Shown: positions 1 through 64,000 of the stretch, piece after piece | Layout of the letters: every line of letters starts with the position of its first letter | Position numbering within the stretch: the stretch's first letter is position 1 | Sequence record: MT446420.1 | Direction: 5' to 3' (one strand) | From: Escherichia virus TH54 | Length of the DNA stretch: 64,000 nucleotides | Position numbers and translations under genes: made by a program | Notes under the pieces: model-generated | What the model was told of the DNA's origin: nothing | What the model saw: the letters and a program-made list of their open reading frames with translations, nothing else | Database searches by the model: none

Positions 1-31
1 ACAATTCTTTACGACGGATAGTTTTACCCAT
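1..31 (-). CDS. 5' end of an unknown gene (MGKTIRRKEL...), continues beyond window
   Basis: ATG at 29-31 on minus strand preceded by GAGGTAAC RBS, directly after stop of upstream ORF. Confidence 0.3.
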   Translation of the reverse strand, partial: MGKTIRRKEL

Positions 32-33
32 AG

Positions 34-288
34 TTACCTCAACAGTTTGTATCCAATAAGATTTTTAATGTACTGGATATCTTTGACATCCAAATCCAAC
101 TTAAGGTCTTTCAGGCGTTCACCCAGGGTCAAAAAGGTTACATGTTTCCAATTCTTCACTGGGCAGCAATAAGTCTTAGGACCATTTGCAATTTCAATAT
201 TCTTATCAGTGACGGTGAGAAAAATCAGGCGCTCATCATCAAGATTAAGGGTGATGATATTTTTGGTTGAATGCAATTTAAGGCTCAT
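34..288 (-). CDS. hypothetical protein, 84 aa
   Basis: ORF track; packed in minus-strand operon. Confidence 0.55.
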   Translation of the reverse strand: MSLKLHSTKNIITLNLDDERLIFLTVTDKNIEIANGPKTYCCPVKNWKHVTFLTLGERLKDLKLDLDVKDIQYIKNLIGYKLLR

Positions 289-467
289 AATTTAGGTCCT
301 TTTGCAACTGTATTGAACAAGCTACGGTCGCACACCATCAACGGAGCGTCTGGCCATTTCAAAGGACGATACCATACATCTTGGTCAGTCACTTTGGTTA
401 CTTGTACAGGATAACCATTTACAGAATAATAATGGTCAACTTTAATTTCTTTATCTTCAATAACCAT
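285..467 (-). CDS. hypothetical small protein (about 61 aa, start trimmed to ATG with GAGG RBS)
   Basis: ORF track 285..545; upstream extension overlaps promoter cassette. Confidence 0.5.
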   Translation of the reverse strand: MVIEDKEIKVDHYYSVNGYPVQVTKVTDQDVWYRPLKWPDAPLMVCDRSLFNTVAKGPKL

Positions 468-469
468 TT

Positions 470-530
470 TGTTTTCCTCATCAGTAGTTGATGGGATAAT
501 GATACACCGTTCAAAGGGGCTTGTACACCC
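470..530 (-). promoter_or_regulatory. early promoter-like cassette (TGTACA -35-like, -10, conserved leader CAACTACTGAGGA)
   Basis: member of repeated cassette family found upstream of many minus-strand genes. Confidence 0.45.
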
Positions 531-534
531 CTTT

Positions 535-852
535 TTAATCTTCAATTAAGTCCTGGTCATACCCCAGGGATATCAGTTTTGTTTTAAAGGCAGGAATATT
601 TGTCATTTTTTCATCATTGACAAAAATCACTGGGTAACGAATGTTAAGGGTAGGATATCCAGCACGCTTAGCCAAAGACACGATTAATGGCCTGTCATAA
701 GCGATTTCAGAGCCTTGTTTGTTAAGGACTGAATAGAATGTATAAGGAAGGTTTAAGGAGCCCAGAAGGCTCCTGACGTGCATACAACCAGGGCATCGAC
801 CGACTTCTTCGGGGATACCATAGATTTCAATCTTAGTCGAGTTTTGGCCCAC
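535..852 (-). CDS. nrdH: glutaredoxin-like protein NrdH (CPGC redox motif)
   Basis: CPGC active-site motif; T4 position downstream of nrdG. Confidence 0.75.
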   Translation of the reverse strand: MGQNSTKIEIYGIPEEVGRCPGCMHVRSLLGSLNLPYTFYSVLNKQGSEIAYDRPLIVSLAKRAGYPTLNIRYPVIFVNDEKMTNIPAFKTKLISLGYDQDLIED

Positions 853-1132
853 AGGAAATCACTCCTTGGTAGTTCCAGGTTTTAATAACTTCTTCATCGC
901 TGGCGGTTGCATACGGGACATAAACCTGAATAAGGAAACCTGTGTCATCGAAAGAGAAATAAACCGTCGGTTTGATTCCATGAATCTCAGATAGAGCATA
1001 GATATCTTTAAGGTCTTCTTCTTTATCAGCAAAGAATTTCGGGTCCAAGTCACAGTCGTGGAAGTACCATTCATCACCGAACTTGTCCCATGCGGTCCAA
1101 TTAGTAGCTACATATTCTTCAAAACGTTTCAT
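833..1132 (-). CDS. hypothetical protein, 99 aa
   Basis: ORF track. Confidence 0.5.
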   Translation of the reverse strand: MKRFEEYVATNWTAWDKFGDEWYFHDCDLDPKFFADKEEDLKDIYALSEIHGIKPTVYFSFDDTGFLIQVYVPYATASDEEVIKTWNYQGVISCGPKLD

Positions 1133-1368
1133 TCTTTCACCTTCAGCATTTTTGCAATGGTACTATGAATAGTCTGGATTCTTTTGTTGAATTCAGAGCT
1201 TTCGAGGCCAGGATTGGTGCTTAACCAACCGATGATAACAAACAGCAAACCAAACGGGATAGCCAGAATAAGCAGACAAACGATGAACAACACAAGCGTT
1301 ATGTTTGCCAGAATATCTGCTGTAGCATTACGAAATTTATTCATATTTACCCTTAATTGATTAACCAA
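1129..1368 (-). CDS. small membrane protein, 79 aa
   Basis: hydrophobic helix IANITLVLFIVCLLILAIPFGLLFVIIGWL. Confidence 0.55.
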   Translation of the reverse strand: MVNQLRVNMNKFRNATADILANITLVLFIVCLLILAIPFGLLFVIIGWLSTNPGLESSEFNKRIQTIHSTIAKMLKVKE

Positions 1369-1458
1369 GCATTGATAAACACTAAACTATACTGCGAATA
1401 AAATTCTGGACCAAAATGAAAAATCATATCATTTATAGTATCCATAATATAATTCAAT

Positions 1459-1929
1459 TTAATCATGTTTCCACACCCCATCGGTATTTGACCAAAGTCG
1501 CTGATTATCTGACCCTCGCCACAGTTTTTTGGTCGGAAGATTTTTCTCATACTTCCCATCAATAATAACATCAACATATTTAAGCATTTCTAGTTGTTTA
1601 ATATCTTCAAACTTATATCCCGTCCACATCCAAATGCTTTTATTGGGATAAAGATTTTTAATAGTTTGAACCACAGAGTGAATAACATCTCGGTTATCAG
1701 GATAGAGAGGGTCTCCTCCGGTTATAGTTAATCCTTCTATATAATCATTATTCAAACATTCAATTAATTGTTCTAGTGTTTCACCAGTAAATGGAACACC
1801 ATTTCTAGCATTCCATGTTGATTTATTATAACACCCTTCGCATTTATGCAAACAACCTGTAACGAAAAGAACGACCCTGCATCCAGGGCCATTTACAAAA
1901 TCGCAAGGATAAATTCTATCATAATTCAT
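1459..1929 (-). CDS. nrdG: anaerobic ribonucleotide reductase activating protein (radical SAM)
   Basis: CxxxCxxC-type Cys cluster; size and position as T4 NrdG. Confidence 0.93.
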   Translation of the reverse strand: MNYDRIYPCDFVNGPGCRVVLFVTGCLHKCEGCYNKSTWNARNGVPFTGETLEQLIECLNNDYIEGLTITGGDPLYPDNRDVIHSVVQTIKNLYPNKSIWMWTGYKFEDIKQLEMLKYVDVIIDGKYEKNLPTKKLWRGSDNQRLWSNTDGVWKHD

Positions 1930-3743
1930 TGGTGTTTAACCCTATGCATGATTTCTTTATTTTTGCCGAGATTAAATCCGCGTTCGTTCGGATTTCCCAA
2001 ATAACCACAAGTTCTTCTTATTGTGTTCATCTTTTTAGGGTCAGTTTCTCCACAAATAGAACAAACAAATCCGTTTTCAGTAGGAGTCATTTCATGGGTA
2101 CTTCCACATGTAAAACATTTATCTACTGGCATATTAACACCAAAATAATCTAAATGTTGTGCAGCATAATCCCACACAGCCTCAAGACCTTTTAGATTAT
2201 TTTTCATATCAGGAAGTTCAACATAAGAAATATGTCCGCCTGTCGCAATGAAATGATATGGTGCTTCGCGAGAAATCTTTTCAAACGGGGTGATATTTTC
2301 TTCTACTGAAACATGGAAACTATTAGTGTACCAGCCTTTATCAGTAACATCTTTTACACTTCCATATTTTTCAGTATCAAGTTTACAGAAGCGATAGCAC
2401 AGGTTTTCAGCAGGAGTAGAATACAAGCTAAAAGCAAAACCGGTTCTTTCGGTCCACTGCTTAAGACGAGCATTCATTTTAGTTAAAATTTCTTGCCCAA
2501 TATCACGACCGACAAGAATATTCAATTCGTGAATACCAATGTATCCCAAAGACACTGAACTTCTACCGTTTTTAAATAACTCAATTATATCATCATCGGG
2601 TTTAAGACGAACCCCGAATGCACCTTCTTGGTAAAGAATAGGAGCAACAGTCGCTTTAACTCCTTTTAAGGAATTAATTCTACACATCAAAGCTTCAAAA
2701 CACAAATCCATTCGCTCATTGAACAATTCAGTAAATTTCTGTTCATTGAACTGTGTTCCAATATAAGAATCTAACGCAATACGAGGAAGATTCAGTGTTA
2801 CAACGCCAAGATTATTACGCCCATCAAGAATTTCATTACCAGTCGAATCTTTCCATACGCCCAAGAAACTACGGCAACCCATTGGAGAAACAGGAATAGA
2901 TGAACCGGTGATAGCTTTGTTATTCTTAGCCGAAATGATGTCAGGATACATTCTTTTGCTTGCACACTCTAAAGCAAGCTGCTTAATATCATAGTTCGGG
3001 TCGTCTTTATAAAGATTAACACCTTCTTCAACGAACATAACAAGTTTAGGGAAAATAGGAGTTATCCCATCACGACCAAGACCTTTAATACGATTTTTCA
3101 GAATTGCTTTCTGAATCATTCGTTCAGTCCAATCAGTTCCCGTACCAAATGTAATGGTTACAAAAGGCGTTTGTCCATTTGAACTAAAGAGAGTATTTAC
3201 TTCATATTCATAAGCTTGGAATGCATCGTATACGTCTTTTTCTGTTTTAGATTGGGCATAATTCAATGCATCAGTGATTTGCCATTTTTCTGCGTCTTCA
3301 ATATGTTTTGCGTATGTACGTTTAACATAAGGAGAAAATACTTTGTCTACATTAGCAAAAGTCGTTCCGCCATATTGGTGAGAAGCAACCTGTGCAGTAA
3401 TTTGTGCCATAATTGCAGTAGCAACACCAATTGATTTAGGAGTTTCAATCTGTGCATTACCGAGTTTAAATCCGTTCTCAAGCATTCCTTTTAAATCTAC
3501 TAAACAGCAATTAGTAAATGGAAGAGCAGGGGAATAATCAATATCATGGAAATGAATAATTCCACTTTCATGTGCTTTCATAATAAAAGACGCAACCATA
3601 TTTTTGGCAATGTGTTTAGATACAATACCAGCCATAAGGTCACGTTGAGTTGGAAAAACACGAGAATCTTTATTAGCATTCTCGTTTAAAAGGTCTTTAT
3701 TAGTTTTATGAATCAATCCTTCAATTTCGTTTTCAATTGTCAT
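1926..3743 (-). CDS. nrdD: anaerobic ribonucleoside-triphosphate reductase, 605 aa, uninterrupted
   Basis: 605 aa as T4 NrdD; C-terminal glycyl-radical motif RRTCGYLG; C-terminal Cys cluster. Confidence 0.95.
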   Translation of the reverse strand: MTIENEIEGLIHKTNKDLLNENANKDSRVFPTQRDLMAGIVSKHIAKNMVASFIMKAHESGIIHFHDIDYSPALPFTNCCLVDLKGMLENGFKLGNAQIETPKSIGVATAIMAQITAQVASHQYGGTTFANVDKVFSPYVKRTYAKHIEDAEKWQITDALNYAQSKTEKDVYDAFQAYEYEVNTLFSSNGQTPFVTITFGTGTDWTERMIQKAILKNRIKGLGRDGITPIFPKLVMFVEEGVNLYKDDPNYDIKQLALECASKRMYPDIISAKNNKAITGSSIPVSPMGCRSFLGVWKDSTGNEILDGRNNLGVVTLNLPRIALDSYIGTQFNEQKFTELFNERMDLCFEALMCRINSLKGVKATVAPILYQEGAFGVRLKPDDDIIELFKNGRSSVSLGYIGIHELNILVGRDIGQEILTKMNARLKQWTERTGFAFSLYSTPAENLCYRFCKLDTEKYGSVKDVTDKGWYTNSFHVSVEENITPFEKISREAPYHFIATGGHISYVELPDMKNNLKGLEAVWDYAAQHLDYFGVNMPVDKCFTCGSTHEMTPTENGFVCSICGETDPKKMNTIRRTCGYLGNPNERGFNLGKNKEIMHRVKHQ

Positions 3744-4213
3744 TTTAAACTCTTTCTAAGCTGCTTCTTAAATGAAGCCATTAATTGTGTTTTGGTGTCA
3801 GATTCATTATAAGTCATACCATTCAAAAGCATTTCCCGAATCATTTCTTCTTTCCCCAGACGACCGAACTCTTTGGCTTTGTCTGTTACAAAATTGGGGT
3901 GAATATTGTTTTCGGTATAATCAGATTTCAGATAGACAAGCAAACTCTCTAACCATTCCAGGTAGTCAACATCGCGACTTTTTAGACCCGAACGGCTGAA
4001 CTTATGCTTCATTTGTCCTTCTGTTCCATTGCACAGATTGCATAGTAACCCGCGAACCTTACCGGCTTTTGGTCCGTTCAATTCGTGGTCATGGTCAAGA
4101 TGGTTGGCCTGAACATCGGAGTCCAAATCACGGTGACAAATTGGACACTTACCAGCTTGTGCATCATAAAGTTTTTGTTTTTCTTCTTTGTATAATTTGC
4201 CAGTCAACAACAT
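3740..4213 (-). CDS. 49: endonuclease VII (Holliday junction resolvase)
   Basis: 157 aa, near-identical to remembered T4 gp49 (MLLTGKLYKEEKQKLYDAQ...). Confidence 0.95.
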   Translation of the reverse strand: MLLTGKLYKEEKQKLYDAQAGKCPICHRDLDSDVQANHLDHDHELNGPKAGKVRGLLCNLCNGTEGQMKHKFSRSGLKSRDVDYLEWLESLLVYLKSDYTENNIHPNFVTDKAKEFGRLGKEEMIREMLLNGMTYNESDTKTQLMASFKKQLRKSLK

Positions 4214-4518
4214 AATAAACCCTTACCATTATTAGATAAGGGTATTTATTAATATCCTAATAGTTTAGCAGTGCAACTTAGCACTAACAACAATCCGAAT
4301 AAAGCAACTCCGGCCCAAAATACCGTAATAAGAGCATCCATATCAGACCCCGTAGAACGAGCGATGTAACCGTTTAAATTGACGAATCATCTTTTTGGTA
4401 GGACGGGTATACAATCCCACACAGGTGGCCATAAACTGGTCAGTAGGGCTTCCTTTGATAAGAAGTTTCCAGACCTTGTCACCGTTTAACTTTTCGGTAT
4501 AGACTAATGCAGTTTTCA

Positions 4519-4791
4519 TTAAACAATCCTAAAACAAGGATAATGACATTCAACGTTACCATTATCAATTATCATATACTCAGTGATACAGGTCCATGAC
4601 CCTTCAATTTCTATGGTATCAAAAAGGTATTCATCTGTTTCAACAACGTCCCAAACATTACATTCAACATCAGGGTCAAAACGTTGTCTTAACGCATGGA
4701 TAACATCACCATTTTTAAATCCTGCGTCTTGAAGCTCTTTCATAAAACCTGATTGATCAGCAGCATGAATATTAACAATTTCTAAAAACAT
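4519..4791 (-). CDS. hypothetical protein, 90 aa
   Basis: ORF track. Confidence 0.55.
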   Translation of the reverse strand: MFLEIVNIHAADQSGFMKELQDAGFKNGDVIHALRQRFDPDVECNVWDVVETDEYLFDTIEIEGSWTCITEYMIIDNGNVECHYPCFRIV

Positions 4792-5081
4792 TAAAAGACC
4801 TCATCAGAAAAGCGGAGTTGAGCTTCAAGCCAATGAATGTAGTCAGCTGCAGCAAAAATCAAAGCAGATTCTTCATCAGGTAACTTACGGGAATCCGACA
4901 ATTCATAAAGTGAATGTTCAATCAGACGGCCTTTATGACGGCCAACTTCAATTTTGGTACTCATATCCAAACTCCATATCGATTAAATCATTGTTTGAAG
5001 GTTCATTATAATCTATTTCGGAATCGTTGTAAACCGGTTCCTCTGGCTCGACGGTTTCCCATCGAGCGGTATACCATGGTT

Positions 5082-5402
5082 TTATAGCGTAATCCATTCT
5101 CGGATAGTTTGGGTTACGACACGTTCTTGGAGCTTAACCAGTTCAACAGTCGGGACCATATGGTCCCAGTCAGTATGATAAGAGCCGGTACGAGTTTCGT
5201 TTACAGACACATGCACATTATGTTTTTTGCTGAAATAAATTGCCTGGCGATATTGGTATTTGCCGGTTTGTGTCCATTCACCTAATTCAACCGGAACCAG
5301 GTAGTCCGAAAATTCAAACTCGTATGATTCAGTAAACGCATCATGGTCTTCAATGATTTCGCTTAAAACAGCATCAACATCTAATTCATTTTCAATAGTC
5401 AT
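5082..5402 (-). CDS. hypothetical acidic protein, 106 aa
   Basis: ORF track. Confidence 0.55.
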   Translation of the reverse strand: MTIENELDVDAVLSEIIEDHDAFTESYEFEFSDYLVPVELGEWTQTGKYQYRQAIYFSKKHNVHVSVNETRTGSYHTDWDHMVPTVELVKLQERVVTQTIREWITL

Positions 5403-5707
5403 TGGTCACTCCAATAGCTTGATACTTCAAAATCAGGCTCACCGTCGTCCCAGTACCAAGGACCAACCGGATGCCAATCGCCATGCTTATCTTCTTCATA
5501 TTCTTCAGATTCAAGCCCAACGTATTGCCATTGGACTTCATAAGCAGTGCCGCCGATTACAACAGTGTTCTCACCATACGGGTGAGCCACAGCAAAGTCA
5601 ATACCTTCTGCTTTAGCCAACCAAACCATATACTCGTATAGTTTATATTCCAGGTCATCTTCAGTACCATCACCTAGAAAAATAGTCTGTTCATTTAATT
5701 CAATCAT
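5399..5707 (-). CDS. hypothetical acidic protein, 102 aa
   Basis: ORF track; ATGA-type coupling with neighbours. Confidence 0.55.
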   Translation of the reverse strand: MIELNEQTIFLGDGTEDDLEYKLYEYMVWLAKAEGIDFAVAHPYGENTVVIGGTAYEVQWQYVGLESEEYEEDKHGDWHPVGPWYWDDGEPDFEVSSYWSDQ

Positions 5708-5949
5708 AATTCTGCCATAAATTCAAATAACTGGTCGCGTACACAAGTATCAGTCCAACCCCATTCGTTGGCTTCTTCTTTTAACCAATCCGGGAGATTT
5801 GCCAATACGGTTTCTTTACTAGGCGCGGGAGTATCAAACTCTCTCGCGCAGGTTTCATATGCCATATCAAATTCGGTCATTTGAAGTTCCAGAATGAAGC
5901 ACCAACCAGAAATAAAGGCCAACAAATCATAGACGTCAGCCACCAGCAA
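5704..5949 (-). CDS. hypothetical protein, 81 aa
   Basis: ORF track. Confidence 0.5.
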   Translation of the reverse strand: MLVADVYDLLAFISGWCFILELQMTEFDMAYETCAREFDTPAPSKETVLANLPDWLKEEANEWGWTDTCVRDQLFEFMAEL

Positions 5950-6040
5950 AAGTCACCTGCACCGAAATCATCTAATTTAGCTAGGGTCTTAGCATAACCA
6001 ATACCGATGATAAGATACAAAACACCCAACGATAATTCAA

Positions 6041-6304
6041 TCATTTAAAATATTCTCGCAGTTGGTCGAAGCCACCAATATGACTTCCGTCAGGGGCAAA
6101 TACTTGCGGCATGGTCAAACCAATTTGGGATTCGCGACCAAGCGCAACCAGGAGTTGAGCAATCTTCTCATCATCAAACACACCTTTTTCTGGCATAACG
6201 TTGATGAACTCGTAAGGTTGTTTTTTAACATCCAAAAAACGTTTTGCATTATCGCAGAATACACAGCGATGAATAGATGAATCATAACCATATACTTTAA
6301 ACAT
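6041..6304 (-). CDS. nrdC: thioredoxin/glutaredoxin
   Basis: 87 aa, near-identical to remembered T4 NrdC (MFKVYGYDS...CVYCDNAK...). Confidence 0.95.
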   Translation of the reverse strand: MFKVYGYDSSIHRCVFCDNAKRFLDVKKQPYEFINVMPEKGVFDDEKIAQLLVALGRESQIGLTMPQVFAPDGSHIGGFDQLREYFK

Positions 6305-6305
6305 A

Positions 6306-6563
6306 TTATTCCTTAATTCCTAATACTTGTTTGAAGGTCTCAGTATAATCGGGGTATTGACCGGTTTGTTCTTTATGTTTGACCATAATACCATAAACTT
6401 CTGAACGCATATTATTATATGAACGAGTTAAAGCAGATTTCAATACTGAATAACTATCCGGAAGTTTACCGTGTTCTTTATAATAGGCCAGAGTTAATTC
6501 ACGGACCGCCTTATCAGCAGTCTCAAGATATTCTTTACGCTTTGCCATTTTCGTCTCGCTCAA
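6306..6563 (-). CDS. hypothetical protein, 85 aa
   Basis: ORF track. Confidence 0.55.
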
Positions 6564-6828
6564 ATTTGTGTTTACAATGTCTGCATTTGTAACGAAGAGT
6601 ACTAGTCTGCCAATGGACTAACTGTACCTGTTCAGTTCCACATTCTGGACAGTTAGGAACACGCTTAGAAGCACGTTCACGACGACGAACCATAGCCATT
6701 ACTGTATCCCAATCAGGAACCTGACTATAATCATCAGTCCAGTTTATAAGACCTTTATCAAACCCCGCTGCGGGGGTCCATTCTGGAAATGCAGTTTCTG
6801 CAATATCTTCAGCTAAACGTTGTTTCAT
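6535..6828 (-). CDS. hypothetical Cys4 zinc-ribbon protein
   Basis: CPEC...CRHC motif. Confidence 0.55.
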
Positions 6829-7817
6829 TTCAGCAGCTCCAGAGCTTGTTCCAGTTTATCCAGACGATTGGTTGATTCTTCCCAAAGTCGTTTGGCTTTT
6901 GTATAATCTTCAGTTGCCTTTTTATTAATAGCAAGAGCTTCATTATACGCCGTTTCCAGGGCAACAATTTCAGGCGCTTTTTGTTTCACTGGCTCATTAT
7001 TCAGATTATCAATCAGGTCTTCAAGGGTAGTAACTTCATGCGGAGCGTTCATAATTTCCTCACTTTTCTTTTTATAAATTTCTGCATCAGTTGGTTGTTT
7101 TGCACATTTAACTTCACGCAATGTCACCACAATTTTCCAACCTTTCCAACCATGAGCACTGGTGATAGGGTCTACTTTAATTTTTTCAACAGTGCGCATA
7201 TAATTAAGGGCACACTGTACCTGATGAGTAAGCGTACAGGCAACATCAAGATACTTTTTGACATTTTCTGGAGTAGCCACCGGCGTAAAGAACTCATGCT
7301 TAACTGTAATAATTACTTGGTTTTCACCAGACTCTTTAACCTTTATCATATGCTCAGCCAAATGGGAGATAGTGCGAAAATCACCACCCATCAATTTTGT
7401 CGCTGATTTTATGATAGACATTTTGTTATCTCTGAATTCACGAGCCCAGCAATTTGCGAATTCAGAAACAGTATAGCCTTGCTTATCAAGGTAGTATTTT
7501 TCAACATCACCAAACCAATGATATCCAATTGTACCTTTACCACGTCTGGATTCAACACCAAACTTATTAAGAAGGTCTTTATTAACCAGGTATGCCAGAA
7601 CTCGGGAACCTTTAAAAGTTTTCTTGATATCATCATTACCAGCACGACTCGCAATAGTCGCAATGTCTTTCTTGAAGCGACCAGATGCAACAATCGTCGA
7701 ATCAATCTGATTTAACCAGAAATTGATAATTGAAAGGATAGCCGATTCACCTATTAATGGTTTTACTTTTGCATCGATAGTGGTGTTAAAGGCCTGGATA
7801 TATTCGTTACGCGTCAT
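6825..7817 (-). CDS. hypothetical protein, 330 aa, C-terminal coiled coil
   Basis: ORF track; shares C-terminal tail with 7876..8781 and 9000..9845. Confidence 0.7.
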   Translation of the reverse strand: MTRNEYIQAFNTTIDAKVKPLIGESAILSIINFWLNQIDSTIVASGRFKKDIATIASRAGNDDIKKTFKGSRVLAYLVNKDLLNKFGVESRRGKGTIGYHWFGDVEKYYLDKQGYTVSEFANCWAREFRDNKMSIIKSATKLMGGDFRTISHLAEHMIKVKESGENQVIITVKHEFFTPVATPENVKKYLDVACTLTHQVQCALNYMRTVEKIKVDPITSAHGWKGWKIVVTLREVKCAKQPTDAEIYKKKSEEIMNAPHEVTTLEDLIDNLNNEPVKQKAPEIVALETAYNEALAINKKATEDYTKAKRLWEESTNRLDKLEQALELLK

Positions 7818-7875
7818 AGTGTTCTCCTCATAAAGTAGGAATTCATTATACTCCCTCCATCCTTGGAAGTAAACA

Positions 7876-8781
7876 TTATTTTAATGCTTTGATTGCCGCT
7901 TGCAATTTATCGCGTTGCGTTTCCATATTCTTGATGCGATTCAGAACATCCTGAATACCCTTTTTCTCATCTTCAATCAGACCGTTTAAGCGGTTGACTG
8001 ATTCCTGGATAGCATCAGCATGATAGCTCTCAATAGGCTTCATGGTTGGGTTAAAGATTTCAAGAGAGCTGGATGGCTGGATTTTCCATTTGTACATATT
8101 TTTAACGTCCGGTGGTGAAATTTTGGCCTGGTCGTAAGATTTAAACTGGCCTGCAAATGCTGGGCCATATGAGACAGATGATGCGGTAGGGATACGTTCC
8201 ATTTCTGGTTCCTTTTTTTCTTCTGGTTCATTTTTCTCCTGATAAGGAGCATAAGATAAAAGATATTCTTTAGTTAATTTAATATCAATGGCTATAGTTT
8301 TGAGGAATTTTTCAGTCTGATGAATATAATTGGTATCTTCATCAAATGTATATCCTTCAACGGCATGCCGCATATAAAACAGTGCAATACCCATAACCTC
8401 TTTAAAGGTATCACAAAGAGCAACATCACCCTTGGTGGTTGGCTTGAACTTAATCTGCACACCATCGTTCTTGATATTAATAATCAAGTTACTGGAGTTA
8501 AAATTATAGTTCTTGATGTTAACAGGAGCCTTGCGAATACGAAGCCCGGCAGCCAGGATTTCCTTAATGCTCTTACGAACTGTGGCACCAAACAAAAACG
8601 CAGGGCGGCGGCAGTAATCATTCAGAGAGTTAATTCTTACAATACGTTGCCCATACCCCTGGGTGGCAGAACCAGATTTGATTTTGCCAAAGTTAACCAG
8701 AGAATTCATCGCAATAAGACGGGTTGCACGTCCTTCACGCTGTTCAAATCGAGAATATTCTTTACGTGTTTTAATTTTCAT
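7876..8781 (-). CDS. hypothetical protein, about 301 aa, C-terminal coiled coil (start uncertain, alternatives at 8805/8817)
   Basis: ORF track 7876..8817. Confidence 0.65.
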   Translation of the reverse strand: MKIKTRKEYSRFEQREGRATRLIAMNSLVNFGKIKSGSATQGYGQRIVRINSLNDYCRRPAFLFGATVRKSIKEILAAGLRIRKAPVNIKNYNFNSSNLIINIKNDGVQIKFKPTTKGDVALCDTFKEVMGIALFYMRHAVEGYTFDEDTNYIHQTEKFLKTIAIDIKLTKEYLLSYAPYQEKNEPEEKKEPEMERIPTASSVSYGPAFAGQFKSYDQAKISPPDVKNMYKWKIQPSSSLEIFNPTMKPIESYHADAIQESVNRLNGLIEDEKKGIQDVLNRIKNMETQRDKLQAAIKALK

Positions 8782-8782
8782 A

Positions 8783-8998
8783 TCATAACCCAAATAATTT
8801 TTCATAGAGTTTAGCAAAAGGCCAGGTCACACACATTATAACAGCGACTACCCAGAATATAGGCCAGCAAAATGTTGTAAACACCGCATCATACTCGTCC
8901 CCACTTTCGTAGGGACTATCAAACTTGTGAAGCAACAGGGTAGTAACAAATCCCGTTGCAAGATAACCAAAAATAATACTGATAATCAAAATGGTCAT
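8783..8998 (-). CDS. small membrane protein, 71 aa
   Basis: two hydrophobic helices. Confidence 0.55.
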   Translation of the reverse strand: MTILIISIIFGYLATGFVTTLLLHKFDSPYESGDEYDAVFTTFCWPIFWVVAVIMCVTWPFAKLYEKLFGL

Positions 8999-8999
8999 A

Positions 9000-9845
9000 T
9001 TAAGCCTTAAGCAATTTAATAACGTCCATCAGTTTCTGACGTTCAGCTTTCGCTGCACTGTTCAAGCCTGTCAGGCGGAAAATTTCATCATCTTGCTGCT
9101 GGATGGTGATGTTAAGCTCTTCAATCTGTTTAGTGAAAAGCTCAATTTGCTCTGAATATTTTTCATTGCTTCGCACTGGAACAGGTTCCATTTTAGGAGC
9201 TTGTTCTGAAGAGTCTTCAGTCAAGTCTTTAATTTTATAAAGTTTAATACGCTGACCTGCTCCAGTTTCAGCATCACCAAAACTAAGAACGCCGTGTTGT
9301 TCTAATTCAGACAGGGCCAAGCGCAAATGGAACTTCCAGTTGTCATATTGACAACCACTAAAAGTTGAAATGGTATACTCATTTTCATTTCCGGGGTGGT
9401 TAACAATATTAAAGATAATCCAATCACCTGAACCGTTAGTCTTAAATGTCATTTGTTTATCAAGACCTTTTGCAAGACGAGCACCAAGGGCCAGTAGACG
9501 ACGTTGATTAGTATTAAGGTCTTTAACAACTTCGCCAAATGACATCGCCGGGATTAAACGACCATAAAGGTCGTAGCCTTTGTTATAATTTTTAAGAATA
9601 ATTTTGGCATTAGCACGAGACAACATACCTGTTTTACGAAGAGTTTTCATGACTCGGTCTTCTAAGGTAAACGAACCTTTAGTCTTGTCAAAGATTTTAG
9701 TGAAGTCATCTTTAACAGTACAAACATTGAACTTGTCCCACATCATATATAGGACCTTTTCAACCACTTCTTTAGTGCTCGGAATACGCCCGAATTTAAC
9801 AACTTTTTTAACTTCAGAACGAATTTCATTAATTGCTTGCGACAT
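9000..9845 (-). CDS. hypothetical protein, 281 aa, C-terminal coiled coil
   Basis: ORF track. Confidence 0.7.
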   Translation of the reverse strand: MSQAINEIRSEVKKVVKFGRIPSTKEVVEKVLYMMWDKFNVCTVKDDFTKIFDKTKGSFTLEDRVMKTLRKTGMLSRANAKIILKNYNKGYDLYGRLIPAMSFGEVVKDLNTNQRRLLALGARLAKGLDKQMTFKTNGSGDWIIFNIVNHPGNENEYTISTFSGCQYDNWKFHLRLALSELEQHGVLSFGDAETGAGQRIKLYKIKDLTEDSSEQAPKMEPVPVRSNEKYSEQIELFTKQIEELNITIQQQDDEIFRLTGLNSAAKAERQKLMDVIKLLKA

Positions 9846-9908
9846 AATAATTTCCTCAATAGATTAATCAAAGGTCAGAACCATTATACCATCCTTGGTA
9901 TAAAGCGT

Positions 9909-10433
9909 TTATGCGAGAACCGTCTTTAAACGCTCTTCAAACTTCTGAAGGAGTGCCTGGCGCTCTGCTCTTTGTTTGGTATAGGTTTCAATACGCTCTG
10001 AAGTGAGATTGTATTGTTCATTAACTGATTCCCGCATGAATTCAGGAATCTCTTTACATGCTTTGATTTCATTGAACTTATCAAGCACCGCTTGTTGTTC
10101 AGCAATCAGACCATCATAATATTGGATATCTGATTTGATGTTTTGTACATCAGATTCAGTAGGCATATTTTTCTTTGCTCTTGATGCCTGATACTCAGCA
10201 TTAGTCTCTCTTGACCAGAACAAAGAGCGGTTTTTATTGGTGTTTTTATACACATCAACAATACCAACTGAATCAACAGTCACAATCCAGTTCCAGGCGT
10301 TTTTATAAGTTTGACCACCTGATACTGTAATCTCACCAGCACAAGCAACATCATTAAAGAACTTGCTTTGTGCTTCTGATTTAAAATTACCATTATTGTA
10401 ATTAATCAGATTAAAGATTGATTTGGCTTCCAT
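9909..10433 (-). CDS. hypothetical protein, 174 aa
   Basis: ORF track; preceded by conserved leader cassette. Confidence 0.65.
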   Translation of the reverse strand: MEAKSIFNLINYNNGNFKSEAQSKFFNDVACAGEITVSGGQTYKNAWNWIVTVDSVGIVDVYKNTNKNRSLFWSRETNAEYQASRAKKNMPTESDVQNIKSDIQYYDGLIAEQQAVLDKFNEIKACKEIPEFMRESVNEQYNLTSERIETYTKQRAERQALLQKFEERLKTVLA

Positions 10434-10435
10434 TT

Positions 10436-10500
10436 TATTCTCCAGTATTTGGTAACTCAGTATGGGAACATTATACGTCTATCCCCATACTATGTACACA
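10436..10500 (-). promoter_or_regulatory. early promoter/leader cassette (conserved CCATACTGAGTTACCAAATA ... GGAGAATAAAATG)
   Basis: repeated about 50-nt element. Confidence 0.5.
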
Positions 10501-10501
10501 T

Positions 10502-10804
10502 TTAATTAAAAGTTCTTTCAGTATTTTCACCGCTGAACCAGACGCTCTTAACGGCTTGCTGGGCGCGATGGAGCTGCTCTGCCATATAAACACCAAGGGC
10601 CTCAGCTTTACGTGTCCTGTGAGCTTCTGCGGCGACCATTTGCAGCTTATCCATCATGATAAGAGCTTTGCATTTCTCCTTCAGAGCATATCGCTTCTTC
10701 TCTTCTGGAGTTTTGACCATTCCTCTTAACTTGTGCATTTTCAACTTAAAATGGTCAGCAGATTTCAGACATGCATCAATCATGTCAATTTCATACTTTT
10801 TCAT
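10502..10804 (-). CDS. hypothetical protein, 100 aa
   Basis: ORF track. Confidence 0.55.
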   Translation of the reverse strand: MKKYEIDMIDACLKSADHFKLKMHKLRGMVKTPEEKKRYALKEKCKALIMMDKLQMVAAEAHRTRKAEALGVYMAEQLHRAQQAVKSVWFSGENTERTFN

Positions 10805-10810
10805 AATTCC

Positions 10811-11017
10811 TCACTTGCGACGACGTTTTGGTAATGGTTTAGGGAAGAACATTGCTTTACCTGCAGGGGTCAAAGTCACACGTAAAGCATTACCAATACC
10901 AAGGGATGCTTTAACCAGACCTTTGGCTTTTAACTCACCAAATGCTTGACGTTGTTCAGGGTCACGAGTGTTAACCATCAGACCTTTTTCACCAGCAGCT
11001 TTGATTAATTCTAACAT
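10811..11017 (-). CDS. hypothetical basic protein, 68 aa
   Basis: ORF track; conserved leader upstream. Confidence 0.55.
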   Translation of the reverse strand: MLELIKAAGEKGLMVNTRDPEQRQAFGELKAKGLVKASLGIGNALRVTLTPAGKAMFFPKPLPKRRRK

Positions 11018-11019
11018 TT

Positions 11020-11095
11020 TATTCTCCGTTTGTTTATTTGGTAACTCAGTATGGAATCATTATGCATCATGACCATCTGGTTGTACACATATACT
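11020..11095 (-). promoter_or_regulatory. early promoter/leader cassette
   Basis: same conserved element as 10436..10500. Confidence 0.5.
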
Positions 11096-11134
11096 AAATA
11101 AAAATACTTAATAAAACCATAAAGGAGAAAGTTT

Positions 11135-11881
11135 ATGATTTTATCCGGAAGAACTGTTGATGAACTCAATGAAAAAGTCCAGGCTGCCTTGGCTAATAAT
11201 TGGTATTTGTTTGGTTCGACTATGGTGTTGCCGAATACCCCTACGGATAGCAAAGAGCGTTTTTTCCAAACTATGTCCAGCTCGGAAACTCAGATACCGG
11301 GTCCACCTGGTCCCAAAGGAGAACCGGGTGTACCAGGACCAAAAGGAGACCCAGGTGGGGATGGAAAATCTTCTTATCAGATATGGCTTGACTTGGGAAA
11401 TACAGGAACTGTTGATGATTTTTTAACTGATACAGCAGGAAAGAGGGAAAAATCCGAGGTGTTTTGGAGTGGTATAAACGTTCTATTAACCAATGGTGTG
11501 ACTTCAAACATAATTAGTGTTTTAAAGGGGATTCCACCGACTGCAGGGACTCTATCTCCGTTTTTTAGAACCACTGATGATAAGTTGTGGCCATATAACC
11601 AAGACAGAAGCCTAATGTTTAAACTCAACCTTATTGGTAATTTTGCAGGAGCCTCGCAAGCTCGAAGTATAACATTAAATTTCGTTGGAACCAACGGAAA
11701 CACTTATATACAGAATCGTCCGGAAAATGCTACAGATATTTTGTCTTTTACAACGTTCTTTAGCATTGATAAAGATGGGGCAATGGCAACCAATGGTACA
11801 GCTATAACTGTTATGCCAAATGGCGGCAACTTTACAATAACCTCTGCATTGTTAGTAGCCGAACAAACAGTGACTTCATAA
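11135..11881 (+). CDS. collagen-like repeat protein (Gly-X-Y x8) with beta-rich C-terminal domain; opposite strand to flanking genes
   Basis: GPPGPKGEPGVPGPKGDPGGDG repeat; AGGAG RBS; terminator hairpin downstream. Confidence 0.7.
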   Translation: MILSGRTVDELNEKVQAALANNWYLFGSTMVLPNTPTDSKERFFQTMSSSETQIPGPPGPKGEPGVPGPKGDPGGDGKSSYQIWLDLGNTGTVDDFLTDTAGKREKSEVFWSGINVLLTNGVTSNIISVLKGIPPTAGTLSPFFRTTDDKLWPYNQDRSLMFKLNLIGNFAGASQARSITLNFVGTNGNTYIQNRPENATDILSFTTFFSIDKDGAMATNGTAITVMPNGGNFTITSALLVAEQTVTS

Positions 11882-11883
11882 AC

Positions 11884-11905
11884 AAAAAAGGGCCGTATGG
11901 CCCTT
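11884..11905 (-). terminator. bidirectional rho-independent terminator (GGGCC-GTAT-GGCCC flanked by A6/T-run)
   Basis: GC hairpin plus T-run on minus strand. Confidence 0.65.
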
Positions 11906-12146
11906 AGATTGCACTCCAAAAATTATGGAATCTTATAGTATTGATAGCCCAGTTAACAAACCTGCGAGTTTGCTTGGGAGTTGGTTTGCATATGTACTTG
12001 ATATTGACCCGACGACCAGTTTCACGACAGACTGCTTCGAGATACCAGCGGCGACCTTTATGAGGTCTTCCATACGATAAGAAGACCTTGATTTCCTGGT
12101 TATCGATAATAGGAATTGTGGTTGTCAAGATATACCTCCTCAACAA
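11904..12146 (-). CDS. hypothetical basic protein, 80 aa (may be spurious)
   Basis: ORF track. Confidence 0.3.
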   Translation of the reverse strand: MLRRYILTTTIPIIDNQEIKVFLSYGRPHKGRRWYLEAVCRETGRRVNIKYICKPTPKQTRRFVNWAINTIRFHNFWSAI

Positions 12147-13110
12147 ACTTGTCCCAGAACTTCATGTCCACCTTCGCAGGCATACCATTCTTAGCAGCCC
12201 AGATGGCATTAGTTTCGACTTCATCAACGATAGCTTCAAGTTCAGCCTGTACATCTTTAAAAGCATGTAACCCTTGTTTGATTTCAAGGATAAACGGTGC
12301 TGTTCGTAAAGGATATTGAAGGTCACCGGTCATATAAATTTCCTTCAGCTGATATCCAGCTCGATAAGCATGACTCAATGCTTTCCAGTCAATACCTTCA
12401 TTCGCTTCGGCCTTACGAGCACGTTCACCATATTCGGCATCAAGTTTATTCAGAGATTGCTTGAGCTCGATTAAAGACAGAGTAGTTTGGTATTTACGAC
12501 CGAGGACAGTATAGAACGTTTGAGGACCTGTTTTCTCATGGTTATGAAATACCCATTCACAGAACTCGTTTTCAGGGAGCCGGTGCTTAATATCTTCTAC
12601 CTTAGTACGTCGTTGCTTAGTAGAACCATCTTCTTGATAATCGACCCATTGTTCAGGAATCTGGTTAACGATTTCCAATACACCACGCAGTGCAGCCAAT
12701 CGAGAACCTTTAACACCATATTTGGAAGCTTGCTTGCGGACATACCCCAAATAGGCTTTCATGTTGGTTGTATAGAACCGCGAACGGTTATCCTGAATAA
12801 ACTTCCATACATCTGGTAAATCGGATTTGACAACCAGGTCAGCCGGCGTGTGAATCATGTCCAGAGCAACGGTTTCGCCTTCGGCCGCCAGTTTAAAGAA
12901 ATATTTCAGACTATAAAGTTCATGGTCAACATCATCTTTTGTATTTTTGGTAGCCGTGTTATTCGTGTTCAGGTTGGTATGGTTCATCGCCGTCCCAAGT
13001 AGAATATCACGAGGATGTGGAACAAAGATTTCTTTAAAATCGACATCAGATTCTGGGGTACTTGTTCCATAAAGGTGGCTACCGAAGTAGCCTTTCATAA
13101 TAGTTTTCAT
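12100..13110 (-). CDS. Pol-beta superfamily nucleotidyltransferase-like protein, about 336 aa
   Basis: GSHLYGTSTPESDVDF (GS-x10-DxD) motif near N-terminus. Confidence 0.7.
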   Translation of the reverse strand: MKTIMKGYFGSHLYGTSTPESDVDFKEIFVPHPRDILLGTAMNHTNLNTNNTATKNTKDDVDHELYSLKYFFKLAAEGETVALDMIHTPADLVVKSDLPDVWKFIQDNRSRFYTTNMKAYLGYVRKQASKYGVKGSRLAALRGVLEIVNQIPEQWVDYQEDGSTKQRRTKVEDIKHRLPENEFCEWVFHNHEKTGPQTFYTVLGRKYQTTLSLIELKQSLNKLDAEYGERARKAEANEGIDWKALSHAYRAGYQLKEIYMTGDLQYPLRTAPFILEIKQGLHAFKDVQAELEAIVDEVETNAIWAAKNGMPAKVDMKFWDKFVEEVYLDNHNSYYR

Positions 13111-13559
13111 TCTTTGTCCTCGAAGTGGATTACTGGGCACATCTTAAATTTACGAGCTTTAATATATTGAATGAAAACATTTTCTTTAATTTCCTTTCCT
13201 TCACGTTTAGCTTTAATGCGTTCCCATTCTTTTTCTTCTTTACGTAAATCGTACCAGGCCCATAAATTCATTATACAATATACAATACCGACGGCTACCG
13301 CTAGAATAAGAGCCAGTGTAACCAGTCCTAAAATAAAACCTAAACTTAAGCCAACAGGAGTACTCAATACAAAGAACTGCTCCAATATACCAGCACCTGC
13401 AACAGTTAAGCCGAAAATAGTACTACCTGCAAGCACAGAACACATAAAGCACACCCAAACCATTTTCCAGAAGTATGCGCATAATGAGCGTGGACGTGAA
13501 TAACTGGCATAAAAACGGTCGTGTAATTTAACGTGCCAAGAGTTTGAATTGATAATCAT
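13107..13559 (-). CDS. membrane protein, 150 aa
   Basis: multiple hydrophobic helices. Confidence 0.6.
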   Translation of the reverse strand: MIINSNSWHVKLHDRFYASYSRPRSLCAYFWKMVWVCFMCSVLAGSTIFGLTVAGAGILEQFFVLSTPVGLSLGFILGLVTLALILAVAVGIVYCIMNLWAWYDLRKEEKEWERIKAKREGKEIKENVFIQYIKARKFKMCPVIHFEDKE

Positions 13560-13569
13560 AATATTTTCC

Positions 13570-14130
13570 TTAAGAGTTCATAGTTGGGATAACAGAGTTC
13601 AGATAAGAGACTAAAACTTTTAGCTCGTCTTTAGTAAATACCACTTCACTTTCGCCGTCATGTCTTTGGACAATGGACAACAAGTCACGGCCGTTATGTT
13701 GATGCACAGTCAGTTCAGTATTATAATCTAATTCCTCTTCATCGCCTTCAAACGTTTCGCTAGAGCGAATCAGTGCGTCTTGTCCTGGGACTTTCCATTC
13801 AACTTCTGGTTTACATTCTTCCTGGAACAGTTTGAAAATACAATCAAAGAATTTATCAGAATCGCTGATGCTCAGACATTCAATACCATTTTCTAAATTA
13901 AACCCGTTTTCGTTTTTATAGATATAGGCATACATATCATCATTGATATCAACAGGAGCACTAGCACGACCATTAAGATAATCGTGTCTATCCAAAACCA
14001 TTAAATCATAAAGCGGTTTAATATCAGCGATAGTCAGTACGATTTTATCGTCTTCTTGACAAAGCTCAATTGCGTTATTAACTACTTCAGCGGTCAGTTC
14101 GCCAAACAATTCAGTTGTTTCAATAATCAT
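13570..14130 (-). CDS. hypothetical acidic protein, 186 aa
   Basis: ORF track. Confidence 0.6.
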   Translation of the reverse strand: MIIETTELFGELTAEVVNNAIELCQEDDKIVLTIADIKPLYDLMVLDRHDYLNGRASAPVDINDDMYAYIYKNENGFNLENGIECLSISDSDKFFDCIFKLFQEECKPEVEWKVPGQDALIRSSETFEGDEEELDYNTELTVHQHNGRDLLSIVQRHDGESEVVFTKDELKVLVSYLNSVIPTMNS

Positions 14131-14140
14131 TTTCTGTTCC

Positions 14141-14431
14141 TCAACGGTTATGTTTTAAAATACTATAAAGTGCTTCTACTTGGCTTGCATCCAGGTAAAT
14201 AACATCATCATCTTGCTCAATGGAAATCCCACCAGTATTACCTTTAACAAAATTACATTCGCACACTTCAACCGGGCGGTATACGTCACCAACTGGATGC
14301 TCAGGCTCCAGAACAATCACACCATTTTCAGAATTACCACTTGGGTCATATAACATTACAGTTTCCTCGCTAACCATGAAAAGAATAAACCAATTAAAAC
14401 AGGCCCTATAGCCATTGTTAACCAAGCCCAA
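14141..14431 (-). CDS. hypothetical protein, 96 aa
   Basis: ORF track. Confidence 0.5.
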   Translation of the reverse strand: MGLVNNGYRACFNWFILFMVSEETVMLYDPSGNSENGVIVLEPEHPVGDVYRPVEVCECNFVKGNTGGISIEQDDDVIYLDASQVEALYSILKHNR

Positions 14432-14447
14432 GGTTCAAGATAGTAAA

Positions 14448-14705
14448 TCATCTCATGCTCCTGTGCCAACAATTTCTTGGTTCACGTTTAAAAATTTCAT
14501 CATGCATTGATTGACAACCAACACAATATATCACACCCCTAATCGCTTGTCTCCGCGCTTCAGGAATTTTTTCATCGCAGTCAAAACAGAATTCAGCAGA
14601 CTCCCTTTCAACTGCAACCTGTGCTCTCGCATGGGTGATAGCGGCTTGTACAACCGCTTCCATCTCTAACTGTTCAGCACCATCTTTTGCAAATCCAACA
14701 GCCAT
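14448..14705 (-). CDS. TraR/DksA-type C4 zinc-finger protein
   Basis: CFDC-x17-CVGC motif. Confidence 0.7.
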   Translation of the reverse strand: MAVGFAKDGAEQLEMEAVVQAAITHARAQVAVERESAEFCFDCDEKIPEARRQAIRGVIYCVGCQSMHDEIFKREPRNCWHRSMR

Positions 14706-14887
14706 TATTCTTTCAACCCATTCAGATAAGCAATTAATTCTTCTTTAGAACTATTCAAATCACGCTTGCACTGTTCTATTCCAGAATATGAATAACCTTC
14801 ACATAATTCAACAGCCAGGTCATTGGATGCGTTTTCAATGTGCCAAGCAAGTTTGATAATTTTTTCAATCTGTTCAGTAGTTAACAT
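14705..14887 (-). CDS. small protein, paralog 1 of MITLEQ family
   Basis: MLTTEQIEKIIKL start; tandem with two paralogs. Confidence 0.55.
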   Translation of the reverse strand: MLTTEQIEKIIKLAWHIENASNDLAVELCEGYSYSGIEQCKRDLNSSKEELIAYLNGLKE

Positions 14888-15081
14888 TATGCAGTCCTGT
14901 AATCAATAATTTCGTCAAGGAACATATCCAATGCTTCCAGAGCATTGTCAACCTTTGCTTCTAATTCTTCACCACCACCAAGCGATGGGGACCAATACGC
15001 AAAGTCATTTAGTGTTTCATCTGCTTCGCGAATCGCTTTTACCAATGCTTTAATTCTATCAGCTTGTTCTAAAGTAATCAT
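14887..15081 (-). CDS. small protein, paralog 2 of MITLEQ family
   Basis: MITLEQADRIKAL. Confidence 0.55.
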   Translation of the reverse strand: MITLEQADRIKALVKAIREADETLNDFAYWSPSLGGGEELEAKVDNALEALDMFLDEIIDYRTA

Positions 15082-15266
15082 TATTCCACCAATGATTCAA
15101 TGAAGGTATCAAGAGCTGCTTTAGCTTCATCCATTTGTTCTTCACACCGATTTCTGGTGTAATAATCAGATAAATCAGATTCAGATACTACAGTAAAGAA
15201 TCGGACTTCTTTCTTGTAGTTGGCGATAAGTTCTTTAAGTTTTTGAGCTTGTTCTAAAGTAATCAT
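15081..15266 (-). CDS. small protein, paralog 3 of MITLEQ family (start trimmed)
   Basis: MITLEQAQKLKEL; 33-bp DNA repeat at gene junction. Confidence 0.55.
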   Translation of the reverse strand: MITLEQAQKLKELIANYKKEVRFFTVVSESDLSDYYTRNRCEEQMDEAKAALDTFIESLVE

Positions 15267-15469
15267 TATTCCACCACATATGATAATGAGAAAATTGCTG
15301 ATGAAAGATGAGTAGCATCTTCTTCGCACAGTTCAAATGGAGCTTTCTGTAAGAGTTCAACAACTTCTTCATCAGTGGCACTGTCCATAAAGATTGCATA
15401 ATCATTAAGATAGATAACAACCTCATCACCAGTATTAACTGCATCAATCTTGATATTTTTAATTCTCAT
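15266..15469 (-). CDS. hypothetical acidic protein, 67 aa
   Basis: ORF track; promoter cassette upstream. Confidence 0.5.
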   Translation of the reverse strand: MRIKNIKIDAVNTGDEVVIYLNDYAIFMDSATDEEVVELLQKAPFELCEEDATHLSSAIFSLSYVVE

Positions 15470-15530
15470 TGTATTCTCCTCAGTAGTTGATGGGATAATA
15501 GTACACCCTTTTTATGAGGATGTAAACCCC
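15470..15530 (-). promoter_or_regulatory. early promoter-like cassette
   Basis: GTTTACAT -35-like plus conserved leader. Confidence 0.45.
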
Positions 15531-15537
15531 TAAATGA

Positions 15538-15566
15538 AAAAAGGTCCACCCGAAGGCAGACCTTTT
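15538..15566 (-). terminator. terminator-like hairpin flanked by A/T runs
   Basis: AAAAAGGTC...GACCTTTT. Confidence 0.45.
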
Positions 15567-15569
15567 GAA

Positions 15570-15953
15570 TTACTCTAGTGTTAACAGATACTTAGTCTGA
15601 AAGAAAACTCCAACGATATCGTCCAGAGTCGATTGAATAGCCTTAGGTACAACTTTATAGACTCTTTCCGAGCTTTTAATCATTTCATCTAAAAACAAAA
15701 TTGTATCTTTCGGCAAGTCCGAGGCGGACGGTAATGCAGCTTTGTATTGTTTCCCGCTGTAACCTAACCATTGCTCACTGAACTGGTCGAGTGGACCTTG
15801 GATTTCTGTGAAGTAGAAATCATAAGCTTTATGGCGGGCGTAACTTTTGGTTTCAAGATGGGCGGACTTAAAATAAGCCAAAGAGACTAACAACCACCCA
15901 ATATATGAATCCACCTCAGACCCACGACCCGTTACGAAATCATCAAATTTCAT
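15570..15953 (-). CDS. hypothetical protein, 127 aa
   Basis: ORF track. Confidence 0.55.
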   Translation of the reverse strand: MKFDDFVTGRGSEVDSYIGWLLVSLAYFKSAHLETKSYARHKAYDFYFTEIQGPLDQFSEQWLGYSGKQYKAALPSASDLPKDTILFLDEMIKSSERVYKVVPKAIQSTLDDIVGVFFQTKYLLTLE

Positions 15954-16236
15954 CTTCCAATTTTACCTTCATTAATTTAGCGTATTCGACTGCAGCAGCA
16001 CGGCCATCAATTTGACATGTGATTTCATTTACACATTGGCTCTTATTGTTCCATTCAGTTTTAATAAAAGCCCAAAATTGTTCGGACTGCTCGACGCTGG
16101 GTTCTTTGAATTGCGAATAGATTTGCATCGCACTATCTGCATACTGGGTAAATTTACCATCTGTAGCAGAGGACATATTTGGGCCTAAACAGCCCATTAG
16201 TAATAGACTTAGAGAAAGTCCTCGAATAAGGTCCAT
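15943..16236 (-). CDS. rI: lysis inhibition antiholin RI, 97 aa
   Basis: 97 aa as T4 RI; signal-anchor N-terminus; conserved SVEQSEQFW...C...C...KLE.E pattern. Confidence 0.75.
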   Translation of the reverse strand: MDLIRGLSLSLLLMGCLGPNMSSATDGKFTQYADSAMQIYSQFKEPSVEQSEQFWAFIKTEWNNKSQCVNEITCQIDGRAAAVEYAKLMKVKLEDEI

Positions 16237-16310
16237 AAAGGACTCCTTATTGTTGGTCATGATTACGCTTTGCAGCCTTAACATAGCGGAATACTAGTTA
16301 GTAACTGTAT

Positions 16311-16586
16311 TTATAATCTTTTAAACTTGAAACAATATATTGCAAATAAATCAGAAAAATGGCTATCAACCCATATTCTTTGCACTGGACTAGTAACAGT
16401 CAGCATATAATGTGCTTTTTGTAAATTTATTCCATTTTTATTCGGACATTCTTTATTAACAGAATGGTACGTGCTTGCTACTATTTCAATTTCCCTTTCA
16501 TATCTCTCGCTATCTGTTTGTGTGGGGATAAATGCAATTCCAGCAATAACAAAAATAGAGATATACGTCCAAATCTTATATATCAT
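16311..16586 (-). CDS. membrane-anchored hypothetical protein, 91 aa
   Basis: N-terminal TM helix. Confidence 0.5.
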   Translation of the reverse strand: MIYKIWTYISIFVIAGIAFIPTQTDSERYEREIEIVASTYHSVNKECPNKNGINLQKAHYMLTVTSPVQRIWVDSHFSDLFAIYCFKFKRL

Positions 16587-16593
16587 AAGGACC

Positions 16594-17166
16594 TCAGCTT
16601 GTCAATTCGAGCCAATGTTTCCTGCATAAAGATACGTACGATTCATTCCCACCGACCAATACTTGCTCGCCGTCCTTTACAGCAGCACCGTCGATTACTC
16701 GAGCGGTCATGGTTGCTTTCCGGCCGCAATGGCAGACGCCCTTTAATTCAACCAGTTTATCCGAAATAGCCAGAAGTCTGGCTGAACCGGGAAATAACTG
16801 ACCCCGAAAATCTGTTCTTAGCCCGTAACACATAACGGGGATATTGTAATTATCAACCACTCGTGCTAACTGGTCAATTTGCTCTGGCAACAAAAATTGA
16901 GCTTCATCGACCAGGACACAATGGATGTCCTTTTGAGACTCGGCCCATTTATAGAATTCAAACAGGTTCATGTCGGCCGTTACCAGGTTTGCTTCCTGGC
17001 TAATACCAATACGTGATTTAATTTCAGATTCCGAGTCCCGATTATCAATAACAGGCTTTAGCAAAAGCACACTCATTCCACGCTCTTTATAGGAATAAGC
17101 GGCAGTCAGCAATGAAGCTGTTTTGCCTGCATTCATTGCTGCGTAATGATAAATTAAACTCGCCAT
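16594..17166 (-). CDS. tk: thymidine kinase
   Basis: Walker A NAGKTASLL; Cys cluster; size as T4 Tk. Confidence 0.95.
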   Translation of the reverse strand: MASLIYHYAAMNAGKTASLLTAAYSYKERGMSVLLLKPVIDNRDSESEIKSRIGISQEANLVTADMNLFEFYKWAESQKDIHCVLVDEAQFLLPEQIDQLARVVDNYNIPVMCYGLRTDFRGQLFPGSARLLAISDKLVELKGVCHCGRKATMTARVIDGAAVKDGEQVLVGGNESYVSLCRKHWLELTS

Positions 17167-17175
17167 ATCACCTTC

Positions 17176-17361
17176 TTAAAGCGTATTCACATAAGCTATT
17201 AATTCGTTTTCTTTCTCATCAAATCGATTAGCAAATTCTTCCAGATGGTCGGCATCTATCGGGCCATATTCATCATAAAAGGCGTTTGCTTCCGTATGCT
17301 CGTCCAAAAGCTCATGGATAAGCTCAAACAATCTACTTTTCTGACTAATACTTAAACTCAT
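17176..17361 (-). CDS. hypothetical acidic protein, 61 aa
   Basis: ORF track. Confidence 0.5.
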   Translation of the reverse strand: MSLSISQKSRLFELIHELLDEHTEANAFYDEYGPIDADHLEEFANRFDEKENELIAYVNTL

Positions 17362-17564
17362 TTCAGTTCACCATATCGTACAAATTCAGGGTGTTCACAA
17401 TCACCAGAATGGAGACCTTCACCTTCATGGTTAGGACATCCTTTATTAGAACAGTACCACCAGTAATCAAATCCACATTCCATTTCATCGTTGCATAAAA
17501 CTGCGATTACTGGCCATTCGCATTTTTCACATTTGGCCGTTTTAAGAATTCGGGCTTGGCTCAT
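17358..17564 (-). CDS. Cys-rich small protein, 68 aa
   Basis: CEKC...CNDEMEC...CSNKGC...CEHP. Confidence 0.55.
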   Translation of the reverse strand: MSQARILKTAKCEKCEWPVIAVLCNDEMECGFDYWWYCSNKGCPNHEGEGLHSGDCEHPEFVRYGELK

Positions 17565-18015
17565 AATCCACCACTATTAAATCAATATCAGGAGTAAACA
17601 TGTCGATTAATTTAGAAACCTTATCCCAATCGCCGCCAGCAATACCACAACCAATACGAGGAATATAAATTACCGGTTTAAACAAAAGGGTTTCTGCCTG
17701 TAGATTTAATTCTATCATACAATTTACTAAAGCGCCATAATCAAGATTAGGGCCCGGTTCATATTGGGTGTACAAATTATAACACATACCAAACCCAGTA
17801 GGCTTATGTTTAAAAACAATAGACATATCACCGAGTTTTTCTCTGGAACCATATTCAGTAGTGGTTTTATCTATTTCTAAAACTTTTGGATAAGCCTTCG
17901 CCAACTGTCCAGCTACGCCAGAACCCATTGTGTGAAAGCAGTTGCAACCATGTGCAATAATATTGCCTTGAAGAAAGAGGGCGACAATATCGCCCTTAAT
18001 ATACTGGGTAATCAT
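17542..18015 (-). CDS. macro-domain (ADP-ribose binding/processing) protein
   Basis: HGCNC...MGSGVAGQL and IPRIGCGIAGGDW motifs. Confidence 0.75.
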   Translation of the reverse strand: MITQYIKGDIVALFLQGNIIAHGCNCFHTMGSGVAGQLAKAYPKVLEIDKTTTEYGSREKLGDMSIVFKHKPTGFGMCYNLYTQYEPGPNLDYGALVNCMIELNLQAETLLFKPVIYIPRIGCGIAGGDWDKVSKLIDMFTPDIDLIVVDYEPSPNS

Positions 18016-18371
18016 TTAGAGTTCAATCCTCTATTATATGAATCCACTAACCTGTCAACCATACTGGTGCAGGCCGCCTTATATTTTGCACTTGAAAGAA
18101 TGCAATCCATTTCAAATAATTTCTTTTCATATTTGTTGGATAATACATTCTTTTTCAAAAGTGTATGTTCAACATCATTTTGACCATCTTTATATGCCGC
18201 GGTGAGCTTGGCGCTGAACTGGATTACACAATCCACATTGCTTGCTGCGCAATAATCTTTAGCCGTCCTCGTTGCATATTCTATGATGCTGTTGTTGTCA
18301 TCGCTCTGTACTGAAGCTATTCCTCCCATGCTGAATACTAACCCTATGGCTAAAGTGATAACTCTTACCAT
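18012..18371 (-). CDS. secreted/periplasmic hypothetical protein, 119 aa
   Basis: N-terminal signal peptide. Confidence 0.6.
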   Translation of the reverse strand: MVRVITLAIGLVFSMGGIASVQSDDNNSIIEYATRTAKDYCAASNVDCVIQFSAKLTAAYKDGQNDVEHTLLKKNVLSNKYEKKLFEMDCILSSAKYKAACTSMVDRLVDSYNRGLNSK

Positions 18372-18373
18372 TT

Positions 18374-18916
18374 TTAATCCACCGTTTTTAATAGGCCTCG
18401 TGATTTTAAGTAGTTAGCTTTTTCTAGGACTTGTGAAGCATACTTATTACCAGCTTTCACATTCCACCCTGCGTTATATGATGATAGTGTTTTCCTTATA
18501 TCCCCCTTATGAATATCCAACCAGTATGAAAGCTCAATGTAAGCCCAGCGTGCACTGTTCTCTCTCTTGCTTATCATCTTGATTATTTCTTTATCTGTCA
18601 TTGTCCACCCAACCTGTTTCACGCGTTCGCGCACGGTTGGAAGATAATTTTGGAATATACCATATGCATGGTGCTTATCTTTATTTAATCCAGTATTAAT
18701 CCCAGCAGAACTCTCCTGCCAGGTTAAACCAGCCATGATATATCCCAAACCATTATGTTGGTGCGGATTTTCTTTGTACTTACCATTTTTCTGGAACTGT
18801 TCTCCAAACGCATAAGCATATTGAAGGTTTTCCATTTGTTCATTACTGAAAGTAGGCTCTACGCTATGGGCAGACATACTAACTGTCAATAGTAAGGTGG
18901 CGATTACTTTTTTCAT
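18374..18916 (-). CDS. secreted protein with weak lytic-transglycosylase-like motifs
   Basis: signal peptide MKKVIATLLLTVSMSAHS; QES...GIFQ...YNAG. Confidence 0.55.
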   Translation of the reverse strand: MKKVIATLLLTVSMSAHSVEPTFSNEQMENLQYAYAFGEQFQKNGKYKENPHQHNGLGYIMAGLTWQESSAGINTGLNKDKHHAYGIFQNYLPTVRERVKQVGWTMTDKEIIKMISKRENSARWAYIELSYWLDIHKGDIRKTLSSYNAGWNVKAGNKYASQVLEKANYLKSRGLLKTVD

Positions 18917-18926
18917 GAATTCCCCA

Positions 18927-19385
18927 TTAGATATAAATCACTTTTGTGCTAATTTTTCCTTCCAGACGATTAGAGTTAACAAACGCCATACGGCAACACA
19001 TGGTTGGAGACTTCCCAGGAATAGCGGGGTTAACTGTCATTCCTAACCATAGGTTCTTGTCCGTGATTTCCAGACGAAGTGGACGGTAGTTCACATTCGG
19101 GTCAATTTGTGCTTCAACTTCCGGGAGTGGTTTCATCTCCAAGAATTCAACGATTTCTTTTACATGTGGTGTGATTTTTCCAAACAAGTCAAAAACATAT
19201 TGTTCATCAATTTCACGCTGGATTGCACGGTCCAATAGGTGTGGACTGTACTTAATGAAGAATGCTTCAAGGCCTGCTTCTTTACAAGCCTTGTTGATAG
19301 CATTATTAATTTTGAGGAACTCCGTTTCAAAAATGCGACGAAGTTTATTGCGGCGAATGTAAACACTTGAATCGATAGTAGTCAT
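18927..19385 (-). CDS. regB: sequence-specific endoribonuclease RegB
   Basis: 152 aa; VYIRRNKLRR...HLLDRAIQREIDE matches remembered T4 RegB. Confidence 0.9.
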   Translation of the reverse strand: MTTIDSSVYIRRNKLRRIFETEFLKINNAINKACKEAGLEAFFIKYSPHLLDRAIQREIDEQYVFDLFGKITPHVKEIVEFLEMKPLPEVEAQIDPNVNYRPLRLEITDKNLWLGMTVNPAIPGKSPTMCCRMAFVNSNRLEGKISTKVIYI

Positions 19386-19441
19386 GATTATCTCCTTTTG
19401 TTTGATGGGATAATCATAACTCATTTCAATCTGCTTGTACA
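19386..19441 (-). promoter_or_regulatory. early promoter-like cassette upstream of regB
   Basis: GTGTACA...conserved leader. Confidence 0.45.
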
Positions 19442-20021
<580 letters not shown>

Positions 20022-20025
<4 letters not shown>

Positions 20026-20255
20026 TTCACTTCCTCGCCAGTTGCGATATCATATTCCACCAAACGAATGCCGTCAGTCCAACCTTGCACGGAGATATAA
20101 GTAGTTGGATAAATCATTTCTTTACCATTCCACTGACCACCGTCCCAGCATTCCAGAAAGTCTTGTTCACCTGGTCCATTAAACCATTCAACAAATCTCT
20201 TCAAAGCTGCATCAGAACCTTCAATTGTCAATTTAGACATATTTTTTCCAGTCAC
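20022..20255 (-). CDS. hypothetical protein, 77 aa
   Basis: ORF track. Confidence 0.5.
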
Positions 20256-20532
20256 TAATTAATCGCACATCCTGGTCATACGTCAGGAGGCTACGAGTTA
20301 TAATACCCTTACATGGTCCAGAAATAAATTCCAGGGTAAAGTAAGGAACCAACTTCATCAAGCGAATACTCGGAGCAGTGCAACGAAATCTGGACCCAAT
20401 AAAAGGTCCAGACAAAAACACATACTCAAAGAAATTTGCTTTATTAAAGATTTCAAAATTCTTTACGAAATCTTCTGACCTAACCTTTGGAATAAAATAG
20501 ATTTGGTCAAAAAGCTCTTCATGGGTCATCAT
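20233..20532 (-). CDS. hypothetical protein, 99 aa
   Basis: ORF track. Confidence 0.5.
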   Translation of the reverse strand: MMTHEELFDQIYFIPKVRSEDFVKNFEIFNKANFFEYVFLSGPFIGSRFRCTAPSIRLMKLVPYFTLEFISGPCKGIITRSLLTYDQDVRLISDWKKYV

Positions 20533-21074
20533 TGCATTCCTATCACAAAGAACAGTGGACGTGTGGTTTGATTGGTTTCTTCACATGATGCACGACAGCA
20601 ATGTTGCACCACCTTTATATGGGCATCGTAAATTTTATCCATATCCGGTGTTTTAATAGGTTCATCAATTATATACAGAATACGTGAAAGTGATAATCCA
20701 CGGAATTTGCATGCAGTATTACCAATAAAACTACGAACAGAATCAGTGTACAAACGATACTTAATACTTTCTGTATGGTTATTAAAATATTCCTTTCTGA
20801 TTGCAGTAGCCGAAACATTAGCATATGCCGTGTTATTAGACAAAATAACAATAGAACCGCCATCAGCTAACCATTCCGTAGCAAAAATGGATACCGCTTT
20901 AGTTTTACCGGATTGGCGCCCGCCATCAAGTTTTAAGGTGCAGCATTCTTTAAACAGGGTTTGTGAATCGGGTACATAAAACCCACTATTACAAATGTGT
21001 TCTACTCTAGCATCAGAATGGTTTGCAAAAGCATTCATCAGGGATAGATAACTACCGGTTAAAAACGTTTTCAT
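20529..21074 (-). CDS. P-loop NTPase-like protein
   Basis: Walker A GGRQSGKT. Confidence 0.6.
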   Translation of the reverse strand: MKTFLTGSYLSLMNAFANHSDARVEHICNSGFYVPDSQTLFKECCTLKLDGGRQSGKTKAVSIFATEWLADGGSIVILSNNTAYANVSATAIRKEYFNNHTESIKYRLYTDSVRSFIGNTACKFRGLSLSRILYIIDEPIKTPDMDKIYDAHIKVVQHCCRASCEETNQTTRPLFFVIGMQ

Positions 21075-21238
21075 AATTGTCTCTTTTTAAGTTGTGGGCC
21101 GTTCCTTGGCACATTAATTCATCCATGTATCCGAATGTAAACCCCTTACCGCACTCGGGCTCGACCTTATTACAGGTAGGGAAAGGTCCATCACTCAGAG
21201 GACGCGACGTTCATGAGGAGAGGGTCGGTTTGCCTTTA

Positions 21239-21538
21239 TTAAAAAGAACCAGAGCCTTTAATTGTGTTCTGGCGACCTTTATTTTCTAATTCAGAATGGT
21301 CGATTTCGTATGCTTGTGCTACACCAAAGGCCTTTTTAACTTTAGCTAAAGAACCTTTAGATGTAACAATATTAAAAGTATTACCTTTAGTAAAATCAAC
21401 CAAATCCACTTGTACACCCTGTTTACCGAGGCTTGCTACAATAGCATCAACATATTGTTGGTCTAAATTACCCTGAACCCCAATTTGAAATGCTTTAGGA
21501 GCTTTGACTTCAGTAATAAATTCTTGATAAGTTTTCAT
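21239..21538 (-). CDS. internal-protein-like, capsid targeting sequence MKTYQEFITE
   Basis: T4 IP-type CTS at N-terminus. Confidence 0.8.
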   Translation of the reverse strand: MKTYQEFITEVKAPKAFQIGVQGNLDQQYVDAIVASLGKQGVQVDLVDFTKGNTFNIVTSKGSLAKVKKAFGVAQAYEIDHSELENKGRQNTIKGSGSF

Positions 21539-21594
21539 TTATTCGCTCCAAGTTGATAGGATAATTATACACTATCCCATCATAAAGTAAACAG
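21539..21594 (-). promoter_or_regulatory. early promoter-like cassette (GTTTAC, TATAAT inside palindrome)
   Basis: GTTTAC...GGGATAGTG-TATAAT-TATCCC. Confidence 0.5.
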
Positions 21595-21858
21595 TTATGC
21601 TTTACCGCCAGAAACAATACCAAAGGTCTCAAAGTCCCATTCAATATCGTCAACATCAACTTTCTTACCAGCAACCACGAATGCGATTTCGCGACGTTTT
21701 GCATAGGTGACAATTTCTTTACCATCACCACCAAAGAAAGAATAACCATTGCGCTTCATGGTGCCAAAGTCTTCAGCATCACCGGCGAAGGCGCGGACTT
21801 TAAAAGCACCGGTAGGAGCTTTAGCAGATTCAGTAATAAATTCTTGATAAGTTTTCAT
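21595..21858 (-). CDS. internal-protein-like, CTS MKTYQEFITE
   Basis: CTS; paralog of 34932..35231. Confidence 0.8.
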   Translation of the reverse strand: MKTYQEFITESAKAPTGAFKVRAFAGDAEDFGTMKRNGYSFFGGDGKEIVTYAKRREIAFVVAGKKVDVDDIEWDFETFGIVSGGKA

Positions 21859-21871
21859 AATGTCTCTTTAA

Positions 21872-22186
21872 TTACTCTTTAGGGAAATCACGCAAAAATG
21901 CATCATAAAGTTTATTACCAATGCGACGGAATGCTTTTGCCGCATGAACGTTATCCGGATTTGCAATTTTAATCTGCATTACATGACTACCAGCCCATGA
22001 TTTGGCTTCATCATAATAGCCTTTAATTTCTTTAATAGTCTTACGTTTTCCACCAGGGCCATCAACAGTAATTTTCCACGAACCCGTGCTCGTTTCACTT
22101 GGTGGGGTTAATTGTTCAATCCAGACATAACCACCTTCAACACGTTTTTGGGTAGATTCAGTAATAAATTCTTGATAAGTTTTCAT
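21872..22186 (-). CDS. internal-protein-like, CTS MKTYQEFITE (start trimmed)
   Basis: CTS. Confidence 0.75.
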   Translation of the reverse strand: MKTYQEFITESTQKRVEGGYVWIEQLTPPSETSTGSWKITVDGPGGKRKTIKEIKGYYDEAKSWAGSHVMQIKIANPDNVHAAKAFRRIGNKLYDAFLRDFPKE

Positions 22187-22234
22187 TTTATATTCCATTG
22201 TTTGGTTGATAAAATCATTATACAACCTTTTTAG

Positions 22235-22651
22235 TTAAGCGTACACAGCTTTCCCATAGTATTTGTACCAGGTAGGCTTTTGAGAAATTTTCTCATTCAG
22301 TCTGGCTTGACTGATTTCAATTGACCAGATTGATGGTTGATAATCATTTTTCCATTCATCAGGAATATCACTTAAATCTTGGGTAGAAATATCTTTTATG
22401 TTAAACCCTCGCTTTAAACATTCTGCAATAAGTTCTTGATGACGGTTTTTAAGGAACAAAAGTTTATCATAAAAGAAGGTAACATGACCAGTCCCTAAAA
22501 GAAAAGATGATGGGATTTTAAAGTCAGAAACCTTTTTACCATTTTGCACATGCTTACGAACAGCACCAAACACGCGAGGAAGTTCACGATATTCAGCCAT
22601 AAGATGTTGGTCAGCGAGTTCAGATACCAGGGTTAAATTAATGCGAGTCAT
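22235..22651 (-). CDS. denV: endonuclease V (pyrimidine dimer DNA glycosylase)
   Basis: 138 aa, near-identical to remembered T4 DenV. Confidence 0.95.
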
Positions 22652-22706
22652 GTTTGTTCTCCGTAGTTGATAGGGTCATTATAACCCTATCATTTGGAGA
22701 TGTACA
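22652..22706 (-). promoter_or_regulatory. early promoter-like cassette
   Basis: GTGTACA...ATAGGGT-TATAAT-GACCCTAT. Confidence 0.5.
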
Positions 22707-23195
22707 CTAATATGCGTCAAAAGTTCCGGTACGGAACGTTTCTATAACTCGTTTGGCTCGGTTCGGAGTCTGGACTTTATACCATCTCGAGTCGGCCAGT
22801 TCCTTAGCGGCGGCTTCCCACGATTTGGCCTTCAACAATCGCATACCCTTAGGAAAACCAGCTACCCCTGCAACACCCATCTGGAATACCATATTAATGA
22901 GTGCACAACGACGAACTTCATCCAGTACATCATAAACAGGTTTTAAGACAGGATGCCTCAAGATTCCGGCTTTAGCTTTTTCGACCGAACGGTTAAACAA
23001 TGTTTCAGCTTCGTGCTGGGTTATGCGACCATTGCAAACGCGACCCATGAGCTTATCGAGTTCGGCACGAGCAACATCTTTTGATGGGTTCTTAGTTATC
23101 AGTTGCCCGATACCAATGGTCCAATAGCCTTCAGTATCTTTATACAAATCCAACTTACAACCTTCATCTATGCGTAACATTTCGAATATATTCAT
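22707..23195 (-). CDS. e: endolysin (T4 lysozyme)
   Basis: [12 protein letters not shown]...[11 protein letters not shown] matches remembered T4 lysozyme. Confidence 0.96.
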
Positions 23196-23222
23196 AATAC
23201 CCCCTTTATATAGGGGTATTTA

Positions 23223-23681
23223 TTATCCGAAAATTTGAGTCATTACCTTGTACATCGATTTACCCATCACATACTGCCATTGACTCGGTTTAATCAAAGC
23301 AAATGCATCGAACTCTGGGACTGTACTACCATCCGGGAAGGTATGATAGGCAGAGCATTTACTATGTCTGAACTGCTCATGCTCGACCGGAACCGTGTAC
23401 AGAAACAGGTGAAGATTTTTGTTATCTGAATAGCGGAATTCACCCAGGTCCTTTAAGAATGCTGGGTCATATTGGGTAAACCCGGTTTCTTCTTCGGTTT
23501 CACGGATAGCAGCTTCAATCGGGGATTCATCAGCTTCAACATGACCCTTAGGGATGTCCCATTTGTGTGCAGGCATACCTGGTTTACGAGAACCGGTCAC
23601 ACGACCCATGAATAACTCTTTATCTTCAGTCATGAAAATAATGCCAGCAGATAATTCTTTCACCTTGTTTTTCTTACTCAT
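23223..23681 (-). CDS. nudE: Nudix hydrolase
   Basis: Nudix box GHVEADESPIEAAIRETEEETG. Confidence 0.85.
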   Translation of the reverse strand: MSKKNKVKELSAGIIFMTEDKELFMGRVTGSRKPGMPAHKWDIPKGHVEADESPIEAAIRETEEETGFTQYDPAFLKDLGEFRYSDNKNLHLFLYTVPVEHEQFRHSKCSAYHTFPDGSTVPEFDAFALIKPSQWQYVMGKSMYKVMTQIFG

Positions 23682-23910
23682 CGTCACGTTCCCAGGATTG
23701 GTTAAAAATATCACTCATTAAAAATTCAAGTCTATTTTCCAATGAAGGGGATTCACTATCAGAAATTTGAATTCTGTATTCAGAAATAGGGCGGAACATA
23801 TCCAAGTCAGTTTCTAAATCATCTTTGATTTTCTCTTCTGATGTACCTGTATCATAGGAATACAGATAAGAATCACACGACTCAGATTTAATATAAATTG
23901 CAATACTCAT
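23674..23910 (-). CDS. hypothetical acidic protein, 78 aa
   Basis: ORF track. Confidence 0.5.
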   Translation of the reverse strand: MSIAIYIKSESCDSYLYSYDTGTSEEKIKDDLETDLDMFRPISEYRIQISDSESPSLENRLEFLMSDIFNQSWERDDE

Positions 23911-24494
23911 TTACGGCATTCCTCAATAAAAGAGTTCAATGTATTTTTCTTGGCGATATCGTCGTATACCTTTTTAACTTTAGAAATACGAAAAGGTACT
24001 TCAATAACCATAGTCCATAAAAGTGATGCAATAAGTCCAACAGCAGCAGAAGAAATGCACGCGCCCATTACAGCTACAGGTGCTTCATTTTTACCTGTCA
24101 GGAAAAACCACAGGATTGGTAAAAATAAGATTCCAGCCCATGCATAAAACCTGGAACAAATTAACTTATCAAATTCATCTTTCCAGGTACGAAATCCATA
24201 TTTCTTGCTATAAGAAATTAATGGGTCTGGTGTCTGTTCTTTGAGTGGTTCTGGTTGATGCCCATTAATGATGTATCCCATTTTATATTCCTTAATTAAA
24301 AGCTCTTTCATATGACGATTGCATCGCGACCAATCAACATTTTCAACCTTGATTCCTTCATCACCATCATCAAGGTTCGCCCAATATTTTTTGGCAATCA
24401 TAAATTCGTCTCTTGATACAATTATACCTGTATTTTCTGGGCGACGGATGAAGTTTACATCAACACCCATACACCCAGGTTCATAAAGGGCCAT
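23907..24494 (-). CDS. membrane protein with C-terminal FIEECRK tail
   Basis: TM helices; tail shared with 27832..29060 proteins. Confidence 0.6.
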   Translation of the reverse strand: MALYEPGCMGVDVNFIRRPENTGIIVSRDEFMIAKKYWANLDDGDEGIKVENVDWSRCNRHMKELLIKEYKMGYIINGHQPEPLKEQTPDPLISYSKKYGFRTWKDEFDKLICSRFYAWAGILFLPILWFFLTGKNEAPVAVMGACISSAAVGLIASLLWTMVIEVPFRISKVKKVYDDIAKKNTLNSFIEECRK

Positions 24495-25183
24495 TACCAG
24501 CCCTCCATGGGGAATTCCAGATATACTTGAGCATTAACGCGGATTTCATTGGTAACTTTATTAACACGGTCAGTTTTACGAGATACGCGACCAAACCAGC
24601 GCCAACCGTTACTAACTGTTTTTGTTCCAGTATGCCAGGTCTGCCAGTTGAATTCACATAATGTGCGGTCAGGAGCTTCTTGAACTAAAAGTTCACCCGC
24701 CTTGATTTTTTCCAGAACTTCCTGGTGCCACTGGCGATAGATAAGTTCGCCATCAGGAATCTGACTGAATTCTGCAGTTCCAAGAGCAAAATTAGTAGGG
24801 CAAACAGAAGCGTTAACCAGACCCAGGATGTGTTCAGAATGGTAACGAGGGTTATCATAATCAGGTTGTCCTGCTGTAATAAAATGTTGTCCTGCTGGAA
24901 TATCTGGTCGCGGTACGTCATCATGGTGATATCCAGGGATAGCAGGATACCAACCAGGCATTAACATGTGTACACGGGAATCAAATACAATATCAGGGCC
25001 ACATTGCCAATCTTCAGGCAGGTTTTCAATAAAGCTACGAGTAATAGGACCGCCATGCTTATGCGCAAATTCTGGATAGCAGTTAAAGAACATGGGCTCA
25101 TTTTTAATCATATCATTACTGATATCTTGAGCAAATTGACCAACTTCACGCATTTGACTATTAAAAGTTTTTGGACTGTTCAT
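24494..25183 (-). CDS. hypothetical protein, 229 aa
   Basis: ORF track. Confidence 0.65.
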   Translation of the reverse strand: MNSPKTFNSQMREVGQFAQDISNDMIKNEPMFFNCYPEFAHKHGGPITRSFIENLPEDWQCGPDIVFDSRVHMLMPGWYPAIPGYHHDDVPRPDIPAGQHFITAGQPDYDNPRYHSEHILGLVNASVCPTNFALGTAEFSQIPDGELIYRQWHQEVLEKIKAGELLVQEAPDRTLCEFNWQTWHTGTKTVSNGWRWFGRVSRKTDRVNKVTNEIRVNAQVYLEFPMEGW

Positions 25184-25242
25184 AATATTTTCCTCATTGA
25201 TTGTGGGACCATTGTGTCATGGTCCCACTTGGATGTACACAA

Positions 25243-26202
25243 TTATTTTTCGAAAGGACGAATTAAATGTTGGTTAGCCTTAAAGCGTTTAACATAGTCT
25301 TCATGACCCAGTGTGTTATACATATTAACCACGTCCTGATAATGTTCCCAGGCATACTCACGGAACCATCCAGAAGTAATGGAGGTGCAGACTTTTTCCA
25401 GCGCAATATGGAAGCTCATGGATGGAGAGATATTGAACTCATTAGGAACCTGCGAACGTTCCAGAGCGAGCACACATGCTTCTTCATAAACCCCTGCCAG
25501 TTTAATAACATCAGGCAGTGCTTCAAATTTTTCACGTGAGGTCATGACTTCTGAATCATCCTTCATATAGAACTTATATGCAGGCTTATCAGCAAGCGCC
25601 ACAGCCTCGTGGATGGAGTCATGGTCAAGGGTATAGATTGTATCATTAAAGAAAGTTTTCTTGCCCACATCTAGTTTAGGGTGACTGTATGACAGTGTTT
25701 CTGCCTGACGCTGCAGCATGATTTTCTGCAGTTCATCATTAAGAACAACACCCTTATTGCGAAGATAATTAATATGACTCATGGTCTTCAGGAAGAATGG
25801 GTTGTTCTTCAGGTAACGATGAGACAATTTAATCGCCAGACAAATATCAGGAGTCGCCCAATAGAAACCTGTAAGACGGTCTTTCTTAATATGATTTTCA
25901 GCGTATTTCAAGAGACGATAACTTGAGGTGAAATCTTCGTCTTGAAGCTCACCAGTAATTTCTCGTACGTTAGTCAGGGCACGGACAATATAAGCTTCAA
26001 AATAGGTTTCTTTGCCATTGTACATACATTTAAAAGCTTGGACATCAGGGTTATCCACAGGAACATGAGCACCGAACATACGTGCTTTAAAGTGGTTCCA
26101 AGAACCCTGGTCAGCGATAAAGTCCCAATCAGAGTTTTCAATTTTCTGACTTTCAATCAGACCAGCGTTATGTAATGCACGAGAACCAATAACTAACATC
26201 AT
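25243..26202 (-). CDS. hypothetical protein, about 320 aa (start trimmed, GAGG RBS)
   Basis: ORF track 25243..26265. Confidence 0.65.
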   Translation of the reverse strand: MMLVIGSRALHNAGLIESQKIENSDWDFIADQGSWNHFKARMFGAHVPVDNPDVQAFKCMYNGKETYFEAYIVRALTNVREITGELQDEDFTSSYRLLKYAENHIKKDRLTGFYWATPDICLAIKLSHRYLKNNPFFLKTMSHINYLRNKGVVLNDELQKIMLQRQAETLSYSHPKLDVGKKTFFNDTIYTLDHDSIHEAVALADKPAYKFYMKDDSEVMTSREKFEALPDVIKLAGVYEEACVLALERSQVPNEFNISPSMSFHIALEKVCTSITSGWFREYAWEHYQDVVNMYNTLGHEDYVKRFKANQHLIRPFEK

Positions 26203-26221
26203 AATATTTTCCTCAGTAAAC

Positions 26222-26461
26222 TTAAATTTCAGCAACGTAATCGTTATGCAATTCCCACATATCATCAGAATTATTCTTAATGATAGGAATTATCTCATTA
26301 GAGATTTCTTCTGCATAAGGGTCATTGATACAGTGAGCATCTTCAAAACGAACACCATAATCAGACTTCTTATAAGAGAAGCCATAAATCTTTTTAAACT
26401 TGGCACGAGTAATGCGTACCGGTTCATTAGACTTATCGGACATCGGAGCGTAATACCACAT
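26222..26461 (-). CDS. hypothetical protein, 79 aa
   Basis: ORF track. Confidence 0.5.
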   Translation of the reverse strand: MWYYAPMSDKSNEPVRITRAKFKKIYGFSYKKSDYGVRFEDAHCINDPYAEEISNEIIPIIKNNSDDMWELHNDYVAEI

Positions 26462-26573
26462 ATATTCTCCTCATATTGTGTAAAGTAATAGTATCGCAGT
26501 TTTTTGGAGTTGTATACTGCTTCTGCAATATTCTAAAAATAATTTATCCTCCTATCACATCCTTGTGATAATT

Positions 26574-26808
26574 TTAGCAGCTACTCGGATACCAGATTTT
26601 ACCATCGGCACGAGCAACGAAGGTACGACCAGCTTCTTCACCATAACAAGAGCTGTTCAACCAGTCTTCAAGACGGACTTCGCCGTCATAATCATCAAGC
26701 TCAACACCAAAATCTTGAGCAGAAGCCATATCTTTTACTTTCTTATACAGTGCAGCCAGTTCAAGGGCAGCTTTTTCTAATTCAGCATGTTCAACAGCAG
26801 TAGTCATT
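26574..26808 (-). CDS. small protein, W-x-SS-C tail family member A (ends KIWYPSSC)
   Basis: tandem paralog; start trimmed. Confidence 0.55.
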
Positions 26809-26817
26809 TTTATTTCC

Positions 26818-27045
26818 TTAGCAAGACATAGAGGAGTTAAACCAGAAACCTTTACCATCTGGGATACCATAATCACCGCGAATCCAGTCATACTCTTCGT
26901 ATTCTGGACAACCCGCAGGAATATATCGTTGAAGACTGTCAGCATACACATGAAAGTATTCACCAGTTTTATCGGCCAGTTGTTCACCTTCACAGATTAG
27001 TGCACGGATTTGGTCTTCAATTTCTTTAACAGTTTTAGCAGTCAT
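26818..27045 (-). CDS. small protein, family member B (ends FWFNSSMSC)
   Basis: tandem paralog. Confidence 0.6.
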   Translation of the reverse strand: MTAKTVKEIEDQIRALICEGEQLADKTGEYFHVYADSLQRYIPAGCPEYEEYDWIRGDYGIPDGKGFWFNSSMSC

Positions 27046-27054
27046 TTTATTTCC

Positions 27055-27252
27055 TTAGCATTCGTAAGAGGAGGACACCCAGGAGCCACCCGTAATTGTA
27101 ATACAGCCATTGTAAATCGTGATATGACGGTCCAGATGGTTTTCACCTTCGATATAGATGTCGGCTTCTTCACGTTCTTCTTTACAAATCTGGATAACGT
27201 TTTCAATAGCTGCCGCGGCAGTACGGATTGCACAATCTAATTCACGAGACAT
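27055..27252 (-). CDS. small protein, family member C (ends GSWVSSSYEC)
   Basis: tandem paralog. Confidence 0.6.
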   Translation of the reverse strand: MSRELDCAIRTAAAAIENVIQICKEEREEADIYIEGENHLDRHITIYNGCITITGGSWVSSSYEC

Positions 27253-27261
27253 AATAATTCC

Positions 27262-27543
27262 TTAACATTCAACAGAAGAGGACACCCAACCACCATTTTC
27301 CAGGTCAGTTGTATAGTCATGAGTATTAACAATAGCCCATTCAGGATGACCATGTTCTTCCCAATGAGCAAGGTCGGCTTTCAAGGCGCCAGGAGAATAA
27401 TAGTCACCGCCCATACCGCGAGCAGGGTATATATTAAAATGAGTCTCATATTTGTCTGCAATTTCCTCGGCACGACGAATAGCTTTATGGATATCATTTA
27501 CTGCGGCCAGAAGCTCTGGTTGGTTATGGTTATCATTCATCAT
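27262..27543 (-). CDS. small protein, family member D (ends GGWVSSSVEC)
   Basis: tandem paralog; start trimmed. Confidence 0.6.
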   Translation of the reverse strand: MMNDNHNQPELLAAVNDIHKAIRRAEEIADKYETHFNIYPARGMGGDYYSPGALKADLAHWEEHGHPEWAIVNTHDYTTDLENGGWVSSSVEC

Positions 27544-27544
27544 A

Positions 27545-27835
27545 TTAGCACACCTCAGAAGAGGAAACCCAGGCACCAACAGTAACAATGCCGTTTTCAA
27601 CTTGCCCGCCGTTGTTTTCAATATGGTGGGCGAACCATTCGGAACATTCATAACCGACTGGGTGATATGTACGGCCGGTGCCGTAATCGCCAGTGCTGAA
27701 TTCGATACCATATTCATCTGCGATTTCTTCACAGTGTTTTTCAATTTCAGAGGTCTTATTTAGAAGAGAATAGATAGCTTTTTCTGCAGATTTCTCATCA
27801 TAATACTTGGGGATAGCAATTTCAATTTTATTCAT
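27545..27835 (-). CDS. small protein, family member E (ends GAWVSSSEVC)
   Basis: tandem paralog. Confidence 0.6.
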   Translation of the reverse strand: MNKIEIAIPKYYDEKSAEKAIYSLLNKTSEIEKHCEEIADEYGIEFSTGDYGTGRTYHPVGYECSEWFAHHIENNGGQVENGIVTVGAWVSSSEVC

Positions 27836-28185
27836 GATTTACATTCCTTAATAAAGGTTTCAAGGTCATTACGTTTTGTTTTGTCTAGAAACTTATTATA
27901 CTCAGCCATTGCCGAAGCATATCTCTTACGACTAGGAGCATTCACGGCGTTTGTGTGACAAATATCATACACAACCGGGATAAAATAAGCCACAATAGCC
28001 GGAGCGATTATCATAAAGAAACCCATCTCAATAGGCATGACTCCCTCGATTGCAGCCATAACCGTGGTCATTACCAGACCAACCAAACCACCAAGCATGG
28101 CGGTGACAATCCCTAATAATAAATTGCCACCAATATCATATTCAGCCAATTGATAAACATGTGAGGCAAGACTAGGCCGTTCCAT
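27832..28185 (-). CDS. membrane protein with C-terminal FIKECKS tail
   Basis: TM helices; start trimmed. Confidence 0.55.
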   Translation of the reverse strand: MERPSLASHVYQLAEYDIGGNLLLGIVTAMLGGLVGLVMTTVMAAIEGVMPIEMGFFMIIAPAIVAYFIPVVYDICHTNAVNAPSRKRYASAMAEYNKFLDKTKRNDLETFIKECKS

Positions 28186-28531
28186 TACGAACCTCCTTAA
28201 TAAATTCTTCGGCACATTTAATTTTGTGCTCTTCTTGTAGGGAAACACATTTTTGTTCCCACGCTTTAACTCGCCCGCGATAACCTTTATTCATATGATT
28301 TTGATGCCACACGTTTATCAATAACATGCTCAGGACTGTAATAAAAGGTGCTGCAATTACTAGCGTCCAGGCGACTCCAACACTAATGATATTCATATCT
28401 CCACAAAGCACCATCATTATAACCCCAACGATGCACATGGACAGAGCTCCAAATGGAGGCATAAGGTCTTTATCAATCTTGTCTGCGTATACAAATTTTT
28501 CTGGTTTACTTGGCAGATATAACGTTCGCAT
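28172..28531 (-). CDS. membrane protein with C-terminal FIKEVRNG tail
   Basis: TM helices; start trimmed. Confidence 0.55.
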   Translation of the reverse strand: MRTLYLPSKPEKFVYADKIDKDLMPPFGALSMCIVGVIMMVLCGDMNIISVGVAWTLVIAAPFITVLSMLLINVWHQNHMNKGYRGRVKAWEQKCVSLQEEHKIKCAEEFIKEVRNGTA

Positions 28532-29060
28532 TTTGAACCTCTTTAGCATATTCACGACATTCAGCAATAAAACGATTAAGCTTACGTTTCCGTTTACGAC
28601 ATTCTAATGTGTACTCAGCCGCCAAATCAAAAAGCTCATCTTTATCATAATTTTTAATATCAGTATAAGTTGGGCGGCGGTCAACCATTCCAAAGTGGTC
28701 ACCATTTTCCAACATCAAATAACACACCAAATGGTCATCATCGTCCGCATTAATAAGCTGCTTATAATCACTTGGTTCATTTAACGCATACACAGAATAA
28801 CTCAGTCCAGCGAATTCCACTCGTTGAATACCCAGATTTACATCAATAATTTCCAAGGCATCTGCGAAAGAAAGGTCTTCAGCTAAAGCAAAAATAAAAG
28901 GCAATTTGGTAGTATCACCGCGACTTGTTGTTCTTCTTAAGAAATCATTGGAATAGCCCAGGTCACCACGGATTCTATAAAGAACTGTATTAGTTTCAGT
29001 GGCAAGACCGCTACCACCAAACCAGTCTACATTTGATATAAGGTCAGTGTATAAGCTCAT
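28506..29060 (-). CDS. hypothetical protein with C-terminal FIAECRE motif
   Basis: ORF track, start trimmed. Confidence 0.55.
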   Translation of the reverse strand: MSLYTDLISNVDWFGGSGLATETNTVLYRIRGDLGYSNDFLRRTTSRGDTTKLPFIFALAEDLSFADALEIIDVNLGIQRVEFAGLSYSVYALNEPSDYKQLINADDDDHLVCYLMLENGDHFGMVDRRPTYTDIKNYDKDELFDLAAEYTLECRKRKRKLNRFIAECREYAKEVQNANVISAK

Positions 29061-29104
29061 AATTTTCTCCTCTCCCAATTAGGGGGCAAAGCCCCCATTT
29101 TATC

Positions 29105-29698
29105 TTACTTAAGCGAATTGATATATTCTTCAATGTCAGCGGATGTGGTATCCACACCAACCTGTGGGCCTTTGAAGGTTTCAACACGCATCAGAGTGTC
29201 TTCAATATCAATCTTAGTCAATGCAGCGATTTCAACAACATCATCTGCAGTCGCAATACCTAGGGCAGATACTTTACGGGTTTCGCGGATGTATTCCAGT
29301 TTAACAGCTAGTTCCTGACGAGAGTCATCTAGCTCTTTAACTTTCAATTTAATTTCATTACGCATTTCAACATAATCATCTGCCTTCTTACGAAGTTGTT
29401 TAGCAGTGCGACGATACAGGAGACCCAGTTTAGCATGGACCTGGACATCTGCACCATCAGCAATCAGTTTGCGGATTTCACGCTCTTTTGAAGCGGCGAG
29501 TTGGTCTTTTTCATTCGCTAACTCGCGGATGCGTTTTTCTTCATTAACAGACTTAACGTGGGCAGTCTGGAGCTCAGTAATCTTGTCAATCAGGGTAGAA
29601 GCCGCTTGAGTATATTGGTCTTCAATAGACAGGTTTTTTGCCATTGCAGTACCCAGTTTGGAGCGGATGAATTCAACAAGTTTCTTTAAAGTATTCAT
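29105..29698 (-). CDS. coiled-coil protein, 197 aa
   Basis: long heptad-rich helices. Confidence 0.6.
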
Positions 29699-29773
29699 GG
29701 TATTTCCTTCAGTTGGTTAATGTTTTATTATCCAGGGAACATACTATCATGTTCCCAGAGGTTTGTAAACATT

Positions 29774-30172
29774 TTATTTCATTTTTGCGAGGCAGATTTC
29801 ATTGGCTTCCCATTGAGCTTGCTTAATAATAGCTTTGGATACAGGAACCTTTTGACCATAAGTTTTTGACGTTGAGAGAACAATATATTTGTTTGCCTCA
29901 TTATGCCAACCCCATGATTTTTCGCCATGAGTACCTTTAACAACAGCTGACACCTCAACAGAACAACCATCAGCGCCAATCTTGGTATCAACAATCCATT
30001 CATTTCGCTTAATTGCTGCTTCCAATGTTGCTGCTTCCGCCATCCAGTGCGTTTCAGGGTCTATTTGTTCAATCTCACGAGTTAACGCAACTCCCAGGTC
30101 TTTTGCATATTTTTGTTGTTCAGGAGTTAATGAATCATATAACTTCTTCATTTCTTTATCTTCAATATTCAT
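29774..30172 (-). CDS. hypothetical protein, about 132 aa
   Basis: ORF track trimmed; GGA RBS. Confidence 0.55.
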   Translation of the reverse strand: MNIEDKEMKKLYDSLTPEQQKYAKDLGVALTREIEQIDPETHWMAEAATLEAAIKRNEWIVDTKIGADGCSVEVSAVVKGTHGEKSWGWHNEANKYIVLSTSKTYGQKVPVSKAIIKQAQWEANEICLAKMK

Positions 30173-30206
30173 AATATTTTCCTCAAGGGGCTTTCGCCCC
30201 AATCAT

Positions 30207-30512
30207 TTAGATTTTGTTTTCCTGTACACCATAATAAAGCTCATCAGACACAATATCCAGGATGCGGCGAACATATTCATCATGGTATTGACAGTCAAAA
30301 TCAAATGCAACAGTAGTTTCCGCTTCACGAGTGAATTTAACTTGCACATTCAGGTGATTAACAACGTTAGTTAATTTATCAGTAAAGAACTCTTTTGCTA
30401 CCGCCTGTTGGACTTGCACTTTGAACTTGGTGTTACGAATCATATTTTCAGCAGATGCGAAATTACCAGTTTTATCAAAGTCAACAAGCGCCAGGTTGAT
30501 GATGAATTTCAT
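30207..30512 (-). CDS. hypothetical protein, 101 aa
   Basis: conserved leader upstream. Confidence 0.6.
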   Translation of the reverse strand: MKFIINLALVDFDKTGNFASAENMIRNTKFKVQVQQAVAKEFFTDKLTNVVNHLNVQVKFTREAETTVAFDFDCQYHDEYVRRILDIVSDELYYGVQENKI

Positions 30513-30570
30513 TTTATTCTCCAGTGTTTTATTTGGTAACTCAGTATGGAATCATTATGCCTTAAAGCAG
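30513..30570 (-). promoter_or_regulatory. early promoter/leader cassette
   Basis: conserved element. Confidence 0.5.
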
Positions 30571-30594
30571 GGGGCTTGTATACCCCCTTTTTAA

Positions 30595-31026
30595 TTAAAT
30601 TTCAAATTCTTTGCGGAAGTTGGAAGCATAAGACTGAACTGATGCTTTGTTGAATCCAAACTCACGCACAATCATATCAATAACAGCTCTACGAGCAGCA
30701 CCATTAGACATATTGACAGTTTTGAACATATCATAGCATAAATCTTTGTTGCTCATGCCGGAGCGTTTAGGTGCCTTACGTTCAGCTTTAGGAGTAGGTT
30801 TAACTTCTGGTTTAACCTGTCCATCATTCAGACCTTTAAAAATTTTACCTGCCAGCGTTGCCAGTTTAGCAGCTTCGCCACGAGTGATACCAAATACTGC
30901 CGGGTTAAATGAAATACCTTCAGCTGTCAGACGTTTGAAGAACATACGTGCTGCGGATTGTGCTTCAGCTTCAGAAGAGTTGTTTAATGCCAGTTTAATG
31001 TACTTAACCAGTTTTGAAGTTTTCAT
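30595..31026 (-). CDS. hypothetical protein, 143 aa, C-terminal domain shared with 31479..31904
   Basis: shared ...AARRA.ID..V......QSYASNFRK. Confidence 0.65.
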   Translation of the reverse strand: MKTSKLVKYIKLALNNSSEAEAQSAARMFFKRLTAEGISFNPAVFGITRGEAAKLATLAGKIFKGLNDGQVKPEVKPTPKAERKAPKRSGMSNKDLCYDMFKTVNMSNGAARRAVIDMIVREFGFNKASVQSYASNFRKEFEI

Positions 31027-31099
31027 TTTATTATCCCGTTTGTTTATTTGTTAACTCAGTATGGAATCATTATGTCTTAGTTAAATTCCAAAGTACACA
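31027..31099 (-). promoter_or_regulatory. early promoter/leader cassette
   Basis: conserved element. Confidence 0.5.
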
Positions 31100-31396
31100 T
31101 TAATTTTCAGAAGTTGGGAAATAAACTTCAAAGTCATACATGTTTACTACCGCAGACGCGATTGCCTGGTACTGCATACCTAAGAAAGTTTTCTTATTCT
31201 TGCGCCACAAGTTAACCATTTCTGTTTTGATGCATGCCAGGGAATAGTTGGATGCAGGATACTGTTTGATGATTGCAACAACTTCTTCAGAAGCAGTTTC
31301 ACACAATTCATTCAGTTGAGCTTCAATTTTAGCAGAAATGATTGCTTTGTTTTCTTCTTGAGCTTGGGTAGCGTGCCATGCAGGTGCGTTAAACAT
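31100..31396 (-). CDS. hypothetical protein, 98 aa
   Basis: conserved leader upstream. Confidence 0.6.
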   Translation of the reverse strand: MFNAPAWHATQAQEENKAIISAKIEAQLNELCETASEEVVAIIKQYPASNYSLACIKTEMVNLWRKNKKTFLGMQYQAIASAVVNMYDFEVYFPTSEN

Positions 31397-31478
31397 TTTA
31401 TTCTCCAGTGTTTTATTTGTTAACTCAGTATGGGATAATTATACAATATCCCACCTGGAAGTAAAACACTTTTCTCAA
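31397..31478 (-). promoter_or_regulatory. early promoter/leader cassette (TATAAT in GGGATA/TATCCC palindrome)
   Basis: conserved element. Confidence 0.5.
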
Positions 31479-31904
31479 TTATTTTTGAGCTTTGCGGAAG
31501 TTGGAAGCATAAGACTGAACAACAGTCTTTTTGATATCATGGGTGGTAACCAGAACATCAATCAGAGCGCGTCGAGCTGCATTATCATTCATATCAATTT
31601 CTGCAAATGCCTGGAAGCAAATGTCACGGGCGTTACCCGATTTGGACCGGATTTTTTCTTCTTTAACTTCTTCAATTGGGAATTCAATCATTTCAGCTTG
31701 GATTAATTCAATGATAGATTCTTTTGACTGTTTGGTGTTTACCTTCAGTTCAGAATTAAGGGACTTGGCGATGGCAACAATCTGGGTTGAAGTCAGATGA
31801 ATAAGTGCATCTTCACGAATGCAGATTTCACATACTTCGTCAGCAACCATTTTGTTGGTGATGCGGGTAACAGAGAATGCAGAGGTCAGGGTCAGAAAGT
31901 TCAT
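31479..31904 (-). CDS. hypothetical protein, about 141 aa, paralog of 30595..31026
   Basis: start trimmed to ATG after conserved leader. Confidence 0.65.
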   Translation of the reverse strand: MNFLTLTSAFSVTRITNKMVADEVCEICIREDALIHLTSTQIVAIAKSLNSELKVNTKQSKESIIELIQAEMIEFPIEEVKEEKIRSKSGNARDICFQAFAEIDMNDNAARRALIDVLVTTHDIKKTVVQSYASNFRKAQK

Positions 31905-31985
31905 TTTATTTCTCCAAAGTTTTGTTTGATTCAGTGTGTAACTCAGTATGGAATCATTATGCACCCGGTCAATTCGGATGTACAC
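31905..31985 (-). promoter_or_regulatory. early promoter/leader cassette
   Basis: conserved element. Confidence 0.5.
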
Positions 31986-32032
31986 TACTTTTTGAAGAAA
32001 ATTTCAAATTTATTCGGGGTATAAAAAAGCCC

Positions 32033-32060
32033 CAACCTTTCGGGAGGGGCTATACCTTGT
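32033..32060 (-). terminator. rho-independent terminator (GC hairpin plus T6 on minus strand)
   Basis: GCCCC...GGGGC followed by TTTTTT. Confidence 0.65.
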
Positions 32061-32088
32061 CGGGGTTCCACCTGCAAGGCAAGTGTTC

Positions 32089-32472
32089 TTATCCGCGAGC
32101 GAATGCCATTGCAGCGCGTTCGTTGGCACGGTCGGTGATGTTCAAGAATTTATCACGAGCGATTTCGATTGGAGCGCCAACCCAGTCAGCAGCACCATTA
32201 CCCGGAGACTGTTTAGGACGGACCATATAAGTCGAAACTTTGGAACCGGCTAGTTTGGCACCTGGTGCCGCGGCATTTTTAACGTCTTTGGCTTTGATGC
32301 CAAATCCAGTTACGATACCCCAAGAAACGCCATTAACTGGTTTCTTGAACATAACACGGTCACCAATTGAAACACCAGCTTTTTCTGGAGCCACTAAAGA
32401 AAATTTACCAGCTTCAGTCAGTACGGATTCGGTGATGGTATTGCGATTTAAAAATTCTGCATATGTAAGCAT
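32089..32472 (-). CDS. hypothetical protein, 127 aa, possibly late-expressed
   Basis: TATAAATA 31 nt upstream. Confidence 0.65.
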   Translation of the reverse strand: MLTYAEFLNRNTITESVLTEAGKFSLVAPEKAGVSIGDRVMFKKPVNGVSWGIVTGFGIKAKDVKNAAAPGAKLAGSKVSTYMVRPKQSPGNGAADWVGAPIEIARDKFLNITDRANERAAMAFARG

Positions 32473-32503
32473 TTTGTTTTTCCATTATTAGGGTTGTTGT
32501 TAA

Positions 32504-32511
32504 TATTTATA
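32504..32511 (-). promoter_or_regulatory. late promoter TATAAATA
   Basis: exact T4 late -10 consensus, appropriate spacing. Confidence 0.5.
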
Positions 32512-32520
32512 TTCCATAGT

Positions 32521-32580
32521 ACCGGATGCACCATCCGCTCGGATTTCTCATACTACCGGACGCACCGTCCGCTCTGGAAA
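32521..32580 (-). repeat. two tandem hairpin-forming repeats (CGGAYG-GTG-CRTCCG)
   Basis: two perfect 6-bp-stem hairpins in about 29-nt direct repeats. Confidence 0.6.
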
Positions 32581-32711
32581 AAACTCCGTTAAAAGGATGC
32601 GCCGTTTCAGCTGTGATATAAGGGGACATCAACAAATCGTAAAGATTTATTAATGCCAGTCCTTAAACAGGGAACATCAGTCCGACGACTTACCGGTAGC
32701 GACCCGGTTTC

Positions 32712-32951
32712 TCATTCAATTGTAATAGCTAATTTGACTTTAACAACCTTATAATTGGAATCAAGGTCATTGAATTCCATAAAATTTGTTGCTAATCTGC
32801 GAGTCGGGAAACTTAGATATTTATTATGCTCAGGTGGAGCAGTTAATGCAAACCATGGGACTTGTTTATCATTTTCATCAAACTCATCAAAGCTATAAAC
32901 CAGCTCGTTGTTGGTTATATCCATAACTGCATATGATTCACTAATAACCAT
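32712..32951 (-). CDS. hypothetical acidic protein, about 79 aa
   Basis: start trimmed to avoid tRNA; GAGG RBS. Confidence 0.5.
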   Translation of the reverse strand: MVISESYAVMDITNNELVYSFDEFDENDKQVPWFALTAPPEHNKYLSFPTRRLATNFMEFNDLDSNYKVVKVKLAITIE

Positions 32952-32966
32952 AATATCCTCAGTAAT

Positions 32967-33043
32967 TGGTCGGGGTGGTGGGATTCTAACCCACAACCTA
33001 CGGTTTAGAAGACCGTTGCTCTATACAATTGAGCTACACCCCG
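32967..33043 (-). tRNA. tRNA-Arg (anticodon TCT), CCA encoded
   Basis: hand-folded cloverleaf: acceptor CGGGGTG/CACCCCG, D-stem GCTC/GAGC, anticodon loop CTTCTAA, T-stem GTGGG/CCCAC. Confidence 0.8.
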
Positions 33044-33045
33044 GG

Positions 33046-33119
33046 TGGCCCCATCCGGACTTGAACCGGAAACCTGCCAGTTATGAGCCGGATGCTCTAA
33101 CCAATTGAGCTACAGGGCC
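33046..33119 (-). tRNA. tRNA with anticodon CAT (Met or Ile2)
   Basis: hand-folded cloverleaf: acceptor GGCCCTG, D-stem GCTC/GAGC, anticodon loop CTCATAA, T-arm TCCGG-TTCAAGT-CCGGA. Confidence 0.75.
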
Positions 33120-33124
33120 TAAAA

Positions 33125-33394
33125 TTAAATTACAAATCCAGCGGGAGCATTATCATCTTTAACCATATGCTGAATTGTATGATAAGTCATTTCTTCTGGT
33201 GCAACCAGATAAGCCGCCGTATTAACCAACGGGATTAATTTGACTTTATTGAATGTTGAACAACCAATTGACATAAAGGTTTCGCCTGTTGGATGCTGAA
33301 TTTCGCCAAATTGACACTCATACGAAATAGAGCAACGTTTGGTAGTGGTTGTCTTTGTTTTAGGGTCGTAAAAAGCTAATTTTAATACTAACAT
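33125..33394 (-). CDS. hypothetical protein, 89 aa
   Basis: ORF track. Confidence 0.5.
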   Translation of the reverse strand: MLVLKLAFYDPKTKTTTTKRCSISYECQFGEIQHPTGETFMSIGCSTFNKVKLIPLVNTAAYLVAPEEMTYHTIQHMVKDDNAPAGFVI

Positions 33395-33514
33395 AATACC
33401 TCAAGTAAAATTAAGTAAAGTAAGTTTGATTAATAGCACATGCTATTATGAAAGGTTCTTTGAGGGAAGAACCTTTGGTAATAGAGGGTACTTATTAATA
33501 ATAACGCGTTTTTA

Positions 33515-33991
33515 TTAAAGCATATCAAGTGCTTTAACGGATGGGATTTGGATTTCTTCTTCAATGATGTATAGCTTAACATAAGAAATTACACGCATGA
33601 AATCACCATCATATTCACAAGCCATACCTAAAAGTTCGGTCAGGGCTTCATTTAGGTAGTATTCTTCATCATCGCCATTTAGCAATGCATCTAAATCTTC
33701 TACACCCAGAACCTTACTTAAAAATTCATGGGTTAACTGACCAGATTTTACACCAGATGCAATGTGGGCGATAACCAAGTGTTTAACCACATCCCATTCT
33801 GAATTACCACATTTATTGTGGTTGTTGCAATGCGAACCATGGAAAAGTTCCAGGATATATTTGTACTGTTGAATTTCTTGTTCTTCTACACCAAATACAG
33901 TCTGGGTTTTATAATTATCACCATCATTTTCCCAGGTTTCAATTTCAATCACATAACCTTTAGGGATGGTCTGACCAAATTTGATATTCAT
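33515..33991 (-). CDS. hypothetical protein, 158 aa
   Basis: ORF track. Confidence 0.6.
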   Translation of the reverse strand: MNIKFGQTIPKGYVIEIETWENDGDNYKTQTVFGVEEQEIQQYKYILELFHGSHCNNHNKCGNSEWDVVKHLVIAHIASGVKSGQLTHEFLSKVLGVEDLDALLNGDDEEYYLNEALTELLGMACEYDGDFMRVISYVKLYIIEEEIQIPSVKALDML

Positions 33992-34377
33992 TCACATGTT
34001 CCTTCATCAACAATAGTATGTGTATTGGCATTGACAATCTGCCACCAGTCAAAACGGTTGGAACCATAACAAGGTTTATTCTCGTTTTCTTTAATGATAA
34101 CGCGCAGTTCATCTTCAGTCGCAGCCTTTGCGATTAAGTCAGCATAACCGCCACGAGGATAATAGCTATCACCAGCAAAGAGCAAAAAGTTTGTTTTGAT
34201 ATTCTTGAATTCTTCAAGAGTGATAACTGTTCCACCAGGTTGAACAATATCTACATAACTATATCCTAATTTCTGTGCTTCGTTTACCGCTTCAAGCAGG
34301 GTGTCATGTGCCCATCCAATTTGACAATCTGGTTTTTCAGATGGATTTGCCTGATAATCCGCGTACACTTTATACAT
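33988..34377 (-). CDS. hypothetical protein, about 129 aa
   Basis: ORF track, start trimmed. Confidence 0.55.
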   Translation of the reverse strand: MYKVYADYQANPSEKPDCQIGWAHDTLLEAVNEAQKLGYSYVDIVQPGGTVITLEEFKNIKTNFLLFAGDSYYPRGGYADLIAKAATEDELRVIIKENENKPCYGSNRFDWWQIVNANTHTIVDEGTCE

Positions 34378-34378
34378 T

Positions 34379-34564
34379 TTACTCACCTTTGGAGATTTTA
34401 TCCATAACAAAAGAGATTGAACCAATTAAAAATGCAACTACTAAAGAGATTATATTCTCAGAAGTTGAAAGCATATTCAACATAAAGCCAGCAAACATGC
34501 TAAAACCAAAAGCGGTAACAGCAACAAGGGCAGTAACATTTCTAATTAATTCGCAACGTTTCAT
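34379..34564 (-). CDS. small membrane protein, 61 aa
   Basis: two TM helices; promoter cassette upstream. Confidence 0.5.
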   Translation of the reverse strand: MKRCELIRNVTALVAVTAFGFSMFAGFMLNMLSTSENIISLVVAFLIGSISFVMDKISKGE

Positions 34565-34621
34565 TTTATTCTCCTCAGTAGTTGATGGGATAATTATACG
34601 CTATCCCATTCAAATGTACAC
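34565..34621 (-). promoter_or_regulatory. early promoter-like cassette (ATGGGATAGCG-TATAAT-TATCCCAT)
   Basis: conserved element. Confidence 0.5.
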
Positions 34622-34876
34622 TTATTTTTTAGGGATACGATAGTAACGCATCTCAACATCTTTCTGCTTGTGCCACTTTTTGATAAGGTCTTCAGAACCT
34701 TTAATGGTAACGATGTCATAGCGACCATCATGCGATACTTCAGCACTTAACTGCATGAAGTTGTCTAATGAACGGCGGAATTCTTCATTAGAAAAACTGC
34801 CACGCGGGGAACCAACATAAGCAAACTCAACTTTTGCATCTGCGGCTTCGTTAATAAATTCTTGATAAGTTTTCAT
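34622..34876 (-). CDS. internal-protein-like, CTS MKTYQEFINE
   Basis: CTS. Confidence 0.8.
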   Translation of the reverse strand: MKTYQEFINEAADAKVEFAYVGSPRGSFSNEEFRRSLDNFMQLSAEVSHDGRYDIVTIKGSEDLIKKWHKQKDVEMRYYRIPKK

Positions 34877-34931
34877 TAGTAGCTCCAGTAGTTGATGGGA
34901 TAATTATACTGCAACTATCCCATCGCGTACA
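34877..34931 (-). promoter_or_regulatory. early promoter-like cassette
   Basis: conserved element. Confidence 0.45.
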
Positions 34932-35231
34932 TTACATTTTTGAACCACGAATTACACCATAAGCGGCGAAGTCGTCAGAAATATCTTTAGGAGAGTTCTT
35001 ACCAGTTTCAATGAAGGCAATGCTTGACTTCTGACTAAAAGAGGTAATTTTGTTATAGTTGGAGTCAAGGAAGGTATAACCATTTTTACGCAGCTGGTCA
35101 AAGTCTTCAGCGTCGCCTTTACCTTTGAAGTCAACCCATTTGTAGGTGTTTTTCTTCTGAAGGCCCAGAGGCCAGGTTTTTGCTTCTGCCAGGTAATTGT
35201 TTTCTACCAAAAATTCATGAAAAGTTTGCAT
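34932..35231 (-). CDS. internal-protein-like, CTS MQTFHEFLVE; paralog of 21595..21858
   Basis: CTS; shared GDAEDF...NGY.F motif. Confidence 0.75.
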   Translation of the reverse strand: MQTFHEFLVENNYLAEAKTWPLGLQKKNTYKWVDFKGKGDAEDFDQLRKNGYTFLDSNYNKITSFSQKSSIAFIETGKNSPKDISDDFAAYGVIRGSKM

Positions 35232-35239
35232 TTGAAATC

Positions 35240-35512
35240 CTATTTTAGATAAATTGCATATTTTTTATAACCAGCCGTCTCATGACGGAGACCCTTGTCA
35301 TTGGCAAAACGCTCAATGTTATTAATTTGGTTCTGGTCAAGTTCTGAAATGTCAAACGCGAAAAAGTTGCGTTTGTTGCCAATTGTTATATGGTCAGTTA
35401 AGTCAATGCTATACAGGTGATTGATATTGTCAATCATAGCTTTGACTGCTTTACTAATTTTTACTTCTTCATTCAGTTGGGACTCGTTGAAAAATTCATT
35501 GAAAGTTTTCAT
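35240..35512 (-). CDS. internal-protein-like, CTS MKTFNEFFNE
   Basis: CTS. Confidence 0.75.
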   Translation of the reverse strand: MKTFNEFFNESQLNEEVKISKAVKAMIDNINHLYSIDLTDHITIGNKRNFFAFDISELDQNQINNIERFANDKGLRHETAGYKKYAIYLK

Positions 35513-35520
35513 AAGAAACC

Positions 35521-35853
35521 TTATTTATAAAGTTTTGCCAGTTCTTTACGTCCGCGAGCAGACATAATAAATTGTTCATCGCCAATTTTAAAATAAGCCA
35601 TACCGCCGTCAACAGCGATACCAATTTCTTTAGTACCTTCTTTGCCTTTCCACTTGCCACCAGATTTCAGGACAGCTTCAACTGCAGCTTTGGAATATTT
35701 GGACGTTTGAAAACGTTCATTACCAATCTGAAAGAAAACACCATCTGCATTTTTGGTTAAACCAAATTTCAGAGAGCCTTCACTATCATCAATTGATTTG
35801 GTCTCATTGATGGCGGATTCGGCTAAAAACTCGTTGTAAGTCTTGATGTTCAT
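35521..35853 (-). CDS. internal-protein-like, CTS MNIKTYNEFLAE
   Basis: CTS; start trimmed. Confidence 0.75.
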   Translation of the reverse strand: MNIKTYNEFLAESAINETKSIDDSEGSLKFGLTKNADGVFFQIGNERFQTSKYSKAAVEAVLKSGGKWKGKEGTKEIGIAVDGGMAYFKIGDEQFIMSARGRKELAKLYK

Positions 35854-35913
35854 TTTAACTCCGTTTGTTCGTTGGTGTAGGAACATAATACTGCACCTAC
35901 ACTCATTTGTACA

Positions 35914-36601
<688 letters not shown>

Positions 36602-36602
<1 letters not shown>

Positions 36603-37279
36603 TATATTACCTTATTAATTTTATCAAAAAGTTCTTCGAGTGTGCCATTGTTTTTAATAACAATGTCACTAGCTAGTGGTGGAAGTCCAGCTTCCGTAAT
36701 GTGTGTATCAGTAGAATGATTTGCTTCATCGCGTTCTACAAAAATTATTGTAGCACCCATCGCCCGAAGCGAATCAAGTTCGTTCTTTTGGCGAACATCA
36801 GGGACAACGTAATATTTATATCCAGAATAAAGGTTGTCAAGATAGTCGCATGCAAAAGTTTTAATCCAAAACATGCTGTCGAACTCTGTACAAACGATGT
36901 CAGTTCCAAGGGTCTGCATGAAACGTCTAACCGTCCAGGGCTCAACATTATTTAGTGTGTGAAATTCAATGATTTTACGAACCATATCTGGATTCGGAAG
37001 GTCAAGATTGTATTGTTGTTTCAACCATTCAAGAGCATCAACCAGAAGAATATAAGCTTCGGTGTTGTTCATTATCAAGGTTTTTTCACGGTCATAACCT
37101 TGTCCATCAAAATTTTCCAGGGTCAAATTGTGTGGTAGGTCTTGACGAATCCACGCTTTATAAAGCGCTTCTTTAATCGGACCCGCAAGCTGCCACTTTG
37201 TTCCGTTTTGACTAATAACATAATCAGCAGTCGTATCTTTACCACTGCGTTTTTTACCCACAATCGCAATTAATTTCAT
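36602..37279 (-). CDS. 1: deoxynucleoside monophosphate kinase
   Basis: Walker A GKKRSGKDT; synteny. Confidence 0.92.
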
Positions 37280-37875
37280 ACGTTTCTCATAGATGGATGC
37301 ATTGACTTAGACCTGATTTCCTGTTGCATTGCTGCATTACTATCAATCTGTGGTCTACCTTCTATTATTATACCATCAATTTCTACAGCAAAAGACTTGA
37401 AGTTGAAAGTTGCTGTTGCGTTGATAGCCGGGTCAGAATCTTCTTTATATGAATACTGAATCTCTGACAGGTCGGACGGCCATGCTCCATAGTAATGGAT
37501 TGACATGACAATTTTGTCCTTGTTGTTATCTAAGATATGAAGCGTGACCGCTTCGGGACGACCCTTCGGATGCCATGCTTTTGATTCGTGTGTGATGTAG
37601 TTGTTGAGCGAGAGCATCCATTTATAGATGTCAAGCCACGCTCTTAAGTCTTTGTCACACAGAAAGTTAACAATCAGTGGGTCGAATTCTATTGTACTAC
37701 CAGGAAGACTGGAGCGATTTATACCTTGTGTTCCCCCAGGGACATCCGTCACAGGAATGTGAACTCCAGGGAGGGTAACGTCTTGAACGTTGAGTTTAAA
37801 GGTCTGTGTGAGGTTTGAATCGCTTACCTCTAATATAAAGTTAGTCGTGTTAGTTTGATTATATAAACCTGACAT
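37276..37875 (-). CDS. 3: tail completion / sheath stabilizer gp3
   Basis: synteny between 1 and 2; start trimmed from 38037. Confidence 0.8.
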   Translation of the reverse strand: MSGLYNQTNTTNFILEVSDSNLTQTFKLNVQDVTLPGVHIPVTDVPGGTQGINRSSLPGSTIEFDPLIVNFLCDKDLRAWLDIYKWMLSLNNYITHESKAWHPKGRPEAVTLHILDNNKDKIVMSIHYYGAWPSDLSEIQYSYKEDSDPAINATATFNFKSFAVEIDGIIIEGRPQIDSNAAMQQEIRSKSMHPSMRNV

Positions 37876-37960
37876 AGTGCACCTTGTTTGCTTTAAAACA
37901 ATCAGTGTTATAATGGTTCTAGACCTTTTGTCCTTACCAATAACACTGACCGATAATAGA

Positions 37961-38794
37961 TTATGAATTTCTCCATACTTTCTGGGAAGAGAATCTTTTG
38001 CCTTTCGACATAAATTGTTGCAACGGAAGCATAACAACGTTTGCCCAGTCGCTGGGCTTGATTTCAGTGATAGTACCTTTTATATTGCCAGGTATATATG
38101 CTTTAATCATCTGGTCAGCCCCTTTAAATCCCTTCACCTTTGACCAATCAATCTTTAGATGAGTCTTGTTTGTAATCGTAGGGGTATTAGCATATTGCTT
38201 AAGAAGTTCCTCAAGGAACTCTTGGCGTGCCTTCGGTGGAATATAGTGCAAGTTCAAACCATACATCAAATTATGCTTACCTAGACCAAGATAAATGATT
38301 AACGGATATTTGTCCCAGTATGGAAGAGTATCCTTATGCTTTGCATCATAGATATAAGCATAAAGTTTACCTGGTTGAGGTTTAGCCGTTACGTGGCCGC
38401 GAACTGATTTCTTAATTGTCTCTGCGAACCATCTGGCAGATTTGGTGTTGCTTGCAGCGCCTTCGTTGGCAATCTTATCTCTTATGCTCTTTCTAAAGCT
38501 ATTCACCATTATCAGCTGGCGTTCTGCCTTCGTAAGTTTACCAGCAGGTTTCTTTTTGAGTTTGGATACTTTATAAGCAGTCTGAATTCTCGAATTGTAT
38601 CTTGACATGCTTTTGGTAAAGGTCGAATAGTTGATTCCTTTCTCTTCAGCAAACTTCTTCGAGGTCATTCCCTTTTCTTTTGCTGTATAAAATTCAACCC
38701 CTATCTCAACCCATTGTTGTTCGGATTTACTGGGTTTCGGACCTGGTTTATCTACAGATTCATTGATAAATGTAAAAATACTCATCCTTTCCAT
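37961..38794 (-). CDS. 2: DNA end protector gp2
   Basis: 277 aa; synteny. Confidence 0.85.
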
Positions 38795-39231
38795 CCTAAT
38801 TTTTTCAGTGAGTTTTCAGTGATTATCCTGAACGTTATACCCATTTTATCTGCGGTAGCTTGCGCAGCTTTCCATTTGTCAGAGTTAACGCTCCAAGTGT
38901 ACATCTCGTTAATAAATCTCTTTTTACTCGCGGCTGTATTATTGACCGGTTTGGTTGGAGGTCTTGTTTCTTTTAATGGCTTAACTTCAAAAAAGAACTG
39001 TTGTCCTGTATCAAACTTAACCCAGAAATCCATATAATATCTGCGCTTTTTACCTTCAGCATTGCAGAAGTATGGAATAATCACAGTCTCAGAGCCCCAT
39101 TGAACAACGTTCGGATGGTTGTCTAGCCATCTCATCAGCCACGCCTCCCAGCTTGACCGGTATTGTATTTTCTTCCAGTCGCCCTTATATTTTTCTATAT
39201 TAGTGGGCTTAAATTTCCCGGAGTATGCCAT
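38782..39231 (-). CDS. 4: head completion protein gp4
   Basis: 149 aa; synteny; late promoter upstream. Confidence 0.88.
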
Positions 39232-39259
39232 ATAGCCTCCTAATAAATATTGATATACT

Positions 39260-39267
39260 TATTTATA
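39260..39267 (-). promoter_or_regulatory. late promoter TATAAATA for gene 4
   Basis: exact consensus 28 nt upstream of ATG, GGAGG RBS between. Confidence 0.65.
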
Positions 39268-39279
39268 AATGGAGGCTTT

Positions 39280-39882
39280 ATGCTTTTTTCATTTTTTAAC
39301 CCAATTGATTATGATGCAAAAACAATCAGAAAAAATTCAGCATCATTGACGAAAGAAGACGTCTTAAGCATTCCAATGACTGACATCTTCAGAAACTACC
39401 GTGCTTATTTCGATAAGGTCGCTGCTAATTATACGCCAAAAACCTATTACATCGCAGGAGCTCCGAGGCCTGAAGAATTAGCATATCAGCTCTATGGGAA
39501 TACGCAGCTATATTGGGTTCTCCTTATGCTCAATGATATCTATGACCCTTATTATGGTTGGCTCGGCTCTCAGGAATCATCTTACCAGGCATCTATTCAG
39601 AAATATTCGAATGTTGGTGGTAACCAGGTCCTTTATCATGTGAATGAAAACGGCGAGAAGTTCTGGAACCTTGTTTCTTATCCTGATAATCCATACACAT
39701 GGTACGATAAAGGTGATAAGAACAAATTATACCCGCAGTATGAAGGTCCATTAGCTGCGGTGGATATCTATGAAGATGCTATCCGTAAAAATGAATACAA
39801 ACGCGAAATAAAAATAATTGACCCGGAAGACATTGAGTCATTTATTTCCGCGCTTATCCGTGAAATGGAGAAGGCATTATGA
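39280..39882 (+). CDS. 53: baseplate wedge protein gp53
   Basis: MLFSFFNPIDYDAK...; GGAGG RBS. Confidence 0.9.
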   Translation: MLFSFFNPIDYDAKTIRKNSASLTKEDVLSIPMTDIFRNYRAYFDKVAANYTPKTYYIAGAPRPEELAYQLYGNTQLYWVLLMLNDIYDPYYGWLGSQESSYQASIQKYSNVGGNQVLYHVNENGEKFWNLVSYPDNPYTWYDKGDKNKLYPQYEGPLAAVDIYEDAIRKNEYKREIKIIDPEDIESFISALIREMEKAL

Positions 39883-41621
39883 TTAATATGTCAGATAATG
39901 TAAGTTGGTTCGTCGGGGTTGTTGAAGACCGAATGGACCCACTTCAGCAAGGTCGTGTACGTGTTCGCGTATGGGGTATGCATCCATATGAGAAAGCACA
40001 AGGGCCAGTAAAAGGTATCAGAACTGAAGACCTTCCTTGGATGTCAGTATTGATGCCAACATCATCTGCATCGGTTTCTGGAATTCAAACTGCCATGACT
40101 GGTATGGTCCCGGGAACCCAAGTGTATGGTCACTTTTTAGACAAGTGGAAGCTCAACGGTCTTGTCATTGGCACATATGGTTCAGCCTCAAGACAAAAAG
40201 CAAATCCTAACGAAGGTTTCTCTGACCCCACCGGGCAATATCCGCTTTATATAGGTAATGATGCTGCTGCGCTTAACCGTGGAGGCGAAGTCGGTTATGG
40301 TGCCACTTCGAACGTAATACAAGATGCAAACCTTGATTTGGGTATTAACCCGGATGGTCTTGATTTGAGTCAGGTTAAACCAGATGATAATCCTAATTTC
40401 ACAATTGAAAATATGCTTCATCGTGATGAAGGTCTTCGTTTGAAAGTATATTGGGACACCGAGGGTTATCCTACTATAGGTATAGGGCACTTAATTGCAC
40501 CACAACCTATTAGAGATATGAATCAGATAAACAAAATATTATCTAATCAAATAGGCCGTGAAGTTAAAGGTAACCCTGGTGCAATATCAATGGACGAGGC
40601 TTCTAAGTTATTCCAGGAAGACCTTAAAAAAGTCCAAAATGATATAGGCAAGCATAGTGTTGTAGGTCCGGTTTACAATAAAGAAAACCGTTCGAGACAA
40701 ATGGCTCTTGAAAACATGGCTTTCCAAATGGGATTAGGTGGATTGGCTAAATTCCGTGGAATGCTTAGTGCAATGTTAATAGGTGATTATAAGAAGGCAT
40801 TTGAGGAAGCTCGCAATTCAGTATGGTTTAACCAAACTAAAGGGCGTGCATCAAGAGTATCAATGATTATCCTTACCGGTAATATGGAATCATATGGTAT
40901 TATGGCCCCTAAAGAAAGAGAATTTAATGGCCGTTCTTATAGGATGATTCAAACCTTTGCAGCCCCTACAAATTCTGACCCGGCCGACCCGTGGACTCCA
41001 GAAGATACGAGGATTCTGTTTAAAGAACCAGAATCAAGTTACAAGGGTGAATATCCTTACGTGCAGACAATGCAAACTGAAGGCGGTCATATTCAGGAAT
41101 TCGATAATACACCCGGGCAAGAACGTTATCGACTGATTCACCCGACCGGGTCCTATGAGGAAGTTGCACCAGATGGCCGTAAAACTTCGAAGACTGTTGC
41201 CGATGGTTATTATATGACCCAGGGTGATTCGAGTACTTATGTTGGTGGTAATAATAAAGTCAACGTTGGCGGTGATGAAACCTATTACAATATGGCTAAT
41301 GTTCGACGTCAGACTGATGGAAACGAAAGTATTCATATCAGAGGGAATGAAACCAAAACTATCGAAGGTGATGGTACAATTATCGTCAAAGGTAATGTAA
41401 GTATTCTTGTCGAAGGTAATGCTGAAATAACTGTTAAAGGTGATGCAAAAACTCTTGTCGAAGGTAACCATGATTATACGGTAAATGGTAATGTCAAATG
41501 GTCTGTTAATGGAAACGTTGATATGACCGTGGCTGGCAATTGGTCCGAAACAATGTCAACAATGAGTTCAATTGCATCTGGTCAATATACTATTGATGGT
41601 TCGAGGATTGACATTGGCTAA
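39879..41621 (+). CDS. 5: baseplate hub / tail lysozyme and cell-puncturing spike gp5
   Basis: 580 aa; lysozyme core DEGLRLKVYWDTEGYPTIGIGH; C-terminal VxGxxxxx beta-helix repeats. Confidence 0.95.
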   Translation: MINMSDNVSWFVGVVEDRMDPLQQGRVRVRVWGMHPYEKAQGPVKGIRTEDLPWMSVLMPTSSASVSGIQTAMTGMVPGTQVYGHFLDKWKLNGLVIGTYGSASRQKANPNEGFSDPTGQYPLYIGNDAAALNRGGEVGYGATSNVIQDANLDLGINPDGLDLSQVKPDDNPNFTIENMLHRDEGLRLKVYWDTEGYPTIGIGHLIAPQPIRDMNQINKILSNQIGREVKGNPGAISMDEASKLFQEDLKKVQNDIGKHSVVGPVYNKENRSRQMALENMAFQMGLGGLAKFRGMLSAMLIGDYKKAFEEARNSVWFNQTKGRASRVSMIILTGNMESYGIMAPKEREFNGRSYRMIQTFAAPTNSDPADPWTPEDTRILFKEPESSYKGEYPYVQTMQTEGGHIQEFDNTPGQERYRLIHPTGSYEEVAPDGRKTSKTVADGYYMTQGDSSTYVGGNNKVNVGGDETYYNMANVRRQTDGNESIHIRGNETKTIEGDGTIIVKGNVSILVEGNAEITVKGDAKTLVEGNHDYTVNGNVKWSVNGNVDMTVAGNWSETMSTMSSIASGQYTIDGSRIDIG

Positions 41622-41631
41622 TATACTTCCA

Positions 41632-42153
41632 ATGAGCACTGACCTAGGAGACTCCATGGAAGGAGCTTCAATCGATGTTACGTTTACAGCTCAATTAGAA
41701 ACAAACGAAACATTAGTCGAAATAAATATAACTGAATATGAGGCCACCCTTGGCGTTAATGTTGAGGGTAATCATCTTTATGGTGTTTATGAATCCGTGT
41801 TCGGATTTGCAGATGATGCGCTTAAATATCGGCTTAATGATGAATTCAAAACTGCTGGTTCATGGGAAGACCTTCCTACAGATAAGAGTACTCAATTGTA
41901 TCTCTGGAGGGCCCCAGCGAGCCTCCAGAAGGTCTTTTCATACACGGTAACCCTAACCTATGACTTTCAAGAAGAGAGCTCTGGTGGAGACACAGGGACC
42001 TCTGGTGGCAGTAATAGCCGTACAGGTAATGAGACCGACCCACCTCCTGCTCCAGTAAGAAAGACAATGACAAAAGTTTACACAAAAACTATCGTCGGCA
42101 ACTGGTCAAGATGGGCAGATAAATTGCGTTCATACGTATACGCGAGGGATTAA
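41632..42153 (+). CDS. 5.1: gp5.1-like protein
   Basis: synteny between 5 and 5.4; start inferred. Confidence 0.65.
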
Positions 42154-42446
42154 TGGCTGGATTAAGTTTCAATCAATGTGTTACAGCAGGTCATGAAGCC
42201 TGGCCACCGACTGTAATCAATGCAACTCAAGGTAAAGTATTCACCGGGGGAATTCCGGTATTAGTTGCCGGAGACCCTATTACCGAGCATACCGAAATTA
42301 AAAAACCATATGAAACCCACGGCGGAGTAACACAACCAAGAACTCCGAAGGTATTCGTTACCGGCAAGAAAGCTGTTCAAATGGCAGACCCGATTTCATG
42401 TGGTGATACTGTGGCTCAAGCCTCATCAAAAGTCTTTATAAAATAG
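42153..42446 (+). CDS. 5.4: PAAR-repeat spike tip protein gp5.4
   Basis: 97 aa; synteny. Confidence 0.85.
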
Positions 42447-42454
42447 GAAATAAA

Positions 42455-44413
42455 ATGGCTACTCCTACGAATTACCAATTAACAAGAACCGTTAACGCTA
42501 TCCCAAAAGTATTTGTGGGAGCTACGTTTGAAGAAATTAAAAAGAACATCATCGACTGGCTATCAAGCCAGGATGAATTTAAGGATTATGATTTCGTAGG
42601 TTCGCGAATGAATATCCTGATTGATATGCTTGCATATAATACATTGTATATGCAACAGTTTGCTAATACAGCAGTTTATGAATCATTTATCGGAACTGCA
42701 AACCTAAGGTCTTCGGTTGTTCAGGCTGCACAGGATAATGGTTATCTTCCATCTTCGCGTTCGGCCGCAAAGACTTCGGTTATGCTAACATGTTCTCATG
42801 CTCTCCAACCATCGAATATTGAAATTCCGCGCGGGACCAAGTTCCTGGCTTATGCTCGTGATACATCAGCTGACCCTTATATGTTTGTCACAACGGATAA
42901 TGTAATCGCGGTAAAAGACATTAATAACCAATATCTGCCGATTGTATCCCTTGCACAAGGCCGCATTATTCGTACCGAACTTTTGTATGACCCGAAACAG
43001 CCTATTCTTATTCGTGACCCGGATATTGACCGAAAAGAAGTTAAGCTTTTTGTGAACGGCATCGAGTGGACTGACTGGACAAACAAATCAATGGTTCATG
43101 CTGGTTCAACGTCCACCATTTTCTATATGCGTGAAACTGTTGATGGTAATACCGAATTCTTCTTCGGTGAAGGTGAATCGACCAAATCTGTTGCCGGTGG
43201 CGTATTGGAAGCAAACTATATTGGTGGACTGAAACCCGTACAGGATTCAACAATTGTTATCGAATATCTTCGTACATCAGGGGCTGATGCAAATGGTGCA
43301 GTTGACTTCAGCTATGCTGACTCCTTGTCTTATATCACTGTTGACAAGATTACCGAAAACTATAATAATGATAAAGATTACGTTGGAGCTGATGGCGGCG
43401 GTGACCCGGAAGATATTGAACGAATCCGCGAACTGGCTGTAGTTAAACGTGAAGCGCAGATGCGTGCTGTCACCGGGACTGATTATGATACCTTCGTATC
43501 AGAAAGATTTGGCTCAATCGTACAAGCCGTACAGACGTTTACGGACGCAAATAAACCTGGGTATGCGTTTATATCAGTTAAGCCTAAATCGGGCTTGTAT
43601 CTCACCGCAGTGCAGCGTGAGGACATCAAAAACTACCTTAGTGAGTTCAACGTATCGACAATTACACCATCAGTTATTTCTCCTGATTATTTGTTCCTTA
43701 AACATAATATCAAAGTGTCTTATGCACTGAATAAATTACAGGAATCTGAACAGTGGCTGCAAGCACAAATCATTAACCAGATTGACCGCTATTATATCGA
43801 TGAAGTTGAATTGTTTAACCACAGTTTTGCTAAATCGAAAATGCTCACTTATGTGGATAATACTGACCATAGTATTTTGGGTTCGTCTGCAACGGTGACA
43901 ATGGTTCGTGAAGTCTTGAACTTCTTTAAGACTCCAGAATCAGGCATTAAATATTATAATCAATATACTAATAGGTCTGTGGAATCAAGCGAATTCGAAT
44001 TTATTCCAACTAACCAAAGCGATACTGTTACCTCATATAACGTCCGTATTGTAGCGACTGACCGCAACTCATCAGGCGATGGTAAAATGGTCATTGGTCC
44101 GTTCCGTCCAGGTGATGTTCAGCTTAATACGAATATTCAACCTTATACAGGTAATGACTTTAATAAGATGACTGCACCAGCTGACCAGACTCAATACTTT
44201 GTAATCGGTGAAATTGATTATTGGTCTGATTATATCTTCTGGGACATCGCTGCGATTGGTTTGACTTCGGACCGTTTTGAAGTGCAATCAATCGAATTGT
44301 ATGCAGGTCCAGTCCAGGACAATATCTATACAAAAGACGGTTCGCTTATCGTATTCGAAAATGACCTTCGTCCACAGTATACGACTATTAATTTAGAACC
44401 AATTACATTATAA
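42455..44413 (+). CDS. 6: baseplate wedge protein gp6
   Basis: 652 aa; synteny. Confidence 0.93.
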   Translation: MATPTNYQLTRTVNAIPKVFVGATFEEIKKNIIDWLSSQDEFKDYDFVGSRMNILIDMLAYNTLYMQQFANTAVYESFIGTANLRSSVVQAAQDNGYLPSSRSAAKTSVMLTCSHALQPSNIEIPRGTKFLAYARDTSADPYMFVTTDNVIAVKDINNQYLPIVSLAQGRIIRTELLYDPKQPILIRDPDIDRKEVKLFVNGIEWTDWTNKSMVHAGSTSTIFYMRETVDGNTEFFFGEGESTKSVAGGVLEANYIGGLKPVQDSTIVIEYLRTSGADANGAVDFSYADSLSYITVDKITENYNNDKDYVGADGGGDPEDIERIRELAVVKREAQMRAVTGTDYDTFVSERFGSIVQAVQTFTDANKPGYAFISVKPKSGLYLTAVQREDIKNYLSEFNVSTITPSVISPDYLFLKHNIKVSYALNKLQESEQWLQAQIINQIDRYYIDEVELFNHSFAKSKMLTYVDNTDHSILGSSATVTMVREVLNFFKTPESGIKYYNQYTNRSVESSEFEFIPTNQSDTVTSYNVRIVATDRNSSGDGKMVIGPFRPGDVQLNTNIQPYTGNDFNKMTAPADQTQYFVIGEIDYWSDYIFWDIAAIGLTSDRFEVQSIELYAGPVQDNIYTKDGSLIVFENDLRPQYTTINLEPITL

Positions 44414-44430
44414 GCCTCTTCGGAGGCTTT
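44414..44430 (+). terminator. UUCG-loop hairpin, weak terminator
   Basis: GCCTC-TTCG-GAGGC-TTT. Confidence 0.45.
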
Positions 44431-44441
44431 AAGGAATCTTA

Positions 44442-47400
44442 ATGACTGTTAAAGCCCCTTCTGTTACTAGCTTGCGGATTGATAAACTATCTGCCAACCA
44501 AGTTAGTATTAAATGGGATGATGTAGGCTCCAACTTTTACTATTTTGTGGAGATTGCACAAATCACAGAAAATGGAGTACGCATCCCAACCAGAGATTTA
44601 ATTTGGCGTGACCTTGGTTATACCGCAGACAATGAATGGTTCGAGCAGGAATATATTCGTCCGTTAACAAGTTATCAGATGCGTGTGTCTGTTGCGGCAA
44701 TGGGCTTCGAACGGTCTGATTGGGAATATACCGAAGAATTTGAAACTTTTGCAACAAACGCATATACTTTTGAACATATGCGTGAATTTAGTTTGGCTAA
44801 TAAGTTCATTGAAGAAAAATTCACTAATAACAATCAGAGTTATATCAACTTTAACAATGATGCTATTATGGCCTCATTGATGTCCGAAGACTTTACATGG
44901 ACCTCCGCATATTCTCATTTGTCTTCAATCTCGAACTATGTTTTACAAGAAGACCAATATCACGAAATCCAGGGACCGATTCAAGCCGTCTGTGTTGACC
45001 AAAACCGCACGATGCTTGCTGAACTTGGTGGAGTTCTTTATCTGTTTGAACGTTTTCAGCCAATGGTTAAAGTCTCCAATGACAAAGGCCAGAACTGGTA
45101 TTACATAAGACTCTTTAACGAGCGGGTCGGTAACCCTGTATCAAGAACTGTATATTACCAGACTGATACCACAACTTACGTTCTTGGATATGACCGCATA
45201 TTCTATGGCCGTCAATCAAGCGATATAAGATGGTCTGCAGATGATGTTCGATTCAGTTCTGAAGATATTACATTTGCTAAAGTCGGTTCGGATATTAATC
45301 TTGGATTTGATATTGAAATCTTCGGTAACTATGCAAGACTTCCGGCTTATATTTCGCAAATAGCAGAAGCTATTACGGTTTCGGATGAGTTCATTTATGT
45401 TGCGGCTCGTGGTCGTGTATATAAAGCAAAAACCTCTGATGCGCCGATTGATACAACCCCAGGGTCTCCGACCTTTGGTGAAAAACTATTTGAAACTGGT
45501 TACAGTACAATTACGGCGAACCCTAAAGCGGTTTGCTATAAAATGGATTCAGTTCAAGGTCATACGTTTGCATTAATTACTGGTGAAGTTAAAGAAGAAA
45601 GACAAGACCCAACTAAACCTGAAAACGTTGTTGACTCTCTGGATAAAGGCGTTTATAAATTAGACCCTGTTACTGATACATGGACGAGAGTTTTTGGTAA
45701 TACAGAAGAAGAACGACGCCGAATCGAACATGGTTATGCGAGCATGTCAACTGATGGCATCGAGGTGTTCTTTAGCTCCAGTAACTTCAAATATTCGGTT
45801 GAGCCTGATACTGAACTCCCTCTTAAATATCCTGATGAAGTTAACGAAGCAGTCAAATATGTTTACGACGAACAATGGATACATGATAAGCATTACCTGA
45901 TGATGAGCTTCAGGGCTGGTGAAGATTCTGGCTTCGAAGAGTTCAAACCAGGTCGTATGACTTACTATGCAGAGCCGTTCTTTAACTGGTCAAGACGTGA
46001 CGATACTCGTTGTTGGATTACGACTTCAGACCGAGCAATGGTCGTCTATAATGATGTTCTTTATCAGTATATCATCGATACATTTAGTGGAACTTCCCCG
46101 GAACGTATCGTGCATGAATATTGGAACAAAGGTCAAGTAACGATTACTGCACCTAACATCGAATTCAATGGCTTTAAAAAATATGCCTCCGGGATTATGC
46201 TTCATAAAAATACCGGGGAATTAATTGGCTATTTTGAGTTTGACTATCGCGTGCGCGATGAAGTGCGTATCATCTGGAAGCCAAAAGAAATTATGCTTAT
46301 GGCCGAACTGCAAAACCAGGAACATGATATTCCATGGACTCCAGAAAATGAGAACAAAGAAAAAGACCCTGACCTGCAGCCATTATTAACGAAGATGGTT
46401 CCGGATAGTTATCTTTTGCAGGATAGTAAATTTGAAAAATTCTGTGAATATTATTTGCAGTTCATCAGTGATGGTTCCGGTACATATTATAACAACCTGC
46501 TGAATCTTATTCGTAACCAATATCCACGCGAGGAAGATGCATGGGAATACCTCTGGAGTGAAATGTACAAACGCAACATTTACCTCTCCAAGGAAAAACG
46601 TGACGAAGTTGTTCGATTCTTCCAGGCCCGACAGTCTGATTTTTGGGCAACAAAAGGCACAGAAGCATCTTATAAATTCCTGTTCAAATTACTGTATAAT
46701 GAAGATGTTGAAATTGACATCGAATCCAAGAACGGAACCGAGTATGATATCGTAGTTGAATCTGATAATATCAGTGAAGACATCGTAGGCCAAACCATTT
46801 ATACCGCAACTGGTCGCAGTAATGTGACTTATATGGAGCGCGATTATAAAGATGGTAAATTAAGATGGCGCATTACGATTCATAACCTCCTGGGGCGTTT
46901 TATTGTTGGTCAAGAAATTAAATCAGAAAGAACCTCATTCGAGGGGATGATTGTGCAAGGTGTTCGTGGTAAAGAGTTGTTGAGCAACAACATCGATTAT
47001 ATTAATCGTAACCGCTCTTATTACGTAATGACAATTAAGTCAAACCTTCCAACCTCTCGTTATCGTAATGATGTTTTGAGATTTGTTCACCCGGTTGGAT
47101 TTGGATTCATCGGTATTACGTTGCTGACAATGTTTGTTAACGTTGGTTTGACTCTTAAACACACCGAGACAATCATTAATAAATTAAGTAACTATAGATG
47201 GTCTTCTGGTATTCCGTCTGAATGGAATGACCGAGTTGCGGTGATTGGTGTTGATGGTACTATTGAGAAAAACCCTACCACAGGCGAAGCAATATATAAC
47301 ATCGCTCCTAATGCTGGTCAGCCTTTCCCATTACCAGCGGATTATGATGCCGAGAATGATTTCTCCATGTTCTATGGGTTGTTACCGTCACAACGTCGTG

Positions 47401-47537
47401 GAAAATATAGTCCACTGTTTGACCAGTCGGCTGTTACATTCTCAAATTGGAGAGCATTAGTTGACCAACGTCTTAAAGATGATATTGGTAATCCAAGAGA
47501 CCCGGTTAATCCTACACAGGTAAATGTAAATGAATAA
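44442..47537 (+). CDS. 7: baseplate wedge protein gp7
   Basis: 1031 aa; synteny. Confidence 0.93.
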   Translation: MTVKAPSVTSLRIDKLSANQVSIKWDDVGSNFYYFVEIAQITENGVRIPTRDLIWRDLGYTADNEWFEQEYIRPLTSYQMRVSVAAMGFERSDWEYTEEFETFATNAYTFEHMREFSLANKFIEEKFTNNNQSYINFNNDAIMASLMSEDFTWTSAYSHLSSISNYVLQEDQYHEIQGPIQAVCVDQNRTMLAELGGVLYLFERFQPMVKVSNDKGQNWYYIRLFNERVGNPVSRTVYYQTDTTTYVLGYDRIFYGRQSSDIRWSADDVRFSSEDITFAKVGSDINLGFDIEIFGNYARLPAYISQIAEAITVSDEFIYVAARGRVYKAKTSDAPIDTTPGSPTFGEKLFETGYSTITANPKAVCYKMDSVQGHTFALITGEVKEERQDPTKPENVVDSLDKGVYKLDPVTDTWTRVFGNTEEERRRIEHGYASMSTDGIEVFFSSSNFKYSVEPDTELPLKYPDEVNEAVKYVYDEQWIHDKHYLMMSFRAGEDSGFEEFKPGRMTYYAEPFFNWSRRDDTRCWITTSDRAMVVYNDVLYQYIIDTFSGTSPERIVHEYWNKGQVTITAPNIEFNGFKKYASGIMLHKNTGELIGYFEFDYRVRDEVRIIWKPKEIMLMAELQNQEHDIPWTPENENKEKDPDLQPLLTKMVPDSYLLQDSKFEKFCEYYLQFISDGSGTYYNNLLNLIRNQYPREEDAWEYLWSEMYKRNIYLSKEKRDEVVRFFQARQSDFWATKGTEASYKFLFKLLYNEDVEIDIESKNGTEYDIVVESDNISEDIVGQTIYTATGRSNVTYMERDYKDGKLRWRITIHNLLGRFIVGQEIKSERTSFEGMIVQGVRGKELLSNNIDYINRNRSYYVMTIKSNLPTSRYRNDVLRFVHPVGFGFIGITLLTMFVNVGLTLKHTETIINKLSNYRWSSGIPSEWNDRVAVIGVDGTIEKNPTTGEAIYNIAPNAGQPFPLPADYDAENDFSMFYGLLPSQRRGKYSPLFDQSAVTFSNWRALVDQRLKDDIGNPRDPVNPTQVNVNE

Positions 47538-48534
47538 CTCTACCGTAGTTTACCGTTCAATTGTTACATCAAAATTCAGAACGGAAAAAATGTATAACTT
47601 CTACAGCGCTATCGGAGATGGCGCAACTGAAAATACAATGTATGTCACGTTTGGCCGTGCAGAACCATGGGCCGCAAACGAAAACGACCCGGGCTTTGCT
47701 CCACCTTATCCGGTTGATGATGCTCAAGGTGTTGAAGATGTTTGGACCAATATGATGGGCGCAGTCAAGGTTTATAAATCCATGCTTGACTGCGTGGTTC
47801 CTCGTAAAGATTGGGGTGATGTTCGTTATCCTAACCCGCTGAACTTTCAGATTGGTGAAATTGTCGTAAGTAATACAGCGCCATATAACCGAACTGATGT
47901 TGGTAAAGGTTGGATGGTTTATCGTTGCGTGGATATTCCTGAATCTGGCACATGTTCGATTTATTCCATCACCAATAAGCAAGAATGTCTTAAGCTTGGT
48001 GGCAAATGGACGTCAGACTATGCTTCCAGTCGTGCTCCATCTGGGACTGGTGACACCGAAGGACGTGTTGATATGGGTGATGGTTATCTCTGGGAATATC
48101 TCTATGAGATTCCGCCTGATGTATCCATTAACCGTTGTACAAACGAATATATCGTTGTTCCATGGCCAGAAGAAATTGCAGAAGACCCGGAACGTTGGGG
48201 ATACAAAGATAACCTGACATGGCAGCAAAATGATTATGGTTTAATCTATCGTATCAAGGGCAATACAATTCGTTTCAAGGCTTTCATGGATTCGATTTAT
48301 TTCCCTCAATTCAGCCTTCCAGGTAACAAAGGTTTTCGACAAATTTCAATTGTTGCTAACCCTCTGGAAATCAAAGCTGCACCTAATGACCCGAACATCA
48401 AAGCAACAAAAGAATATTACGATGCTATTGATTTGAGTCGTCATTCTGGTGAAATGATTTACATGGAAAACAGACCACCTGTTTATCGTGCAATGGACCA
48501 AACTGAAGAAGTAAATATTATTTTTGAATTCTAA
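47530..48534 (+). CDS. 8: baseplate wedge protein gp8
   Basis: 334 aa; synteny. Confidence 0.93.
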   Translation: MNNSTVVYRSIVTSKFRTEKMYNFYSAIGDGATENTMYVTFGRAEPWAANENDPGFAPPYPVDDAQGVEDVWTNMMGAVKVYKSMLDCVVPRKDWGDVRYPNPLNFQIGEIVVSNTAPYNRTDVGKGWMVYRCVDIPESGTCSIYSITNKQECLKLGGKWTSDYASSRAPSGTGDTEGRVDMGDGYLWEYLYEIPPDVSINRCTNEYIVVPWPEEIAEDPERWGYKDNLTWQQNDYGLIYRIKGNTIRFKAFMDSIYFPQFSLPGNKGFRQISIVANPLEIKAAPNDPNIKATKEYYDAIDLSRHSGEMIYMENRPPVYRAMDQTEEVNIIFEF

Positions 48535-48537
48535 CTA

Positions 48538-48559
48538 GGGACCTTCGGGTCCCTTTTTT
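48538..48559 (+). terminator. rho-independent terminator
   Basis: GGGACC-TTCG-GGTCCC plus T6. Confidence 0.8.
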
Positions 48560-48563
48560 ATTT

Positions 48564-48571
48564 TATAAATA
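48564..48571 (+). promoter_or_regulatory. late promoter TATAAATA for gene 9
   Basis: exact consensus 27 nt upstream of ATG. Confidence 0.65.
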
Positions 48572-48598
48572 TAACTATATCAATAATGAGGCTTACCT

Positions 48599-49468
48599 AT
48601 GATTAATCAAACTCCAAAACTTTTAATAGATGTCGGCGAAATTGGTAACGCCAGCACCGGCGATATCTTATATGATGGTGGTCGTAAAATTAACGAAGAT
48701 TTTGATAACATCTATAATACCTTCGGTGACCAACGTCTTTATGCAGTCGATAATGGTCAGAACTCCCAAGTCTTGCATGCTACTGGTTATTATCAAAAAG
48801 CAACAAACATAATCGAATGGAACACTCCTGTTGCGCTTGGTTCTCTCCGTGATGTTGATACCTCCAAGGGTGTTGTTACTGCCAGGATTGCCCGCGGTAA
48901 AATGGGTGAAGGTATTATCTTCATTAATTCTAATGGGACTTTATCGCCAACTCAATCTTTAGAAATCGAACTACAAGGCACAGATACTTTCGTTTCGGCT
49001 CCGACCAACAAAATTCGCTTCACCAGCCCTTATACAAAGATTACTCTTTGGTGTATCGATGATGCAAACGGTGTCGGTACCTGGGATTATTCAATCGAAA
49101 ATATGTTTGGTGTAAAACACATTCCTTTGGACCGAACTTATAATATTGGCCTGAACGCAAGAGATATTCCCATTGCATTGCGCGGTGATTTCAAAACAAT
49201 GAAACTTTTGTTAACCGCTATATCTACCGATGAAACTAAATACAAAGCATCAGAGGTCATGCTCTTTGTAGACACTCAAGCTAACCAAGTGTATAGCACA
49301 GAATACGGTGTATTGCGTCGTGGTCACGTGGATGACGATGACGAGTTATATACCATTAACTTTAAAATAGGCGCTGACAACTTCGTTACGGCGACCGTAA
49401 GCGCACCAGTCTCCATGAAGCTCGCCATTAAGGTAGCCGAGACACAAACCATTGGGGTAGCAATCTAA
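48599..49468 (+). CDS. 9: baseplate wedge / long-tail-fiber socket gp9
   Basis: 289 aa; synteny. Confidence 0.92.
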   Translation: MINQTPKLLIDVGEIGNASTGDILYDGGRKINEDFDNIYNTFGDQRLYAVDNGQNSQVLHATGYYQKATNIIEWNTPVALGSLRDVDTSKGVVTARIARGKMGEGIIFINSNGTLSPTQSLEIELQGTDTFVSAPTNKIRFTSPYTKITLWCIDDANGVGTWDYSIENMFGVKHIPLDRTYNIGLNARDIPIALRGDFKTMKLLLTAISTDETKYKASEVMLFVDTQANQVYSTEYGVLRRGHVDDDDELYTINFKIGADNFVTATVSAPVSMKLAIKVAETQTIGVAI

Positions 49469-51279
49469 TGAAACAAAATTTAAAAATAGGCGTGATGGTC
49501 GATGATGGCACCGGCGATTATCTTCGTCTCGGCGGTCAAAAAATTAATAATAACTTTGATGACCTTTACTACCAGCTCGGTGATGGGGAAAATCCTCATG
49601 CTGCTGGTGCATGGAAAACATGGTCAGTAGCCGACGGCACAACCCTGGAAGCTGTTATGGGTCGTAGTTATGCAGTGAATACCTCAAATGGTATGATTAC
49701 TGTTAAACTCCCTAAAGGAACACCAGCCGAATATAATTACGTTATTCGTTTGCGTGATGTATTTGCAACATGGCAAGTCTCCCCGGTGACGATTGTTCCG
49801 GCTGTCGGCGACACAATGAAAGGTTCTCCTGACCCTGTGGTTATTCGTCGTAACCTAGCGGATATCGAACTGGTTTATTGTTCTCCTGGTCGTTGGGAAT
49901 ATATTGACAACAAACAGATTGACAAGATTTCAAATAACGATGTAGCAACCGTTGAGACTCAGCAATTCATTGCAACAGAAGGCCAAACGGACTTCCTGGA
50001 CGTGTTTAATGGTCGTCCTTATAACATTGCTAGCCTCGAAGTTAAACACCGTGGTAACGACCTGTTTTATGGTAAAGATGATATTTTTGACCCTGATAAT
50101 GCTGAATTTGGTTCGCCTGGCGCAGCAGCTGGTGAAATTGTATCCCTTGACGGTCGCAATATTCGTTTACGTATGCCTTGTGCTGCTGGTGATACAGTCA
50201 TTGTCAGAACATTCAACGATGGTATTGCTCAGTATCGTAGTTCTTATAACCGTCGAGATGTTCAAATTCGTGATTCGAAATTTACTCTTGAAACCCCGGT
50301 TGAAGGTTCTTTGATTGTAGCTGATTTGTCTACTAAGCACACATTTATGGTTACTGAACTGGCGGTATCTCCGAGCAGTCCGATTAACCCGAACGCATGT
50401 GAAGTTTATATCAACAGCATATTACAACACGAAGCAGGAACTGCAAACTATCCAGCTTATACCTGCGAAGGTGCTAATGGTGAAACTGCAGAAGAGTGTA
50501 CAGATAATGGTGGCCAATGGGCCAAATCGAAAGAAGATTATATAACAACCTTTGATGAAAATAACCGCATCGAATCTTTTGAGTTTGCTCGTACATTTGA
50601 AGATGGTGATATTCTGTCCATAGTTTGGTACAATAACGATATCGGTACCACAATGACTCTTGACGAAATTACAGATGAAACAAATAACATTTATGTTTCT
50701 CAAGGTCCAGAAGTTTCAATCACCGGCGATATAAGAATTACGGATTATGATAATCCATTTGCTCCTAACCTGGAACCGGTTGACCCAAGCGAAATTAAAC
50801 CATCTGCTGTTTCGATTCTCTTTAATATGTTCCATCCAATTGGCACAATTTACGAGAACACGACTAACCCAAATAACCCCGCAACATATATGGGTATGGG
50901 GACATGGAAGCGCCTTGAAGAGCGTGTTTTGATTGGTTGGTCTGCTGACCCAGCCTCGAACTTCCATACGAACAATAACGACCTGGATTCTTCTGGTGTT
51001 CCACAGGCAACTGCTGGGGGTACTGGGGGTAATGTACAAATTCACATTAAACCAACCAATATTCCTAAAATTCAGACCGATGAAAAAGTATTAGTAGCTG
51101 ATGCAACTGGCCCAATTATTGTTGGTGGTTGTCAGATTGACCCAGATGCACAAGGTCCGGCTTATACGAACTATCGCGAAGATTATGCGACTATTAATGA
51201 AGCTCTTGACCCACTGGCACAGCCAATAGATATACTTCCTCCATATTTGATTGTTTACCGTTGGGTAAGGATTGCATAA
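49468..51279 (+). CDS. 10: baseplate wedge protein gp10
   Basis: 603 aa; synteny. Confidence 0.92.
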   Translation: MKQNLKIGVMVDDGTGDYLRLGGQKINNNFDDLYYQLGDGENPHAAGAWKTWSVADGTTLEAVMGRSYAVNTSNGMITVKLPKGTPAEYNYVIRLRDVFATWQVSPVTIVPAVGDTMKGSPDPVVIRRNLADIELVYCSPGRWEYIDNKQIDKISNNDVATVETQQFIATEGQTDFLDVFNGRPYNIASLEVKHRGNDLFYGKDDIFDPDNAEFGSPGAAAGEIVSLDGRNIRLRMPCAAGDTVIVRTFNDGIAQYRSSYNRRDVQIRDSKFTLETPVEGSLIVADLSTKHTFMVTELAVSPSSPINPNACEVYINSILQHEAGTANYPAYTCEGANGETAEECTDNGGQWAKSKEDYITTFDENNRIESFEFARTFEDGDILSIVWYNNDIGTTMTLDEITDETNNIYVSQGPEVSITGDIRITDYDNPFAPNLEPVDPSEIKPSAVSILFNMFHPIGTIYENTTNPNNPATYMGMGTWKRLEERVLIGWSADPASNFHTNNNDLDSSGVPQATAGGTGGNVQIHIKPTNIPKIQTDEKVLVADATGPIIVGGCQIDPDAQGPAYTNYREDYATINEALDPLAQPIDILPPYLIVYRWVRIA

Positions 51280-51944
51280 TGACTACGTTGACAAATAAAA
51301 AGGCGAGTGTAATATCTCGCCATGCTGGTTACCTCCAGTTTGATTATACAACTACTGATTCCACTGCTGTAGCGGGTAACCGCTATATCGGTGGTCCGTC
51401 TGCTAACCAGACAAATGATGGTGTATTCTATCCAACAGTCCAAAGTGCAATTGATGATATTGCATTTCGTGCTGAACTTCCTGTTGGTTCGATAATTACC
51501 CGTCATGAGAATACCGCCCCTGGATTTATTAGTCAGTCTGATAAAATTAAGTTCACTGGGTCTATTTCTGGTGAAACTCTTGGCGCAACCGTGCTTATTA
51601 AAGTATTCGGTTTCCCGGTAGAAGTTATTGTTGGTGACTCAAGCGTGCTGGTTGCATCGAAGGTCAATGATGTTCTTTTGACTGCGATTTCACAAGGTCT
51701 TATTCTTGCGGAAACATCAATTGATGCACTGGACCAGTCTATATTAAATATTACATATAACGACTATCAGAATCATATATTTGAAACCAAATCCCAATAT
51801 GGTTGCGTTATGGAACAAACTATTGTTCAACAACCACGTGCCGGGTATGGACAATGGGAATATCTTGGTTTACAAGATGTAACATTGCAAGGTGGTTCGG
51901 TTAATGGTCCAACATCTCTTTACTACTATAAGCGAGTCTACTAA
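51279..51944 (+). CDS. 11: baseplate wedge / short-tail-fiber attachment gp11
   Basis: start at ATG overlapping gene 10 stop. Confidence 0.9.
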   Translation: MTTLTNKKASVISRHAGYLQFDYTTTDSTAVAGNRYIGGPSANQTNDGVFYPTVQSAIDDIAFRAELPVGSIITRHENTAPGFISQSDKIKFTGSISGETLGATVLIKVFGFPVEVIVGDSSVLVASKVNDVLLTAISQGLILAETSIDALDQSILNITYNDYQNHIFETKSQYGCVMEQTIVQQPRAGYGQWEYLGLQDVTLQGGSVNGPTSLYYYKRVY

Positions 51945-53479
51945 TGACAACGACTAACACGCTAAAACATATTAGCGATAAATCCGAATATAAAACATTT
52001 GACCCGGCAGGAACTTCATTTCCTCCGTCGGTAACAAATGTTCAGGAAGCATTGGGAGCTTTGGCTCCTATTGCTATTGATGGATTTATCCCAGAATCTA
52101 CGGTTGCAGTACCAGGTATTATTCGCCTGGCGACCGAACAAGAAGTTATTGATGGCATAGGCAATAACACTGCGGTAACTCCCGAAACTCTTAAAGCTCG
52201 TTTGAATATTCCAACCCAGGCCACAGAGACTGTTGTCGGAATTACCCGTTACGCAACCGATGCAGAAGCTATTGATGGAACAGTAACCGATGCGGCTATT
52301 GTTCCGTCAAGTCTTAAAGCTTCTATTGATAATACATTTAATACCCGCACTTCTACAGAAGACCGTAATGGTGTAATTAAGATTTCGACTCAAGCCGCTG
52401 CTCTGGCAGGAACAGATGATACAACGGCCATGACTCCTTTGAAGGTTTCATTGGCCATTGGTGCAGCAACTGCAGCTCTTCCAACTTATAGCGCAGCAAC
52501 AACCACTGTACAGGGGATTGTTAAAATTGCAACCCCGGCCGAGGTTCAAGCTGGTGCAATGAATAACGGTGTGGCAGTTTCTCCACTTGGACTTATTTCA
52601 TTGACTGCAAATGCCTCCCGCCGAGGGTTGGTCCAATTGGCTTCCAGTGCTGAAGCAATTACAGGTACGGATGCAACAAAAGCAATTACTCCACAAGCTC
52701 TTCAGGCAAAAACTGGTAATACCGGACGACTTGGCATTGTCAAACTGACAACTACCGTTGGTTCAGGGGATGGTAACACTGCTCTTGCATATAATGCAAA
52801 CGTAATTTCAACCACTGGTGGTACAATTACTGGAACTCTTAACGTCAATGGAACTTTACGTAGAAATGGCCAGGACGTTGTAACCCGCAATGAAATTAAA
52901 GATGATGTTCCAATCGGAACTATTATTATGTGGGGTGGGCAGACAGGAAATATTCCTTCTGGTTGGGAAATTTGTGACGGTGGTAATGTCGGTGATGCTG
53001 GTTTCCGAAATGTCGTTGGTAGTAAATGGGGCGCAACTGGTAATAAGCCAGATTTTCGTGGATTGTTTCCTCGTGGTTCAAACAGCTCTAACGATGGTGC
53101 TATGAAGGAATGGGAAACAAACATTAATATAAGAAACGCCAAGGGAAATGATTCCAAACAAAAACCTAAATTGGGCCAAGGTGTTGGTTCATATGGTCAC
53201 GGTACAGTACAGGCACAACAACTCCGTTTCCACAAGCATGCCGGTGGTTTTGGTGAACATGATAATGCCGGTGCATTTGGTAACACAGTTCGTTCAAACT
53301 ATGCAGGCACTCGTAAAGGTTTGGACTGGGATAACCGTTCTTATTTTACGAACGAAGGTTATGAAATCGATGGCGCTGGTAGCCGTGATTCTCGAACTAC
53401 ATTAAACAGCGAAGGTCTGATAGGTAATGAAAGCCGTCCATGGTCTATGTCCATTCTTTTTATTATTAAGGTCAGATAA
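51944..53479 (+). CDS. 12: short tail fiber gp12
   Basis: 511 aa; repeated ...IT.EAI.GT.. segments; synteny. Confidence 0.92.
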   Translation: MTTTNTLKHISDKSEYKTFDPAGTSFPPSVTNVQEALGALAPIAIDGFIPESTVAVPGIIRLATEQEVIDGIGNNTAVTPETLKARLNIPTQATETVVGITRYATDAEAIDGTVTDAAIVPSSLKASIDNTFNTRTSTEDRNGVIKISTQAAALAGTDDTTAMTPLKVSLAIGAATAALPTYSAATTTVQGIVKIATPAEVQAGAMNNGVAVSPLGLISLTANASRRGLVQLASSAEAITGTDATKAITPQALQAKTGNTGRLGIVKLTTTVGSGDGNTALAYNANVISTTGGTITGTLNVNGTLRRNGQDVVTRNEIKDDVPIGTIIMWGGQTGNIPSGWEICDGGNVGDAGFRNVVGSKWGATGNKPDFRGLFPRGSNSSNDGAMKEWETNINIRNAKGNDSKQKPKLGQGVGSYGHGTVQAQQLRFHKHAGGFGEHDNAGAFGNTVRSNYAGTRKGLDWDNRSYFTNEGYEIDGAGSRDSRTTLNSEGLIGNESRPWSMSILFIIKVR

Positions 53480-53488
53480 GGAATAAAA

Positions 53489-55066
53489 ATGATTAACAAA
53501 TTAGAATTAGCGAATCTTCCGTTTGTCGATGGTGTACCAGAAGCTGACCAGAAACGAATTGAATGGATTCGAGATGGTGATTGCTTAACTGCAGCCACTA
53601 CCAAATACGGGCACGATGGTGCCCTTAATGCCGCCGCTTTGGGTGTACAGACCAACGTTGAAACTTTGGAAAAGAATGACACGACCACTAAGGACAAAGT
53701 AAACGAAATAGTCGATAGTGTTAACCAGATTAAAGAAGCTCTGGATATTTCTACCGATACAAGTGTTATTCAACAGATTGAAACCAACCGTAAAAATATT
53801 GTTGACCTCCAAACTGGTTTAGCCGAAACTGATATTGCTTTACTTGATACCGGCACAAATCTCGGTGAATTACAGGAAGATGTTGGTTATTATAACCCGC
53901 TGGAAGATGGACCATATTTGACCGTTCGTGCCAATATTAACCGTATTAAGCGTGAAATGGGTCATTATGCAAACCAAGATATCAATGGCGACCCGTTGCC
54001 TGAAGGCGAAACCAATGATGCCACCGGGATGAAACGTATTATCATCGATAACAGTACAGCAATTGCAACCACGCAACGCCGTCTTACTATTCTCGAGGAA
54101 AATTACAATGATTCTGATGTGGGTGGTCTCACGATTAAATTAAATGAGATACGCGAAGAATTAGGTCCGCGTACAGAAGGTATTGGCAAATCTCCTGTTT
54201 ATACTCGTTTAACTGCGGTTGAAGCTAAAGCCGGAACCAATGAAACTGACATAGGGAATATCAAAACTGCAATTGGTTTTGGTCAAGGTCAAAGTATCGC
54301 AAACCGTGTCGGGACTCTGGAAACCAAGGCAACAAATTTAGAAAATACCACATCTGGTATGAATACAAGATTGTCAAAGGTTGAAACTGATATTGGTACC
54401 GATGCCGAACCTACTTCAATTAATGGACGTCTGAAAACGTTGCGTGACGATATGACAGGTGTTCGTGTTGTTATCGGGGAAAATACAAGCAGCGGTTTGC
54501 AGGGACAAGTTGTTGCCCTTAACGTTGCAGTAGGTATTAGCGATAGCCCTGCACCAACTTCCTTGATTCCGCGTATGCGTGAAGTCGAAACTTCTAGTCG
54601 CGCAAATGCCGCGGCCATTCAGGATATTCAGGCTGAAATCGGTAACAATCAGTCAGGTATCAAAGGTTCTATCCTAACGATTAAATCACAAATCGACGGA
54701 ACTAACCCAAACGGTTCGACTGTTGCTGAAAAAGGTATTCTCCCGACTGTCGAAGGTCTGGCCAATGAAATGCCGACTAAGCTTAGTGACGCTCCATCTG
54801 ATACGAAGATATATGGTCGCCGTGACGGTGCTTGGGCCGAAATCGTAGGTGGTGATGTATCTGCTCTGACATTGCGTATGGATGGTATCGAAACGCGCAC
54901 CGATGAAGCCGAGACGAAGATAACTGAACTTGAAGGTAAAGTATTAGCCTTAGAAACAGAACTCGCCAAAAGGCCTCCTGTTGCTCCTACGGCTGACGGA
55001 CTCCCTTATGTGCTCGTTGATAATGCATGGGTTCTTTTGTCGACATTCGTGACTGTTGGACCATAA
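53489..55066 (+). CDS. wac: fibritin (whisker) Wac
   Basis: long coiled coil; C-terminal foldon-like YVLVDNAWVLLSTF. Confidence 0.92.
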   Translation: MINKLELANLPFVDGVPEADQKRIEWIRDGDCLTAATTKYGHDGALNAAALGVQTNVETLEKNDTTTKDKVNEIVDSVNQIKEALDISTDTSVIQQIETNRKNIVDLQTGLAETDIALLDTGTNLGELQEDVGYYNPLEDGPYLTVRANINRIKREMGHYANQDINGDPLPEGETNDATGMKRIIIDNSTAIATTQRRLTILEENYNDSDVGGLTIKLNEIREELGPRTEGIGKSPVYTRLTAVEAKAGTNETDIGNIKTAIGFGQGQSIANRVGTLETKATNLENTTSGMNTRLSKVETDIGTDAEPTSINGRLKTLRDDMTGVRVVIGENTSSGLQGQVVALNVAVGISDSPAPTSLIPRMREVETSSRANAAAIQDIQAEIGNNQSGIKGSILTIKSQIDGTNPNGSTVAEKGILPTVEGLANEMPTKLSDAPSDTKIYGRRDGAWAEIVGGDVSALTLRMDGIETRTDEAETKITELEGKVLALETELAKRPPVAPTADGLPYVLVDNAWVLLSTFVTVGP

Positions 55067-55071
55067 CAAAA

Positions 55072-55089
55072 GGGCTTCGGCCCTTTTTT
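55072..55089 (+). terminator. rho-independent terminator
   Basis: GGGC-TTCG-GCCC plus T6. Confidence 0.8.
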
Positions 55090-55091
55090 CG

Positions 55092-55099
55092 TATAAATA
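55092..55099 (+). promoter_or_regulatory. late promoter TATAAATA for gene 13
   Basis: exact consensus. Confidence 0.65.
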
Positions 55100-55117
55100 C
55101 AGTAAAGAGGAAAACAT

Positions 55118-56056
55118 ATGGCAACTGAATCATACAACCCAAAACAATTAAAAGATGCAATCCTTCGTCGTCTTGGCGCTCCAATCACGAATATCGAAGT
55201 CACGACCGAACAGGTTTATGATTGCATCCAGCGTGCATTAGAATTATATGGCGAATATCATTATAATGGTTATAACAAAGGATATCAGGCTTTTTATATC
55301 GGTCATGATGAAGTTTCTCAACAGAAATTCCGTGATGGTGTTTTCGATTTAAAAGGACGTAATATTTTTGCAGTAACGCAGATTATTCGTACTAACGTCG
55401 GTTCATTAACTTCGATGGACGGTCAAGCAACATATCCATGGTTTACGGATTTTGTTCTGGGACTTGCCGGAATTAATGGTGGGATGGGAAGTTCGTGTAA
55501 TAGCTTTGGCCCAAATGCTTTTGGTGCAGACCTTGGTTATTTTACACAGCTTATGCAATATCGTTCGATGATGCAAGACCTGATGGTTCCGCTTCCTGAT
55601 TACTGGTATAACGACGATACTGAACAACTTAAAATTATGGGCAACTTCCGTCAGGGAGATGTGATTGTAATTGAAGTTTACACCAAATCCTTTAATGGTG
55701 TTGATGCAATGGCCAGCAATACTGCAGGTTATGGTTATGCTTCCGGTGATTGTTCAAATCCATGGAATGCTGGTGCGCAGTGGGATAACCCGGCTCGCAG
55801 AATAAGTGGCATGAGAGCCGGTGAGGACCTTGGACTTCAAGATGGTGCATACAACAACCGTTGGGTTAAAGACTATGCCACAGCGCTCGTTAAGGAAGTT
55901 AACGGCAACGTATTGGCTAAACACCAGGGGATGATGATGCCAGGTGGTACCACGGTTGATGGTGTTCGTTTAATTGAAGAAGCTCGTATGGAAAAAGAAC
56001 GTCTCCGCGAAGAACTTGACCTGCTGGATGCACCGACTCCTATATTGGTGGGCTAA
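55118..56056 (+). CDS. 13: neck protein gp13
   Basis: 312 aa; synteny. Confidence 0.92.
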
Positions 56057-56841
56057 TGGCTACTTATGACGCAAGATTATTCGCCCGGCTCGAAGACGGG
56101 ACCGGGTATGACAATACCAATGCTACAGAGATATTGAACCCTTATGTAAACTTTATGCATCATGAAAATACCCAGACTTTAGCCGATGCTATTGTTGCTG
56201 AAAGTATTCAGATGCGCGGAATGTCTCTCTATTATATCCCAAGACAATTCGTTAAACCGGATTTGTTATTTGGTGAAGACCTCCAGAGTAAATTTGATAA
56301 AGCATGGAAATTTGCTGGATATCTGGATACGTTCGATGCATATCAGGGTGATGGTTCTATCTTTAGTAAATTCGGTATGACTGTAAACGATGAAATTACA
56401 ATATCGATTAACCCTAACCTGTTTAAACACCAATGCAATGGAACCGAACCTATTGCCGGGGATTTGATTTATTTCCCTCTTGATAACAGCCTGTTCGAAA
56501 TTACATGGGTGCAACCTTATGACCCGTTCTATCAGGTAGGTCAAAACGCCATTCGTAAAATCACCGCGAGCAAATACATTTACTCCGGAGAAGAGCTTAA
56601 ACCCGAATTGCAACGAAATGAAGGTATTAATATTCCAGAATTCAGTGAGCTCGATTTGCAACCAATCCACAATATCGATGGTCTTACAGATATCAGCGAT
56701 ATCCCTTATGCTGAATCCAATGAGATTAACGCAGAAGCAGCTGAATATGTTAAACCGTATTTTGTGCAGAATGGTCGTGGTCTTGAGGCTCCACCTAAGG
56801 CAAAACAGGACAGCTTTGACGATAGTTTCTTTGATGAATAA
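56056..56841 (+). CDS. 14: neck protein gp14
   Basis: 261 aa; synteny. Confidence 0.92.
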
Positions 56842-56884
56842 ATACATTTATTAATGCGCCCGAACTGGGCGCCTGGAGGTTACT

Positions 56885-57756
56885 TTGTTTGGGCATTTTT
56901 ATAATTCGTCTCTGCGTCGCTATATCGTTTTAATGGGCGATTTATTTTCCCATGTACAAGTGGCCAGAACCAGAGAAGACACTGGACTTAAATATATTAA
57001 GGTCCCTATTTCTTATGCTTCAAAAGAAAAATTCATGATGCAGCTTGGAAAATGGACCGCTATTCAGAATACACCGACTCCTGACATGTCACCACAAGAA
57101 CGTGCTGCTCAGAAGGCTAAAATCGAGACCGTATTGCCCCGTATGAACCTGCATATGGTTGACTTGATGTATAACGGGCAATATAAAACGGCTCTCCAGA
57201 ATCACACACAGGCGCGATTTGCTAATAACGACCCTCGCAAGCAGATATCTCAATATTCTCCTGTACCGGTCAAAATGATTTTCGAGCTTGGAATATATAC
57301 AAGGCATCAAGATGATATGTTCCAGATTATCGAACAAATCATGCCTTACTTCCAGCCGCATTTTAATACAACCATCACCGAACTTTATACGAATGAAATT
57401 ACGTTCGAACGTGATATAAGAATCGTATTGCAGTCCATAGCAATGGATGAGCAAATTGAAGGTGATGCAATGACTCGTCGTAGACTCGAATGGTCCATTA
57501 TGTTCGAAGTTAACGGTTGGTTATATCCACCGGTCAAGGAAGTAGCCGGGGAAATCCGTACTATCTATCTTGACTTCTTTGCAAATTCCAGAGAGCTTGC
57601 ACCGGAAGGTAATTTCGAATCTGTTGACTCGGAAGCCGTTCCACGAGACGTCGACCAAGAAGACTGGCAAGGCGAATCTGTTCAAACCTATTCGCAGGAT
57701 ATTCCTGTACCGGTTGACCCAGCACCTCCAGCTCCAAGAAAAAATAGGGTACCATT

Positions 57757-57760
<4 letters not shown>
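56885..57760 (+). CDS. 15: tail sheath stabilizer / tail terminator gp15 (apparent TTG start)
   Basis: N-terminus [13 protein letters not shown] matches remembered gp15; GGAGG RBS. Confidence 0.9.
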
Positions 57761-60067
<2,307 letters not shown>

Positions 60068-60096
60068 AAGTAAAGCAAACTATTAGAGGACTCAAA

Positions 60097-62076
60097 ATGG
60101 CTTTATTATCCCCGGGCATTGAGCTCAAAGAAACAACGGTCCAAAGCACTGTTGTTCGTAACGCGACGGGTCGTGCGGCGCTGGTTGGTAAATTCCAGTG
60201 GGGCCCAGCTTTCCAGGTAACTCAAATTACAAACGAAGTGGAACTTGTCGATTTGTTTGGTGGTCCGAACAATATTACGGCTGACTACTTTATGAGTGGA
60301 ATGAACTTCCTTCAATATGGTAATGACCTGCGCACAGTTCGTGTTGTTAACCGTGAATTTGCTAAAAACGCATCCCCAGTAGCAGGGAACATCGAAAGCA
60401 CAATCGCTACTGCAGGTTCTAACTATGCAGTCGGTGACGTTATCCAGGTTAAACACAACCAGACTGTTGTTGAAACCGCTGGCCGTATCACCAAGGTTGA
60501 CGTTGACGGGAAAATCCTTGCGGTCTTCATTCCGTCTGACAAAATTATTGCCTTTGCAAAATCTGTAAATCAGTATCCTGCTTTAGGCCCGGCTTGGACT
60601 GCTGAAATCCTGACCACTTCTTCAGGTGTGTCTGGTACGATTACCCTTGGAAAAATTGTTACCGATTCTGGTATCCTGTTGACCGAAGCGGAAAATAGTG
60701 AAGAAGCTATTACCTCTCTGGAATTTCAGGCTTCCCTACAGAAATATGCAATGCCAGGTGTTGTTGCTCTTTATCCTGGTGAAATCGGCTCGACTCTCGA
60801 AGTTGAAATCGTTTCCAAAGCTGCTTATGATGCTGGTGCTTCGAAGATGTTGGATATTTATCCAGGCGGCGGTTCCCGTGCTTCTGTAGCTCGTGCGGTG
60901 TTTAACTACGGACCACAGTCTGACGACCAGTATGCAATCATCGTTCGTCGTGATGGTGCTATCGTTGAAAACGTTGTTCTGTCAACTAAAGAAGGCGATA
61001 AAGACGTTTACGGCAACAACATTTATCTGGACGACTACTTTGCAAAAGGTACTTCCAATTACATCTATGCAACTTCTCTGAACTGGCCAAAAGGCTTTGC
61101 AGGCATCATCAATCTGATGGGCGGTATTTCTGCAAACGACCAGGTTACTGCTGGTGATTTGATGCAAGGTTGGGACCTGTTTGCTGACCGTGAAGCACTG
61201 CATATTAACCTGCTTATCGCTGGTGCTTGTGCTGGTGAAGGTGATGCGACTGCTTCCACTGTTCAGAAGCACGTAGTTTCTATCGCTGACGAACGTCAGG
61301 ATTGCCTGGCATTTATCTCTCCACCGAAAGGTCTGTTGGTTAACGTTCCCCTGACCCGCGCAGTGGATAACCTGATTGACTGGCGTACGGGTGCTGGTGC
61401 ATTTGATACTGATAACATGAATATCAGCACGACTTATGCAGCGATTGATGGTAACTATAAATATCAGTATGATAAATATAACGACGTTAACCGTTGGGTT
61501 CCTCTGGCAGCTGATATGGCTGGTCTGTGTGCTCGTACTGATGATATTTCTCAGCCTTGGATGTCTCCAGCCGGTTATAACCGTGGTCAGATTCTGAACG
61601 TTCTGAAATTGGCAATCGAACCTCGCCAGACCCAACGTGACCGCATGTATCAAGAAGCTATCAACCCAGTTGTTGGTTTCGCAGGTGGTGATGGTTTTGT
61701 TCTGTATGGTGATAAGACTGCAACTAAAGTTCCATCTCCGATGGACCATATTAACGTTCGTCGTCTTACGAATATGCTGAAGAAAAATATCGGTGACGCA
61801 TCCAAATATAAACTGTTTGAGCTTAACGATAACTTCACTCGTGCATCATTCCGTATGGAAACTTCTCAATACTTGGATGGTATTCGTGCGCTTGGTGGCA
61901 TTTATGAAGGTCGTGTGGTTTGTGATACTACTAACAACACCCCGTCGGTCATTGACCGAAATGAGTTTGTTGCTAGCATTTATTTTAAACCCGCGCGCAG
62001 CATCAACTACATCACTCTTAACTTCGTGGCAACAAGCACGGGTGCGGATTTTGATGAGCTGATTGGGCCACAATAA
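60097..62076 (+). CDS. 18: tail sheath protein gp18
   Basis: 659 aa as T4 gp18. Confidence 0.95.
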   Translation: MALLSPGIELKETTVQSTVVRNATGRAALVGKFQWGPAFQVTQITNEVELVDLFGGPNNITADYFMSGMNFLQYGNDLRTVRVVNREFAKNASPVAGNIESTIATAGSNYAVGDVIQVKHNQTVVETAGRITKVDVDGKILAVFIPSDKIIAFAKSVNQYPALGPAWTAEILTTSSGVSGTITLGKIVTDSGILLTEAENSEEAITSLEFQASLQKYAMPGVVALYPGEIGSTLEVEIVSKAAYDAGASKMLDIYPGGGSRASVARAVFNYGPQSDDQYAIIVRRDGAIVENVVLSTKEGDKDVYGNNIYLDDYFAKGTSNYIYATSLNWPKGFAGIINLMGGISANDQVTAGDLMQGWDLFADREALHINLLIAGACAGEGDATASTVQKHVVSIADERQDCLAFISPPKGLLVNVPLTRAVDNLIDWRTGAGAFDTDNMNISTTYAAIDGNYKYQYDKYNDVNRWVPLAADMAGLCARTDDISQPWMSPAGYNRGQILNVLKLAIEPRQTQRDRMYQEAINPVVGFAGGDGFVLYGDKTATKVPSPMDHINVRRLTNMLKKNIGDASKYKLFELNDNFTRASFRMETSQYLDGIRALGGIYEGRVVCDTTNNTPSVIDRNEFVASIYFKPARSINYITLNFVATSTGADFDELIGPQ

Positions 62077-62134
62077 TTATCATCGCTTAGAATGAATTAA
62101 CTAGCAGCAAAACCGTAGAACCATTATACAGTGC

Positions 62135-62142
62135 TATAAATA
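62135..62142 (+). promoter_or_regulatory. late promoter TATAAATA (distal, inside inverted repeat)
   Basis: exact consensus. Confidence 0.5.
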
Positions 62143-62221
62143 AAAGCATAATCGGTTCTACGGGCTCCTGTGGTTGATTCTGGGAAGCCATTATCTTGAG
62201 ATGATGAATCATATTACCTAG

Positions 62222-62229
62222 TATAAATA
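62222..62229 (+). promoter_or_regulatory. late promoter TATAAATA for gene 19
   Basis: exact consensus. Confidence 0.6.
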
Positions 62230-62281
62230 CATGCATCAGGGGCGCGTACGCGCGACCTGTGTCTATAAAGAGGATTCCTTA

Positions 62282-62773
62282 ATGGAGTTGACCGATATCA
62301 CACGCGCTTTCGAATCCGGTGACTTTGCTCGCCCTAACCTGTTCGAAGTCGAAATCCCGTTCCTGGGTAAAAACTTTGCTTTCCATTGTAAAGCAGCCCC
62401 GATGCCAGCAGGCATTGTAGAAAAAGTTCCTGTCGGTTACATGAACCGTAAAATCAACGTTGCGGGCGACCGTACATTTGATGACTGGACTATTACGATT
62501 TATAACGACGATGCTCATAAAGTTCGTCAAGCAATTGTTGATTGGCAAAACCTGTGTCACGGTATGACTAACGAAATCACCGGTGCAGCTCCTGCTGATT
62601 ATAAGAAAACCGCTACTGTTCGTCAGTTCCATCGTGATGGTAAGACCGTTACGAAAGAAGTTGTTATTACCGGCATGTGGCCAACCAACGTTGGGGAAGT
62701 CCAGATGGATTGGGACAGTAACAACGAAATTGAAACGTTCGAAGCAACGTTCGCAATTGACTGGTGGGAATAA
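62282..62773 (+). CDS. 19: tail tube protein gp19
   Basis: 163 aa from ATG after AAGAGGA; ITRAFESGDFARPNLFEVEI matches gp19. Confidence 0.93.
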   Translation: MELTDITRAFESGDFARPNLFEVEIPFLGKNFAFHCKAAPMPAGIVEKVPVGYMNRKINVAGDRTFDDWTITIYNDDAHKVRQAIVDWQNLCHGMTNEITGAAPADYKKTATVRQFHRDGKTVTKEVVITGMWPTNVGEVQMDWDSNNEIETFEATFAIDWWE

Positions 62774-62774
62774 G

Positions 62775-62782
62775 TATAAATA
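62775..62782 (+). promoter_or_regulatory. late promoter TATAAATA for gene 20
   Basis: exact consensus. Confidence 0.6.
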
Positions 62783-62790
62783 AAGTTATT

Positions 62791-62808
62791 ATGAGGCTTC
62801 GGCCTCAT
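62791..62808 (+). other. UUCG-loop hairpin (leader structure or attenuating terminator)
   Basis: ATGAGGC-TTCG-GCCTCAT. Confidence 0.45.
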
Positions 62809-62830
62809 TTCCCAAACTTCGGAGACTCTA

Positions 62831-64000
62831 ATGGCAGGTTTTAACACAATACTAAATTTTCTTAAGCCTTGGGCTAAAGAAGATGAACAAGAATATAAGC
62901 AACAAGAAAAAAATAATTTAGAGTCAATGACCGGGCCGAAGTTTGACGATGGGGCTCGCGAAATTGAGTCACAAGAACAAAACGTCCCGTATAATGCATT
63001 GATGCAACAGATGTTCGGGAGTAATGAACCTGAAGTAAAAAATACCAGGGAATTAATTGACACCTACCGCAACTTACTAAATAATTATGAAGTTGATAAC
63101 GCGGTGCAAGAAATTGTGTCTGATGCTATCGTTTTTGAAGACGGTAAAGATGTTGTAGCTCTTAATCTTGATGCTACCGAATTTAGTCAGAAAATTAAAG
63201 ACCGAATCCTTGAAGAATTCGCGGAAGTTAATAACCTCCTTAATTTCGAGCGTAAAGGTTCTGACCACTTTAAACGTTGGTATGTGGATTCTCGAATTTT
63301 CTTCCACAAAATTATCAACCCAGCAAAACTTAAAGATGGAGTTCAAGAACTTCGTCGTCTTGACCCAAGACAAATCCAGTTCATCCGTGAAATCGTTACA
63401 CGCATGGAAAATGGTACAAAAATTGTTGACGGTTACAGAGAATATTTTGTATACGATACTGGTCATGAAAGTTATTGTGCCGATGGTCGTATATATGAAG
63501 CAGGTACTAAAATAAAAATTCCTCGTGCGGCGATTGTATATGCGCATTCTGGATTACTCGATTGTTGTGGCAAGAATATCATCGGATACTTGCAACGAGC
63601 AATTAAACCTGCAAACCAATTAAAACTATTAGAAGATGCTTTAGTCATTTATCGTATAACTCGTGCTCCAGACCGCCGAGTCTTTTATATTGATACTGGG
63701 AATATGCCGTCTCGTAAAGCAGCAGCGCATATGCAACATATTATGAACACGATGAAAAACCGTGTCGTATATGATGCAACCACGGGTAAAATCAAAAACC
63801 AACAGCACAACATGTCTATGACAGAAGACTATTGGTTGCAACGTCGTGATGGTAAAGCTGTCACTGAAGTTGATACTCTTCCGGGCGCGCAAGGCATGTC
63901 GGATATGGATGATGTTCGCTGGTTTAAGAACAACCTATATCAGGCTCTCCGAATTCCATTATCTCGTATCCCTAATGACCAAAACAGCGGCGTTATGTTT
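62831..64000 (+). CDS. 20: portal protein gp20, N-terminal part (continues beyond window)
   Basis: hand translation [20 protein letters not shown]... matches remembered T4 gp20 throughout. Confidence 0.9.

Follow-up and report, generated by a model that had tools for sequence, protein, structure and literature searches.

We found that gene 15 of Escherichia virus TH54, encoding the predicted tail terminator gp15, most probably begins at a TTG codon: we assign a probability of about 0.9 to initiation at UUG 56885 of the window, the whole 64,000-nucleotide stretch of sequence record MT446420.1 that was analyzed. The window belongs to Gaprivervirus (SP18, VR7, VR20 and relatives), a genus of T4-like phages of E. 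coli, Shigella and Yersinia, and the most similar record, TH57, matches it at 98.2% over 24 kb. The TTG start of gene 15 is already known and annotated in related phages, and its mechanism is textbook. The first-pass annotation had proposed this start, with no ATG preceding the conserved FGHFY codons, and the sequence, the Shine–Dalgarno (SD) pairing, the conservation and the homology to T4 all agree with the proposal. The features of the start site are the following.

56885–57760, plus strand: gene 15, 291 codons plus TGA, tail terminator / tail sheath stabilizer gp15
56885–56887, plus strand: TTG initiation codon of gene 15, predicted to be decoded as fMet
56875–56880, plus strand: SD sequence GGAGGT of gene 15, pairing with the 3' end of 16S rRNA at a predicted −10.0 kcal/mol
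56933–56935, plus strand: in-frame ATG (Met17 of gp15), without an SD and not a likely start
56856–56872, plus strand: GC-rich stem-loop GCGCCC-GAACU-GGGCGC, 6-bp stem, −12.4 kcal/mol, ending 2 nt before the SD

The start region reads GCGCCCGAACTGGGCGCC TGGAGGT TACT TTG TTT GGG CAT TTT TAT AAT TCG TCT, and the codons after the TTG, read directly from the sequence, spell FGHFYNSS. An in-frame TAA at 56852–56854 lies 11 codons 5' of the TTG, and the list of open reading frames places the end of the frame at TGA 57758–57760. No in-frame ATG or GTG occurs between that TAA and the TTG; from the TAA to the FGHFY codons the only start-like codons are CTG 56873 and the TTG itself, and the first in-frame ATG on the 3' side is codon 17, at 56933. 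Two other candidates were considered and rejected. CTG 56873 overlaps the SD of gene 15 and lacks an SD of its own (ΔG −2.4), and initiation at the out-of-frame TTG 56889 would yield a peptide of only 14 codons.

The GGAGG at 56875–56879 is prolonged to GGAGGT. The first-pass annotation had placed it 8–9 nt before the TTG, a distance that is right when counted from the centre of GGAGG but not from its end, where the spacer is 5 nt (56880–56884), or 4 nt if counted after GGAGGT; either count is within the working range. The duplex energy between SD and anti-SD was −10.0 kcal/mol for the TTG vs. +1.2 kcal/mol for Met17, and with values of −6.0, −5.4, −3.9 and −2.9 for genes 13, 14, 16 and 17, gene 15 has the strongest SD of the five neighbors. 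The bare motif GGAGG-N4-9-TTG occurred in the window no more often than expected (6 matches vs. 8.5), and the case for the TTG start therefore rests on its context, the motif standing at the head of a conserved reading frame and having the locally strongest SD pairing.

The gene product matched Pfam family PF16724 with 336 bits against a cutoff of 25 (E 1e-100), residues 4–271 covering positions 1–244 of the 245 in the model, and its residues 1–285 aligned to residues 1–271 of the chain in the T4 gp15 structures 3j2m/4hud (E 7e-103). On the basis of these matches, we identify it as a full-length homologue of T4 gp15, the tail terminator or sheath stabilizer. Gene 15 stands between the neck gene 14 and the terminase genes 16 and 17, as in T4 and VR7, and its surroundings are as follows.

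55092–55099, plus strand: T4-type late promoter motif TATAAATA, 19 nt 5' of gene 13 and the nearest one upstream of gene 15
56056–56841, plus strand: gene 14 (neck protein gp14), ATG start, TAA at 56839–56841; Pfam PF11649, E 6e-104
57757–58248, plus strand: gene 16 (small terminase), its ATG overlapping the gene 15 stop in ATGA 57757–57760; PF11053, E 2e-72
58232–60064: gene 17 (large terminase), the order 13-14-15-16-17 being that of T4

The late promoter motif was found 13 times in the window vs. 5.5 expected. Further plus-strand matches were absent between 55099 and 59561, and none lies between genes 13 and 17. As the nearest motif is 5' of gene 13, gene 15 is probably carried on a late polycistronic mRNA spanning genes 13-14-15-16-17. 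As a hexamer, the protein would terminate the tail, closing off the sheath and joining the tail to the neck protein gp14. In the T4 virion, R11 of gp15 forms a salt bridge to E227 of gp14 (PMC12929629). R11 falls inside the disputed N-terminal segment and is conserved in the window, and E227 is conserved in the window's gene 14 product as aligned to T4 gp14; the retention of these contact residues lends indirect support to hexamer formation and gp14 binding. A single-sequence AlphaFold model of gp15, considered for whether residues 1–16 are part of the fold, had a mean pLDDT of 41.8 and was too poor to use.

The start could alternatively lie at the Met17 ATG (56933), giving a gp15 of 275 residues and making the conserved upstream codons an untranslated leader. 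ATG is the commonest start codon, which favors Met17, and a start at this position is annotated in several related genomes (see below); nevertheless, we consider this highly improbable. The codon comparison, covering 36 loci with 24 distinct sequences, revealed variation at all 15 third positions of codons 2–16, the encoded peptide, beginning FGH(F/W), being almost invariant among the distinct sequences. Compared with locus L035, the window has changes in 14 of the 15 codons, of which 14 are synonymous and 0 nonsynonymous. The segment before Met17 thus varies in the manner of translated sequence, and codons 2–16 clearly appear to be translated and under strong purifying selection. The intergenic DNA just 5' of the start is not alignable by sequence among the same phages. 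Furthermore, Met17 has no SD, codon 17 is CTG (Leu) in another T4-like clade (L026–L030), and T4 gp15 itself starts at the codon homologous to the TTG. A start at Met17 would also lose R11, the residue in contact with gp14 in T4. Initiation at a downstream Met had been named at the outset as something that would overturn the TTG start, and the evidence from codons 2–17 goes against it.

The second possibility is that an ATG was misread or misassembled as TTG, or has recently been inactivated by mutation. The two codons are separated by a single T/A difference, and most T4-like phages have an ATG at codon 1 of gene 15. We searched public records by megablast with a 40-nt probe centered on the TTG, such that any match must span this codon. 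The probe matched all 32 public Gaprivervirus records, which come from many laboratories and countries, and the same probe with ATG in place of TTG matched none. Three IMG/VR genomes also carry the TTG, the reading frame of gene 15 is uninterrupted, and its product has the same amino acid sequence as VR20 gp15. With the TTG present in 32 of 32 independent records and the ATG in none, it is not a sequencing error: this reading, which the first-pass annotation had offered as a possible refutation, has next to no probability left and is, to the extent that sequences can decide, already refuted. The comparison with related phages, suggested there as a check, thereby came out in favor of the TTG start, the more so as VR7 annotates the same start: its record (NC_014792 / HM563683; GenBank 2010 and RefSeq) has an 876-nt coding sequence (CDS) beginning at this TTG.

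Other records differ in their annotation. We tallied annotations by the presence of a feature under the probe and verified SP18, UPEC07, YenM_P8 and VR7 directly. The TTG start was annotated in 10 records (VR7, VR20, VR25, VR26, 212, P479, PSD2001, ECML-359, EAWsc9 and CJ20), a start downstream in 9 (SP18, DK-13, UPEC01, UPEC07, MN01, RZ, P896, pEC-M719-6WT.2 and YenM_P8), and 7 records carry no annotation. The Met17 start was read directly in SP18 (L001), UPEC07 (L003) and YenM_P8 (L004), and for the other six it is deduced from the probe tally. Thus, 9 of the 19 annotated genomes, the SP18 RefSeq record included, drop 16 conserved residues of gp15, among them R11. These Met17 annotations look like gene-caller defaults and not like evidence for a start at Met17. 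The main value of the present analysis lies in this annotation issue: gp15 in public records is shortened by 16 residues, the records of phages phiP4-3 and ZZ1 (below) are shortened too, and anyone expressing, modeling or comparing gp15 from such records would be using an incomplete protein.

For initiation at the TTG, we propose the following course of events. Gene 15 would be translated from the late polycistronic mRNA, on which the 30S subunit would pair with the strong SD GGAGGU and thereby bring UUG 56885 into the P site. The UUG would be read by the initiator fMet-tRNA with a first-position mismatch, under proofreading by IF3, and gp15 would begin Met-Phe-Gly-His-Phe-Tyr, the N-terminal Met being predicted. 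Methionine aminopeptidase leaves the Met in place before a bulky second residue, and the N-terminal Met of gp15 is probably kept because the bulky Phe is second. The N-terminal tryptic peptide of the TTG-started protein has a predicted [M+H]+ of 1358.631; a literature search for N-terminal peptides of gp15 gave no match. The locally strongest SD probably offsets the weaker UUG codon, an effect on expression that we infer.

Such starts have ample precedent. Bacteria use three canonical start codons, and UUG is among them. It starts ∼3% of E. coli genes, gives 10 to 100% of the AUG yield in reporters, and the proteins initiated at it carry an N-terminal Met (bioRxiv 10.1101/063800). Among the 79 CDSs annotated in a 50-kb stretch of VR7, 75 start with ATG, 3 with TTG and 1 with GTG; the three TTG-started ones are a homing endonuclease, gene 5.1 and gene 15. 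Gene 5.1 (window 41614–42153, plus strand) provides a second candidate TTG start in the window, overlapping the end of gene 5. Its TTG at 41614 has a GAGG 7 nt upstream, the next ATG at 41632 has no SD, and the homologous TTG is annotated in VR7.

We studied codon 1 of gene 15 in a sample of 34 enterobacterial-type T4-like loci and found ATG in 26, TTG in 6 and ATT in 2; at every one of the 34 loci, the neighboring genes 14 and 16 have ATG. Outside Gaprivervirus, TTG is found in a subclade of Kanagawavirus comprising the Enterobacter phages CIP9, IME523, Q7622, Entb_45 and ZX14 and Kosakonia phage 305, most of whose records annotate the TTG as the start. At five loci of this subclade (L012, L013, L018, L079 from CIP9 and L080 from Kosakonia phage 305), the TTG lies behind an even longer SD, GGAGGTGA. 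In a neighbor-joining tree of gp15 with 100 bootstraps, which represents a single protein and has moderate support, the two TTG clades were sisters in only 3 of 100 replicates. Gaprivervirus grouped with the ATG-bearing JS98-like clade (89/100), and the Kanagawavirus TTG subclade grouped with the ATG-bearing PEi20 and L015 (71/100). The simplest reading of the tree is that ATG probably changed to TTG twice, independently.

In Bragavirus, namely Proteus phage phiP4-3 (L033/L081, position 602 of L081) and Shigella phage vB_SdyM_006, codon 1 is ATT, with an in-frame TGA 5 codons upstream and no ATG, GTG or TTG in between. The SD-like sequence is GGGGGTGGG, and the records annotate Met17 instead. 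We consider the ATT a candidate AUU start. ATT is also found at codon 1 in the ZZ1-like Acinetobacter phages; we withdrew these as a second ATT lineage, since 17 codons upstream they have an in-frame ATG, itself without an SD, which makes the case ambiguous. Compared with the near-identical metagenomic genome L037, gene 15 of the ZZ1 record (L082, NC_018087) is frameshifted by 1 nt (602–700); the annotated CDS begins at an ATG within the gene, and a Mob-like homing endonuclease gene is inserted immediately before the ATT codon. Of 121 distinct 5' regions in a broader IMG/VR sample, only 5 lacked an ATG, and these fell into 3 lineages. The SD energies of the non-AUG lineages ranged from −9.7 to −10.6 kcal/mol and those of most AUG lineages from −3.9 to −8.5 kcal/mol; the JS98-like sister clade, which has AUG, was at −10.9 kcal/mol.

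The stem-loop immediately upstream of the SD has counterparts elsewhere. A GC-rich hairpin of 5 to 8 bp was found at the same place in 17 distinct intergenic regions between genes 14 and 15 of T4-like phages (including L005–L035 and L080). The stems differ in sequence, and the loops are often stable tetraloops of the sequences UUCG, GAAA, GCAA and UACG. Assessed by folding and shuffling each sequence separately, the hairpins had z-scores from −1.5 to −5.3. On these predictions, many T4-like phages share the position and structure of the hairpin, whereas its sequence is not conserved. The 17 regions were too divergent to align with MAFFT, and RNAalifold predicted no pairs. A scan of 56500–57200 against Rfam at a permissive E-value matched no family to the hairpin, and a promoter and terminator scan found no terminator-like site there; we thus set aside both a described RNA family and a classic intrinsic terminator. 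Our guess is an element of mRNA stability or processing between the neck genes and genes 15–17.

The equilibrium fold of the RNA contained another structure, a long-range stem between 56858–56865 and 56887–56894 (GCCCGAAC/GUUUGGGC), which dominates the computed ensemble. This stem is in competition with the local hairpin and, if formed, would bury the 3' half of the SD and codons 1–3 of gene 15, and we counted it as a point against initiation at the TTG. Its stability was no better than that of shuffled sequence (z −0.54), and within Gaprivervirus the stem shows no variation; that it occludes the gene 15 start is speculation from the folding model.

One could see in these patterns a selected set-point, in which weak start codons and strong SDs, perhaps with the hairpin, would hold the synthesis of the tail terminator at a given level. 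The presence of a non-ATG codon 1 in three separate lineages (Gaprivervirus, the Kanagawavirus subclade, and phiP4-3 and vB_SdyM_006 of Bragavirus) is consistent with this, as are the separate placement of the two TTG clades among ATG-bearing relatives, the uniform ATG of genes 14 and 16, and SDs stronger than those of most AUG lineages. On the other hand, the lineages without ATG are only three among 121 distinct 5' regions, the tree represents one protein with moderate support, and an SD of the same strength is found in the JS98-like sister clade, which bears ATG. The last of these means that a strong SD may simply make the change from ATG to TTG tolerable, in which case the TTG would be a neutral variant. 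The combination of a weak start and a strong SD fits compensation and, equally well, a strong SD tolerating a codon change, and does not demonstrate selection for low expression. We therefore regard a selected set-point as doubtful, with perhaps one chance in four of being right. The broader claim, that gene 15 has been a recurrent target of weakened starts (UUG twice and AUU once) with a strong SD below a conserved intercistronic hairpin and that this reflects a selected set-point and not neutral drift, is somewhat less likely still. If it were true, the set-point might, for example, keep free gp15 from prematurely capping necks or tails. The recurrence of a weak start with a strong ribosome-binding site at this one late gene is a small, testable hint on how phages adjust the level of a structural protein needed in few copies. 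The recurrent weak starts, the conserved hairpin and the widespread shortening of the N terminus are modest leads, not established findings.

The preferred reading, initiation at UUG 56885, places gene 15 among well-known systems. The closest are the gene 15 copies of VR7, VR20, VR25 and VR26, which share with the window the genus, the 40-nt start region, the TTG and the length of 291 amino acids; the VR20 protein is identical to that of the window, which is a different isolate, and there is no difference of substance. The UUG-initiated genes of E. coli and its phages are likewise SD dependent, use the initiator tRNA and give proteins with an N-terminal Met, and we know of no difference between them and the start predicted here. 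For the ATT of phiP4-3 and vB_SdyM_006, the parallel is the AUU start of E. coli infC (and pcnB), a weak non-AUG start that sets expression. The AUU of infC belongs to a loop by which IF3 regulates its own synthesis, whereas nothing suggests that gp15 regulates itself, and the window has UUG and not AUU. T4 gene 15 (gp15; PDB 4hud, 3j2m and 9mkb) is homologous over the full length and has the same 13-14-15-16-17 gene order, and the N termini, MFG(Y/H)FYNSS, align codon for codon, with R11 in both. The T4 gene differs in that its homologous codon 1 is ATG, its SD (AGGAG) is weaker and the GC hairpin upstream is missing, and its product has 272 amino acids vs. 291 in the window, where 12 residues are inserted near residues 62–74.
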